Assembly (NCBI GenBank): GCA_951406725.2
Contig: OX597834.1
Coordinates: 124,001 to 188,000 of the forward strand
Length of the DNA stretch: 64,000 bases
DNA from: Octopus vulgaris
Lineage: Eukaryota
Direction: 5' to 3'
Shown here piece after piece: positions 1 through 64,000 of this stretch; the stretch's first letter is position 1; every line of letters begins with the position of its first letter. The translations under genes were made by a program, and so were the position numbers. Under the pieces are notes generated by a model. It did not search any database and was not told the DNA's origin. It saw only the letters and a list, made by a program, of their open reading frames with translations.

Positions 1-239
1 AGGCAGGGAGCCATTGAACACTGACAGGGTGTCACCACTATCACTAAGGAGTCCTATTTACCCCAGTTTTTAAATCAGAGTGTTCATTCCCCTAGACAGA
101 CTGACAACCAAGGCTCATGAGTTCTGTTTACTCATTTTTGGAATGGCCTTTGACATTTTAAGTTCCTCTGCCCTTTGCTGGGTTTTGTTTGTAATCCCAC
201 AGGTAGTCGAAAATCCACCCTCTTCACCATCCTGAAATG

Positions 240-1431
240 GACACAAGTGGAGATTAACCCAATTGCACAACCCAAAAGACAATGACAATGTATGGTGCCC
301 TTCATCCTAAGGCAAATGTACCCAGGCTCTACATGAAGAGGGGTAAAGGTGGACGTGGGCTGACTAGCATATGGGAGAACATCAACAGTGAAAGAAGAAA
401 CATGGCAGAATATTTGGTAAACAGCAAAGAAGACCTGCGACAGTATGCTGCTAATGCAGAAGGATTTAACAAAAATGGACTTGAGAGTGCTCGTGAATTC
501 CAATGAAGATCAGCCAATGAGAGAGAAGAAGCCCTACTCCACTTGGAATTACATGGTCAGCTCCACCGTGAAACCAACAAATTAAAAGACCAGGAAGCAT
601 CATGGAAGTGGCTCCAGAAGGTTGACCTAAAAAAGAATATTGAAAGCCTAATCATCACTGGCCAGAACTAGGCATTGAATACCAAATCAGTGTGAAAAAG
701 AATATATACCACATAAGTGCACCGGACCTCTGCAGAATGTGTGGGAAGAGGTTTGAAAGCTTGACTCACATTGTTATTGCTAGTGAAAGTCTTGTGCAGA
801 AAGAGTACAAGTGTAGACACGACAAGGTAGCCGAAAAACTCCACTGGCTACTATGCTGTAAATATGGATATGAGGTTACGGGTGCTCGGTGCCAACATAC
901 AGCAGAAAAGGTAATGGACAAAAAGGAGAAGGCAAAAATCCTCTGGGACTTTGACTTCCAGACAGACAAGGTATTAGAGCACCAAGGCTGGATATAGTAA
1001 CCTTTAGGAGGGACAAACAAAAATGTTTAATAATTGATGTAGCAGTACCAGGAGATCAACATTTCATCATGAAAGAAAGAGAAAAGTTTGATAAATATGG
1101 AGACCTGAGGATTGAGATTGCTAAGATGTGGCAGCTACGAGAGTCAAACATAAAGGTTATCCTTATTGTTATTGGAACACTAGGTTCAATAGCATCCAAT
1201 CTGAAAAAACATCAGAAAACTTTAGAAATACCCTACAATCTAGGTGTATTGCAAAAGTCGGCATTGTTTGGAACTGCACACATATTGTGTAAAGCACTGT
1301 CTGTCTGAGGTCCTTGTTATGGCTTGAGTACAAACCCCAGGTAGACATAATATCTTCAATCAACAACTTCACCATATTGTATACTGTGCGATGTCTACTG
1401 TAGTAGTAATAATAATAACAATAATAATAAT
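240..1431 (+). mobile_element. Decayed Dong/R4-clade non-LTR retrotransposon, 3' part (RT end, CCHC knuckle, restriction-like endonuclease)
   Basis: Broken ORFs with RLYMKRGKGGRGL, CRMCG..ESLTHIV, RHDKVA, KILWDFDFQTD and LQKSALFGTAHIL, followed by a (TAA)n tail. Confidence 0.85.
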
Positions 1432-1979
1432 AGGTATCTGAGTGATCTCCAGTATACGGACCAAAAGACCAGAAAACAGCTGATACTAAACAGAAGTAGT
1501 GGGGGAGCATCGTAGCCATGTGTTGAGAGGAATTCTTTGGGGTTTGAATAATTCACCTCTGGAAACATGGGTGTTTCATTCATCGTCCTTAAATAAACCT
1601 TATTCAGGGACCTTTTGAGCGAGATGGACTACTTGACATGATGAAAATTTTAACTGGGTCTCACCTGCAAGGTTATATGCTATTTACCTTGATAGGAGAT
1701 TACCATGTCTCACACATATGGTTGTGATGCATGTGCCTGGTAGACTCTTATCAGATGGGTAGTCATGATGGGTATATTGGGCTTCATATAATTGTACCCC
1801 AGTGTCATTTTGATGGCATGCGCTGCTCTCTCACTCAATAATAATAATAATAATAATAGTAATTTAAGCAAATTCTAACCCTCTAAAATGAGGTAGAAAA
1901 GCTTTGTTGAAACATTGTATTTTTTTTTAACTATAAATATATTTTTGGATAGTAGCCATTAGTCTTATTTCTCAGTCAC

Positions 1980-2066
1980 CAAAAAGTGACTCCAAATGAG
2001 GCAGTAGCAGGAGCTAATCCTAACGGGGCCAAAACAGAAGAGAACGTCTCCCCTAATTTCTTTTTA
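1980..2066 (-). CDS. Candidate 87-nt exon (KKKLGETFSSVLAPLGLAPATASFGVTF in phase 2)
   Basis: Strong acceptor tttttttttctggttttcag, donor TG|gtgact. Open only in phase 2; phase 0 begins with TAA. Confidence 0.35.
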
Positions 2067-2488
2067 CTGAAAACCAGAAAAAAAAAATAATAGACAGGAA
2101 CAATTATAATGAAAGAGTAACATTTTGAGAAGTAAAAAGGAAGAAAAAAGGGATGCAAAAATGGGAGACAAATGCCGCATCAACAATAAATTGATAGCTA
2201 AGTATCAGCCCCTTCCATTTGGGATTTAATTCTCATCATGGTGACCTAGAGGGATCAAATTTGCAGATGATTAAAGCTGCATGATGTGCCTTCATCCTAC
2301 CTTGATGCTCCTTTTTTAGTTTTTCAGCTAAATTTTAAGCCTGTTTCAACATTTTGTATAAATGTTTGATTCGTCCTCACTTTATTACACGTATCTTTAT
2401 CATCAAATGTTTCGTAGCTCTTTTATATCACAATTTTGTACTGTACAAGTGAGACCTTGTGGTTAATACAAAAAGGGTTATTATTATT

Positions 2489-2636
2489 CCGAGTTCAAAT
2501 CCCGCCGAGGTTGACTTTGCCTTTCATCTTTTGGGGGTTGATAAAATAAGTACCAGCTGAGTACCGGAGTCGATGTAATTGACTACCCCCTCCCCCAAAT
2601 TTCAGGCATTGTACCTATAGTAAGATTATTATTATA
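2489..2636 (+). mobile_element. SINE fragment. Related copies at ~9973-10182(-), ~37780-38170(-), ~41720-41900(-) and ~55400-55560(-)
   Basis: B-box-like gagttcaaatccc, shared body gactttgcctttcatc...gataaaataagtaccag, (TTA)n tail. Confidence 0.7.
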
Positions 2637-3916
2637 GTGTTAGGAAGGGCATACAGCCACAGAAACCATGCCAAAAACAACACTGGAGTTCAACACAGCT
2701 CTGAAGCTTGCCAGTTCCCTGTCACATTGTCTAACCCATGCCAGCATAGAAAGCAGACGTGTAATTATTATTATTATTATTATTATTAGTATTCTATTCT
2801 GGTTCTTTATGTTCTGAGTTCCTTTCAAGGTTGATAATATAAGTACCAGCTGAGCGCTGGAGTTGATGTACTTGACCTGCCCAAGTCTCCTTCCCCAAAA
2901 TTTCAGGCCTCATGCCTAAAGTAGGAAGATTATTATTATTATTATTATTGTTATTGCTCCGATTTTCAAGAACTGAAATGTCATAGATTATGGTTAAGAA
3001 TATGCATTTGTTTAGAAGTAAAATATTAAAATATTGGTGAGAACTTATTGAAACAAATTGATATTAAGGGATAATTTAAAGAAACATAAATATTTAACCC
3101 TAATTATTGGATACAAGACATTAATATTCAATGTTGACATCATATAAATATTCTAGAATGTTAAGTTTTTTTAAAAAATAAACTTGAATATATTTCTCTG
3201 GTGCTGAAGAGATGATGGAAGAGAGAGAAAAAATATTGGAAAGGAAACTTATAAAACAGAATGTTTAGTAGAAGATTTTCTTAAGGTTTGTGAACAAATG
3301 TATGAGTTATGAGAGAAAATTCCTTCACCAGAATATGTTGAAAACAGATAAAACTTTGAGAAGAAATGACACACAAACTACTAATCCAAGTCGAAAGATC
3401 AAAACTATGTAATTTCATTTCTTACAAAATCTAACAACATTCTAATAAAATAAAAACAAATAAATAGAAGGATTTGATGTTGTTCAGCGTGCAGGGTCAT
3501 ACACTACCTGGGGAAATATTAAATCATACACTACCTGAGAAATGTTAAGTCAACAAACAAGAAAAACAGAAAACAAAATAGGATGTAGATTAGGTCAATG
3601 ATTAAAACACAATCCAATGTAATGATTAGATTTCAAATGTAAAATTTTAAAATTCAATGATATAAAATTTTATTTTTTAAATTAGTTAAGACTAGTAATA
3701 ATTTAATTGAGAGAATCTGATAAATAACCCAACATGTTGACATATTTGAATAAAAAACAAACATCAATAAAATCACAGATAAAGCATTGTCAAGGTGAAA
3801 ATAAATGTGTGACAAAAGAGAGAAAGAAAGAGATGAGAAAAAGAGAAAGAAAGTGAAAGTTCTTGTCAACCTTACCAGCAGGGACTAGTTTCCTGCAAAT
3901 AGAAGATGAAGCATAC

Positions 3917-4034
3917 CTGTAAACTGGCAGTTTCACTTTTTTGTACAGAGTTATCTTTCTTACGTCGACTACTGCCACGGCGAAGGAAACTGAATGAGCG
4001 CTGCCAAGTTGTCTTATCATGGTTCCTATCGACG
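3917..4034 (-). CDS. CACNA1A/B/E (Cav2, cac): Cav2 distal C-terminal exon (NVDRNHDKTTWQRSFSFLRRGSSRRKKDNSVQKSETASLQ)
   Basis: ttgttttcag acceptor, CAG|gtatgc donor. 118 nt, phase 2 to 0, continuing the frame of 6013-6125. Confidence 0.88.
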
Positions 4035-4730
4035 CTGAAAACAAAGCAAACCAGTATTAAGATACAGAAAAATAATTAGCTTAATATATATTTTCCCTAG
4101 CTTCACTGCAACATTTTCTAACTTGTATTTCTTCCTTTTCTATCTTTTGGCCTTTGTCTTCTCTCGTGTCTCTTTCCCATTTATAACCTCACTAACACAC
4201 TCTTGCCCCAATCACTCTTTCCCTGGCATCATTGTCTCTCTTCCATTTACCTTCTTGACTGGATAAAGACAACTCTTAGATGCTTGCCAGGAACAAGGCA
4301 ACTTCTAGTACTGATATCATGACATGAAGCCAGTAGGGGATAAGGGGGGGGGGCACCCAGCTATAGAGACTCTACCAAAACTGGTGTGTGTGTGTGAATG
4401 AAACATGGTCTGTGACCCCCATCCAGAAAGGCAACAACTCCTCCAAATCAGGAGAAAGACTGTGACAAACTGTCCAATCCATGCTCCAACATGAACAATG
4501 AGCAGAAATTGATGGGAATTTGAAAAATTAAAACATTGAGATCAAAATTAATAAAACAACAGTGCCATACACTTGATAACTCCTTATCTGAACATGGAAG
4601 CAGAAAGGGTTGAAATTTTGGATTTTAGTATTATTGAATATTTACATCTATAAAATCAAACAGCTTGCAAAGGAAACTGAAATTCTAAACATGTTATTAA
4701 GTCATATTTCATAATGCAGTTTAAGCATAC

Positions 4731-4765
<35 letters not shown>

Positions 4766-4823
4766 AGCTAGATGTGTGATATTACTGATGAGTTGGATCT
4801 GTGTAACATAATGTAATAAAGTG

Positions 4824-4902
4824 TTACCCTGACGATCTGTTGTGGTTCAACATCCTGTGCAGAGGATGCAAATAACCACAACAGTGAAAAGCATGTAAGG
4901 AA
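4824..4902 (+). ncRNA. Type I hammerhead ribozyme-like motif (PLE-type, helix I partly decayed)
   Basis: CTGACGA core at 4829. Perfect 11-bp helix II CTGTTGTGGTT/AACCACAACAG with inner CATCCT/AGGATG, then GAAA, short helix III and GTA. Confidence 0.6.
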
Positions 4903-4974
4903 GGAATTCTATAAACTTATAAACTTATGTTTATCATATATATATATATGTATATATTTATTAATATTTTGCCA

Positions 4975-5178
4975 GCTCTGTCTGGCACCTGTGCAGGTGG
5001 CACGTAAAAAGCACCCACTACACTCACGGAGTGGTTGGCGTTAGGAAGGGCATCCAGCCATAGAAACACTGCCAGATCAGACTGGGCCTGATGAAGCCTT
5101 CCAGCTTCACAGACCCCAGTTGAACCGTCCAACCCATGCTAGCATGGAAAGCGGACGCTAAATGATGATGATGATGAT
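4975..5178 (+). mobile_element. RTE-like LINE/SINE 3' end. Related copies at ~2640-2790, ~19395-19795 and ~25235-25380
   Basis: Recurrent gttggcgttaggaagggcatccagc...aacccatgctagcatggaaa ending in (GAT)n. Confidence 0.65.
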
Positions 5179-5210
5179 ATATACATATCTATCTATCTAT
5201 CTACTCTTTA

Positions 5211-5250
<40 letters not shown>

Positions 5251-5272
5251 TAAACCGATAGATAGATAGATA

Positions 5273-5975
5273 CAGTGGGGTACCCAAAAGTAACCAGAAA
5301 CATTCTCTGTGAGACAAGCCCATTGTAGGTCAGATTTCCACTACTAGAAACTACTTTATGCCACGGTCTGCTGACCGGCATTCAGGCATCAGTATGCTGG
5401 CCAGCGTTGTCCAGTGGAGTTGTACTGCCACATGGTGCATCTTTGTATTGCAGTGCTTCTCCTCTGTTTGTTGATTTTTGCGATGGCTGAAATGAAGGAA
5501 AACAACAGCCAAAACAGTTATCATACTTCAAACTGGTTTTCACGCTTTAGGAATGGTCACTTGTTGCTGGATGACCAACCTCGTTCAGGGTGACCATTGA
5601 CCTCATGAATAAAAAAAGACATCATGAAAATTCATGAACTAATCTTGGAAGACCGTCACCGAGCAATTGACGAACTTGTGTGTCCTGGAGCCCCTGCCAC
5701 AAATTTTGAGTGAGGAATTGCGAATGAAAAGAGTTGTAACAAAATTTGTGCCTTGCTTGCTCACCGAAGATCAGAAAACAGTCACAATTGAATGAATGTC
5801 ATGAACTGAAATAACAGTTGGAAGTTGATCCTGACCTTCTTTCAAAGGTCACCACTGGTGACGAAAGCTGGTACTATGGAATTTGCAGATGTGAAAGAGC
5901 TGAAGAAAAAAATGCTGGAGACCTTAAATGGCATCACTTCACAACAGTTCCAGGACTGTTTCGAACAGTGGAAAG
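5273..5975 (+). mobile_element. Decayed mariner transposon fragment
   Basis: Remnants DPDLLSKVTTGDESW and FQDCFEQWK. TA followed by a TIR-like start cagtggggtacccaaaagtaacc. Confidence 0.75.
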
Positions 5976-6012
5976 AAGAAGAAGAAAGAAAGAAAGAAAG
6001 ACTGGAACTTAC

Positions 6013-6125
6013 TTGTGACCTCCTTCTGTTTCATTGTCAGAATGTTCTGAATCAATACTCTGGCTTGAACGAGCAGATGGGGTCCTCATGACACCAATTA
6101 TCCGCTGGAAGAATGACGGTGGACG
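6013..6125 (-). CDS. CACNA1A/B/E (Cav2, cac): Cav2 distal C-terminal exon (RPPSFFQRIIGVMRTPSARSSQSIDSEHSDNETEGGH)
   Basis: (CT)n tract then ttag acceptor, gtaagt donor. 113 nt, phase 0 to 2, in frame with the IQ exon and the next exon. Confidence 0.88.
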
Positions 6126-6126
6126 C

Positions 6127-6175
<49 letters not shown>

Positions 6176-6910
6176 AGGAAAGGGAGAGAAAGAGAGTGTG
6201 AGATTTGAGAAATAAAAGGAAAAAAATTTACATTTTATATTGCAATTTGAAATCACAAATCATTCCAAAGAATGAAATTTAAATAAAAAAAATTATAAAA
6301 TTGCAAAGTTGAATGTGTTGTTTATAAATTGTCAGCTTTAAATGTAACTTAATTTCATGCTTTATTAAAAATACTGGATGATAGTAGTGACATCTAAACA
6401 GATTGCAACCAGTTGACAGAATTTATGGGGACACTCAATAAATGGTGGCATGGCTCTTCAATTGTCACTGTGGGGCAGTGCCCCAAACTTTGGAATAGCT
6501 TTGATAGAGGATCTCTATTGTAAGAACCCTGCTCTTTGGTATCTTTAGATATAAAATGCAAATGTCTAAAATATATATTCAGTTTCAATCTTGGTTGAAC
6601 AAAATTTAACTGAAAGTGGACTTAATAGGAATAACTATTGAGAAATAGAGGAAATTGTGGAAGAACTCAATAAGTGAAGAATCTTGTATTTTGGACACTT
6701 GACCTTCACCTGAAAGTCAAGAAAACAAAGTGTGGAATGAAGACCACAACCAGTTTTCAGATCATATTAAATGTGTTTGTTGTTAATTATGAAGTCAAAT
6801 AAGATTTTAATTGGGTTTTGGAATCAAAAGAGCACTATGACCATGAAATTCTAAGATAGACATAGGAGAGTCTTGTAGTTTGCTTGAAGCATTGTGTATT
6901 GTTTGGGAAA

Positions 6911-8245
6911 TATAATGTGTCTTGAATGGCACAACAATGCACCATAATAACAATAATGGATTATAAGAACTGTTATAATTTAATCATCCATAGTCTGATA
7001 TAATATTTCGGAAAATTAAAAATTCCTTCTTCAGATATTCCTAGGAATTGATCGAATCACTGCTATGATCAGTTTTCCAATGGTCTTCTTTTTTTCCGGA
7101 AGCATTTCTACAAGAAAGCAGCCAGTAGAGATAGGTTTGTCCAGTACAATTCAGCACTTCCACTTGGTGCCAAACTAAGATATGCCAGAAATGAACTTGC
7201 ACGCATCCAGAGCAAGTGCAGCAGGACAGAGTGTAAGGTGAGCCACACTACATGCTTCCTAGAAATATTGAAAACCAACGGGTACCCTATATCCAATATA
7301 AATCGGTTTAAGTACCCAAGATGACCAACATGCCGAACACATAGAAAACCCAGCAACACATGCTTCCTTAAAATAGCCCACTTTAGTGAGGGGATAACTA
7401 CAGCCATCTGAAAGGCCATAAGAAGAGAAGGACTAGACATACAACCAGCCCACTCCAGCCCCTCTCTGAAAAGGCACCTCACAAAGAAACGAGCAAGGGA
7501 CAGCAATCAATGCACACTAGCAAACTGTCCCATCCATGACACAGATTTATGCTAACGGGGAAATGTTGTGTATAGAATACAATGTAACAAATGCAACAAG
7601 TTCTATGTGGGTAGCACAACAAGACCGTTACACATTGACATCAAAGAACATCTGAACACAAGAGTCTCTTCCTTCAGAAAATATCTAGACAGATGCCGGA
7701 ACACCAACAAAAGCATAACAGTCACAATTGAGGTCAATGAAAGAAATTTGGGTAATTTAGGAATTAAGGAAGCTATCCTCATAGATAGACTAGGGCTCAA
7801 AATAAGAACAGGCTGCAGGTTGGCAGTCATTATATTATTTAGCTACATCTGGATGTGTGTAGGTTCATTTTTGATGATATGCTCATGTATTTTTTATAAA
7901 AAAGAAGAAAGATAAAAAAAGGAAACTGCACGTATAATACAAAACTTAGAAGCAGCACTACGGCTGTACCAGCACACACAAGCTTGAAACATGGCTGCCC
8001 TCACACACTCCTCATGAGGAATTCCGGAAGGAGCTTCGTGAGACCACTGCAGAGATGCTTCCAGAAAGAAAAAACCGTTGCAAAACCGATTACAGCAGTG
8101 ATTCGATCAATTCCTAAGGATATCTGAAGAAGGAATTTTTATATTCCAAAATATCATATCAGACTATGGATGATTAAATTACACCAGTTATTATAGTCCA
8201 TCATTGTTATTATGGTGCATTGTTGCACCATTCAAAACACATTAA
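6911..8245 (+). mobile_element. Penelope-like element fragment with ~195-bp inverted terminal repeats (6911-7106 / 8055-8245)
   Basis: GIY-YIG remnant VYRIQCNKCNKFYVGSTTRPLH..IKEHL and ILKTNGYP. The arms carry a degenerate CTGAAGA..GAAA motif. Confidence 0.85.
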
Positions 8246-10181
8246 GATATATGTATTTCATTGTGGGAGTTAACATCTCCGATTTCCATATTGCAGCAGG
8301 TTGTGCTGAAGTGGCCCTCACTGCCACTTCATCAGGAAAAGGAGCACCACAGGGATCAACCATCTTTCAAACCCTTTCCCTCTTTAATATTAACAACAAT
8401 TAACAATGCATTTTTAGAAAGAGTATGACGTATATTGATTCTATATTTTGATAATTATTGCAATTAGTGGACAATAATTTCATTGGTTGCAGCTGCCTCC
8501 CACCCAATAACACAAGACATTTGGTTCACTGATGGTCTTAACAGTGGAACTTGAGTATCTGCACCCTGAGGCAGAGCAAACATCTCAAAGGACATTGTTT
8601 ATAAAGTACAAGCTTTTTGATTTACTCCACTTGACATTAGTGAGGCCTCAAAGTCACAGTTTTTGTTCTAAATGACACAAAACTAATTAGGTGTTGCTCT
8701 TAGGTAAGATTAAAATATAATTGCTAAGATCCACAAACAGAGAGAGAAAAGGTGTGTGTGTGTGGGGGGGGGGTGAATGCTATTATGACAGCACATTAAT
8801 AACTTTGAGGTAACCTTTCAAACTAGAAAACAAAAATAACAAAGAATAAAAACCAGAGTTGAGCATGGAAACAGATGAGGTGTTTTAAAAACAAAAAAAA
8901 AAGACTAACAATTTCGTTGTTAAACAATTGTATGCTCTGCAATGCATGGAGCTTGCATTTCTGCTGATCTTGCAATGCAAAAATGAAGACAAAGGAAGAT
9001 GCTGTTGTTGCTTAACTGACTGAACAGATCTGGGACTTATGGCATTCCAACCATGACCATTCTGTCTTTTCCCAATGTGCAGGGAACCCTGTACCACATC
9101 TAACATGCCAGTCTTCTAGGACGGTAGGGTATGATTTGAGGTAAGTCAACTGCTGTTTCTAGCAAACTAAGTGACTCTGCAGAGACTTGTGTTCAGCTTT
9201 GGCTGAACAGCATTTTTCTGTGATGGCAACTCAACGGGAAAATCATTACCCAACCATAAGATTTCAGGTTCGGTCCTACTACACAGTAACTTGGGAATGT
9301 GTTTTCTACTACAGCCATGGGGTAACCAAAGCCTTGTGAGTGGATTTGGTAGGCAGAAGAGGGAAACTGAAAGAATCCCACCATGTGTGTGTCCTTGTCG
9401 TGACATGATGAGATGGTTGAAAATAAACTTCACCATCATATAGGAGATGTTATTCCTTTGAAGTCTTCTGTGTAAAACATATCTGGCCATGGGGGAAATA
9501 TTACCTCACTTGGGAACCAGTGGGGGTTGGTGACAGAAAGGGCATCCAGCCATAGAAAAATTGCCTCGACCAATTCTGTCTGGACCATGGAGATATTGAC
9601 AAGTTGATGTTACAATGATGTCACAAAACAAACCTGTAATTTTGATAAACTATCTCTAAAGGCATCTCTTTATATATGAAGCAAAGACATTTAATTCTAG
9701 CTGCTCGATTTCCCTTGCCATGGAAGAGTCTGATTATGACTACTGTAGTCCTTATTACACTTCCATCTGACCATAATGTAGCTAATTATTACATTTAATA
9801 ATGATACGGGTAATAATAACAACAATAATAATAGTAATAGCTGATATTTTCAATGATAATAAACAACAGATTTAACAACAAATGACAGACAGGACAAGAT
9901 TGAAATATAATAAAGAAAAGAAAAAAGTTGCATTAACTATAAAGCATTTTGAATAGTAACATAATAATAATAATCCTTTCTACTATAGGCAAAAGGCCTG
10001 AAATACAAGGGGGGGGGAGAAGGCTAGTCAATTAGATTGACCCCAGTGCTTGTCTGGTACTTATTTTATCAAGCCTGAAAGGATGAAAGTTAAAGTCAAC
10101 CTCAGTGGAATTTGAACTCAGAACATAAAGACAGACAAAATGCTGCTAAGCATTTTGTCCAGCATGCTAACAATTCTGCTT

Positions 10182-10213
10182 TAATAATAATAATAATAAT
10201 AACAATAATAATA

Positions 10214-10307
<94 letters not shown>

Positions 10308-10504
10308 TAGTAATAATAATAATAATAATGATAATAATAATAATGATAATAATAATGATAATAATAATAATAATGATGATAATAATAATAATAATGATAA
10401 TAATAATAATAATGATAATAATAATAATAATGATGATAATAATAATGATAGTAATAATAATAATAATAATGATAATAATAATAATGATAATAATAATAAT
10501 AATG

Positions 10505-10540
<36 letters not shown>
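10182..10540. repeat. (TAA)n/(TGA) trinucleotide microsatellite
   Basis: Direct reading. It explains ORFs 10112..10567 and 10167..10562. Confidence 0.97.
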
Positions 10541-12651
10541 TGTATAAATCAGGAGAAAACAAAATAAAACAAATAATTCATTTGAAAAAATGACATTTTA
10601 TGAGAAAATTTAACTTTAAATTAAAACCCATTTTATTTATTTTTGTAGCTCAGTCAATGAGGAATGACAGTAGCTGTAACCCTAAAAGAGGCTGATTGTG
10701 TTGTCATTAGAAAGTATATGAGGAAGTTATCCCTACACCTGATCTGGATGCTTGCAATGGAACAAGCCCTACCAAAGACACTTCCGGAACTCAGTAGCAG
10801 GTTTATACTGGGCAACAGACCAAGTCAACTGCTCAAGCCTCCTACAGGCTTCCATACAATTTCTTTCTATCAAATTTTATAATGTTTTGGTTGAGTCAAG
10901 GCTATGGTAGAAATACTTGTCCAAGGTGCCACATAATGGAACTGAACCAGAAACCATATACTTGTGGAATAAACTTATTAACCACACAAACATATATATA
11001 TATATATATATGTGTGTATGTATATTGAATGGTTAAATGTTATTTCAGTGTCAGCTGGAAACATTTAACTTCTGTTATCTTAGAAGTGTTTATTTTATTA
11101 AATATTGGTGAATATTTTAAAGATTCATAACTAATTCTAAGTATGATATTTTGCACAAGAATTAATGAATTATAATAAAATATTTAAATTTTTAGAATAG
11201 AAAATTAATTATTAGATAATTGCTTCACAAACTAAATTAAAGTTGCCGATTATTCTCTGCCTTATTTCATAAGAGAAATTATCAAAATATTTTGAATAAA
11301 ATATGGAAATGAGAATAAGTTAATTGTAAAGTGTTTACATCTGAAAGACTGTCATTAAGTGATATGGCTGTTAATAAGAAGAGAATTGCTTTATACCATG
11401 GTAAAATACTAGAGTAGATTTAAGCATCAGAGCCAATTTATTTTTTAACTATATGGATTTGGGTGATGAATAACAGTATTAAAAATTTTTTAATGGGATT
11501 AAACATAAAACAGGAAGTATTCTATTGCGTTTTATACCATACTGTATATTGTATGACACTTGAATCATTCAAAGTGTGACTACAGAAAGCCCTGCTCACC
11601 TATGTAGTCTAATAGCAGAGGTTGAACAAAACTGTATTTCACGAGAAATGGTCACTGCTGTGCATTTGATATTTATAGAAATAAAATGTTTGGTTTTAAT
11701 CAGAGGAGGAAGGCTAGAAACAATGTTTTAACAGGGCCTCCAACAGTGTTGACACTTTTGTATAAGACACCTCATCCAAATGCTTTCAACAGAGTGAAAT
11801 CTGTAAAAGTTCCTCAAGGTTCAGGTGATGGGGGTGGGGTGGGGTGAAGGGGATTAGCTCTGTTTTTCAATACATAACATATAAATAAATAGTTTATTTG
11901 AAGAAGAAGAAGAACTCAATTAAACTATCGTTTAGATCTTAAATCTATAACTGGGTAAACTTAAACAACTTAAGTTAAAAGTGTTCTTTTTTTTTCTTGA
12001 TAATAAATATAAGAGACTTCAATCAGAGACCAACAACTTTCTTTTGTAATGGCCACAGATATCATAGTTTACAAACAAACATGGCCTTGTTCCCACCCCA
12101 TTTCCATCACTGGCAATTCATATGGAAGCAAAATTCAAATCATAACACAAAAGACAGTCTAAAAGACATTGATACTCAACAACCCACAAATACATTCAAT
12201 TTGAACCGTTCTGAGGCCCACTGAGAACATCTAGTTTACTTGCATGCCATTCCTCATATGTTGCCAATTCTTGATTTTAATCAATAGACACACGATGCAG
12301 TTATCTTTGATGTATTGCCAGGTACAAAGAATTCAGACCCAATAAAGTAATAAAATTAACAGTTCTTAACAGTATTTAAACACTAGTTTGGAGGAAAGGA
12401 CTAATCTGTAACTTTCATGGCCATTCCACTTCCAAGACTAGTGAAGCAATGCTGTTAATGTTCCTTTTGAAGAAGTTAAATGTTTTGAAATGCACAGAGT
12501 TTCATTTAACTTATTCATACAGAATCTTATTTTCTAAATGGTTCAGTCACAATCATAAAAAAGGCCAAAATTCAACCCCACGAATCACCTGGGAATCAGC
12601 TATCCTCCTTATAACCAAACAGAAATTTGAGTAAGCTATTTATTATTTAGT

Positions 12652-12870
12652 GGAGGCACGTGGCTTAGTGGTTAGGGTGTCAGTATCATGATCATAAGAT
12701 TGTGGTTTCAATTCCTGGACCAGGCAACGCATTTTGTTCCAGTCCACTCAACTGACAAAAATGAGTAACGCTGCGATAGACTGGGGTCCCGTCCAGCTGG
12801 GGAACACATACGCCATTGAAACCGGGAAACTGGGCTCATGAGGCTGGCTAGGCTTTAAAAAGGGTGTATT
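12652..12870 (+). mobile_element. tRNA-derived SINE
   Basis: A-box tggcttagtggtt and B-box ggtttcaattcc, followed by a non-tRNA body. Confidence 0.65.
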
Positions 12871-13340
12871 TATTTTTTTTTTTTATTTCTTATTTCCTTT
12901 AATACACCATTTATCAGAACCTGGCTTTTGGGATTGGTTTACAATGTGGTTTTTCAATAAATAAATTGCATGGAAAACCATTGCTAGAGTTTCAATTTGA
13001 AGTAAATATTAGGAGAACATCTTTTATTCTAAGATGTGTTGGGGTTTCACAATCATAATGTCATGGGTTCGATTCTTGGACTGGGTGGCCTGTTGTGTCA
13101 TGTTGCTCCACCCTACTCAACTAAAATGAATACCAGCTGAGGAAGCCCCCTCCCTCCTTCCTGCTGTCACATCCTTGATGTTCTGTGCTGGGCCAAAAGT
13201 TACCAACATGGCATCTATATCTGTTTGTGACTACGCAGGCACCTTAAACTATTAGTGAAAGTAAGGTACATGTTACTAAATCATACTTGTAAGTGCGAGG
13301 TCTAAGATAAAAATATTTGTATAAATATTGTGTGTGAATG

Positions 13341-13383
<43 letters not shown>

Positions 13384-13398
13384 TCATGCATGTATGTA

Positions 13399-14300
13399 TG
13401 AGATGGTGTCAAAAAGTTCCCAGATTTGTTCTATAGCACACTAACAGATAGTAGCACACAGATGTGTGTGCAGTGAGATCTAGCAGTGACCTTCATGATG
13501 CAGTGGGCTGAGTGACATTGCTGTGTTTACTTTGCAAGTTGTGAAATTTGTGTTTTTGTGATCCCATGTGTCTGCTGTAGTCTGCGACTTTTGTCATGAA
13601 CGGAAAGTTTGAACAAAGAGGCAATGTAAAGTTTTGCATTAAACTTAGGAGTCTGCTACAGAGACATTGAGTATGCCTTAGCAAGTTTACGGCAATGAAG
13701 CAATGGGTCGTATGGTGCTTCAGAAGGCACGACAGAGCCACAGCTCAGTCAAGAGCATGCACATTGTTTTTTGTGACATCCAAAGTATTGTGCATTGAAG
13801 ATTTCTTCCCCAGAGCCAGACCATCAGTTGAGAGTTCTACCATGATGTTTTGAAGCATTTGAGGGAGGGGATTTGGTGAAAGTGACTGGATCTGTGGAGA
13901 ATTGGATGAAGAATTGGATTCTTCCTGATGACAATGCACCCTGTCATGGAGCTGTTCTAATTCATGAGTTTCTTGCCAAAATCAACATATTGGCTTCTGC
14001 ACCCACCCTATTCAACAGATTTGGCAGCTGCAGACTTCATTCTCCTCCACAAGATGAAAATGCAACTCAGAGGTTGCTGTTTTAACATCTTTGTCAAGAT
14101 CAAGAGCAAATCACTGAAGGACTTCGATTTGTTTGTGGAAGACAACTTCCAAGCCAGATTCTAAAAGTGACAGGAATGCCAGGACTGGTGTATTGATGTG
14201 CAAGGTGACTATTTTGAAGGAGATAATATTAAAACTTAGAGGTAAATTAGTTATGTTTTATTGAACACAACTAGCCTGGGAACATTCTGATACCACCTCA
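13399..14300 (+). mobile_element. Decayed, internally deleted mariner element with TIRs and TA target duplication
   Basis: TA-tgagatggtgtcaaaaagttcccag ... ctgggaacattctgataccacctca-TA. Remnants WILPDDNAPCH and HPPYSTDLAAADF. Confidence 0.9.
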
Positions 14301-15456
14301 TATGTCTGCATGTGTGTGTACGTGTGTGAGCATGCGCATATGTTGAAGGCTTTTCTTAAATTGTCATAAGTGATGAAATATAAAATCACCAACCAAGCTA
14401 AAATTTGTGTAGGAGCAGACACAATGTTTTCTTTTGAAGACATTCAAAAGATAATGTTTAAATTAAGTTAAAGAAACATTAGAAAGTCGGAAAAAATTTT
14501 TTAATTCTTTTAGTTTGAAGGCAAAGATAACAAATGAACTTGTGTGAGCCAAAACAGAAGGGAAAAACAAAAGAGGAGATATTAGTTTGATAATGTTAGA
14601 ACTATATAAATCCCAAAATATCTGTCTTTTTTATATTTTCAGAAGCAACTTTGATTGGGAAAAATTCAATAAAATTTATGTCTTTTACACAAATACTTGT
14701 TTTAGCTGTAAATTTGAGGAAGTTGAGTCACATTATTGAATTTTTGGTGAGTTTCTATGAATTCCAGAAATAAACTTCCTTTCAATGAAAAGCTTAATAA
14801 CGAAATTGAAGCATTATAAACTAGACAAATATAAAAATAATAAAATAAAGATGCAAAAGTAATAGAAAATATATAAATAAAACATACATAATTGAAGGTT
14901 GAGATAAGCAAAACAAAAAATAAATTTAAAAAAATAAAATTCGCAGAAAAATAAAATATTTCAGTAACAAATTATTTCTAAAAAGTAAATTCTGTAGCTT
15001 CACTCCAGAGTTAAAATGTTTTCTAATGTTAGAACAAAACAAAGGGTTGATCTAATTAAGAAGGTGTAGACTCATGGCAATAAATAGAAATATTTCATAT
15101 AATAAAATTATTTATCATAAAAATGTCACATTTTGTGGATTAAAACATTGAATAATTATAGAAAAGAGAGTAAAAGAGAAGTTTTAAATGGAATTAGGCC
15201 AAGTGTTATAGAATGATATCGGTGCAAGATAAATTGAAAAAGAAGAGTTATTACAGTGCTTTTAGCTTTTAAATGGCTTCAAAAACATTCAACAGAAGCT
15301 TTGCTTGAAATATTGGCAAAAGTCAAATCAAGAGAAAAAAATAGTTTTGATTAGAGATAAGGCAAGAACAAGCAGAAAAGAAAAACCTTAGGTAAAGAGA
15401 GATAAAAAAACAGAAAGAGATAAAGTATATTGTATAGAGGAGATAGAAAGAAAGAG

Positions 15457-15558
<102 letters not shown>

Positions 15559-18500
15559 AAATACAGTGTTTAAAGAGATAAAGGAAAATAATAGAATGAA
15601 AATTAAACCATGAAATTCCAAAATAATTTAAGAAAAATGGTTTATGATGGGAATATTTTGAGTAAAGAATCTTTTAGGTATTGTGCATTGTATAGAGACT
15701 AAAGGAGTGAAGTGATGAGTAAAATGTTGTTGGCCAGCATCCATACATTCTTATGTAGGACTCAGTTACATGGGTTTGATCCCGTTGCCAGAATAGATGT
15801 GAAATAGCTTCTAAATTGTAAGTTGTGTGTCATGGCAAATGTTTGCTCTGTCAGAAGTATAAACCTACAACAACACTGCGAAGGCCTAAAAGACTTCAAC
15901 GTGAATTCAGAATAATAGGAAAAGCTTGTTTCACAGTGATTTACCTGACACAAACTGTGCAGAAAGCATAGCATCTGAGATCAGACAAACTATGCAGAAG
16001 ACAGAGATAGGAAAGTTCAGCGCCATGATTGATACACGTAGAATTCTGCCCATTGCTTTAGTCAAATGTGGCAGTTTTGTGTTTTGTTTCTATTTATTAG
16101 CCATTTGTGGACATGGGTAACAATGTGTTTAATATCCTACAGTCAAGCTGACACACAAATGCAATCACTTCAAAAATATTCAACAATATTTCTTGTAGAC
16201 AAAAACAAACAAATGGCTGTATATATATAATGGATGTATATGTATTTGTGGCAATGTACGGTGTATAACAGATCTCTGTCTTTGTGAAGATCTGTAATAA
16301 GTCAATCCCGCTTCAATCAATGATTGGAGTGAATTTAGCAGTGAAATTTCATTAGAAAGATGACTCTAGCAGGGGGTAACGAGTCTTAAAGGAAACACAT
16401 TTTGGGGCTGTGTAACTTGTAGCAGCACAACTTGCCATCTGATGTCGACAGTCAGACTTATGGTACAGACCAAAGACTATTGAGAATCAAGACAATTCTG
16501 AAGATGATTGAAACTGGTTTACAGATGATAGCAGAGCCAAAAGTCAGTGGCACCAGCTGTGAGTGGTCCCCAGAGCAGATTCATATGAGATTCTACAGGA
16601 GAAATACAAATCATTCTAATGCCAAACTCACACTTGCACACCTGTCTGTATTTATTGGTGCCAGTACAGTGGCAAGAATATGTAAGAGGGAGTTTGGCAG
16701 AGGCAGTCACAATGTCATAGAGAGCAACTTCTTAATCCAGGTACACCCCCAGTGATAGGCAACATTTATATAGGAGAATATTTTGAATATCTTTACTGTA
16801 ATGCCTTAAATACTGAAGGCAACATGATAAGCAATATATATCATTACCATCAAAAATATATTAAAACATACAAAAATGTAAACTAATTTAAAGAAATGTT
16901 CTGCTCCACAAGATATAATGGTAATGAACTATTATAATTCAGTTAATCTTATCATGTACATCATCTACAACTAATAAAATAGCACTATAACTTAGCTAAT
17001 ACTGTATTCATTATATCTTATATATATATATTCATCATTTTGTCACCTGAAGGATCACATTTTAAATAGCAATAGAGCACATCTGATGTCTCCAAATATT
17101 TTTTTACAAGTACTAAATTTGCTTTCTCCTATGTAAAACCCCAAATGTGTGTTTTGGTTTGCTTTCTAAGTCTGGTTGCCCTTCCTAATACCAACCACTT
17201 TATAGAGTGGACTGCGTGCACATTTTCATGGTATCAGCACAGGTGAGGTCACCTTATCACTTGCAAGATTAAAGATGACTGAACAAGGAGGTGGGGAGAG
17301 AGAGAGGGAGAGAGAGAGAATTAGGAGAAATGATGAGAGAAGCTAAAGTATGAATGGGCCAGAAACAGATTTATTGTGAGAAGGGGTCGTGAAGAGCATA
17401 ACAGAGTAGACTCTAATGGTGGGAGGTGGGATGTATGGAAGAGTGTCGTATTGGGGTCAGTTAGAAAGAGAGAGAGGGACAGAGTGGAAAGGATGATACA
17501 GTGGGCTCCAATACCATTGCACATTATAAGGGTAAATAGGGTGGTAGTGTGGGTGGATGGGTGTGGCTGAAAGTGAGATGATCATTTGGAGGAGCTGTGA
17601 GGAGAAAGTGGGTGAAAGATGAAAGTGTTGTGAGGTGGGTCAATAAGAAGAAAAGACATTGATGTGGTGGAGATGATGTCAGGGAGGAGACAATGAAAGA
17701 AAGAGAAGCAACAATTTGGGGTAACAGTGGATGAGAGCAGTGACAGATGCAAAAGGTTATCATAAAGGTGGCAGGAGGAAGAAAATAAAATTGATAGAGT
17801 GAGACAACATCCTAACTGCTGTGTTTCCTCAAGAGAACTGGTTTCTGCAACACAGTATGTTACTAAGAGTCCCTTCTTATCTCTTTTGCTGGGGACAGCA
17901 TCACCAGTTTGTTCCATGTCTTACTGGGTCTTCCTCTTCCACAAGCCATATCCAGTTAGAGAACTTAGAACTTTTTATACAGCTATCATCATTTATATGC
18001 CTTTTACAACATCCTTTTTCTTGCCTATTACACTGGATTCTTCTCATATCCAGTTTCCATCAGTTAATTTTGTGTTCTGTCATCCATCCACATTAACATC
18101 ACATGTCCAATGAAGCAGGCTTGTTTTAGTTCCTTCTAGTGTCCATAAGTCCTCTGCTTTCAAGGTTCAAGTCTTGACCACCATACTCCACACATATACA
18201 TTGTACAATATCTCCATCACTCTGAGGGAGAGGCCATTTGCTACTAGCACAGGTAGTATTGCCTTGAACTTTTCCCACCCCTATCTATTATGCTATCAGA
18301 ACATCTACATCAAGTGCCCTCTTCGAAGATGGGTACACTGAGCAGTTGCCTGGGGACCAATTCTGATCTATGTATGCTGTGACGTGCTGTCTATAAATAA
18401 ATACCACTGGACTGATTTGGTAAGGGACCTATAATACTGCTAGGGCAGTCTTGTCCACATCCTTGGCTAATTATGTCTTTGGTTATAAAACTATTAGCTT

Positions 18501-19230
18501 TTTAAAGGGAGCCTTCTAAGTAGTTGCGAGACTATTCCCTGGATACATTTTGTGTTTTCTGTCTCTAGGCACCATCCATATATAAAGAATACCTTAGTTG
18601 TTAGCCTGCCTCTCACACCATTACAATTCCTGCATAGCTTTAGTCTTAACTAGATTCACTTTATGTCCATTCAATTCCTGGTTTTGTTTCCATGCCCGAA
18701 ATTTATTATCCAACCCTTCCACAGATCCAACTTAAAGACAAAGGTCACCAACACAGAATTATCAAAGATAGCCACTCTTTGACTCATTTATTATAGTTTG
18801 GGAGGTTACAATAAATAGAAGAGAGCTGATGTTTGTGCAAAGATGGACCTCAACGTGAATGTCAAATCCATCACTGAAAATACTGGTAAGACTCACTTGC
18901 TAAATGCATCTTTGTGTACAGCTACTAAACCCTCAAAAGCCATTTGCCAACTCTTGGGTTCTTTAATAACGACCAAATGACAATACAAGGACCTTTATTG
19001 AAGATGCTAGCTATAGAAGCTTTTTTCTAGCTGTGAGTATACATGCATATAGATATGTATACATCCATATACAAACACACACATGTATATATGCATGCAT
19101 AAACGTATTTATGTATATAAACATGTGCAAATGCATGTGTGTGTACATATATGCATATATGGATGCATAAATATACATGCATGATATATATATAAGCATA
19201 AATATGTATTTATATACATATATGCATATA

Positions 19231-19274
<44 letters not shown>

Positions 19275-19873
19275 TTATATAAATGGATATGAATGTTTTG
19301 GGGCCTCACAGAGGCAATTACGAAAGACTGAGACCTCTGTAGATATAATGTGACTGTGAAGACCTGGCAAATAAAGTGAGTTCACAGCAGTATCCTACAC
19401 AAGTTTTGCATAACCAGCCCAAGTCCACTCAAAGGTACCTTGGATCGTAGGGCGACCTGCTGTTCTTGAGGTGACCTTTTGAGTCAAGTACATCAACATC
19501 AACATGAAGATCAAATGGAAATTGTAGTTGTGATCCCAATGCTGGAGGCACATAAAAAGCACCATACAAACATGGCTGATGGCAGTGCCATCTTGACTGG
19601 CTTCCATGCTGGTGGCACGTAAAAAGCACCCACTACACTCAAAGAGTGATTGGCATTAAGAAGGGCATCCAGCTGTAGAAAAATTGCCAGATCAGACTGG
19701 AGCCTGGTGCAGCCTCCTGGCTTCCCAGACCACAGTCGAACCATTCAACCCATGCCAGCATGGAAAACAGACATTAAACAATGATGGTGATGACGACACA
19801 CACATAAATGAATATATGAATAATTATATATATATATAAATATATAAATATATATAAATATATAAATATATAT

Positions 19874-20388
19874 TGTAAAGTATAGAAGCCATCTTATCAT
19901 GGCTAACCACATAGGTGAGGGGGTGTTACTGTAGCTTTATAGCCCCAAGAGATCGTCGTCTCTAGCTGGCTTTAGACACCATATCAGTGCCCTTGAAGTA
20001 TTTGCAAAGGGAGGCCATCCCTACTTCGCAAGCCTGAGTGATACGCTTGAACTAGTTTCGGGATATTTGTCCCTTGTCAACGGGCGGTAACCACCAGGAT
20101 GCGACGAAAGTGAAGGCTTACTTGCAAATATATACGAGTTTTTCTAGTGGCATTTGTCTCTGATTTCGTAAAACTGACAGTAAGCATAATTAAATCTCAG
20201 AATGAGATTGCAAATACTTCAAGGGCACTGATATGGTGTCTAAAGCCAGCTAGAGACGACGATCTCTTGGGGCTATAAAGCTACAGTAACACCCCCTCCC
20301 CTATGTGGTTAGCCATGATAAGATGGCTTCTATACTTTACATTATCGAGCGATTACTGTTTCAATCTCATTCTGAGATTTAATTATGC
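19874..20388. mobile_element. Short fold-back element, probably PLE-derived, with overlapping inverted repeats inside (TA)n
   Basis: 134-bp near-perfect IR at 19874-20007 / 20208-20341. 27-bp IR at 20184-20210 / 20362-20388. Confidence 0.8.
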
Positions 20389-20418
20389 CTATAAATATAT
20401 ATATAAATATATAAATAA

Positions 20419-20459
<41 letters not shown>

Positions 20460-20702
20460 TATAAATATATAAATATATATATATAAATAGATAAATATAT
20501 ATATATAAATATATAAATATATATATATAAATATATAAATATATATATATATAAATATATAAATATATATATATAAATATATATATATAAATATATATAT
20601 ATGAATATATATATATAAATATATATATATAAATATATATATATAAATATAAATATATATATATAAATGTATAAATATAAATATATAAATATAAATATAT
20701 AA

Positions 20703-20761
<59 letters not shown>

Positions 20762-20803
20762 TAAATAAATGGAGTTTAACGCAGGTGTAAATCAAATATT
20801 TTT

Positions 20804-20889
20804 ACTTTCGACACATGTTTCAAAAATTCCACTGATACTATTCAAAAGAATAAATGGTATAAACAATGCAATCTTCTCCTCAGGAAAGT
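20804..20889 (-). ncRNA. Type I hammerhead ribozyme in the Cav2 sense orientation
   Basis: Reverse complement of the motif above. The base pair of helix II next to the core is G-U instead of G-C. Confidence 0.7.
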
Positions 20890-21663
20890 GAAAAAAGCGA
20901 AACTTGTCAATAAGACATTTTAGCAAAAAATGATGGATTTGTATAGCGATTGACAGAACGCTATTAATATTGTTTAAAAAAACGTTATATGATATATAAT
21001 ACCATCCAACCCTCTAGAAATATTAATAACAAGGTTATTGTATCTGAAGTCAATTCCAATAGAATTAAGTTTATGTCAAGTAACTCTAAGATTAAAAATT
21101 CTATATACCAGTGTATAATCAGTACTCGTAATAAAGTACGATTTTACATTGGAAGCACATCGTTAGAGTTATCTAAAAGAATTTCTATCCATTACTCAAC
21201 ATTTAGGGATAGAAATAAAAGCAATAGTACCGGTCTCATCAAACTGATTTGGGATTTAAAAGACCACAATGAACAATTTCATTTAGAATGGTTGATTCTC
21301 TCAATTTCGATACCTTATGACAAAGGCAAGGAATTCTGTCTTCTCTGCAATTCTGAGCTATTTTTCATTATTTTTTCTAAAAATACTCTAGTAAACACGG
21401 TTATAGAGCGAGCATACAGATGTAAGCATAGGCAAAAACACACATTTAGTGCATATAAGTAGTCTCTATCATTATATATAATTTAAACTTTAATTTCCTT
21501 TATATTTAACATTCACTGTTAATATCCCTGCTCTTTCTGTTAGCTACTTATGACGTTATATCATATAACGTTTTTTTAAACAATATTAATAGCGTTCTGT
21601 CAATCGCTATACAAATCCATCATTTTTTGCTAAAATGTCTTATTGACGAGTTTCGTTTTTTTC

Positions 21664-21749
21664 ACTTTCCTGAGGAGAAGATTGCATTGTTTATACCATT
21701 TATTCTTTTGAATAGTATCAGTGGAATTTTCGAAACATGTGTCGAAAGT
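21664..21749 (+). ncRNA. Type I hammerhead ribozyme, canonical core
   Basis: Helix I ACTTTC/GAAAGT; CTGAGGA; helix II GAAGATTGCATTG/CAGTGGAATTTTC; GAAA; minimal helix III with palindromic ACATGT; GTC site, predicted cut after 21743. Confidence 0.8.
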
Positions 21750-21804
21750 AAAAATATTTGATTTACACCTGCGTTAAACTCCATTTATTTATTCATATAT
21801 TATT

Positions 21805-21851
<47 letters not shown>

Positions 21852-21893
21852 TAAATAAATGGAGTTTAACGCAGGTGTAAATCAAATATTTTT

Positions 21894-21979
21894 ACTTTCG
21901 ACACATGTTTCAAAAATTCCACTGATACTATTCAAAAGAATAAATGGTATAAACAATGCAATCTTCTCCTCAGGAAAGT
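21894..21979 (-). ncRNA. Type I hammerhead ribozyme in the Cav2 sense orientation (copy 2)
   Basis: Same sequence as 20804-20889. Confidence 0.7.
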
Positions 21980-22753
21980 GAAAAAAGCGAAACTTGTCAA
22001 TAAGACATTTTAGCAAAAAATGATGGATTTGTATAGCGATTGACAGAACGCTATTAATATTGTTTAAAAAAACGTTATATGATATATAATACCATCCAAC
22101 CCTCTAGAAATATTAATAACAAGGTTATTGTATCTGAAGTCAATTCCAATAGAATTAAGTTTATGTCAAGTAACTCTAAGATTAAAAATTCTATATACCA
22201 GTGTATAATCAGTACTCGTAATAAAGTACGATTTTACATTGGAAGCACATCGTTAGAGTTATCTAAAAGAATTTCTATCCATTACTCAACATTTAGGGAT
22301 AGAAATAAAAGCAATAGTACCGGTCTCATCAAACTGATTTGGGATTTAAAAGACCACAATGAACAATTTCATTTAGAATGGTTGATTCTCTCAATTTCGA
22401 TACCTTATGACAAAGGCAAGGAATTCTGTCTTCTCTGCAATTCTGAGCTATTTTTCATTATTTTTTCTAAAAATACTCTAGTAAACACGGTTATAGAGCG
22501 AGCATACAGATGTAAGCATAGGCAAAAACACACATTTAGTGCATATAAGTAGTCTCTATCATTATATATAATTTAAACTTTAATTTCCTTTATATTTAAC
22601 ATTCACTGTTAATATCCCTGCTCTTTCTGTTAGCTACTTATGACGTTATATCATATAACGTTTTTTTAAACAATATTAATAGCGTTCTGTCAATCGCTAT
22701 ACAAATCCATCATTTTTTGCTAAAATGTCTTATTGACGAGTTTCGTTTTTTTC

Positions 22754-22839
22754 ACTTTCCTGAGGAGAAGATTGCATTGTTTATACCATTTATTCTTTTG
22801 AATAGTATCAGTGGAATTTTCGAAACATGTGTCGAAAGT
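22754..22839 (+). ncRNA. Type I hammerhead ribozyme, canonical core (copy 2)
   Basis: Same sequence as 21664-21749. Confidence 0.8.
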
Positions 22840-22894
22840 AAAAATATTTGATTTACACCTGCGTTAAACTCCATTTATTTATTCATATATTATT

Positions 22895-24745
<1,851 letters not shown>

Positions 24746-24900
24746 TGTAACAAAGATTTTGCCTCTTTACTACAAAGGGATATCAAGGTAAGATTGTCAG
24801 CAAATTCAAGATCAGTTAAATATTGTGCACAATGCCGACTGCTCTGGCGGGGTTTCATTGAAAAGGAGTTCCTTTCCCTCCGTAGCATCTAGGGAAATGC
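24746..24900 (-). mobile_element. LINE reverse transcriptase fragment
   Basis: [15 protein letters not shown], a decayed DLDFADD motif. Confidence 0.65.
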
Positions 24901-25586
24901 ATAGAACATAGCCGAGAACAATGGTGAGTGAGAAAGGAACATGTGTGGGACGTGGTTGAAAACCACTCTGCCTGCAACACCAAGGTCAATATAAAAAAAA
25001 GGATTTGAAGATGTTTCCAGGGATACAGTGAGGGAGACATGGAGCAGGCTCCAGAGCTGTCTTGAGGCCATGGTGGAAGATGAGGATGGTTACTTTGAGT
25101 AAACTTATCTCCCAGCCATAATCTAGTGGAAAATTTTCAATTTTTAAACTTCTTTTATTTTTCGTTGGGATATTGCATCTTTTTTCCCCTTTTATGCAAA
25201 CTGCCAAATTTAGCCTAAACACCTTGTGTGGTAGATGTTAGGAAAGGCATCCAGCTGTAAAAACCCATGCCAAAACAGACACAGAAGTCTGGTGCAGTAT
25301 TCTATCTGGCCAGCTCTTGTCAAACTGTCCATCACATGCTAGCATGGAAGCTGGACATTATATGATGATAATGATGATATATATATACATAAATTTAATT
25401 AGAGGATATGTTAACTTCGTGATGAGATGATTGCATCCAAGGAAATACTGGTTCAATACCTAGTACTGTTGGGGAATGAAATTCCCTGAAAACAACAGGT
25501 ATATATTAAGCATATAGTTTATATCCAGTTAAAAGAAGATGGAGATAAAGAAGTTAGCAATTATCATTAGCAAATTGGTCATCTTT

Positions 25587-25686
25587 GCTTCTTACACATG
25601 TTTCAATTAATATTCAATAATTTAATTACAAATTTGTACATTAAATTTGCATTTATGTGACATGAGCATAATTTCATCAGGGGGAA
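25587..25686 (-). ncRNA. Hammerhead-like motif with extended helix II and decayed helix I
   Basis: Minus strand reads cccc CTGATGA AATTA...TAATT GAAA CATGTG TA, with inner GCAAATTT/AAATTTGT. Confidence 0.5.
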
Positions 25687-26044
25687 AAAATAGATGTCCC
25701 TTGAGATGTTTATATTTGGACCTATCAATTCATTTCAGCAGTGTGCTTCAGATTGCCTTTGAGTTAGTCTTTAAAGTGCAAGACTGGCAATCCAAATGAC
25801 CTTCCACAGGCACACTCACACAGTAAAATATATATAATGAGATAAAAGAAAAAAATAATTAGTCTCACATATCCAATGCATGGAGGAATAAAAGCATTAA
25901 TCACTGTGAGGTACTGAGCTTCCCAACTGGCATAACAGATGTCTGCTGTACAAACCTCCTGCACTGAGCTCTCTCTTTCTTAGAGGTGGTAATACTAAGT
26001 AGAATCTACAAAATTACTTATTATATGTGTATGTTATAATTACG

Positions 26045-26106
<62 letters not shown>

Positions 26107-26649
26107 ATACATATATCTATATATCTATGTGCATGATTTAAATAATGAGGGTGATAAATTGAATTCTAATTTAATTAACATCTATTCAAAACCAGTAGCC
26201 TAGCATATAGAAAAATCTGAAAATTCAGAAAAATTGTAATCCCTTATTATATGCATGTATCTATGTGTATGTATAGAATTTATATATGTTATAAATATGT
26301 GTGTATATATAGTTTCAAAACAATTTGAGAAATGAATGGCTACATTTCCATGCAGGATTTGAGAGGAAAACAGCTTTTGAGAATTTAGCAAAATTACAAG
26401 ACTGAAAAATTCCATAAAACCTTGCAGAAAGATTAAAATTGAAAAAAGAAGAAAGGACTAAGCATGCATGTGGTAATAATTTTTCTAATTTTTCTAATTG
26501 AAAATATTGAAAATGCAAATCAACTGTGTTTTGTCATTTTTACTAAATAGAAGCTTTGAAAGGCAGCAGACATATTTAGCTGCTCTTGGCATACATGTGT
26601 ATGTATGAATGTATGTATATATATATAGTCACACTGTGTCACATGCTTG

Positions 26650-26688
<39 letters not shown>

Positions 26689-27097
26689 ATATATATGTAT
26701 ATGGCATTGTCATTATGATTGAAACACAACGTTGTAGATATACATATATATATATGCATGTGTTTATATAAAACTATGTATTTATATATATAATTATATA
26801 TGTTTACATATATAGACACATATACACAAGCGTATATTTTTATATATATACACACACATTTATATATGATAATATATATACACATACACACACGTATATA
26901 TATAAGTATATATGCACTTTATATATATATATACACACACACACATGCATATATATATCTGTATGCATATATACGTATACATGCACACACACACACACAC
27001 ACAGTTATATGTATATATTCTTTTAAGATAAGAAGTTAGTAGCTGAAGTGCAAGACAGTTGAAAGAAAATCTGAAGAGAAAAAGATCAGATAGTTAC

Positions 27098-27121
27098 CTC
27101 CTCAGAGTCTGAATATTGCAG
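27098..27121 (-). CDS. Candidate 24-nt in-frame microexon (LQYSDSEE)
   Basis: gttgcttcccctctgttttgaag|CTGCAATATTCAGACTCTGAGGAG|gtaact. Phase 0 to 0, pyrimidine tract with upstream TGC. Confidence 0.55.
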
Positions 27122-27530
27122 CTTCAAAACAGAGGGGAAGCAACATGTTATTGGGGGTTGAAGCCATGAAGAACTTTAACGAATAGCAATAGTTTCATCA
27201 AAAAAGTATATAAATAGATCCTAGATAACAATAAAACAGTTTGTTCACATGGTGACTAAAATTGAATGTATATATATAAGTTCATGTGTTACTACTTGTA
27301 AAAGAAAGGGAAAAACAGTTCCTGATATATAAGATATAATGCTTTAAGCTAAATTCCTTTCCTTAAGACCTGAATTTCACATTATTCTGATCATCAGGTT
27401 ATTTCAAGATCATCATCGTGTGAACCTCAAGTCTTGAGAAAGTGCGTATATATATATATTTGTATACACAAACATATGTGCACACACACATTATTATTTA
27501 TATATATATATACATGTATATCTATAAAAG

Positions 27531-27608
<78 letters not shown>

Positions 27609-27647
27609 ATAAGTGTAGGTGGTATACGAGTGGGTATATATTTTAAA

Positions 27648-28401
27648 AAAAGAAGTTTGAAAACGCCACTATATAAGATAAATTTTAATTTTCTTAGAAA
27701 TTTTACATGTTTTGGTTCTTCTTGAAAAAACGAACCTTATCAAAAACATTTTTAAAAGTTAAGTGTAACAAAAAGGTTCATAGGCGCAGGAGTGGCTGTG
27801 TGGTAAGTAGCTTGCTTACCAACCACATGGTTCCGGGTTCAGTCCCACTGCGTGGCATCTTGGGCATGTATCTTCTGCTATAGCCCCGGACCGACCAATG
27901 CCTTGTGAGTGGATTTGGTAGATGGAAACTGAAAGAAGCCTGTCGTATATATGTATATATATATATGTATGTGTGTGTGTGTTTGTGTGTCTGTGTTTGT
28001 CCCCCTAGCATTGCTTGACAACCGATGCTGGTGTGTTTACGTCCCCGTCACTTAGCGGTTCGGCAAAAGAGACCGATAGAATAAGTAATGGGGTTACAAA
28101 GAATAAGTCCCGGGGTCGATTTGCTCGACTAAAGGTGGTGCTCCAGCATGGCCGCAGTCAAATGACTGAAACAAGTAAAAGAGTAAAAGAGTAAAGAGAG
28201 TAATTGTTTCTTACTAGTCTCAACAGAGTCGACGTGGTGGTTTTTTGAGACGAGTAAGAAAGAATTATGAACTTTTTTGTTACACTTAACTTTAAAAAAA
28301 TTTTTTGATATGGTTTGTTTTATTCAAGAATAACCGAAATACGTAAAATTTCTAAGAAAATTAAAATTTATCTTATATAGTGGTGTTTTCAAGCTTCTTT
28401 T
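27648..28401. mobile_element. Palindromic fold-back/MITE interrupted by a SINE in its left arm
   Basis: 27648-27782 pairs with 28266-28401. Pairing continues within 28201-28267 around a ~20-nt loop. Confidence 0.8.
27783..28200 (+). mobile_element. Full-length tRNA-derived SINE (CORE-like ttgggca..gt segment)
   Basis: A-box tggctgtgtggt, B-box ggttcagtccc, internal (TA)/(TG) tract, (GTAAAAGA)n tail. Near-identical copy at 49254-49665. Confidence 0.9.
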
Positions 28402-28967
28402 ATATATATATGTATGTATGTACGTATATAAATATGTGTGTGTGTGTGTGTGTTATACATAGAGAGAAACATAAAGATGGCGAGAGAGAGTGTGAGCAAT
28501 AAAAAAGAACAATGAAAGATTGTGAAACGAAGCAATATTGCATCAGTTGGATTAGTTTCAATTTAGGAAATGAAAGCTATTTTGCAGTGGATATGTTTTG
28601 AATATTTGCATTGAAAATTTTGAAATTCTTAAAAAGAGAAATATTCTGCAAAATGTCCAATTAAGTATTAATTGTAACTGGTTTATTTAAATTTAGAAAT
28701 AATTACTAATAAACATTGAAAAGGAATAATCATTAATTAATTACCAATTAACTCAGCAGAAACAGCTGAAATAGTTCTTATTAGATTAGCTGTGTATTCC
28801 ATGTGAAAATTTCTAGTTGAAATCTTTAACTTAATGTATCAAGTGTCAAATATATATCTTTCATTGTGAAAATTTGATTTCTTTTAAAGAACGTCTTTTA
28901 CAATGGAATATATATTTTTAAAAGCAGAAATTATTGATAAATTTATAGCTCATTGTCCTACAAGCAC

Positions 28968-29014
<47 letters not shown>

Positions 29015-29114
29015 GCATATGCATATATATATATATAGATATACACATACATATATACACACACATATATATATATATACAGATATATATAGATATATAT
29101 ATATACAGATATAT

Positions 29115-29159
<45 letters not shown>

Positions 29160-29162
29160 TAT

Positions 29163-29195
<33 letters not shown>

Positions 29196-29204
29196 CAGAT
29201 ATAT

Positions 29205-29248
<44 letters not shown>

Positions 29249-29253
<5 letters not shown>

Positions 29254-30947
29254 TGCAGCGTGGGAGGTGTTTATAAGCCATTTAAGAAACACACAAAAGC
29301 CGTTCGATTCACTCCAACATTTAAGTTTAATTTGTCAAAATATTTTCTTCGCTAAAATCCGCGACCTGTTCACTGACAAAGTCCGTGCTGCATCTAAGAA
29401 AGTAACAGTTAGTTCGTCATATATATGTATGTACGTATGTATGTGTGTATGTATGCATACATGTGTGTATGTATGTACGTATTCATGTCCGCACATACGC
29501 CTGTGTATGCATGTATGTATGTATGTATGTATATATGTATGTGTGTGTATAAGCACGCACATACACTCTATAAAACATAAAGTTATAAACCTGTAGCGAT
29601 GGATGGATGTAGAGTGACCACTCATCACAACGCTATCAAATTTCAACTCCCTACGGCCGAGGCTAGAAAGTGAATTTATGACGCTTGCTCACAAGAACTA
29701 TACCCTAAAATCTATTATCAGATTTTTATCTCTATATCACAGAACTAATGTTTTACTATTGTTCGTATGTATGTATGTATGTGCGTATGTATGTATGTAT
29801 GTATGTATGTATGTATGTATGTATGTATGTACATACGTACGCATGTGCGTATGTATGTATACGCGCCCGTATGCATGTGCCCATGTATGTGTGTGTGTAC
29901 ATGTACGTGCGTATGTACGTGTGTATGCCCATACGTAGGTATGTATGTATGTTTGTATTCATGTGCTACGTATGTATGTGAGTGTCTAGGAGAATGGGCA
30001 GATGTGTCCGTGAGAGTGTGTACATGTGTATGTGTATGTGAACGTATGTCCGTGTACACGGACATACGTTCACATACACATACACATGTCCGTGTACACG
30101 GACATACGTTCACATACACATACACATGTCCGTGTACACGGACATACGTTCACATACACATACACATGTACACACTCTCACGGACACATCTGCCCATTCT
30201 CCTAGACACTCACATACATACGTAGCACATGAATACAAACATACATACATACCTACGTATGGGCATACACACGTACATACGCACGTACATGTACACACAC
30301 ACATACATGGGCACATGCATACGGGCGCGTATACATACATACGCACATGCGTACGTATGTACATACATACATACATACATACATACATACATACATACAT
30401 ACATACATACGCACATACATACATACATACTACGAACAATAGTAAAACATTAGTTCTGTGATATAGAGATAAAAATCTGATAATAGATTTTAGGGTATAG
30501 TTCTTGTGAGCAAGCGTCATAAATTCACTTTCTAGCCTCGGCCGTAGGGAGTTGAAATTTGATAGCGTTGTGATGAGTGGTCACTCTACATCCATCCATC
30601 GCTACAGGTTTATAACTTTATGTTTTATAGAGTGTATGTGCGTGCTTATACACACACATACACATACATATATACATACATACATACATACACAGGCGTA
30701 TGTGCGGACATGAATACGTACATACATACACACATGTATGCATACATACACACATACATACGTACATACATATATATGACGAACTAACTGTTACTTTCTT
30801 AGATGCAGCACGGACTTTGTCAGTGAACAGGTCGCGGATTTTAGCGAAGAAAATATTTTGACAAATTAAACTTAAATGTTGGAGTGAATCGAACGGCTTT
30901 TGTGTGTTTCTTAAATGGCTTATAAACACCTCCCACGCTGCAATTGT
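29249..30947. repeat. ~1.7 kb near-perfect palindrome (arms 29249-30055 / 30136-30947) with a 40-bp unit x3 at the centre
   Basis: Mirror ORFs on opposite strands: 29267+ / 30618- and 29678+ / 30110-. Centre unit cgtgtacacggacatacgttcacatacacatacacatgtc. Confidence 0.95.
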
Positions 30948-31003
30948 TTTCGTTTCAGCACACGATCTCAGATCAAATTACTTGCTATGCGAGTACATCT
31001 CCG

Positions 31004-31054
<51 letters not shown>

Positions 31055-31059
31055 TATAT

Positions 31060-31092
<33 letters not shown>

Positions 31093-31149
31093 CACACATA
31101 TATACATATATACATACATATATACATACACATATATATATATGTATAC

Positions 31150-31242
<93 letters not shown>

Positions 31243-31305
31243 CACATATATACATATATATATATACATATATACATACATATATATATATACATATATA
31301 CATAC

Positions 31306-31336
<31 letters not shown>

Positions 31337-32040
31337 CATATATACATACATATATATATATATATACATATATACATACATATATATATATATACATATA
31401 TACATACATATATATATACATATATACATACATATATATATATATATACATACATACACACATATATATATACATACACACACGCACACACATATATATA
31501 TATAAGGTACATATACAGTGATAGATAGATAGAGAGAGAGAGAGAGAAAGTGAGAGTTATATATATATATTTAAAGAAAGAAAAAGTCTCTTAAAGACAC
31601 ATTTTGAAAATAATTCAAAGTGATACTCCAGCAGGGCCTGAGTCATGATGGCTAAAACAAACTAAAGAATAAACAAAAAAATATAAACAGCATGGTAATA
31701 TATACATCAAAATTTGGTGTAGAATTAATTATAACAATTGTTTGTAATTTACAAGCAATCAAGTTTTAAAATCAAAAGCTGACTTACCAGATAATTTGTG
31801 TATGTGTGTGTACGTATATAAATGTATAATTGCATATATATGAACCCATTCATACATAGAAACTTAAATGTAAGTGAATAGTTGAAGAGAGGAGGTGGGG
31901 AGGGGAAGTGAACAAAAAACAAAAACAAAGAAAAAACAAAAGTTTACAGTGAAGTTGGATGTAATTGGGGAAAATTTTACTTGAGAGGATTTGGAGCTAA
32001 AACTTGAAGCAAGAGTCTTAAAGAATGTTACACTGGTCTA

Positions 32041-32250
32041 TCACATGATATAGAGACACTCCACATGTTATATAGACACTTTACATTATATACAGATACA
32101 TTACATGATATATAAGCATACCACATGGTATATAGACACATTACATGGTACACAGACACTCTGCATGGTATATAGACACTTGACGTGGTATATAGATACT
32201 CCACATAATAGAGAGACACACCAAATGGTATATAGGCACACATGATATTC
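32041..32250. repeat. Degenerate 20-bp minisatellite, ~10 copies (ccacatggtatatagacact)
   Basis: 20-nt periodicity visible directly. Confidence 0.85.
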
Positions 32251-34954
32251 AGATATACCACAGGATTTACAAAACTATAATAAGAGATAATATATGAAAC
32301 ACAAACTCAAAGAATGTGATAAATGCCTACCACATGAGATATGAATATATCATACGCCAAATAGATATGGCTCACATATAATATGAATCATAACTACACC
32401 ATGTAAAACAAATATATTTATCACATAAGACATATTTATCACACAAAACCTATATTCATCACATAAAATATATTTATCACTGAGAAAATATCACAGCCCG
32501 GGAAGTGGAAATGATTTTGAGGGAAAAACAAAAATGACAAAAATCTCAGAATTTTAGTCATCTAACTTTGTAATCATGCTATAAAATAGTGAAAGTGTTA
32601 GTCTCTAATAAATCTATTCTCAACTGGGATGCTTTATAGGAAAATTACATCAAATTCCATGAGTGATATAGGAGCAGAGCTTACGTTTGGTTTCTGTCAC
32701 TTGAATCATTTGAGAGGTAAATCTCCTCCTGGATACATTAGTCTAACCCTGACCTGGTGAACTTACATCCTTTTGGAAGAAGTCTGGGTTTTACATGAGA
32801 AAATACATTTCAGCTGATTCTATAATATTAATTGCAATGTTGTTAAATTGTCTGCTAAATGTCCATAAAAATTAGCCACTGAAGACTTCCTTTATATGGC
32901 TAACAAGAGATGGACATCTAGAAGACCACCTGAACACATAGATGGCTAGGTTGCTCTATATACAAATGTTGTCCCAGAGAAAAATGTTTTCACCAAAATT
33001 ATTAAAAGGTCAGTTTATGTTTGCTTTTTTTACTTATTATAATAAATGAGAAATTTATAATTACATTTTCACAATAAATGTAATTACTTTTTCTATAATT
33101 TTAAAATAGAATTTTTTAAAGATTTCTTTTCTAAGACTTAACCCAAAGTGGCTTTCAAGTAAGTTCCCTATGTTTTCCTCAGTCACAATGAACTTTTCTA
33201 GCAAACCAACTAGACTCTTGTCAGTTCTATGGTAGAGTGCTTCCCACCTCACAGCAGCAAGTAAAAGTATTGAGGTGGTGACTGTGAGGAGACCTTCCTG
33301 ATGACAAACAATAAAATGTCAACCTTTTTAGTAAGACGAATCAGACTCAGAAGAGCAACAAAGACTTTCAAGTGGTGCTTAGTAGCAGGTTTTTCAATGC
33401 TGATTTCAAATTCCATGTTGCTTTTCTATGCCCACCACCAACAGCAAGGTTGATGAACTAAAACACCCAGCACATACTTGGGTCAATGTAATGAACAACA
33501 GGTGTTCTCTAAGGTTCTTCAAGCAAGAAACTGTGGCTGAAGATCCTGAAAATAACTTCTTAATGATTTAAGGGCAAATATGATCCACAGCAGTCCTCTA
33601 TAGAGCAGTGACCCTACTACTACAGGTAGTGTTATCTTTGAAAGACAGTTATAAAGCAATGTCTCACAATTCCTATAATTAAAGGGGTTTGTGGCACATC
33701 CAATCTTGGGCCCAATACAAGAGTTAACTTGACCAAGCAACATTTCATTAGAATTACATGTTTTTTTCTTATTTCAGCAATATTCACAACGATAAGAAAA
33801 AGACCATTTAATAAATATGATAATTTTAATGAATTAACCAATTAATAGTCTATAAAATAATTTCATCAAACATGAGAGTATTGGTTAATTTCAGTCTTAA
33901 AATTAATTCCAACCTTAATAAACCTTTCAACATCAACCTGTCCTTGTTCTTACAATACAAAACCGTTCATTTTTAAGTGTTCATATTTTAATCAAAACTT
34001 TCCAACATAATTTTCTCCAAGAACCTTTCATCATGTTATATTCCAAACACCAGATTCATAATGGCTAAGAGATTTCGTCAAATTCTGCGAAATTCTTGAT
34101 TATTTTGCAAACTAATCAAAAATCAAACGCTACGTTTCACAAGAAATATGACCTGGAAAGACTAATTTAATTTCACTTTTGAACATCATTTACTTAGATA
34201 TAATTGAACTTAAGTAAATTATTAATTATAATCTGTTCAGTAACTATAACTGTCATTCATAAACTCCAGCCGACTTGTAGAGCAACCGACTCTCATGCAG
34301 TAAACTTGTTCTCTGCTTCCGAATGAGGACGAATCCAAGAACAACAGATTTCACAGTTAACAGAAACAATAGCCAGAGCTTTCATTCAAATAACTCAGTC
34401 CTTCAAACTGTATGTTAACAGTCTTTTAAAACTGAAAGAATGTCTTAAATAAGTATTGTATACTGTAAACTTACAGAGAAGAAAGAAATGTCAATATTAA
34501 AAGTGAGAACCTCAAGTCTCACCTGATATTTCTAATAGGGTTCTTAGTATCCACGTGCTATTTTAGAATCATAAACTATAAAACTCTCAAATTAAGACAA
34601 ACACATCAATTAATGCCAAATCTTATGTCTTTTAATTAAGGTAGGATCCTATATGTGTTAATTAAGGTTGGATTCTGAGCTTTTTAAATCAAAGTAGAAT
34701 CCTACTGTTTTTCGAATTATAACACTTCAATTAACATGAAAACGAACTGCATAAAATTATATAGAAACATACAAACATTTATATGCACATACACACAAAA
34801 ACATATATACACTAATATTAAATGTACACACAGCTACACATATGTATTCCAATATATATGTACAAACATACATACTTTATAGGGATGAATATCTTACAGG
34901 CTGCAAGTTTGTTTCATTGAACAACCATATAAATTGTGAAATGAGTTTGTAGCC

Positions 34955-36645
34955 CAATGCTTCTCGTTCGCGGTTGAGTTCTACCAGCAGTGCTCGGGAG
35001 TGGCCATGGGAACAAGAATGGGCCCCAACTATGTTGAGGCCCAAATATTCTCTAGTTTCACTGGTCCCACTCTCGAACTATATGGCCATTATATTGACGA
35101 CTGTATCGGTGCCTCCTCACTCTCCCGCGAACATCTAGACTCCTTCCTCTCTTTCGTCCAATCTTTCCATCCTGCCCTCCACTTCTCCTGCACTATCTCT
35201 GACACTTCTGTCTCCTTTCTTGACATTTCAGTCAGCATTCATCACTCCATTCTTACCACCTCCATCCACTACAAACGCACAGACTCACACTCATACCTAA
35301 ACTTCTCCTCCTCCCACCCCAAACACACCAAACTTTCCATCCCCTATTCCCAATTCCTCCGTCTACACAGGCTCTGTAGTGACGACCATGACTTTGAAAT
35401 TCAGTCTCAACTCATGGCTCGCCACTTCATCCTACGTGGATATCCCCTAACCACTATCCACACCGCCCTTGCCAGAGCACGTTCCATGGACCGTGCATCT
35501 GCTCTCTCCCTCCAAACCCGCCCTGCAGTCTCCCGCCTCCCTTTTCCCCTCACCTACCACCCCACCATCCTACCTCTCCAATGCACCAGTCTCCGAGCTT
35601 TCCGGCATCTCCAGTCTGACCCATCCACTTCACACATCTTCCCTAACCGACCCTCCCCTCCTTCAAACGAGCCCACAACCTACGAGACCTCTTGGTCCAC
35701 AGCTTCTTCCCCAACCCTACCTCCCAACCTGGCTCATTCCCCTGCCCCCGCCCATGCTGCTGCACTTGCCTTTACCTCTCCAACACCACTCTCCTCACCG
35801 GCACCCATCATCGACCCTATCGCATCATCGACTCCTTCACCTGCACCTCCAGCAATATCATCTATTGCATCTCCTGCTCTCTCTGCCATTCCCTGTACAT
35901 CAGACAAACGGGACGCCACTTGGCTGACCGGTTCTCAGAACACCTCCGAGACATCTGCTTCGGCAATGACACCCCGGTCTCATGCCATTTCCGCTCCACT
36001 GGTCACTCCTTGCAACACCTGTCTGTGTCTGGATTGTCTTTGCACAGAGGCCATCCGGACTCCCGTTTGTGCCGTGAACAGGGATTAATCTTCTCTCTTC
36101 GCTCTTTTATGCCATTTGGGCTCAACTCTCCTCCCCTCTTCATCTAACTTCCTCCCCGACTCCTACTTCTCTTCACTCCTACATCTTTTCACCCCTACTC
36201 TCTTTCTCTCTGCTCCCTCACTCTCCTCTCCCCATCCCTCCTCCTTCTTCCCACCCAACTCTCCTCTCTTGCCCTGACTCCTACTTCTCTTCACTCCTAC
36301 TTCTCTTTCCCTCTTCTTTCCTACTCTCTTTCTCTCCCCTCTTCTCTCTCATTCTCTTTCTCTCTTACTCTTTCACTCTTCCCTCCTCCTCTCTCTTCAC
36401 TTTGTTATCTCCCCTACTTTCCTTCTCCAGTGTGACCCTTCTGTCCGAGTCAGATGCCATGATAGATCGTTAGCCACTACACACATTTGTTTTCTCTCCT
36501 TCTTTTCTGTGTCCCTTTCTGTAGAAGAGCGTAGGCTCGAAACGTAAAAGACTTTTTCTATTCCTGAGCGTTATACTAATACATCTGTTTGTTTTGTACA
36601 CCACTCGTCTTTGTCTTTTGATGTTTTTCTTGTAAACTCTCCATA
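34955..36645 (+). mobile_element. 5'-truncated Penelope-like retroelement (Neptune-like): RT, Cys-rich linker, GIY-YIG, 3' pLTR; frameshifted pseudocopy
   Basis: GVAMGTRMGPNY, YIDDC, FLDISV, SSSHP..K.SIPYSQFLRL, CPRPCCCTC and NIIYCISC...YIRQTGR.L..RFSEH. Hammerhead-like GAAGAGCgtagGCTCGAAACGT at ~36511-36552. Confidence 0.93.
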
Positions 36646-38249
36646 TATATATATACTACACACACACACACACTCACACATATATATATATATAAACTAA
36701 TATAAATGTACAAACATGCAAATACTGATATACACTTATTTATTTAAATATATGCATGTATGATTTTTCTTTGAGTTTTATGTAGGTTCTCCTTGAGAGA
36801 GTTCAAGCTTGTATCTAACAAAGCTAGAAGACTTTTTGAGTTACGAGAGTTCCTAGTGTTTATAAATATGTTGAACTGGTTGAACTGTCAATGCACACAT
36901 CCAAGTGTGTGTATTCACATTTTTGGAATAGATTGGATTTGGGGAATCTGCATCAGTTTCTAATGTGTGTGTGTGTGGTTGAATGTGTGCAAATAAAACA
37001 AACTAATACATTTATGTATCAAAATTGCTGATATTAATAAAAAAGATAATAGACATTATAAGAACCAATTTTGTGAGAGGAAAGTGCAGTAGGCTTGCTG
37101 ATAGGACTGAACCACAAATCTCTAGCATTCTGGGTCACTGATGGGATTTCAACTACAAATCTACAAGTTACTGCATGAGTTACAGATTAGGTGTCCAAAT
37201 GTTTCGCAATACAACAATGTGCAAGTTTTTACTATATTTCTGGAAAATATTAGTCTGTGAGTTGGGGAGTGTTTGGAAACATTAGTGTTTAGGATGGAGA
37301 CTTTGAAAGTTCTATGGCTAGGCATGAAGACTTTGGAAAGTCCTGTCATCATGGATGGGATTTGAACTCAGAACACAAAGGATAATATTAAAGAACATTC
37401 TTATTCAAATGTCACTGACAATAATCTATATGAAATTCTGAAATTCCTTGAAGAAATTGTGTCACATCCATACCTGCTGAAAGCGAAACTGTTGTCCATT
37501 TAATCTAAGGCAAGGAGAATGAACTGGAATCTTATGATACTTGGTGCAGGGTTCAAACTCCTGAGTCTCGATCTAATTAAGGAACACAAGAAGTACAAAC
37601 GACATCCATACAATATAGTTAGAAAGTTTGCCTCCAATAAGAAACGGAAAAAGTAATCATAGTCTTGGTGTTAACAATGTCAGAGTTACAAATTTAGAGA
37701 ATTATTAAGATTATGAATAAAATCATAATAATGTTGAATTTTCATAACTATTAACAGGAAAAATAGATATCACAAGACCTGAAATGACAAAGGGGACAAA
37801 AGTAGGCAATTAGACTGACCCTTATACATGACTTGTAATTATAGTATCTACTGCAGTTGTCTAAAAGGAAAAGGTGACCTTGGTGAGAAATGAACATAAG
37901 ACCTATGGGTAGGCAAGTGAATACCACAAGGCATTTCATCCATCACTCCACTGCCAATCCACCAACAAGATTAATATATTCATTTTTCACTTAGGCACAA
38001 AGGCACAAGAGGGTTGAAGAAGGCTAGGTTGACCCCAGTATATAACTGATAGTCTATTTCATCAAGCTTGGATGGATAAAGAACAAAATTAACTTGACGA
38101 TTAACTTAGAACCTAAATAATTACAGCAAAACATTCTGTTCATCATTTTAGTAATTCTGCCAATTTACTAATAAGATTAATTAAGTAATTCAAAAGTAAT
38201 TCTTTGAAAACATGTTACATAAATAAATATCTTATTCTTCATATTGCTT

Positions 38250-38295
<46 letters not shown>

Positions 38296-41200
38296 TATAT
38301 TTATACAATGTATATCATGAATATATTATAAGTATCATATAAATGTTAAATTACATGATATAAAACTAAAGTTTGAACAGTGGAATTAGAGTTTCATTTG
38401 AATGAAATTTTTTCTAAATATTTCAATTGAAGGAAAAAATGATCAAATGTGAAAACTTTGAGAATGATTATAGAGATCAAATTGTTATAAATTGTAAAGT
38501 AATTACTAGCCTAGTTTATAAAATGAGACAAATTTTAATTAATTAATTTATTAACGAAGAGAAAAATCATTATGTTAATGATTAATTTTGATGAAGAAAG
38601 AAAAGATTGCAGTAGGAAGGATGTCCGATTTTTGGCAGTTTGGTGTTAACAGAGGACATGTTTCAATTTTATTAAATCTCATCAGTCTACTCTAACAGAT
38701 ACTGAAAAATACTCGAGGACACCAGCTACACAGAAAACATTAGTATAGTACATGCTGAAATACTTAATAGACTGAGCCAAAGATTATTAAGTAATTACAA
38801 AGCTTAATTCTAAAAATGTTCTTTGTTCTTTAATTCTTCATATCTAATAAATTGCAAGAAATTTTCTCACCAATTTATTGGTTATATGTTAAACACATTG
38901 TCTTGTAGATTAATAAATAAAAAATCTTTATTCTGAGGTAGCTTTTTAAATCAATAACATTTGAACTATGGGCAAAATCCCCTTTTTAAATTCTAAAATT
39001 ATTTGGAAAATGTTTAAAGGTTATGTCTTGAATATTTTAAAATGATTCATTATGGAAAACAGCGTGGATTCTAACTATTCATAGAATTAACAAAATAGTA
39101 ATTATGATAGAAATAATAAAATGTGCATTCATTATGTACAAAATTAATTAATCAAATTAATATGGGAAAAGACTGACATTACACTATATAGGAATAAAAT
39201 AGCAACAGGTTTATTATGAATTGAAATTTACACGAATCTAAGTTCATTATAAACAAAATATATTTCAACAGAAAATAATGTAATTAAAAAAATGGATATT
39301 AATAAAGCTGAAATTAGAAGAGATAATTAGTTGGTATAAAAATAAATTTTAAAATCATTTCTAATTTATTTTCATTTGCATAAATTTTAGATGAAGATGG
39401 GCAAAATATTTTTCACTCTAATTCTATTATTTATTTTTGTCATTTTACATAATTTAAATGAGTTCTTGGATTGAATCCTTTTTTAATTTTATAATTAATC
39501 TAAGATCTAAATAAGTGATACATAAAATGACAGTGTAAATATGTCTTAATCAATTTTAATTGAACAAATTATCAAGGAATATTATTTTAAAAATTATTAT
39601 TACTATTATTATTACTCCAATGGTTGAAAACTTTACAAACTAAATATTTAGAGTGAGAGTTTTAATGTATTTTTTGGTAAAGTGGAATAATAAAATTATA
39701 TAATTTAAATTTAAAACAAATGCAATTTTCTAACATACCTAAAACAATTAAACACCCCACCAGTTATTTATTTTGTACATTGAATTGGTAAAAGAATTAC
39801 AGGTTGTTAATTAGAGGTTTCCAATGGACTAATCATTCGCTCACTGTATTTTTAGAGGCAGTAGTAAATGAGAATGTACATAAGTTGGTGTAGAATAAAT
39901 ATTGGAAAGGACTTCATCCAAACAGCTTTTGCCAATGCTTACAGCAATGACTGACACACAATTTGTGCCTAGTTGCCATCAACCAAATTTCACACACAAG
40001 CTTTGGTCGACCTGAGGCCACTGTAAAGTGGAATTGAACTCAGATGTATGTAATTGTGAACTTCTTAGCCACTTACTCATGTCTGTATGTATTACAATAA
40101 TGTCTTTTAGAATAATATAATACAGAAACTGTGGACTCAGTTTTAATAAAAGTTGACTCATATTAAGACTTTTTGTTAGTCGACTCAAGATTTTCCCTTT
40201 ACCCAACCGCTATGTGAATTCACTGGAGTAAGTGTTAACATAGTTAATACAAAGGACATTAAACTTTTTCAAATGATCTCTTTAATTCTGTTTTCCTTTA
40301 GGAAGTACAGTACTTTCTTCCAGAATGCCCTCCTTCTCCTAAGACTGCTTCAGATTTCATGATACAAAACCTCCTGTATCAAAATGCTCCATGCATAAAT
40401 TAAAACTTTCTATCACAATTTCTTCTGTAACCCATTTATGTTCCAAACATTAGAATTATCATGAAGCTTGAGTGTTACCAATTGTTTGATGTGTAATGTT
40501 AGGAATATGCTTTTTGCCAATGATAATGTGACAATGGTACAAGAGTTATAATTCTACTTTGTTCAAATTTCATAGTACCTATACAAACTAACAAAATGAA
40601 TAATGATTTAAAAAAAATATAATATCTATTATATTAAAATAAAATTCATTCAAACAAATTTCTCATTTGTATGTTTGCAATAAATATAAGTCATCAATAA
40701 CAACAAAACTGTTTAATTATCAGTTAATCACAGATATAATATTATCCTATCTAACCCAGTGGCAAAAATATATCCTAAACATTATCTACTGTAGTTATAT
40801 TTAGTAACCATCGTAGAAAATCCAATAAGATCAGAATTATCTCCATTGGAAGATAAAAGCAGGATTAGAGATGGGGAGGGAATGCTGCCAATTAAGTTGT
40901 TTATTTTCTTAAACCCATTCAAATTCTAGATTATTTTTTAACATAACAGAAACACCTAGAGATAGTATTTCAATAGAAATATGGTCAGTCAAGTGTTAAT
41001 TAAACATTAAGCCCAGAAATAATCGTGCAGTGAGGAAACACCATAGTTAATAATTATTATCATTTGAAATGAACTGGTAAGTATGGGAGACAATCCAAAC
41101 ATGTTTCAGTGTTATTGGAACTCCTTAGCAAAACAAACTTTGCCAGGCATGTCAAAGTAGTGATGACAGAATCACTAAGTCAATATAAACTTAGAAAGTA

Positions 41201-41663
41201 GAAAATAGTCAATGAACAAACTATGTTTAGATGCTGACTCCATGTCAAAAATAAAAGTTAATGTTTAGTGTATTATCTACTGAAATAAGTACAATAGTTA
41301 TAAAAAATTAATTCAATAAAGAATATTACATCACAATTCCAAATAAGGCATAATTTCTTTTCTCCCTTATATCAAAACAGATTACTTTATATTTGCCATT
41401 TTAAATTCTCTGAAGCAAAAGAATTTTAAACAACAAATAAAATATTCTAAGTGTAAATATATATAAGCATTTTGATATTTATTGCATTATTTAAATTCTT
41501 ACTTTTTTTTATCATTTATTAAGTTATTTAAATTATCAAAAATATTTTAAATTATTCTTAAAACACAAAAAGTTATATTTCTTAATTTAAATAAAATTGC
41601 TCAGTGTAAAGAAAAAAATGGCTCAAAAGGTGTAATTAGAAATTCAGATGACCACGAGCTTAC

Positions 41664-41678
41664 CTCCACTATACTGGG
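41664..41678 (-). CDS. Candidate 15-nt in-frame microexon (PSIVE)
   Basis: gtttttcattttcaatggcaag|CCCAGTATAGTGGAG|gtaagc. Strong donor, phase 0 to 0. A competing AG lies 5 nt downstream. Confidence 0.4.
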
Positions 41679-43077
41679 CTTGCCATTGAAAATGAAAAAC
41701 AACAATAAGTAGTAGTAGTAATAACAGGTTCTAATTTTAGGTAGAGGACCAACATTTGTGGAGTTAGAGGTTACTCAAATCGATTCTAGAATTTGATTTG
41801 TACTTTCCTTTATTCTTGAATGGATGAAAGGCAAAGCTGACACTGACAGAATTTGAACTCAAAATGAGCCGAAAGAAATATAATAAGGCATTTCTGTTAA
41901 TCTGCAAGGATAATTAATTTTCAATTATCATTGCATAATAATAATAATAATAATAATAAAGTCAAAATTTCTAATACTTATTCTTAGACATGAAATCTAA
42001 AGATGAGAAAATATTTCTCAGTGATTAAATTGATCTACAATATATTTAGAATGTAAAGTAGACAAATCCTATGTGAAATTAAGGGAAAATGCCAAATTAA
42101 AATTAAGAAGCAATTCTTTTTAAGATATGAAATTCTTAATATTACAAAATTGAAGCTTGGAGTTCAAAACTAGGGATGACTGCAGTTTAACTCATAGAAT
42201 AATTTTTGCTATGACTGACGATCTAAATTGTTTGGAACATGTTCCATTTGGCTTTGTATTTAAGAAAGAAATGTTTCATTAAAGGCTTTATATAATTTGG
42301 TGAAGAAATAAAGTGAGGAATTTATAATTTATTTCAGAAATACAAGAAATCTCAATGGGAAGAATGTAAAAGCAGAAAGTGTCGCAGAAAATTCTTTGAA
42401 AAGAAAAGTGCATTTAGAATCAAATCTTAAGTGTGTGTTTAGCTAAAAATGCCAGAATGAAATTTTTGTGTGAAGAGTTTAGCATGCTAAATCCTCATGT
42501 TTTACTGCATTATCATGCTTTTAATGCATAAAAAGTTTGTTAAAAAATGTGTAAAGGCCAATGGAAAATTTGTGTTGTAAGGCAAACTTCAGTGACGCTT
42601 ATGAGACATGTTATTGGACATAAAGAATCTGTGGCTTATGAACAATTTGAAATATCCCTAGAAGACATAAGAAAGAAGAAATCAGATCATTTTAGAATCA
42701 ACAGCAGTTTTGATGTATATATGAGAGACAAACAGGAATGGATAATTAAAAAGCGAGGATTAAAAAATTCAATGGAAATTTGTGTCAAGTGCTTTCAGAG
42801 TCATGCTTCTTAATTTTCTGCAAAGATGGAATTGAGAGGCATGTGTGCCTACAAACAAGTAGTTAAACATGTGCACATTTATATATTTCTCTCTATATGC
42901 ATCTATGTGTGAGTGTGTGTACATATACATACACACACACACACTCACATACACTCACACACACATTCAGATATATGGATGTGATTTGATTTTATTACAA
43001 AAATATTTTAGACTATAGACATGTAGATGAATGCGTGTATATATTTATGGGTGTGTACAAATGTCAAAATGTGTGTA

Positions 43078-43138
<61 letters not shown>

Positions 43139-43407
43139 ACCCAGCCAGCTACACATGCATGTAAATATATGTGGAGTAGATGTGAAGTGTTGAATAAGTG
43201 ATGTGACTTTATAAATAGAGAAATATTTTGTAAGCAATATTATTAAAAGTGATCAGAATCAAATGTAGAAGTGGCGGACCAAAATAGTTGATGTGCTGAG
43301 AAAATGTTCGATGTGCACAGAAGCTCAAAGGGAAATGGACTTCAAACATTCAAAAAGTAATCAAGAGTTCTCATAATGAGCATTAATTAATTAGAATATT
43401 GACTGAG

Positions 43408-43466
<59 letters not shown>

Positions 43467-44204
43467 TTGCTTACTTGAATGACAAGTTGAGTTTTCTTAC
43501 CATGTGGATGAAGCAACATGCATAGTTGATCCGTGCACAACATAAGAAAGGGTTGTAAACACAGAGAAAATAGATTACAAGTTTAATGAAAACATGTTGG
43601 GTTTTTAATTATCAGTTTCGTTTAGAACCAGATTTGAAATGTTAACAAGTTGATAGCTTTAACTAAACTTTACGAAAAACAATATGGTTAGGACATATTT
43701 CTTGTTTTGGTCTAGCTAGAAGAGATAAGTAAATGATAAAAACTATAGAAAAATAATTCCACCACAACATGCAGAATAAAAGAAGAAAAAATAAGATAAA
43801 ATTCCTCATTGATTGTAAGAGCTACAGCAAAAGGGACAAAAACTATATTTTGGAAACTAGCACAAATCACTGCAATACTTGCAAAATGGATAAAAAAAAA
43901 AACAAACCTACAATGAATGAGAAATAAAGGACAAGGACTACAAAGACTTTCGACTGGTTTTTATGATAAAATGGACTACGTTCTCAATGCACTTACACTG
44001 GTGAGAAAAATTGGTTGAAGAAAAAGTGTTTTCAACTACTTGGGTCACAAGCAATTTAAAATGAGGTAGGTGCATAAATATGGATAACTTGTGACAGCAT
44101 AAATTCGGATAATAGAGTTGAAGAGGATGGAGGCAGACTGGTGTAACTTAAATTCCAGATGCAATTTAGGTGTGCCAGAGTAATTGGAGTGTATTCAGTC
44201 ATAC

Positions 44205-44348
44205 CTGATTATAGTCCTCATCATAATCTTTATAATCCTCTTGATACTCCTGATAATCTTTATAATCCTCGTGATACTCTTCGTCATCGTGATATTCTTT
44301 ATAATCATCGTCATCACGATATTCCTTAATATCATCCTCCCAGAACAA
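44205..44348 (-). CDS. Candidate 144-nt in-frame cassette exon, acidic Tyr-rich (LFWEDDIKEYRDDDDYKEYHDDEEYHEDYKDYQEYQEDYKDYDEDYNQ)
   Basis: ttttctgatttcaag acceptor, CAG|gtatga donor, phase 0 to 0. Codon-structured D/E/Y repeat with no stop. Confidence 0.7.
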
Positions 44349-44603
44349 CTTGAAATCAGAAAAGTTGAACAAATCAGATACATTCAAAATTTCAACAAGA
44401 AACGTAAAGCTCTTCGACATCACAGCTGTAGATTACTCTCCAAAGGCCATAGAATGTGTGTGCATGTATATATAATATATATATTCACATATACACATAA
44501 ACAAAAAAATGTACAAGGTACTTATATAAATACACATATAACTTAATAATCTAAAGATTGGTCTTATATATATATATATATGGATATACATATTTATATG
44601 TAT

Positions 44604-44740
<137 letters not shown>

Positions 44741-44804
44741 TATACATATTTATATGTATACATATATATATATATATACATACATGCATGCATACACACA
44801 TATA

Positions 44805-44843
<39 letters not shown>

Positions 44844-44939
44844 TATAATATATATACACCTACAGATATGTATATATATATATATATATATACACATACA
44901 GATATGCATATATAGATATATATATATACACACTGACAT

Positions 44940-44985
<46 letters not shown>

Positions 44986-45599
44986 TATACATATATACGT
45001 ACACACACACACACATATATATATATATATCAATAACCATGTGCATATAACGATATAACTATACATGCATATATACACACACGCATATTCATTTACATAA
45101 TTACATACAGTGATATATATAATTATATTCATGTATATGGTCATACATATATACATACAGTCACACTAAAATAGATATAGAATCATTTCCAGTCAAAATA
45201 TGAAAATAGGAATAAAATATCTAAGAACTTCATGTGTCATGAATTAATACCTAGAAACTAATTAATAGCTAATTAGTACAAACAAATTGTTCCACTCAAC
45301 TAATATTTGAACCTGAAACTACTCTGCTCACAGAATATAAAAGATGTAAAGTTTTGTAATGATACATCAAAAGTAGGTAAATCTATTATATTAGAAATTA
45401 TTTAATCTAAATCATTATAATGACCAATTTTAGCGCTAACTTGTGATTAAAATGCACAGTGAACTGAATTAAAACAATTCTTTCAGTGTTACATAATAAT
45501 ACTGTAAAATGGCCAAGAAAGAGCAGGAATTTTATAATGAATATATTTAACTAGTCTAATGATAGGATTAAAAGATAAACAAATAAAATAAATAGAGCC

Positions 45600-46230
45600 A
45601 ACTCTAAACCCCAACAAGAAAAAATGCCACCATTAGGCCATCTGGTTTATATCCCCATTTAGGATCTTCCTTGGATTAGCAGATAAGTATTTTCCTAAAA
45701 AAAATACATACAGGAAAAATTTCAATAAGATACTTTGAGGGTCTCTTTTACCTGTGGACCTAGCTTAAAGAAAATTTTAGCAAATAAGCCCAAATCTAGC
45801 ATAGAGATAAACTGTTCGTTCAGATGTAACACCACAAGCCCACTAAATGGTCAGTATAACACAGAAACCATTACATGTGAAGCAGAAACAGCCTCAAAGA
45901 ATCCTAGCAGAGTGATAAATGTACAAAAATACACAGGTGCCATGGAAGCCTCCTTCAAGTCCAGGCTGCACAGCCACAAATGTTTGTGTCATATTCAAGA
46001 GAATGAAAATATAGGCAGAAAATACTGCACAATATAACACCGGGTGAAGACTGTACAGGCACAGACCTTCCATGAGCAGCAGTAGGATGTGCAAACTGTT
46101 AACAGAAAAAAAAATCATATTAAAGAACACTCCACCCAAGGGCTGACTGAGCTTTAAAAGTGAAATTATTTCTTACTGCCCTCATGAACTCAAGTTCATA
46201 TTAACCAGCTGGTCAGGCAGACCCAAAGTA
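45600..46230 (+). mobile_element. Decayed Penelope-like element, endonuclease region
   Basis: SFTCGPSLKKIL...PLNGQ...KYTGAMEASFKSRLHSHK. Confidence 0.7.
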
Positions 46231-47989
46231 TAAAAGCTGGCTTTTCCCTTGCCATAAATGAGAAGTTAACATTCTCACTGCCTCACACAACACATATACA
46301 CACTAATACACATTAGTGCATATGCCTGTCCACATCTTTAGAAAAAACAAAAAAAACTCCATCACTCTCCCATCCAATTCTGCACCTTTCCCTGCACATG
46401 TCTCTCTACCTCCACATCACCTTGACCCCTCTTCACTCTTTTATCAAATATCACATAAAAACAGAGTGGACTTTTGTTAGATGAATGGTGAAATTCAGGT
46501 CATTGGATCAACAGGACAAATTCATAACACATAAATCTGACAGCCTTCAGAGACAACCCCATTTGTTTGGTTCTATTAACCTGTTCTTTTGGCTGCATTC
46601 TTTTATCCATCAATGTTGTTCTGGATTTCTACAACAAGTCTGAGACCCATAAAACAGATGACATTTTCAGGCCACCAAAAGTAGAGAGACCAAGCCATAC
46701 TTTTCCATTCAACCACGTATGATGGTTGTTTATTTACCTCTCCAATTCTAGAAGGTTATTGGCATGAATCCAATCAGACACGTTAATTAGTTGTTATGAG
46801 ACTATAATATTGTAATAATAAAAAAATAATTATACATATATATATGTATATATTTATACTTAAAATGTACACATACAAGTAGATATACATATAAACAATA
46901 CAATATATTCACATATATAACAAGATATTGATGTCGATATATATCTAAATACATACGTTATATGTATATATTTATCTGTCTGTCTATCTATCTAAACATA
47001 AATATACATATGTATAGAGAAAGACATATGTTTATATATGTGTATATGAACACAGACCAAGATTGAGAAGAAAAGTGTTCCCTTCAGACTAACACTGAAG
47101 CCATATCTGTTCTGAGCCAGAACAAAGCACCTTCAATGGTTTGGGATTATGATCACACTCATGAACGTAACATTTATACTTACATATACTTATATGTGTG
47201 TGTGTACACATTGACACAGACATGAATATGTACATATACACACATTTATGTATAAACACACACACACATCCCATGTATATTTAGTAGGTGTATTGTCCTT
47301 CAAATGGAACCAACATTTTTACTAATTCCTGGTTTCCAGGTAATGATTTAAAGCCACTACTTCGTGTTAGATCCTAAAATGAAATGTAAAGGAATATAGG
47401 AAGTTGTGGAATTGGTTCATTATTTGAAGTTCCAGAAAAGGTGAAACTTAAAGGTGTAATCTATTGGAGACTAATCAAGCAGTTAAATTCCCACACACAC
47501 ACACATACACACAAACACAAAAGGTCTTTCCTGTATACTTTTCCCAATATGCCAATCCCCTACAAAATTAAGGGCTAGCAGCTTAGTTCACTCATTTAAT
47601 AATCAATTATATTAAACATAAAAAAACAGCAATAAAAAACCAATTTGGGTTCCCAACCATGCATCAGAGATCATTTACACAAGAAAAAGGAAGAAAAAAA
47701 CCCCGTAAAAGTCAATGTTATACTGTAGACTAGAATATATTTATAGATATAAATATTTATAGAATATGCTCCGGCATGGCCATAAACTGTGATGCTTAAA
47801 ACAAACACAAGAACTACAAAAACTGGAAATAATGAAGTGGCTGATAGTAGTCCAGCAAACTGATGTTTGAAGTGAGAAGGGAATTCTATGGCTGTTGAAT
47901 AAAGGAAAGGATTGCAACATGGGGCATAAGGAGAGACATCTAAGTCAGCCTGGAAGGGATTAATACACATCTAGCTAGTTCTGGTGAGC

Positions 47990-48760
47990 AGAAGCAGTTG
48001 TAGATGAGAATATATTTTGTTTAGCTGAGCAACCAGAGGTCATGACTATTCTTCAAGGCATCTGAGTTTGGGAAAGAAGCTATCTTTACACAAAATGCTT
48101 ACAGATGCTTACAATGGGGTGGAGCACATCAAATGAAGCCAAGTGCCAAGCAGTTCTGTTAAACCGGTTGAGAGATAAAACTTAGACTTCTGCAAGATCA
48201 GTACCCAACCTAATGAAATAATGTCCAGAGGGTTAACACCAATGTTGGGTTTCTTGTGAAATGTAGCCACTGATCTCAATTGTCTGTGCATGGGTTTCAT
48301 GGAAGATCTGTTTATGTGGACGCAGTTGCAATGACAGAATATGGATAAGTGTTGATTCCACATATGCTCTGTAGGAGTCACAGGCAAGTGAAATTGAAGA
48401 AAAATGAGGGTGCATTTATGCAACCCTTCAAGAAATCAAATAGCCCCCATTGTACAGCCACATTCAATCTAAATGTCATCAAGCATTTATCACTAAACAT
48501 CTGCAAGAGGATAAATGCATTAGACTTTAATGAATTCAGCTTCCACAAAGCTGTAGTGTATGATAAGGAGGCACTACTAGGTTGCTGATGTCAAGAAGAG
48601 ACAAACACTTGCAACTGCACTCCCCAAACCATAAAAACATTAAGAAGAGAAATGTTATATGGAACAACCCACCGTACAATAATGCTGTAGAAACTAGTAT
48701 TACAACTCATTTCATGAACAGCCTTAAATGCTGTAAATTATTTAACAAAATCAACAGCAG
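47990..48760 (+). mobile_element. Decayed Penelope-like element, RT region
   Basis: PFKKSNSP, NVIKHLSLNICKRI and KRNVIWNNPPYN (PLE IWFNPPF-type motif). Confidence 0.7.
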
Positions 48761-49253
48761 CACCAGTAACACTGTTAACGTAAATATAGTGCAGACAAAC
48801 ATAGAATGAAAGGAGCTGAGAAACACTCTCAAAATATAGAGTTTAGCCTCATAAAAGAGGGATGTTTAGAGAAAATATTGTATGTTGTGCTAATGTCTTC
48901 AGCAATAACCCTTTTCATCATTAGCGTCAGGAAAACAGCAAATTTGGAAATCAAGAAACAAAGCCCTCAGTATCTCAGAGGCAGTATTAGAAGAGATACA
49001 GGTATTTAAGAAGGGATCAAAGTGTTATGGTGTCTGTATTCTATAGAAACTCCATTCCATTTGCTGTCACATCTTAATCTTAAATTAAAAAAAACACACC
49101 AGCCAATACTGACTTGTTGAAACATGCTCAAATTCTATGTTGGGGATTTCAAGGAAGTTTCACCAGATGCATAGTGTCTCTTGTCATGCAAGAGCCTGGG
49201 CTATCACCAGATGTGAAGTAATTTAAAAAGAGGAGAAAATCATAAAGAAATAA

Positions 49254-49401
49254 GTGGTAAGTAGCTTGCTAACCAACCACATGGTTCCGGGTTCAATCTC
49301 ACTGCGTGGCATCTTGGGCAAGTGTCTTCTGCTATAGCCCCGGGCTGACCAATACCTTGTGAGTGGATTTGCTAGACGGAAACTGAAAGAAACCTGTCGT
49401 A

Positions 49402-49448
<47 letters not shown>

Positions 49449-49665
49449 TTATGTTTGTGTGTCTGTGTCCCCCTAGCATTGCTTGACAACCGATGCTGGT
49501 GTGTTTATGCCCCCATCACTTAGCGGTTCGGCAAAAGAGACCGATAGAATAAGTACTGGGCTTACAAAGAATAAGTCCCGGGGTCGATTTGCTCGACTAA
49601 AGGTGGTGCTCCAGCATGGCCACAGTCAATTGACTGAAACAAGTAAAAGAGTAAGAGTAAAAGTT
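49254..49665 (+). mobile_element. tRNA-derived SINE, same family as 27783-28200
   Basis: Near-identical sequence, slightly 5'-truncated. Confidence 0.9.
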
Positions 49666-50204
49666 AAAATAATAAAACAAATATGAATGGTAATTAGTTG
49701 GAGTTAAATAGCATTATAAGGAAAATATTTAAAATAACAAATTTAAATGTTTACTACTTTATATATTATTGAAACCTGCATGTGTACTTCATTGTTTAAG
49801 TGGATATGTGTGTATAATATTACAGAATATTCATTAGTGTATATAAATAGAAGTCAACTTTCTATAACTTATGCCTTAAGTTCATTCAACTTATCAGGAA
49901 TCTAAACTCAGAAATCCAATAGAAAATACAAGTGAATATTAGATAATATCATAGACTTATAAGAACAATCAGTCAGGAGATTTCAAAGACAGACTTTTAT
50001 ATGACAGAGGAATAATTTGTGTAGTAAGAAATAAAATATTCATTTGCAACAAGAAATAACCAAAGTTTGAACTAAAATAGAAACACACTATAACTTGTGT
50101 GTGTATAAAATATAATGTACCTAAAATGTGTATTTAATATTTCATTTATGAAATTCTACTTACTTTGTGTCACAAGTACATCTCATGTATGGTTGTATGT
50201 ATGG

Positions 50205-50267
<63 letters not shown>

Positions 50268-50856
50268 GATGGATGTATGCATACATGCATATATTTATCA
50301 TCATTTAATGTCCATTTGCCATGCTGTCATGGGTTGAGCAATTTGACAAGATCCAGCAAGCCACAGGGCTGCATTAAGCTCACATACTTACACATATATG
50401 CATATACACCCGCACTCTCTCTCATCTGTGGTTATCATTTGTGCAAGTGTGCATGTATGTATAATATGAATATTAAATTTCAATATATACATTAAATGTT
50501 TCTGTGTTGATGGTTATCTGATGTGTTAACCACTGAACATGGAATGTAAATTAACAATTAGTGTTACCCTCATTGGTAAGAGACCAGTGTTCATGCAGAT
50601 TCAGAACACGAGCCATCTGCAATGAGTTATCATTTCACCCATCATATCACAACATATCCACTTATTCCTCTCTCTTTCTCTCTGTCTGTCTTTGTGTACA
50701 ATATTATTAAATGTATCCCTTCCTCTTCCTCTTCCTACACACACACATTCTAATTCATAAAATTGCATACACTTTCAAATTATCAGTAAAAAATACAGAT
50801 TTGGTTAAATTTTGAACATCATTGAATTCCCATGTTTTTTCTGTTAATGACCACAA

Positions 50857-50860
<4 letters not shown>

Positions 50861-50929
<69 letters not shown>

Positions 50930-50934
50930 GTATG

Positions 50935-50967
<33 letters not shown>

Positions 50968-50988
50968 ATATATATATATGTATGTATG

Positions 50989-51021
<33 letters not shown>

Positions 51022-51076
51022 ATATATATATATATATATATATGTAGGTATATATATATGTAGGTATATATATATG

Positions 51077-51132
<56 letters not shown>

Positions 51133-51200
51133 GGTATATATATACGTATATATATATATATATATGTATGTCTGTATATACATATATATATGTCTGTATG

Positions 51201-51233
<33 letters not shown>

Positions 51234-51270
51234 GTCTGTATATATATATATATATATGTATGTATGTCTG

Positions 51271-51301
<31 letters not shown>

Positions 51302-51569
51302 CTGTATATATATATATATATATATGTATGTCTGTATATATATATATATATATATATGTATGTCTGTATATATATATATATATATATGTATGTCTGTATA
51401 TATATATATATATATATGTATGTCTGTATATATATATATATATATGTATGTCTGTATATATATATATATATATGTGTATGTCTGTATATATATATATATA
51501 TATGTGTATGTCTGTATATATATATATGTATGTATGTCTGTATATATATATATGTATGTATGTCTGTAT

Positions 51570-51601
<32 letters not shown>

Positions 51602-51606
51602 GTATG

Positions 51607-51685
<79 letters not shown>

Positions 51686-51689
51686 GTAA

Positions 51690-51725
<36 letters not shown>
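50861..51725. repeat. (TA)n/(TATG)n compound microsatellite
   Basis: Direct reading. Confidence 0.95.
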
Positions 51726-51727
<2 letters not shown>

Positions 51728-54413
51728 TCCTGCAGGGTGACCAATAAACACCCTCCTCACCAAGCAAGCTTGGTGGGGTTGCCGATTTAGTCGCCGGCGA
51801 CCCGACCATGCAACAGGTTGTACTGGGTTACATGTTACCAGTAGGACTCGAAAGTGACCTTCGCACAATGGCCATACTCGATAACGAAGGGGCAGCCATC
51901 ATATATATATATATATATATACATACATACACAGTCTTAGAGAAGTATATATCAATAAGTATCACTATAGATATACTTAATCTATAAAAATGTTACAATA
52001 CATATTTAAGAAAATAAAGTGTGCAAATTCTTGGAAATAGCAATTAAAAAAGATTTTGTTATTTTCAAAATTTATTCCATACATGATTGTGTGCTTGAAA
52101 CGAAATTCAATTAAACAAAATCCAAGAGGATTTCTGAATGTCAGTCACTTGGCTCAATGTCAAGAGATTTTTTTCGCTTTCACAGAAACCGAAGGTTTTG
52201 ACGTCTAGCATCTTGGATTTTATCACCATTACTGCTCCTGCAGACCCTTACAAGTTATTTAGTTTTATTACAGATTTTACAGTTACAAACAGTTAACACT
52301 GATTCTAGGCATACTGAAGATATATCTAAAATATTAATGTTTAAGGAAGAAATGGAATCATTCTATTCTTGAAACTATCAAAATACTGAGTGAGTCTTTT
52401 AAAATTTAAATATTGAAAACTTTTTGAACATAACACTAAAGATATGATATACAATATTTTAATTAAGATAGATAGCCATATTTGAAACATTTTATTATAA
52501 AAACTTACATGAATGAATCAGTATGTATGTATGGAGTGTGTGTATACACATAGTATGTATATGTATGCACTCATATACATACACACACAAACATATACAA
52601 GAAATAGATAAAGAGACAGGTATGTAGATACATACAAGTATATATATGAACACACATATGCACACAAAATTGTTATAATTAGATGAAAGCTATCCTTTAT
52701 ATTCATATGAAACATAATTGCAAAGAAACATTGAAGTGAATACAAAATAAGATACACAAAGACAATCTTTTTGGTAAGTTGTTATTACCAAACAAAAAAG
52801 CATGATTGATTATTGGTGTGAAATTTTAAATCAAAATAGACCAAGGGAAAAAAATCAACATTTACACATCAAAATGTGAAGCTCAACTTAAACAAGCAAT
52901 GAAAGTGTTGTTTTAATTGCACATTTACTGTATTAAGAAGAAAGAAAGAAAGAAAAGAAAGAAAGAAAAATATTATTTAAGTGGCTAGAATTAAATAAAA
53001 TATTAAAAAATTGCTGTGTTGCTCTCTATCTAACATGGTTATTTGAAGTGGCTTCAGTGACAGATTTCAACAAGAAAAGCAATGTGGAAATAATTAAAAA
53101 CAAATTAAAAATAGAACATTTTTAGTTATTATTCTAATAACATAAACAACTGAATGTGGTGTTTACTGTGAAGTGGTGTGCTGCAGCCTTGAGCAATGGC
53201 AGTCAACTGGTGCCAAGCAGAGCTTGAGCAATTTACAGGCAAACAAATTTCACAGACCATACTGATACGAAAGCAGAGAAAGACTTATGTTTAACCTATA
53301 AACAGTGAGAACTTGGGTGAAAACATGCACTTATAATTAAAGAACAAAATAGGTAAAAATAATATAAATAATATAAAGATGGAAAAATGTAAGAGAGAGC
53401 ATACCAGATGGAATGAATTTCAAATAGTTTAGCACAATCTATTATTGTTCAGTGTCAAATAGATGTGGGGGAAATTAACAGTAAATTAAGTATTTAAATC
53501 ATAGTTTTAAGTAATGTATATTTGTAGAGAAGTGTAAATTACCATTGTTAATGTCATTTTAATTTGCTAAATCAAAAAATTATTTTCACACAAAATCTTG
53601 ATTCTCTCAAAGTCTAGAATCTCATAAGTTCGAATCAGGCAGAGTTTGCTGATAAGGTCTAATTAGAGCAAAACATGCCTGAAGTTATCCTATATCACTG
53701 AGGATCAAATTCACTTCTCTGCTACATAATTCTATTTCATTTTTAGTCAATTTATATTTCATATTCTCTCTCCATTGCCTTTCTTAACAAGAACTGTCAT
53801 TGCTGCTAAAGACTTTGCTCCTCATTCCAGGAGCAATTTTGTTTGGTTAAAAATTCTTTTTGGTTCACTACATTAAATATGTTAATGTTGTAAATAAGTG
53901 AATTTATCAGAAAAAGCAGACTGACAGGTATACACACGCATGCACACACACACATACAGATAACACTGCTAGCCATGTAACAAAGGTATTTCTAGAATAT
54001 GAGACTAGCAAAACAGTTCTTTGAATCCTGATTTGAATATATTCTACATGAAGGCAATATTCAGAAATACAAAAATATATTAAAATAATAAAAGTTTGTT
54101 ACTTCCTGAAATTACTTCAGAATCTGTGCAAAGCCTTAATCAAAATACGTATCGACAGACCCACATTGCACCCTAATGCACCCCTACTTCTCTGACTTTT
54201 CGCGTCTGTTCCAGTTGATAGGCTCAGAATATTATATTTACACAAACTATAAGTGTTTCTCTAACAAACAACTTGTTATGTCCCAAATTCTTGAAATTAG
54301 ACTATTTACAGGGGCCAAATGTATGCCATTGATATTGTGACTCCTGTTACACCATCAAGTCTTTCACGACTACCCAGTGAACTCAATATAAAAGGAACTA
54401 CTCCCAACCAAAT

Positions 54414-54596
54414 TCAATATTTTAGTCCCTTGACTTTGTCCATCTCTTTGCATGATGGATTGTTCTGGAGGAAGGGACTGTTTGGAGAACAGAGAGGTTC
54501 AGAGAAAGTGACTGTGTCTATGGTCTTCACAGGCCCTTCTGAGACCAATGGCTTCAGAACATTTACAGTCCCTCTTGAATACTTGCAATTTAATAT
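54414..54596 (-). CDS. Candidate alternative terminal exon of Cav2 (ILNCKYSRG...KVKGLKY*)
   Basis: Strong acceptor ccctttgtcatccttttctgcag, then 60 open codons in phase 0 to TGA. Non-repetitive sequence, GC-richer than the flanks. Confidence 0.35.
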   Translation of the reverse strand: MLNCKYSRGTVNVLKPLVSEGPVKTIDTVTFSEPLCSPNSPFLQNNPSCKEMDKVKGLKY

Positions 54597-55011
54597 CTGC
54601 AGAAAAGGATGACAAAGGGATGATATTTTTGGGGAAGAAGGACTGGTCATAATGGTTACAGTGAAACACAATGTGGGCATTTCACACACACACAAACACA
54701 ATATATATATAATTAAAATTAATCAAAGGATATACTAAGTATGTCTACCTGCTGGAAATAACAGTGACATCTCTTATTTAAATCGCAATTTAAATAAGAG
54801 TTTTGACTGTTATTTCCAACATACTTAGTTTGTTCTTTGATTAATTTTAATCCTTCGGCTATTTAATGCTTTTTGGGGGCCTGTAATCACCTATATTATT
54901 GATTCTGCTATTGTCATTTTTAAATTGTTACACTAAATAATAACAATGGTATCTTCGCAAATTATTTTTCATGAATAATTTTTTCTCGTCAATTATTTGC
55001 TCCGTATTGAA

Positions 55012-55042
<31 letters not shown>

Positions 55043-56549
55043 TCCCTCGTTAACCTCTAGGCAAGGAAACAGCTTCAATACAGAATTGGTGTGATGTGTA
55101 GCTAAAGAATTATTAGCAATATCATCATCATAATCTTTATTATAATTAATTAATGACATTATCGTAGCAATAAAATCATTAATTATTTCCTAATCTCAAA
55201 CCAGTTAACATTTTCAAGACTCAGTGTCTTCATACCCACATCCAACACCCTGAACTTCTTAAGTTGATATATATTATTGATAATACCCACAGATTATAAC
55301 CAAATCAATTATTGATCACTGATTATCATTAATTTACCAACTGAATAAACTGGCAGAAAACCACTCAAAGGCCAGTGTTTTTGCTAGTAGTAGTGATAAT
55401 AACCCTCCCTGCTATAAGTACAAGGATCAAATTTCAGTAGAGAAAATTTGACAATTTACATCAACCCCATTGCTCAACTGGTACTTTATTTTATCAACTC
55501 CAAAAAGATGGAAAGCAACAGTGGCCTCGGCAGGACCTGAACTCGAAAAACTACCCAACAGAAGCTAACACACAGGCTAACTTACTAACAGAGTAGCAAG
55601 CAGAATTATAATCTGATATTTAGGATAAAATCTTGGTAAGACAAGTGATAAAATCGTACACAAGACTTCTCATGGCTTAAGCCCATGACCAAAATGGAGA
55701 TTTATGGACACATTCCACCTAGCTCTAAAATTGTTGCTCAACTTAGAATCAGCTTTGCTGACTACTAATATTGTACTGAACACCACGATACACCAGATAT
55801 TATTGGCAGAGACACACATCACAAAACTGAGGATCCAGCAATGCTAGTGGAGGACAAATATTCCTAGTGTGATGAGATGTATCTTGATTGCAGAATAAAA
55901 TTGTTTATTTTAATAATTGATTTATAATTATCATTTTTATCATTATTAGATCATTTGTATATTAATTTTAAAAAATCTAGTATATCAGGGTTGTCTCCCC
56001 TGCATTTATTAGCAAGAGTTGATCATTAGGTTAATTAGTCATTTTCCTCACCATGGATGTAATTTTAATCAATTACAATATCAGGGCTCATGACATTAAA
56101 TACAGATCTAACAATTTGGCTTTCCTGCAAAACATGTCCCCAGGTAGCATTTCGATTTTGTTCTAATTATCTTCACATATTTTTACTCTAATTTGTAGAT
56201 AATGTGTTTTATATCAATTAAAAGGTGTCACTCATAGTTGAAACCTTAATACAGTAAAACTGAGTCAGTGATCAGGCTACAATTGTATGATGAAACTTTT
56301 AAACACTTCATAGTAGTACTATTTCGAAATTTAACAGATTTTCTTTTCGCATTTATAATTGGCTAATTTAACTGAAATGGCATCTGGCTGAGTTGATGTC
56401 TGTTGTTAATCTAGGCAGTGCTAGGTCTATTCTTTAACTTTAGAACTGGTATGCTCTGTATCGGAACACTTTGAAGACAAGAACATTTGAAGATGTGCAA
56501 TATCAGTGAAAGTAAAGTTTTGCACACTTTCATGCTAAGAAGTACTGAC

Positions 56550-56564
56550 CTCTTCTTTTTTCTC
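56550..56564 (-). CDS. Candidate 15-nt in-frame microexon of Cav2 (EKKEE)
   Basis: ttttttgcag|GAGAAAAAAGAAGAG|gtcagt. Phase 0 to 0, matching the flanking exons. Confidence 0.55.
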
Positions 56565-57067
56565 CTGCAAAAAAGTACAACACTTTGACAGGTGTGTGTC
56601 AACTAACAAAGCAAAAGGGCCACAAATGAGATAATGGGGCAATTAACAAGAACAATGGTATGGGAACAGCTAAAGTCTTAAGAGTTTTGCTTTTAAAGAA
56701 ATGTACAGAACAATATATGGAACAGAAATGTAGAAACTCAAAACAGAGATGTTTGCATGTGCTTGCACGTACGTACGTGTGTAAAAGAAATACACTATGT
56801 TGAATATAGCATAAATATCCAGAACAAAAATGTGTTTTAATTTTCAAAATCAACAGTTTATATAATTCTGAAATAAAGCAAATAAAACTATAAACGATTC
56901 TCTCATTAGCTTCACAAGGAATTCATCAAAACTGTCCTAAAAGACTTGTTATATTTTATCAGGACATAATTTATCACTTTTGAAATTTTTTTAAAAAAAA
57001 GAAACTCTTTAATAACAAAATAATAAAAAATTCTGGGTGTAGTTTTTTTTTTTTTTTAATTACTTAC

Positions 57068-57177
57068 CATTTTTAAACTATTATTCTGGTTTTGACTAGC
57101 TTTGTAAGCTCGCCAGTTTTCAGCTACTAAAAGTCCAGTGTAGATTTTTCCAACTGTCAATTTCCGATCGTTTAATT
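57068..57177 (-). CDS. CACNA1A/B/E (Cav2, cac): Cav2 IQ-like exon (ELNDRKLTVGKIYTGLLVAENWRAYKASQNQNNSLKM)
   Basis: 110 nt, ttttttcag/gtaagt, phase 1 to 0. TVGKIY followed by an invertebrate Cav2-style IQ-like segment, rather than the Cav1 TVGKFYA..LIQ. Confidence 0.96.
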
Positions 57178-57919
57178 CTGAAAAAAAACCCAATATTTTC
57201 CAGTGATTACAGGGAGAAAAAAAAAACATCTGATTGAAAATGTGAGATAAAAAGTAGTTTCAGTGACTATTTCACCTTAGATCAGACCTCGTCAAGCACA
57301 TCTATAATTAAAACTCTTCTGACCATAGCCATCTAGCACTATTTTAAATTTAAAGGGAATGTGAGTGCATGTATGGAGGTGGGGGATGAAGGAGATTAGG
57401 CTGCTATTTCTAGTAGGGTAAGCATCTTCTAGGTTAAAAACAGATCAAAAGAGTTGTAGTAAACTGTAAAATATGTCATAACATTTTATAGTGATCTAAG
57501 AAAAATAATGGCAAGATTATGTTACACTGATGAGATAGAAAAAGACTGAAACAAGTATGGAGTTATCACTGACAAACTCTCAGCCCACATCATATTTTTA
57601 ATTAATTAAAATTTCTAAGCTGACTTCCCTTTCTTGATACTATAATAATTGAGATCATGAATGTTTCAATCAGGTACAAGAGTAATTTTATTTAACTGTA
57701 GCAATTAGTTGAAAATAAAAACTTTATAGTAATTAATGAGGATATATTATAAACATAATTAACTTCCCTATATATAGTTGTCCCTTGTTTTATATGTGAG
57801 TCATCATGCAAATTGAAATTGTGTAAATCAACGGTGTTAAAAGAAAATTTTAATAATTTTAAATTATTAAATTTAAAATTTAAATAATTATTTATTGAAA
57901 TTAGGACAATAAATTATTG

Positions 57920-58400
57920 GTGCCAGCAGCATTATCTCATCTTTGAGTCCTTCCTTTACGATGAAACTGTTGATGCCTTTGTAGAGCAATTCTTGCATAA
58001 GTGTCAAAGGCAATGTGAGTGGAGGATGAGATGGTTGAGCCATTCTCTCCTGTAATTTGATTTCTTCCTTTACTCTTCTAATGGCTTTGAAGGTTTTCGA
58101 TTTGATGGTGATGGAACACTGCCATTCAGTACAGAAGATTGTGTTTCAAACGATTTAGGCTCAATTCCAGTAGCTTTCAGTGTTGCTTTAAGTTGGACCC
58201 TGTATCTTTGAAGAGGGCAACCCCATGGTCTTTTTTGCCAATGTGAGCTCACTAAATAAGACTTGGCACTCTTCCATTCTTGCTACATGTCCTGACCATT
58301 GAAGACAGGATTTCATGATCAGTGATTTGATACTTTGACTGCTGACTCTTTCCAAGACATTGTTGTTGTTCACATAATGTTCTCATTTGATGCTCAAGAT
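57920..58400 (-). mobile_element. Decayed RTE-clade LINE, 3' ORF fragment
   Basis: LQWSGHVARME..VLFSEL and RPWGCPLQRYRVQLKATLK. Confidence 0.8.
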
Positions 58401-58991
58401 TGAATAAACGTTTCGCTGGTGAAAACTTTCTAATTAGAGACCCTTTACTATTTTTTCCACAATATTACAATGTACAACTGGTGTGCATTTTAAAGTTACT
58501 AAAGACCCAGCATTTTAAAGTGGTTCCAATTTTTTTTCTTGTCTCTTTTCTGTTCTGTTATTTCTTTTATATCAAGATGTTTCAATTTCAGTGGATTTAA
58601 TAACATATTAATTTTCTTGACATTTGAAATGTTATTATTCAATCGCAAAAATATTTAATAAAACCTAGAAATATTGCACACTTTCGCATTAGCCTAAGTT
58701 GTGGTTCACCTCTGTCATCAGAGAAATGAAATGAGAAAGAAAAAAAAGAAAAACCTGTATATATAGCAAGAAAAAGAAAAGCCAAATGAAATCATGCACA
58801 CTGAGTGCCAAGTAAACTGCAGCAGAACTGAATATTCACACACAGATTTTTAACAGAGAATATGTTGTACCCTTTCAAACCTGCAACCAAAGAGAGCTGC
58901 TCTTCCACACTTGTTATGCCTCTATTAAGGACAGATGCCCACCCCTCTTGCTATTTCTCTCTTGAACAATGAAATGAGGTTATTTACTTAC

Positions 58992-59096
58992 CATGGTTTG
59001 GAGGAACAAGAAGATCTACAATTTTTTTCCCATGTACAGGCCACACCCGTTTGATGACTTCTCGCATTTCTTCATCTTTCCTATCCATTTCATCAG
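58992..59096 (-). CDS. CACNA1A/B/E (Cav2, cac): Cav2 pre-IQ exon (ADEMDRKDEEMREVIKRVWPVHGKKIVDLLVPPNH)
   Basis: 105 nt, ttttacag/gtaagt, phase 1 to 1. Conserved WP...K..DLLVPP motif. Confidence 0.96.
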
Positions 59097-59520
59097 CTGT
59101 AAAAGACAAGCAAAATTAATCATTTGAGACAATTACTTGGCATTAAAGAAGAATTGTTAATAAATTATATGGAAACAGAATGTTATAGCCTTTCTTTTAT
59201 TCCATTTTTTATTGGAACGGTGCAATGATGATGTAGCCAAAGTCTTCACCAGACCCTGTCAATTGATGTTGCGTTTTAATAGATGTCAGAAAAAAATGTG
59301 AAGAGAGGGGTAATTCCATAGTGACCGATATTCTGGGGAAGAAGTCCTGCATGGGGAAGGATGATAAAATATGGTTAATAAAGTGAGTTTGAAATGTTTG
59401 TGTGGTGATGGAAGGAGAGGCAACAGCAATAAGGGACGAAGGCCAGAGTTGTAGCAACAGAATAGAATAGAGAGCAAAGAGATACTCTCCTCCCCCATGT
59501 TGAGCAGAGGTTGGACTTAC

Positions 59521-59626
59521 CTGAACTTATTTTTATTGACAAGGACTCTCGCACTAAAGCAAAAAGGGTTGTTGAAAAGTGTACAGTTCCATCTTCATTT
59601 ACTGGCATATTCATTCGTATCAATTT
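59521..59626 (-). CDS. CACNA1A/B/E (Cav2, cac): Cav2 exon ([35 protein letters not shown])
   Basis: 106 nt, gtgcag/gtaagt, phase 0 to 1. Conserved pre-IQ motif, also visible in ORF 59375..59632. Confidence 0.97.
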
Positions 59627-59857
59627 CTGCACAACAGAAAAACAAACATAGCTCGAAATTGATGTTACTTTTTGGTTTGTTTAAAACCGAATGCAAATCC
59701 ATGAACACAACCATTCGTTTTACTTGAATTAGATATTTTACAAATAGAATCTGAGTAAGAGCCAAATGTACCGCTTTAAATTAAAGGTGATGTTTACAGT
59801 TTAAGTAGTTTATAAAAAAAGGCAAAATAACAGAGAACAAACTTGAAAACCACATAC

Positions 59858-59954
59858 TCTATAGGCCAATCTGTAGGGGCAATTTTTCCCAAAACCTACA
59901 GGTGGCTCCATTCTCTTCAACATTTCGTACATGTCAGTGTAATGTATTCTCCCT
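59858..59954 (-). CDS. CACNA1A/B/E (Cav2, cac): Cav2 EF-hand exon ([32 protein letters not shown])
   Basis: 97-nt exon, ttttacag/gtatgt, phase 2 to 0, in frame with its neighbours. GRIHY..MY.ML..M.PP.GFG..CP.R.AY is Cav2-type. Confidence 0.97.
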
Positions 59955-60621
59955 CTGTAAAAAGAATATTATCAAAGAAATAATCTGATAGAAAATAATG
60001 TTGAGTAATTCAAAACTGAATAATTCCAAAGTTAAATGAAGAAAAGAGCAGAAACATGAAGACGTAGTAATGTTGATTAAAACCTGTTTATTAAATGATA
60101 GCAATTAAAATTTGTTTATTAAACAGCAATAATTGAAACTTACATATCAAATGACATAACTCTGGGTTTGAGAAATGAATTTATTTCTAATGGGTTTGTT
60201 AAGGTGGAAGAGCAGTAGTTCTGACCGATTTCAAGGTCTTGAAAACTGGTCAGAGGAAAGGAAATGGCAGCCAATTGTCAAGTGGTAGAGTATATCTACC
60301 ATCCAAGAAGAGGAAAGAACTTTCTGATTGGAATCCACACAGTTTCTGTGAAATAAATTCATGAGACTTTGGCTGTCTCAAAATTTGAACCTACAACTGA
60401 ACACTCTTGCTTCTAAAAATCTAACCTAATGGAACACTGTTGTGAAGCAAACTTCTTAACCACACAGCCATGCCCACCTCTTGATGCATTCACTGATAAT
60501 CTCATCATAATTTCCCTTTTCTAAACTCTCTAACAGATCACATAGCAGCTGCTGACCACAAGCAAATTATTAAAATAACTAATAATAATTACTGGTATCT
60601 AGTTTATGTTGAAACCCAGTA

Positions 60622-62125
60622 TCGTAAAAACCCATGTAATTTGCGCAACTGTGTGATTTACGCAGGTGATTTTCAGGATAAAAGTTGTTAAAAAAGGCTT
60701 CAACTCATGTAAAATTCACCCCCAAAAGTTTTCAGGATTGCCGATATGGCCAGGGAGAAAAGGTTTTGAATTTAGTTGTATTTAGCATAATTTCACTTAT
60801 TTATGACTAGATTTTATTAAATTTTCATTAAATAAAAATAATTTCTGTTTAACAGGTATCACATAGAAAGCTATTAAATTACAAAATGTTTGTGTTGTTT
60901 ATAATAAACTTGATTTTACTTTTCTTGCCCGCAAGAGATTATGTTTGATCTTTAGCATACTTCTGTCTTTTCAAATCACGATCACAGGGTAAGTTGTTGA
61001 AAATTCTTACCAACAAAAACAAAGCTGATAAATATGCACAAGTGTTGCCAATTAAGTTTAATTACCAATAAACAACAGCTTGGATGAAACTTTACTCAAC
61101 CGACAGAGGAAGGTGACTGATCAAACTGATTATGTAAACAGATTTCTGATTGGTCGAAAGTGTCTTCTTGTCTCAAGCTCTGATTTTCTGCTTATTCTTG
61201 TCAGAACCTTTGATATGGTGTATTGAAATTTTAATCCCTTTCACACTTATAAAATGTTAAGCAAACTTTAAAATTTGTCATTACCGTTTTAGCCGGGAGA
61301 CCAAACTATCTGTTTGGTAACCCACTGAAATAGACATTTTGCAATGTTTATTGAAAAAGAGAGGTGCGAAATTTAAGAAGTGACTTGTTAGAATATACAC
61401 GTCTGTGAGGAGACATAAACAAGAATAGCAAAAATCTACTCTACCAAAAGAACTGGTAATACATGCATTACAAGTGTTCTATGAAGAGAACATAAGATTG
61501 CTGTGTAATTCAACATGAATGTGAAATGCCATTAAACATCGTATAAGGTAAATGAAGGTTTCTGTAAGAACACCAAGTCATATTCACTTAGTGAGTTTAC
61601 ATGCACCAGGACGAATTATGATGTTGGTGTAGTCAACATTAGATGCAGTAATCAAGCTGATAGCGGCGATATTGGTGGTGAGGAATTTCACTGTGTCATA
61701 ACATGGAGAAAGTGAGCAAATAGCTTCCTGGTGCAAATGCAAGCTAGACTCCCTAAGCGGAGAAAAACTGATCTATTTAAACAAATTTCTGGGCTCCATT
61801 ATGATAGGTAGAAACTCCAAGTAATGTAAAATATAGCCCAGACCATGATTACCAGCATGAATGTCAAACTTCAAAAAGTAGTTAACCATTTAATGCTTTT
61901 AGTAAATTTATGCAGAAAAAGTAAGCATTATACTGTCCAACATAAATAAAAATCAACTTCATTATATTTTTTCTGTAAAAACCTATTCTGACATTAAATG
62001 ATTCAACTTCCCGTCCGTCATTTTCCAACAAAATGCTGGAAACGATCTACTTATGTGATTTATGCACCCTAAGGTTTGTTTTTGTTTTTGTAAAAAAAGT
62101 GCATAAATTACGTGGGTTTTTACAG
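60622..62125. mobile_element. Non-autonomous Tc1/mariner/pogo-type DNA transposon (~1.5 kb)
   Basis: TA-tcgtaaaaacccatgtaatttgcgca ... tgcataaattacgtgggtttttacag-TA. ~26-bp imperfect TIRs, no long ORF. Confidence 0.8.
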
Positions 62126-62324
62126 TAATTTTGAAGGGAGGGAATTTGAACTCAAAATATAAAGAGCAGAACAGAAACTACAGAACCGTTTTTTTTTTCC
62201 TGATGATTCTATAGTTTGCATCCACTTTCAGATGAAGTCATTTGCCAAATAAGTTCCATTCAAATATATTTCAATAAAAGACAGAGAAAAATTTAGTTGA
62301 AATAAAAAGTTGACAAGCACTTAC

Positions 62325-62452
62325 GTTGCAACAGGGTCATATTCAGCCCAAACTCTGTTATATTCGTCTAAATGATGTGGACCAAGAATTGAACTATCTC
62401 TTGTTAGATAGTCAAAGTTGTCCATAATTACGGCAACGAAAAGATTAAGCAT
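62325..62452 (-). CDS. CACNA1A/B/E (Cav2, cac): Cav2 calcium channel alpha-1 exon: end of IVS6 and start of C-terminus ([42 protein letters not shown])
   Basis: Hand translation gives the near-invariant HVA channel motif. Acceptor ttttacag, donor gtaagt. 128 nt, phase 0 to 2. Confidence 0.97.
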
Positions 62453-63429
62453 CTGTAAAAATGTGGAGAAAGATATATTGGGTAATATGTGAGAAAATAA
62501 ATATTAAGATCCAGAGGTAGAAAGATGGTCATTTAATACAGAGAAAGACAGAGATACCTTTTCCTGGCATTAGTTGGACATAACTTCACCAGTGAAATAA
62601 CTTCTAACAAATAAAATGACAGGGACTTGTCAAATTACCATATAAGTGACTGAGTATTCCACAGGCATGTAATTTTCAAGCTGAGTTTGTGTGACACAGT
62701 GTGAACTAAGGCTGAACTTTCAAATCCGAGGTTCAATCCTTCTGATGGGCTTCTGCAGTCTCCATGAACCCAATTTCCTTTCCAAGGCTTGAGTTGATGC
62801 AAGGCTATAGTAAATGACACTGGGCCAAGGTACCATGCAGTGGGATTGAACCAAGAATATCATTACTGGGAATTAAACTGCTTACTGCAGCAAAATTTTA
62901 GTTTGGTGCCTTTGTGTATATATACATGTATGAATGATATATACTTTTGTACACAATAATTAAAATTTGAGAAATTTGAGAAATTATTGTGTACAAAAGT
63001 ATATAAGTATATATTATAATTCATACAGATGTATATATACACACATACATATACAGGGGTTTGGAGCCAAATCATGGAATTTTTTTTATGTCTCCTTTAT
63101 TCAGGGATAGCTTGGATGTGTTGGTGAGCGAATCAATGGCAATGGAACATGAAGATTAAAATTGTAGTTGAGAAAAAGTTAAGCTGACATGGAGGACAAG
63201 AAACCATCTGAATATTGGAAATGTGTCATGATGGTTCGCACACCGGATATTAAAAGGCCAACATCATACCTGCTGCTCAATATCTTGTGGATACTGAAAA
63301 GGCTGTCAGCTGTAACAGGAACAGCTGCAACAAAGACTATGAAGCTGTGACCAGCAGGGAAGGACACAGCAAGCACTCTGACTGCATTCACATGTTGGGA
63401 TCCATCCCCTCATCTCTGAACAGGGATTT

Positions 63430-64000
63430 AGGCTCAAATTTAGATGGCTATGTGAAGCTGCTGGAAACTGGTCAAACCCTGGCTGGAGAGTGTTGCTAAT
63501 GGAAGATCATGTGTGGCAGCAGGATTTAAATCCTGGCCAAATCTCTAGGAAGATTCAGAAGTGGTTGTTGAAGAATTGGAGACATTTTATGACCTCTCCA
63601 GCCCCAATTTCTGGCCTCCCAAAAACCTCAAATGCAGTCCCATGGATTAATGCATACAGCAATCCAAGATCATATGGGTTTTTACGAAACAGACTGATCA
63701 TAAACTTCAAGCAAGGCAACCAGATATTGTTCTGGACAAAAGGGGTGAAAGAAGTGCATGTCATCATAAATGCGGCTATATCTGCAGACAAGAACAGAAG
63801 AAAACAGGAAAATACGAGGACTTGACCATGAAAATATGAAGACTGGAAGTTTTCTACAAAAGTAATCCCAGTTGTTACAGTTTCCCAAGCTACCATTACC
63901 AATAAAATTGATAGTTTCCTTATTGAGATTGGTGTAACTACGAGAGTTGCATTAATTCTGAAATCTGCTCTATTGGCAACAGCAAGGATAGTAAGAAAGG
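63430..64000 (+). mobile_element. Decayed Dong/R4-clade LINE, 3' fragment
   Basis: Remnants related to 240-1431: VIPVV, LKSALLATARIVRK, acagac...ccagatattgt. Confidence 0.65.

Follow-up and report, generated by a model that had tools for sequence, protein, structure and literature searches.

The general structure of Penelope-like elements (PLEs) and the recently active PLE families of Octopus vulgaris have been described (PMC13282606, PMC8969392, in excerpt). Elements of the Hydra clade are EN+ PLEs with a C-terminal endonuclease (EN), which is of the GIY-YIG type without CCHH, and they insert in (TA)n. Inverted 5'-truncated copies are typical of PLEs, and Penelope-13_HM is listed with one (PMC8557442, in excerpt). 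In the Pen2 subfamily of Adineta vaga, 5'-truncated copies are flanked by inverted 212-bp pLTRs and the linkers are Asn-rich (PMC3846280, in excerpt). In Schistosoma, dual minimal hammerheads lie on opposite strands, 100-700 bp apart, and the cleavage of minimal PLE hammerheads was low even for dimers (PMC4209133, in excerpt). The anole hammerhead is protein-assisted and was dispensable for insertion in vitro (PMC11167929, in excerpt). Animal non-LTR retrozymes are about 170-400 nt long (PMC7229834, in excerpt); retrozymes are held to derive from pLTRs, and one of nine dimers was cleaved (10.64898/2026.07.22.740005, in excerpt).

We analysed a locus in a 64-kb stretch of O. vulgaris DNA (the window), in which a unit with a GIY-YIG frame stands twice in tandem. 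The locus is very probably a single copy, truncated at its 5' end, of a Penelope-like retroelement that is abundant and has a Hydra-like EN; the copy would have inserted in (TA)n, and it was likely doubled later. Its features, in positions of the window, are as follows.

20715..20752: pure (TA)n flanking unit 1 on the left, the end of the TA-rich tract 20390-20770; insertion target
20753..20996, minus strand: unit 1 left arm, an inverted, 5'-truncated copy of the element 3' end (inverted pLTR), 241/244 complementary to 21557-21800
20804..20889, minus strand: type I hammerhead motif of left arm 1, with a G10.1-U11.1 wobble
20989..21462, plus strand: 157-codon frame of unit 1, with its ATG from the inverted arm, then the linker end and a Hydra-like GIY-YIG endonuclease
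20996..20997: inversion/truncation junction, upstream of which other family copies run on with different sequence
21463..21556, plus strand: 3' untranslated stretch from the stop codon to the arm
21557..21800, plus strand: right arm of unit 1 and genuine 3' end of the element; contigs of the family exit at 21800, mostly into TA-rich letters
21664..21749, plus strand: type I hammerhead motif of right arm 1, predicted cut after 21743
21801..21842: 42-nt spacer, a 6-nt extension and pure (AT)18
21843..22086, minus strand: unit 2 left arm, with a hammerhead motif on the minus strand at 21894-21979
22079..22552, plus strand: endonuclease frame of unit 2, identical to that of unit 1
22647..22890, plus strand: unit 2 right arm; its hammerhead motif (plus strand, 22754-22839) is predicted to cut after 22833
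22891..22939: the same 6-nt extension as in the spacer and a pure TA run; the TA tract extends to 24745

Each base of 20717-21848 matches the base 1090 positions further on, and blastn aligned unit 1 (20753-21800) with unit 2 (21843-22890) at 1048 of 1048 positions. With this identity over 1132 bp, the two identical tandem 1090-bp units reported in a preliminary description of the locus are present in the assembly sequence, as are the 244-bp inverted repeats that it gave to each unit. The arms (20753-20996 and 21557-21800 in unit 1) flank a 560-bp core and differ by three mismatches, 20822/21731, 20897/21656 and 20905/21648, two of which are at CpG sites. All three are common to both units. 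The duplicated segment ends within runs of pure TA, 44, 42 and 43 nt in length. At the 3' end only the 6-nt extension (21801-21806) is found; a PLE tail of 30-40 nt, which is optional, is not seen, a point against the reading as a PLE copy.

The arms thus show 3 differences in 244 positions and the units 0 in 1048, which has a probability of P=0.007 if both were equally old. Because the arm mismatches are shared and the ends lie in TA tracts, the tandem appears to have formed later, either at the DNA level or in the assembly, and the simplest and most likely order would be insertion, ageing and then duplication. It is possible, if doubtful, that the tandem is an assembly artefact, in which TA runs were mis-joined and a single insertion thereby entered the sequence two times; we treat it as a variant form of the duplication step, included in the confidence that we place in the reading as a whole. 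Such structures trouble assemblies (PMC8557442, in excerpt), and a mis-join would fit the finding of 0 differences over 1132 bp between ends that are each set in 42-44 nt of pure TA, whereas microsatellite-mediated duplication yields an identical picture. The 64-kb window contains no N letters, and extended imperfect TA tracts are resolved in the assembly on both flanks, which suggests long reads and argues against an artefact.

The locus resembles the Hydra clade in its (TA)n target, in a hammerhead near the 3' end and in an inverted copy at the 5' end (PMC8557442, in excerpt). It also shares the fold-back layout of the truncated Pen2 copies, with an arm of 244 bp here and of 212 bp there (PMC3846280, in excerpt). 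In contrast to the Pen2 copies, the target-site duplication is unreadable in (TA)n, the end carries a 6-nt extension rather than a tail of 30-40 nt, and the octopus unit has no direct pLTR beside the inverted one.

Other repetitive sequences are found in the window. A second, unrelated fold-back insertion (19870-20393) lies just upstream of the locus, between TA tracts. Its 138-bp inverted arms are 98.6% identical, and its 3' extension is the complement of roughly 20178-20217; a core resembling that of a hammerhead, at about 20033-20125, failed the motif scan and gave no hammerhead fold. Old, frameshifted remnants of Hydra-like PLEs were detected by tblastn at 45595-46230, 48361-48770 and 35066-35461 (thumb, linker and EN; RT pieces), and 27800-28195 and 49254-49661 form a dispersed 400-bp repeat pair with 90% identity.

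The unit 1 frame runs from ATG 20989 to the stop codon at 21460-21462 and encodes 157 aa without interruption, three of its codons being touched by the inverted arm. No RT match was found inside the units by tblastn with 227 proteins, and the uninterrupted 157-codon GIY-YIG ORF without RT described earlier is therefore correct. The Pfam GIY-YIG match of the frame (E=0.0013) was below the curated cut-off, a PDB sequence search with a 64-sequence profile gave 1 weak match (E=0.32), and in word-indexed protein searches with the ORF none of the candidates of near or greater length was a match (0 of 20 and 0 of 331). A phmmer search with the ORF protein found 1906 relatives at E<=0.001, the best 150 of which were examined; the closest named relatives among these 150 are Octopus sinensis proteins. 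In an alignment of 64 sequences, the near-invariant residues (Y40, Y53, G55, R64, H68, E123 and N136) are all kept in the frame, and the consensus, with its CxxC, E, N and CxH, is of the PLE nuclease type. The frame contains no CCHH, and C117-x2-C120 and C145-x-H147 flank E123 and N136. The lack of CCHH, a CxxC before E and a CxH after N are shared with the Hydra clade (Penelope-13_HM, Hydra-1_Obim; PMC8557442, in excerpt).

Unlike Hydra clade elements, the octopus copy has neither the CxCX5C linker nor an RT part, in which the clade has the motifs RWK and DKT, and its whole unit is doubled. There is no Cys in residues 1-41 of the window protein, and since the CxCX5C linker is missing, we filed the frame as Hydra-like rather than as a member of the Hydra clade. 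The linker is likewise free of cysteine in P0001, P0002, P0004, P0013, P0030 and P0151, and a CxC-x(3-9)-C pattern was found in 53 of the best 150 of the 1906 matches. P0216 and P0221 were dropped as members with a Cys-less linker, their regular-expression matches having fallen in other regions.

RT-EN proteins align with the frame through their C-terminal EN. One relative, P0151 (Octopus sinensis by source; 544 aa), shares 55% identity with the frame over 75 aa, and the upstream part of P0151 has RT motifs, 31% identity to the full-length P0101 over 159 aa and an Asn-rich linker; P0002 has an RT-thumb end upstream of the nuclease. Because P0151 and P0002 carry RT parts upstream, this type of nuclease appears to be the C-terminal domain of an RT-EN protein. 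No contig or protein was found that joins exactly this family to an RT, and the link is made through the 55%-identical relative P0151. RT motifs were present in only 6 of the best 150 of the 1906 protein matches, which counts against the reading as a truncated copy. Most of the remaining matches among these 150 are short, and some might conceivably be stand-alone nucleases. The top unnamed ones come from contigs of 0.9-2.4 kb, and short predictions of this kind are what one would expect from truncated copies and short contigs.

At least half of the unit's words were present in 20 of the 24 sequencing runs listed, under four organism labels. Four of the runs were aligned to 20945-21812, which covers 868 of the 2138 bases, including 52 bases of the left arm, and 2684 contigs of X1, 2427 of X3 and 47 of X6 were placed there; X6 is taken as RNA by guess only. 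The runs may differ from the individual or the species of the window, and contigs lose rare variants. X24, which consists of raw DNA reads and shares its species label with X1, gave 5 reads from 1934 million letters, as against the 2684 contigs of X1, and none of the 5 was close to the junction or the spacer; the label, a filter or a lineage-specific expansion may account for the difference.

Among the contig ends listed at 20997, 22 (X1), 12 (X3) and 2 (X6) ran on upstream, in X1 and X3 with the proviso that contigs spanning the junction would align unflagged. The upstream continuation is one shared sequence, with an agreement of 0.90-1.0, and is unlike the left arm. The preliminary description had cautioned that its ATG sits at the inversion junction and that the unit may be just a 5'-truncated insertion, and the family contigs upstream of 20997 bear this caution out. 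Judged by eye, the 30 upstream letters contain no stop when read in the EN frame, unlike in the two other frames; over about 10 codons this is weak alone. These letters are Asn/Thr/Ile-rich and resemble the linker of the relatives; Asn-rich RT-EN linkers, found in octopus relatives, are also a likeness to Pen2 (PMC3846280, in excerpt). It is possible that the 30 letters are instead the end of an intron, since they contain a motif like a branch point and, close to the junction, an AG, although they are also open in the EN frame. The depth left of 20997 was nil in X6. At the other end, 24, 11 and 1 contigs (X1, X3 and X6) exited at 21800, mostly into TA-rich letters and with an agreement of about 0.5 in X1 and X3. 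Strand-switch joints elsewhere were found at 21534/21751 (X1) and 21543/21702 (X6), in one contig each among the joints listed; their various places are as heterogeneous truncation predicts.

The same runs bear on whether the fold-back unit is a mobile mini-element without RT, copied twice by a partner's RT through template jumping or a circle, with a nuclease possibly made from the junction ATG. The private alleles of this copy include those at 21220, 21222, 21239 and 21518. At 21239, the other letter accounted for 148750.6 of 148750.6 units of summed contig depth in X1 and 119039.8 of 119080.3 in X3, and at 21518 for 1279 of 1326.3 and 202405.7 of 202405.7, respectively; this depth is not a copy number. 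The window's own letters at the two positions thus had 0 to 47 depth units against about 1,300 to 200,000. Since the two DNA contig runs either lack the private alleles at these positions or show them at a depth close to that of a single contig, the haplotype of this copy does not appear to be amplified in X1 and X3. The letter at 21239 also makes codon 84 Ile, where the family majority letter gives the conserved Ser of the TxLSK motif. A mobile mini-element would further need a master copy elsewhere, of which there was no sign in the contig runs, and any nuclease made from it would start at an ATG that lies within the arm duplex and behind 7 upstream ATGs, each reaching a stop before ATG 20989.

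Some observations do agree with a mini-element. The frame is intact and has the catalytic residues, pLTRs are enough for mobilisation in trans (PMC3846280, in excerpt), and head-to-tail multicopy non-autonomous Chlamys elements exist (PMC8557442, in excerpt). A common template would also explain the shared arm mismatches, and the left-arm allele 21731 T occurs elsewhere in the family, with a share of 4-7% of the depth in both X1 and X3. We found no description of a mobile EN-only PLE in the literature searched, as far as the excerpts of those papers extend. Considering that the family runs upstream, that the ATG comes from the arm and that the haplotype is not amplified, an endonuclease-only mini-element is not supported, and we consider it quite unlikely.

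We scanned the window for type I hammerhead motifs and found exactly 4 in 64 kb, 2 per strand, compared to 1 in total in 20 Markov-simulated windows. The four putative hammerheads claimed earlier are accordingly the only motifs of the window; being copies of one sequence, they are not independent evidence. An Rfam search at the gathering threshold gave 0 matches. The plus-strand motif comprises stem I (21664-69/21744-49), the core CTGAGGA (21670-76), a 55-nt stem-loop II, GAAAC (21733-37) and a stem III of 2 bp with a 4-nt loop. Its layout predicts cuts after 21743 and 22833, the same positions as had been proposed. Its 55-nt stem-loop II distinguishes it from the Hydra-1_oBim motif (File S2 of PMC8557442, in excerpt). 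In the left-arm (minus-strand) motifs, a G-U replaces the G10.1-C11.1 pair, and stem I had a probability of 0.09 in the isolated fold, as compared to 0.73 for the plus-strand motif. The centroid fold of the isolated plus-strand motif has stems I and II, with a stem II probability of 0.84. Taken together, the EN alignment and the motif scan point to the Penelope-like identity with minimal type I hammerheads that had been suggested. In the family, the hammerhead core is often CCGAAGA, a U4C variant (21671, 21674), with C at 21671 in 43% (X1), 77% (X3) and 80% (X6) of family depth; this copy has the canonical core. A 19-nt pattern matched metagenome contigs at 4 loci, which we rejected as chance matches, the similarity not being extended.

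Folding predictions were less favorable when both arms were present. The 244-bp duplex then had a probability of 0.99, and stems I and II had a probability of 0.00 on either strand, which agrees with the earlier caution that the inverted-repeat duplex would compete with ribozyme folding. The predicted energy was -386 kcal/mol for the arm duplex versus -18.7 kcal/mol for the constrained hammerhead. In the MFE structure of two units, both plus-strand hammerheads were unfolded. A transcript starting within core 1 freed stem II of the second motif alone, and the dimer partner would therefore be missing. Without the inverted arm (20997-21810), stem I had a probability of 0.0003 and stem II of 0.86 at equilibrium; folding predictions are hence a blunt guide, since stem I was lost even then.

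These predictions concern the proposal that the doubled locus works as a retrozyme, with dimeric cuts after 21743 and 22833 and a 1090-nt product that is ligated into a circle, for one strand or for both. The head-to-tail units with a same-strand type I hammerhead each are like those of metazoan non-LTR retrozymes (PMC7229834; 10.64898/2026.07.22.740005; both in excerpt), the core and stems are canonical, and the stem III region was predicted to self-pair at -6.0 kcal/mol. Unlike retrozymes, the unit is 1090 nt long, has a coding remnant (the 157-codon frame) and carries an extended inverted repeat in which the ribozyme is predicted to be buried (PMC7229834, in excerpt), and the octopus locus is one dimer only, known here from sequence alone. 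The plus-strand hammerheads were never both free in any computed fold. Minimal PLE hammerheads cut poorly even as dimers (PMC4209133, in excerpt), 1 of 9 Xenopus dimers was cleaved in vitro (10.64898/2026.07.22.740005, in excerpt), the anole element gave no RNA ends at the cut site (PMC11167929, in excerpt), and no promoter is known for the octopus locus. The circular monomer was predicted to be 74% paired overall, a point in favor of a retrozyme, whereas its 560-nt core was just 52% paired, and the RNA would not be a true rod; the rod-like 1.09-kb RNA of the preliminary description is not borne out by this model. With the arm duplex predicted to sequester every hammerhead, excision of a retrozyme-like RNA finds no support, and we regard a functional retrozyme as extremely unlikely, though cleavage at a low level is conceivable.

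The preferred reading, a truncated insertion doubled later, suggests the following sequence of events. An autonomous RT-linker-EN element, as its relatives indicate, would have nicked (TA)n and been reverse-transcribed from its 3' end. Synthesis would have halted 804 nt in, at 20997, and the 244-nt inverted copy of the 3' end that is seen in the sequence would have been joined there, supplying by chance an in-frame ATG and a second hammerhead on the opposite strand. Ageing may then have introduced the 3 arm mismatches and the private coding changes, and the doubling of the whole unit probably arose in the TA runs, through slippage or unequal crossover. A read-through transcript is predicted to form 244-bp duplexes that bury the hammerheads, giving long double-stranded RNA rather than a self-excising monomer. 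No minus-strand ATG frame of more than 40 codons was found. If the locus is transcribed, its RNA is thus most likely long double-stranded RNA, as judged from the folding model. Long double-stranded RNA is a substrate for editing or small-RNA pathways.

Overall, it is very unlikely that the fold-back unit, with a nuclease alone, is a mobile mini-element of Penelope origin and that its tandem gives a 1.09-kb circular RNA, cut by hammerheads and bearing an intact GIY-YIG frame. If this were true, the locus would be a protein-coding retrozyme at birth and a bridge between PLEs and retrozymes. As read here, the locus is of limited importance, since truncated fold-back copies are standard PLE debris and microsatellite-bounded doubling is ordinary. 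It does offer an example of how the end of a PLE may turn into a tandem that carries hammerheads on the same strand, which is the step with which retrozymes are proposed to begin (10.64898/2026.07.22.740005, in excerpt), and the inverted arm would block this route from PLE to retrozyme. A separate observation concerns the octopus Hydra-like lineage (window 20989-21111), the three named members of which are from Octopus sinensis: its linker is free of cysteine, and the family still ends in (TA)n. This Cys-less octopus lineage would test the suggestion that the CxCX5C linker directs microsatellite targeting (PMC8557442, in excerpt).

Follow-up and report, generated by a model that had tools for sequence, protein, structure and literature searches.

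A tyrosine-rich acidic exon at the post-IQ splice site of the Octopus vulgaris Cav2 calcium channel gene

A stretch of 144 nucleotides on contig OX597834.1 of Octopus vulgaris encodes a peptide so rich in Asp, Glu and Tyr that it raises two questions: whether it is a genuine exon of the surrounding Cav2 calcium channel gene and, if so, what such a segment could do in the channel tail. The window analysed here comprises 64,000 nucleotides (assembly GCA_951406725.2, positions 124,001 to 188,000 of the contig), and all coordinates refer to it. The original prediction, made from the letters alone, had proposed a lineage-specific cassette exon just after the IQ region, acting as a tyrosine-kinase/SH2 platform, as a low-affinity Ca2+ binder or as an acidic competitor for the basic IQ helix. 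The segment is a known exon at a known splice hotspot, it is spliced, and it is conserved between octopus and squid; we consider it almost certainly a functional, selected exon of the Cav2 alpha1 subunit.

Boundaries, composition and host gene of the acidic exon

The exon occupies positions 44205-44348 on the minus strand. Translation of 44348-44205 gave 48 residues in frame, with 14 Asp and 9 Glu (23 acidic residues) and 10 Tyr, exactly the counts first put forward, and a net charge of -18. A pyrimidine-rich tract ending in AG precedes it and GTATGA follows. With canonical AG/GT sites, phase 0 at both ends, a length divisible by three and an open frame, it has the properties of a frame-preserving exon, as had been claimed, and it is found in database proteins and spliced contigs. 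The internal duplication described earlier was also recovered: repeat finders reported 1.9 copies (96%) of a unit 30 nt long (44223-44279), along with additional degenerate copies. The second codon position is A in 43 of the 48 codons, so that part of the composition may reflect an origin from a trinucleotide repeat; GAT and TAT together account for 21/48 codons, and all 10 Tyr codons are TAT.

An artefact or a chance open reading frame was considered as the identity of the segment and rejected. In the 51-kb minus-strand interval from the IQ exon to the RPPSFF exon, a scan brought out three open segments that lie in phase 0 between AG and GT, measure 15-300 nt and contain 30% D/E or more (EKKEE, the acidic exon and LQYSDSEE); all three are exons of database proteins, which argues that the acidic exon is more than a product of chance. 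An Ile/Leu-rich frame on the plus strand was discarded as an antisense shadow of the repeat, the splice sites and homologues being on the minus strand. Within the 64-kb window the exon is present in a single copy (best other blastn match, 22 nt), with no sign there of a dispersed repeat.

Domain and structure searches with the exon returned no Pfam family at E up to 0.1, EF-hand included, no PDB chain at E up to 10 and no match in the ESM Atlas, blanks that speak neither for novelty nor for absence. In an AlphaFold2 model that is weak throughout (mean pLDDT 46.9) the exon was predicted as coil, with pLDDT 33-40. Its aromatic residues recur with a periodicity of 105-109 degrees (shuffle p 0.002-0.006), a figure to which the squid Cys at position 39 contributes and which the internal repeats inflate; a helix was therefore not accepted on periodicity alone.

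A peptide search with the exon retrieved, among 15 candidates, two proteins containing it; both are models of Octopus Cav2 in which it stands at 100% identity, and proteins of O. bimaculoides and O. sinensis match it without a difference. The Octopus Cav2 model P0003 passes the Pfam cut-offs for Ion_trans, GPHH and Ca_chan_IQ, its exons align with the window at 97-100% (tblastn), and it ends, like P0004, in a C-terminal DDWC ligand; the top matches are annotated as Cav2 (type A alpha-1). All the exons of this gene that are listed here lie on the minus strand. Tblastn of database proteins located four codon-bounded upstream exons within 58993-62452 (IVS6 end/EF-hand, 62452-62324; 59953-59858; pre-IQ, 59626-59522 and 59097-58993), followed by the codon-bounded IQ-like exon at 57068-57178, with net charge +3 (Pfam Ca_chan_IQ spans P0003 residues 506-584). 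At least four optional exons occupy the 51 kb between the IQ exon and the optional, mollusc-conserved RPPSFF exon (codon-bounded, 6015-6125; tblastn): the 15-nt EKKEE microexon (56550-56564; AG/GT), the acidic exon, a 99-nt IETQ...FQQ exon (37474-37572; AG/GT, phase 0/0), and the 24-nt acidic microexon LQYSDSEE (27098-27121; AG/GT), which is 8/8 identical in squid and present in O. sinensis isoforms X1 and X2. Further downstream lies an optional basic exon with the RSFSFLRRGSSRRKK stretch (3917-4035; tblastn; net +6), and the distal Cav2 tail has a net charge of +27 with 46 Arg. The location just after the IQ region held: this is a post-IQ Cav2 exon, starting 21 residues after the IQ-exon Trp. 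One correction is that it does not adjoin the IQ exon in the four sequencing runs described below, in all of which EKKEE is spliced between the two.

Several other elements of this gene were noted. The intron stretch 27151-27122 (minus strand), just 5' of LQYSDSEE, is identical at 17 of 18 residues on read-through in a cuttlefish-like contig (P0006), which suggests a conserved splicing-control element, and 21 nt before the LQYSDSEE acceptor there is a UGC; we found no paper on the control of octopus microexons in the searchable literature. Within an intron, at 34940-36147 (plus strand), a reverse-transcriptase-like ORF with a YIDD motif overlaps a GIY-YIG-like ORF, presumably as remnants of a decayed Penelope-like element. 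Near-identical tandem blocks of about 1 kb, with identical 164-aa ORFs, lie in an intron beside very long TA arrays (20792-21761 and 21882-22851, and 29335-30977) and are either a recent duplication or an assembly artefact. Outside the window, residues ~754-764 of the Octopus model P0005 form a second, short optional acidic/aromatic insert in the distal tail (4 Tyr, 2 Phe and 4 D/E per 11 residues) that is absent from P0003.

The exon was already known from UniRef and RefSeq models and from Table 1 of Dunn et al. (2018; PMC5818475), where a "Large insert (LFWED...NQRP)" is given for Octopus bimaculoides Cav2 (KOF72120.1). The entry refers to this very exon, its name being taken from the initial residues and from the join to the RP exon, and classes it among alternative inserts of the C terminus; the post-IQ splice site of the insert is known in Aplysia, oyster and fly, with optional exons there. 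The available text of that paper is silent on the composition, squid conservation, junction partners and function of the insert. In a full-text search with peptide words of the exon this was the sole calcium-channel paper, the others dealing, by their listing, with friction welding and cytokine receptors. Neither a functional study of the exon nor an account of its composition or octopus-squid conservation was found in the searchable literature, outside of which lie most subscription papers, including the original squid cloning work.

Conservation of the exon and of its splice site

The Heterololigo bleekeri record BAA13136.2 (P0010), which we take to be a cloned cDNA, contains a 48-residue squid copy of the exon with 36 identical residues (75%). 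All 23 acidic positions are acidic in both animals, 7 of the 12 substitutions being exchanges between Asp and Glu, and 9 of the 10 Tyr are kept, with no change of Tyr to Phe. The neighbouring IQ and RPPS exons are identical at 31/37 and 33/37 residues, and the IETQ exon at 20/33 (61%), the squid counterpart being the segment next after the acidic exon. In Argonauta, the third distinct version available for comparison, the exon is expanded by added Asp (poly-Asp) to 65 residues and a net charge of -30 with 10 Tyr kept, which fits conservation of charge over fold.

These comparisons bear on the possibility that a trinucleotide repeat was exonised and has been tolerated as a near-neutral spacer. 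The poly-Asp expansion of Argonauta and the bias towards A in the second codon position and towards GAT and TAT would be expected of such a spacer, and Aplysia cassettes are described as having little effect in the available text of two studies (PMC10657410, PMC5818475). It would not, on the other hand, be expected to have the same length in octopus and squid, nor to share every acidic position, 9/10 Tyr and 75% of its residues between them while the IETQ cassette falls to 61%. Its inclusion in 4/4 runs also counts against a spacer, with the limit that these runs were chosen for containing the exon. We regard the spacer as very unlikely.

The lineage-specific character attributed to the exon was upheld. 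Among the fetched Cav2 proteins, a set that leaves out Nautilus, it was confined to those of Octopus, Argonauta and the squid Heterololigo; 203 non-cephalopod Cav2 tails contained no 48-residue window of matching composition. A search of 1.84 billion representatives gave 55 matches, of which two extended over the exon: an octopus Cav2 model and a 73-aa ORF made up of this exon. As for the post-IQ site, 36 distinct inserts were tabulated there, and the 21 distinct non-empty ones from non-cephalopod molluscs all have a net charge of -3 to -10; EEKEE, EEKDE and VEDKEE, in gastropods and bivalves, are the counterparts of EKKEE. These acidic microexons of gastropods and bivalves (EEKDE, VEDKEE, LEEHDE) share site and negative charge with the octopus exon but lack a Tyr repeat, and none was seen to be homologous in sequence to the 48-aa exon. 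Non-acidic inserts are found at the same site in sea urchin (-1 to +1) and in one nemertean (+1).

The squid record looks heavily edited at the RNA level. Outside the exon, 9 of its 18 private differences are compatible with A-to-G changes, as compared with 6 of 43 in an octopus control (Fisher p=0.007). Within the exon, the differences K17R, H20R and Y39C are likewise A-to-G compatible and may be RNA edits, as read from the cDNA record alone. In the conserved EF-hand/pre-IQ region of the record (residues 1493-1554), A-to-G changes could account for 4/4 private differences, one of which replaces Tyr by Cys.

Splicing of the exon in sequencing runs and gene models

The exon stretch was present in 20 of 24 listed sequencing runs. 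Contigs of four of them, from four studies, chosen for holding the exon and carrying no RNA label on record, were mapped on 971 bases (43470-44440), a stretch that excludes the flanking exons and in which skip junctions could not show. Positions 44205-44350 were covered in all four runs, intron cover was absent in three, and contigs stopped at the exon edges with other Cav2 exons as loose ends in 4/4 runs. This exon-limited cover and the exon-to-exon ends indicate that the exon is included in spliced RNA, in agreement with its proposed membership of Cav2 mRNA. The upstream loose end, compared by eye, was in every run the end of the IQ exon plus EKKEE. Downstream, the exon was joined to the PSEK exon in two runs and to the NQAN exon in one; the fourth run gave two contigs with a mixed consensus that fits PSEK plus SIEM, tentatively since these exons lie outside the window. 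In the readable junctions of the four runs the RPPSFF, IETQ, LQYS and basic exons were never joined to the acidic exon, the RPPSFF and basic exons being bypassed; RPPSFF is bypassed also in P0003 and P0005. Junctions of the acidic exon with the RPPSFF, IETQ or LQYS exons do occur in the squid record and in several Octopus models. The mapped contigs of the four runs showed no base that differs from the window, which is still compatible with editing.

The exon is likely a cassette. It was present in all seven fetched O. bimaculoides models with the IQ exon and skipped in a cuttlefish-like multi-exon contig protein (P0157) and in O. vulgaris and Sepia gene models, the skip form being directly seen only outside Octopus RNA. 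Contigs in two of the four Octopus runs begin 30 nt before the exon, which suggests a branch but may reflect unspliced RNA. The acidic and basic exons are not mutually exclusive, as both are present in the squid record and in O. sinensis models.

In one of the four runs (X10), a 756-nt contig continued from the exon into the intron stretch after its donor (43479-44204, minus strand), with a depth of 13.9 versus 49.3 for the exon contig and no cover of the upstream intron. Read-through past the donor yields one Val followed by a stop, and the Argonauta Cav2 model ends at the equivalent Val. The contig end is probably an assembly break, since a TA microsatellite lies 18 nt away. The contig could be a truncated Cav2 lacking the RIM/RIM-BP sites or, equally well, nascent RNA.

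The motif YxxPhi is of the sorting type, and the last Tyr of the exon (44205-44216) forms it with the LQYS exon, with the IETQ exon or on read-through, and does not with the PSEK, NQAN or RPPS exons. The exon might accordingly serve trafficking or isoform choice, its last Tyr making YxxPhi only if Leu, Ile or Val follows and read-through ending the channel before the RIM/RIM-BP sites. The read-through contig and the Argonauta end would agree with this, although the former, which ends at a microsatellite, may represent nascent RNA ahead of an intron of great length, and the latter a truncation of the model. Support comes also from truncated Aplysia Cav2, reported in the available text to reach the membrane with a smaller synaptic contribution (PMC10657410), and from the deletion of exon 34 of the fly gene cac, which cut the protein by 80% (as cited in PMC12370356). 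Nevertheless, none of the readable spliced junctions makes YxxPhi, which in any case needs one Tyr and not ten, and we think it very unlikely that this is what the exon is for. Exon 34 of Drosophila cacophony, 68 aa in the middle of the tail, is itself optional in an invertebrate Cav2 and has an effect on the level of the protein (PMC12370356); the likeness is one of description, with no positional equivalence implied.

Possible roles of the acidic segment in the channel tail

The pattern [D/E]-Y-x-[D/E] recurs along the exon, with an acidic residue at -1 of 10/10 Tyr and at +2 of 9/10 (9/9 and 8/9 in squid). An acidic context favours Src/Syk-type kinases, and the exon could be mainly a multi-site substrate of such tyrosine kinases, a graded input added to the known inhibition of Cav2 through a single EF-hand Tyr, whether or not SH2 domains dock there. 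ITAM and SH2 sites are defined by a phosphotyrosine followed either by Leu, Ile, Val, Met or Phe at +3 or by Asn at +2. Neither arrangement was found at any of the 10 Tyr inside the exon, which therefore holds no ITAM, Src-SH2 or Grb2-type site, and the last Tyr gains Leu, Ile or Val at +3 with some downstream exons only. The SH2 part of the proposal is weakened by this, while the kinase-substrate part fits the 10/10 Tyr that follow an acidic residue, as well as the conservation of 9/10 Tyr without replacement by Phe. Src-dependent inhibition of a molluscan Cav2 through an EF-hand Tyr has been described in Aplysia (PMC5818475, in its available text), which lends the kinase explanation a precedent. 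Against it, the 10 Tyr share the codon TAT and have arisen with the repeats; the searchable literature yielded no phosphorylation data on them. We judge a kinase substrate to be unlikely as the main role.

The charge of the exon could alternatively make it a low-affinity Ca2+ binder at the inner mouth of the channel, in which the carboxylates would be neutralised and the Tyr perhaps folded onto one helix face, forming a calmodulin-independent local switch or buffer. A role of this kind would suit the net charge per residue (-0.35 to -0.46) and the aromatic periodicity, the latter inflated by the repeats. The exon is nonetheless predicted as coil and matches neither the EF-hand nor any other Pfam family, and the free exchange of Asp and Glu between octopus and squid speaks against a fixed coordination geometry, leaving the Ca2+ binder with a slim chance.

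The reading that we favour, plausible though somewhat short of probable, is that the exon contributes an acidic/aromatic segment without fixed fold, which would bind to basic stretches of the tail or to basic partners and so tune calmodulin regulation or trafficking. Its inclusion puts a predicted-disordered, strongly negative chain with spaced Tyr about 20 residues past the IQ-like helix, and the property under selection would be the pattern of charge and the spacing of the Tyr, not a fold. Binding to basic parts is favoured by the charge of the IQ-like exon (+3), the basic exon (+6) and the distal tail (+27), any of which could be the partner, as could basic proteins. Splicing would step the post-IQ charge from 0, through the small acidic microexons, to about -20, and Tyr phosphorylation or A-to-I recoding could fine-tune it; once bound, the segment would tune calmodulin-dependent gating or the trafficking of the channel. 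The acidic inserts of other molluscs lend indirect support to the initial idea of an acidic competitor for the basic IQ helix.

The DCRD of the Cav1 C-terminal modulator is acidic. The modulator of Cav1.3 and Cav1.4 (PCRD/DCRD) provides a precedent for tuning by a tail segment, being likewise under splicing control and damping calmodulin-dependent inactivation through an intramolecular contact (PMC3234942, in its available text). The likeness is one of analogy, without a claim of homology: the DCRD is a distal helix in Cav1, whereas the octopus exon is a proximal, repeat-built segment of Cav2, close behind the IQ-exon Trp and predicted, with low confidence, as coil. Also in favour of tuning, Lymnaea Cav2 is reported to be without buffer-resistant CDI (PMC8980814).

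Several observations count against tuning by charge, namely the non-acidic inserts of Aplysia, sea urchin and nemertean, the A in position 2 of so many codons, and the joint presence of acidic and basic exons. Exons 45-48 of Aplysia Cav2 resemble the octopus arrangement in being optional exons directly after the IQ exon, in that splicing can leave out the RP block and continue with the DFS exon, and in their different use between cell types (PMC10657410). The Aplysia short inserts are neutral or basic and Tyr-free (DPVRLPK, +1; NHNEK, 0, in the supplement of the same paper), whereas in Octopus the RP exon is preceded by four or more optional exons, among them the one with a net charge of -18. 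According to the available text of PMC10657410, synaptic depression and its reversal were unchanged whether exons 45-48 were all in or all out, which counts against a strong effect; the initial PSP did differ, in small samples (11.2 versus 18.3 mV, P=0.038, n=4,5). Aplysia splice forms were pooled in PMC5818475 for lack of differences.

A more elaborate version, which we find quite unlikely, would have coleoids turn the acidic post-IQ microexons into a combinatorial charge switch, in which a ten-Tyr exon of -18 to -30 often replaces the conserved basic Arg/Ser-rich exons, acts as a built-in calmodulin competitor or as a Ca2+-folded acidic helix, and has its effect adjusted by phosphorylation of Tyr and by A-to-I recoding (of Tyr39 to Cys and of Lys17 and His20 to Arg). 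If this were so, it would represent a splice-controlled brake resembling the C-terminal modulator, of independent origin, plus a read-through form ending before the active-zone anchors. Should the exon tune calmodulin regulation or synaptic delivery, as we favour, this would matter for the squid giant synapse and for octopus learning circuits, and the exon would offer a clean natural test of whether tail charge beside the IQ region sets the behaviour of Cav2.

DYKxxD is the core of the anti-FLAG M2 epitope, and residues 38-43 of the exon (44220-44237, minus strand) fit it; cross-reaction with this antibody could confound work with tagged channels or serve as a probe.
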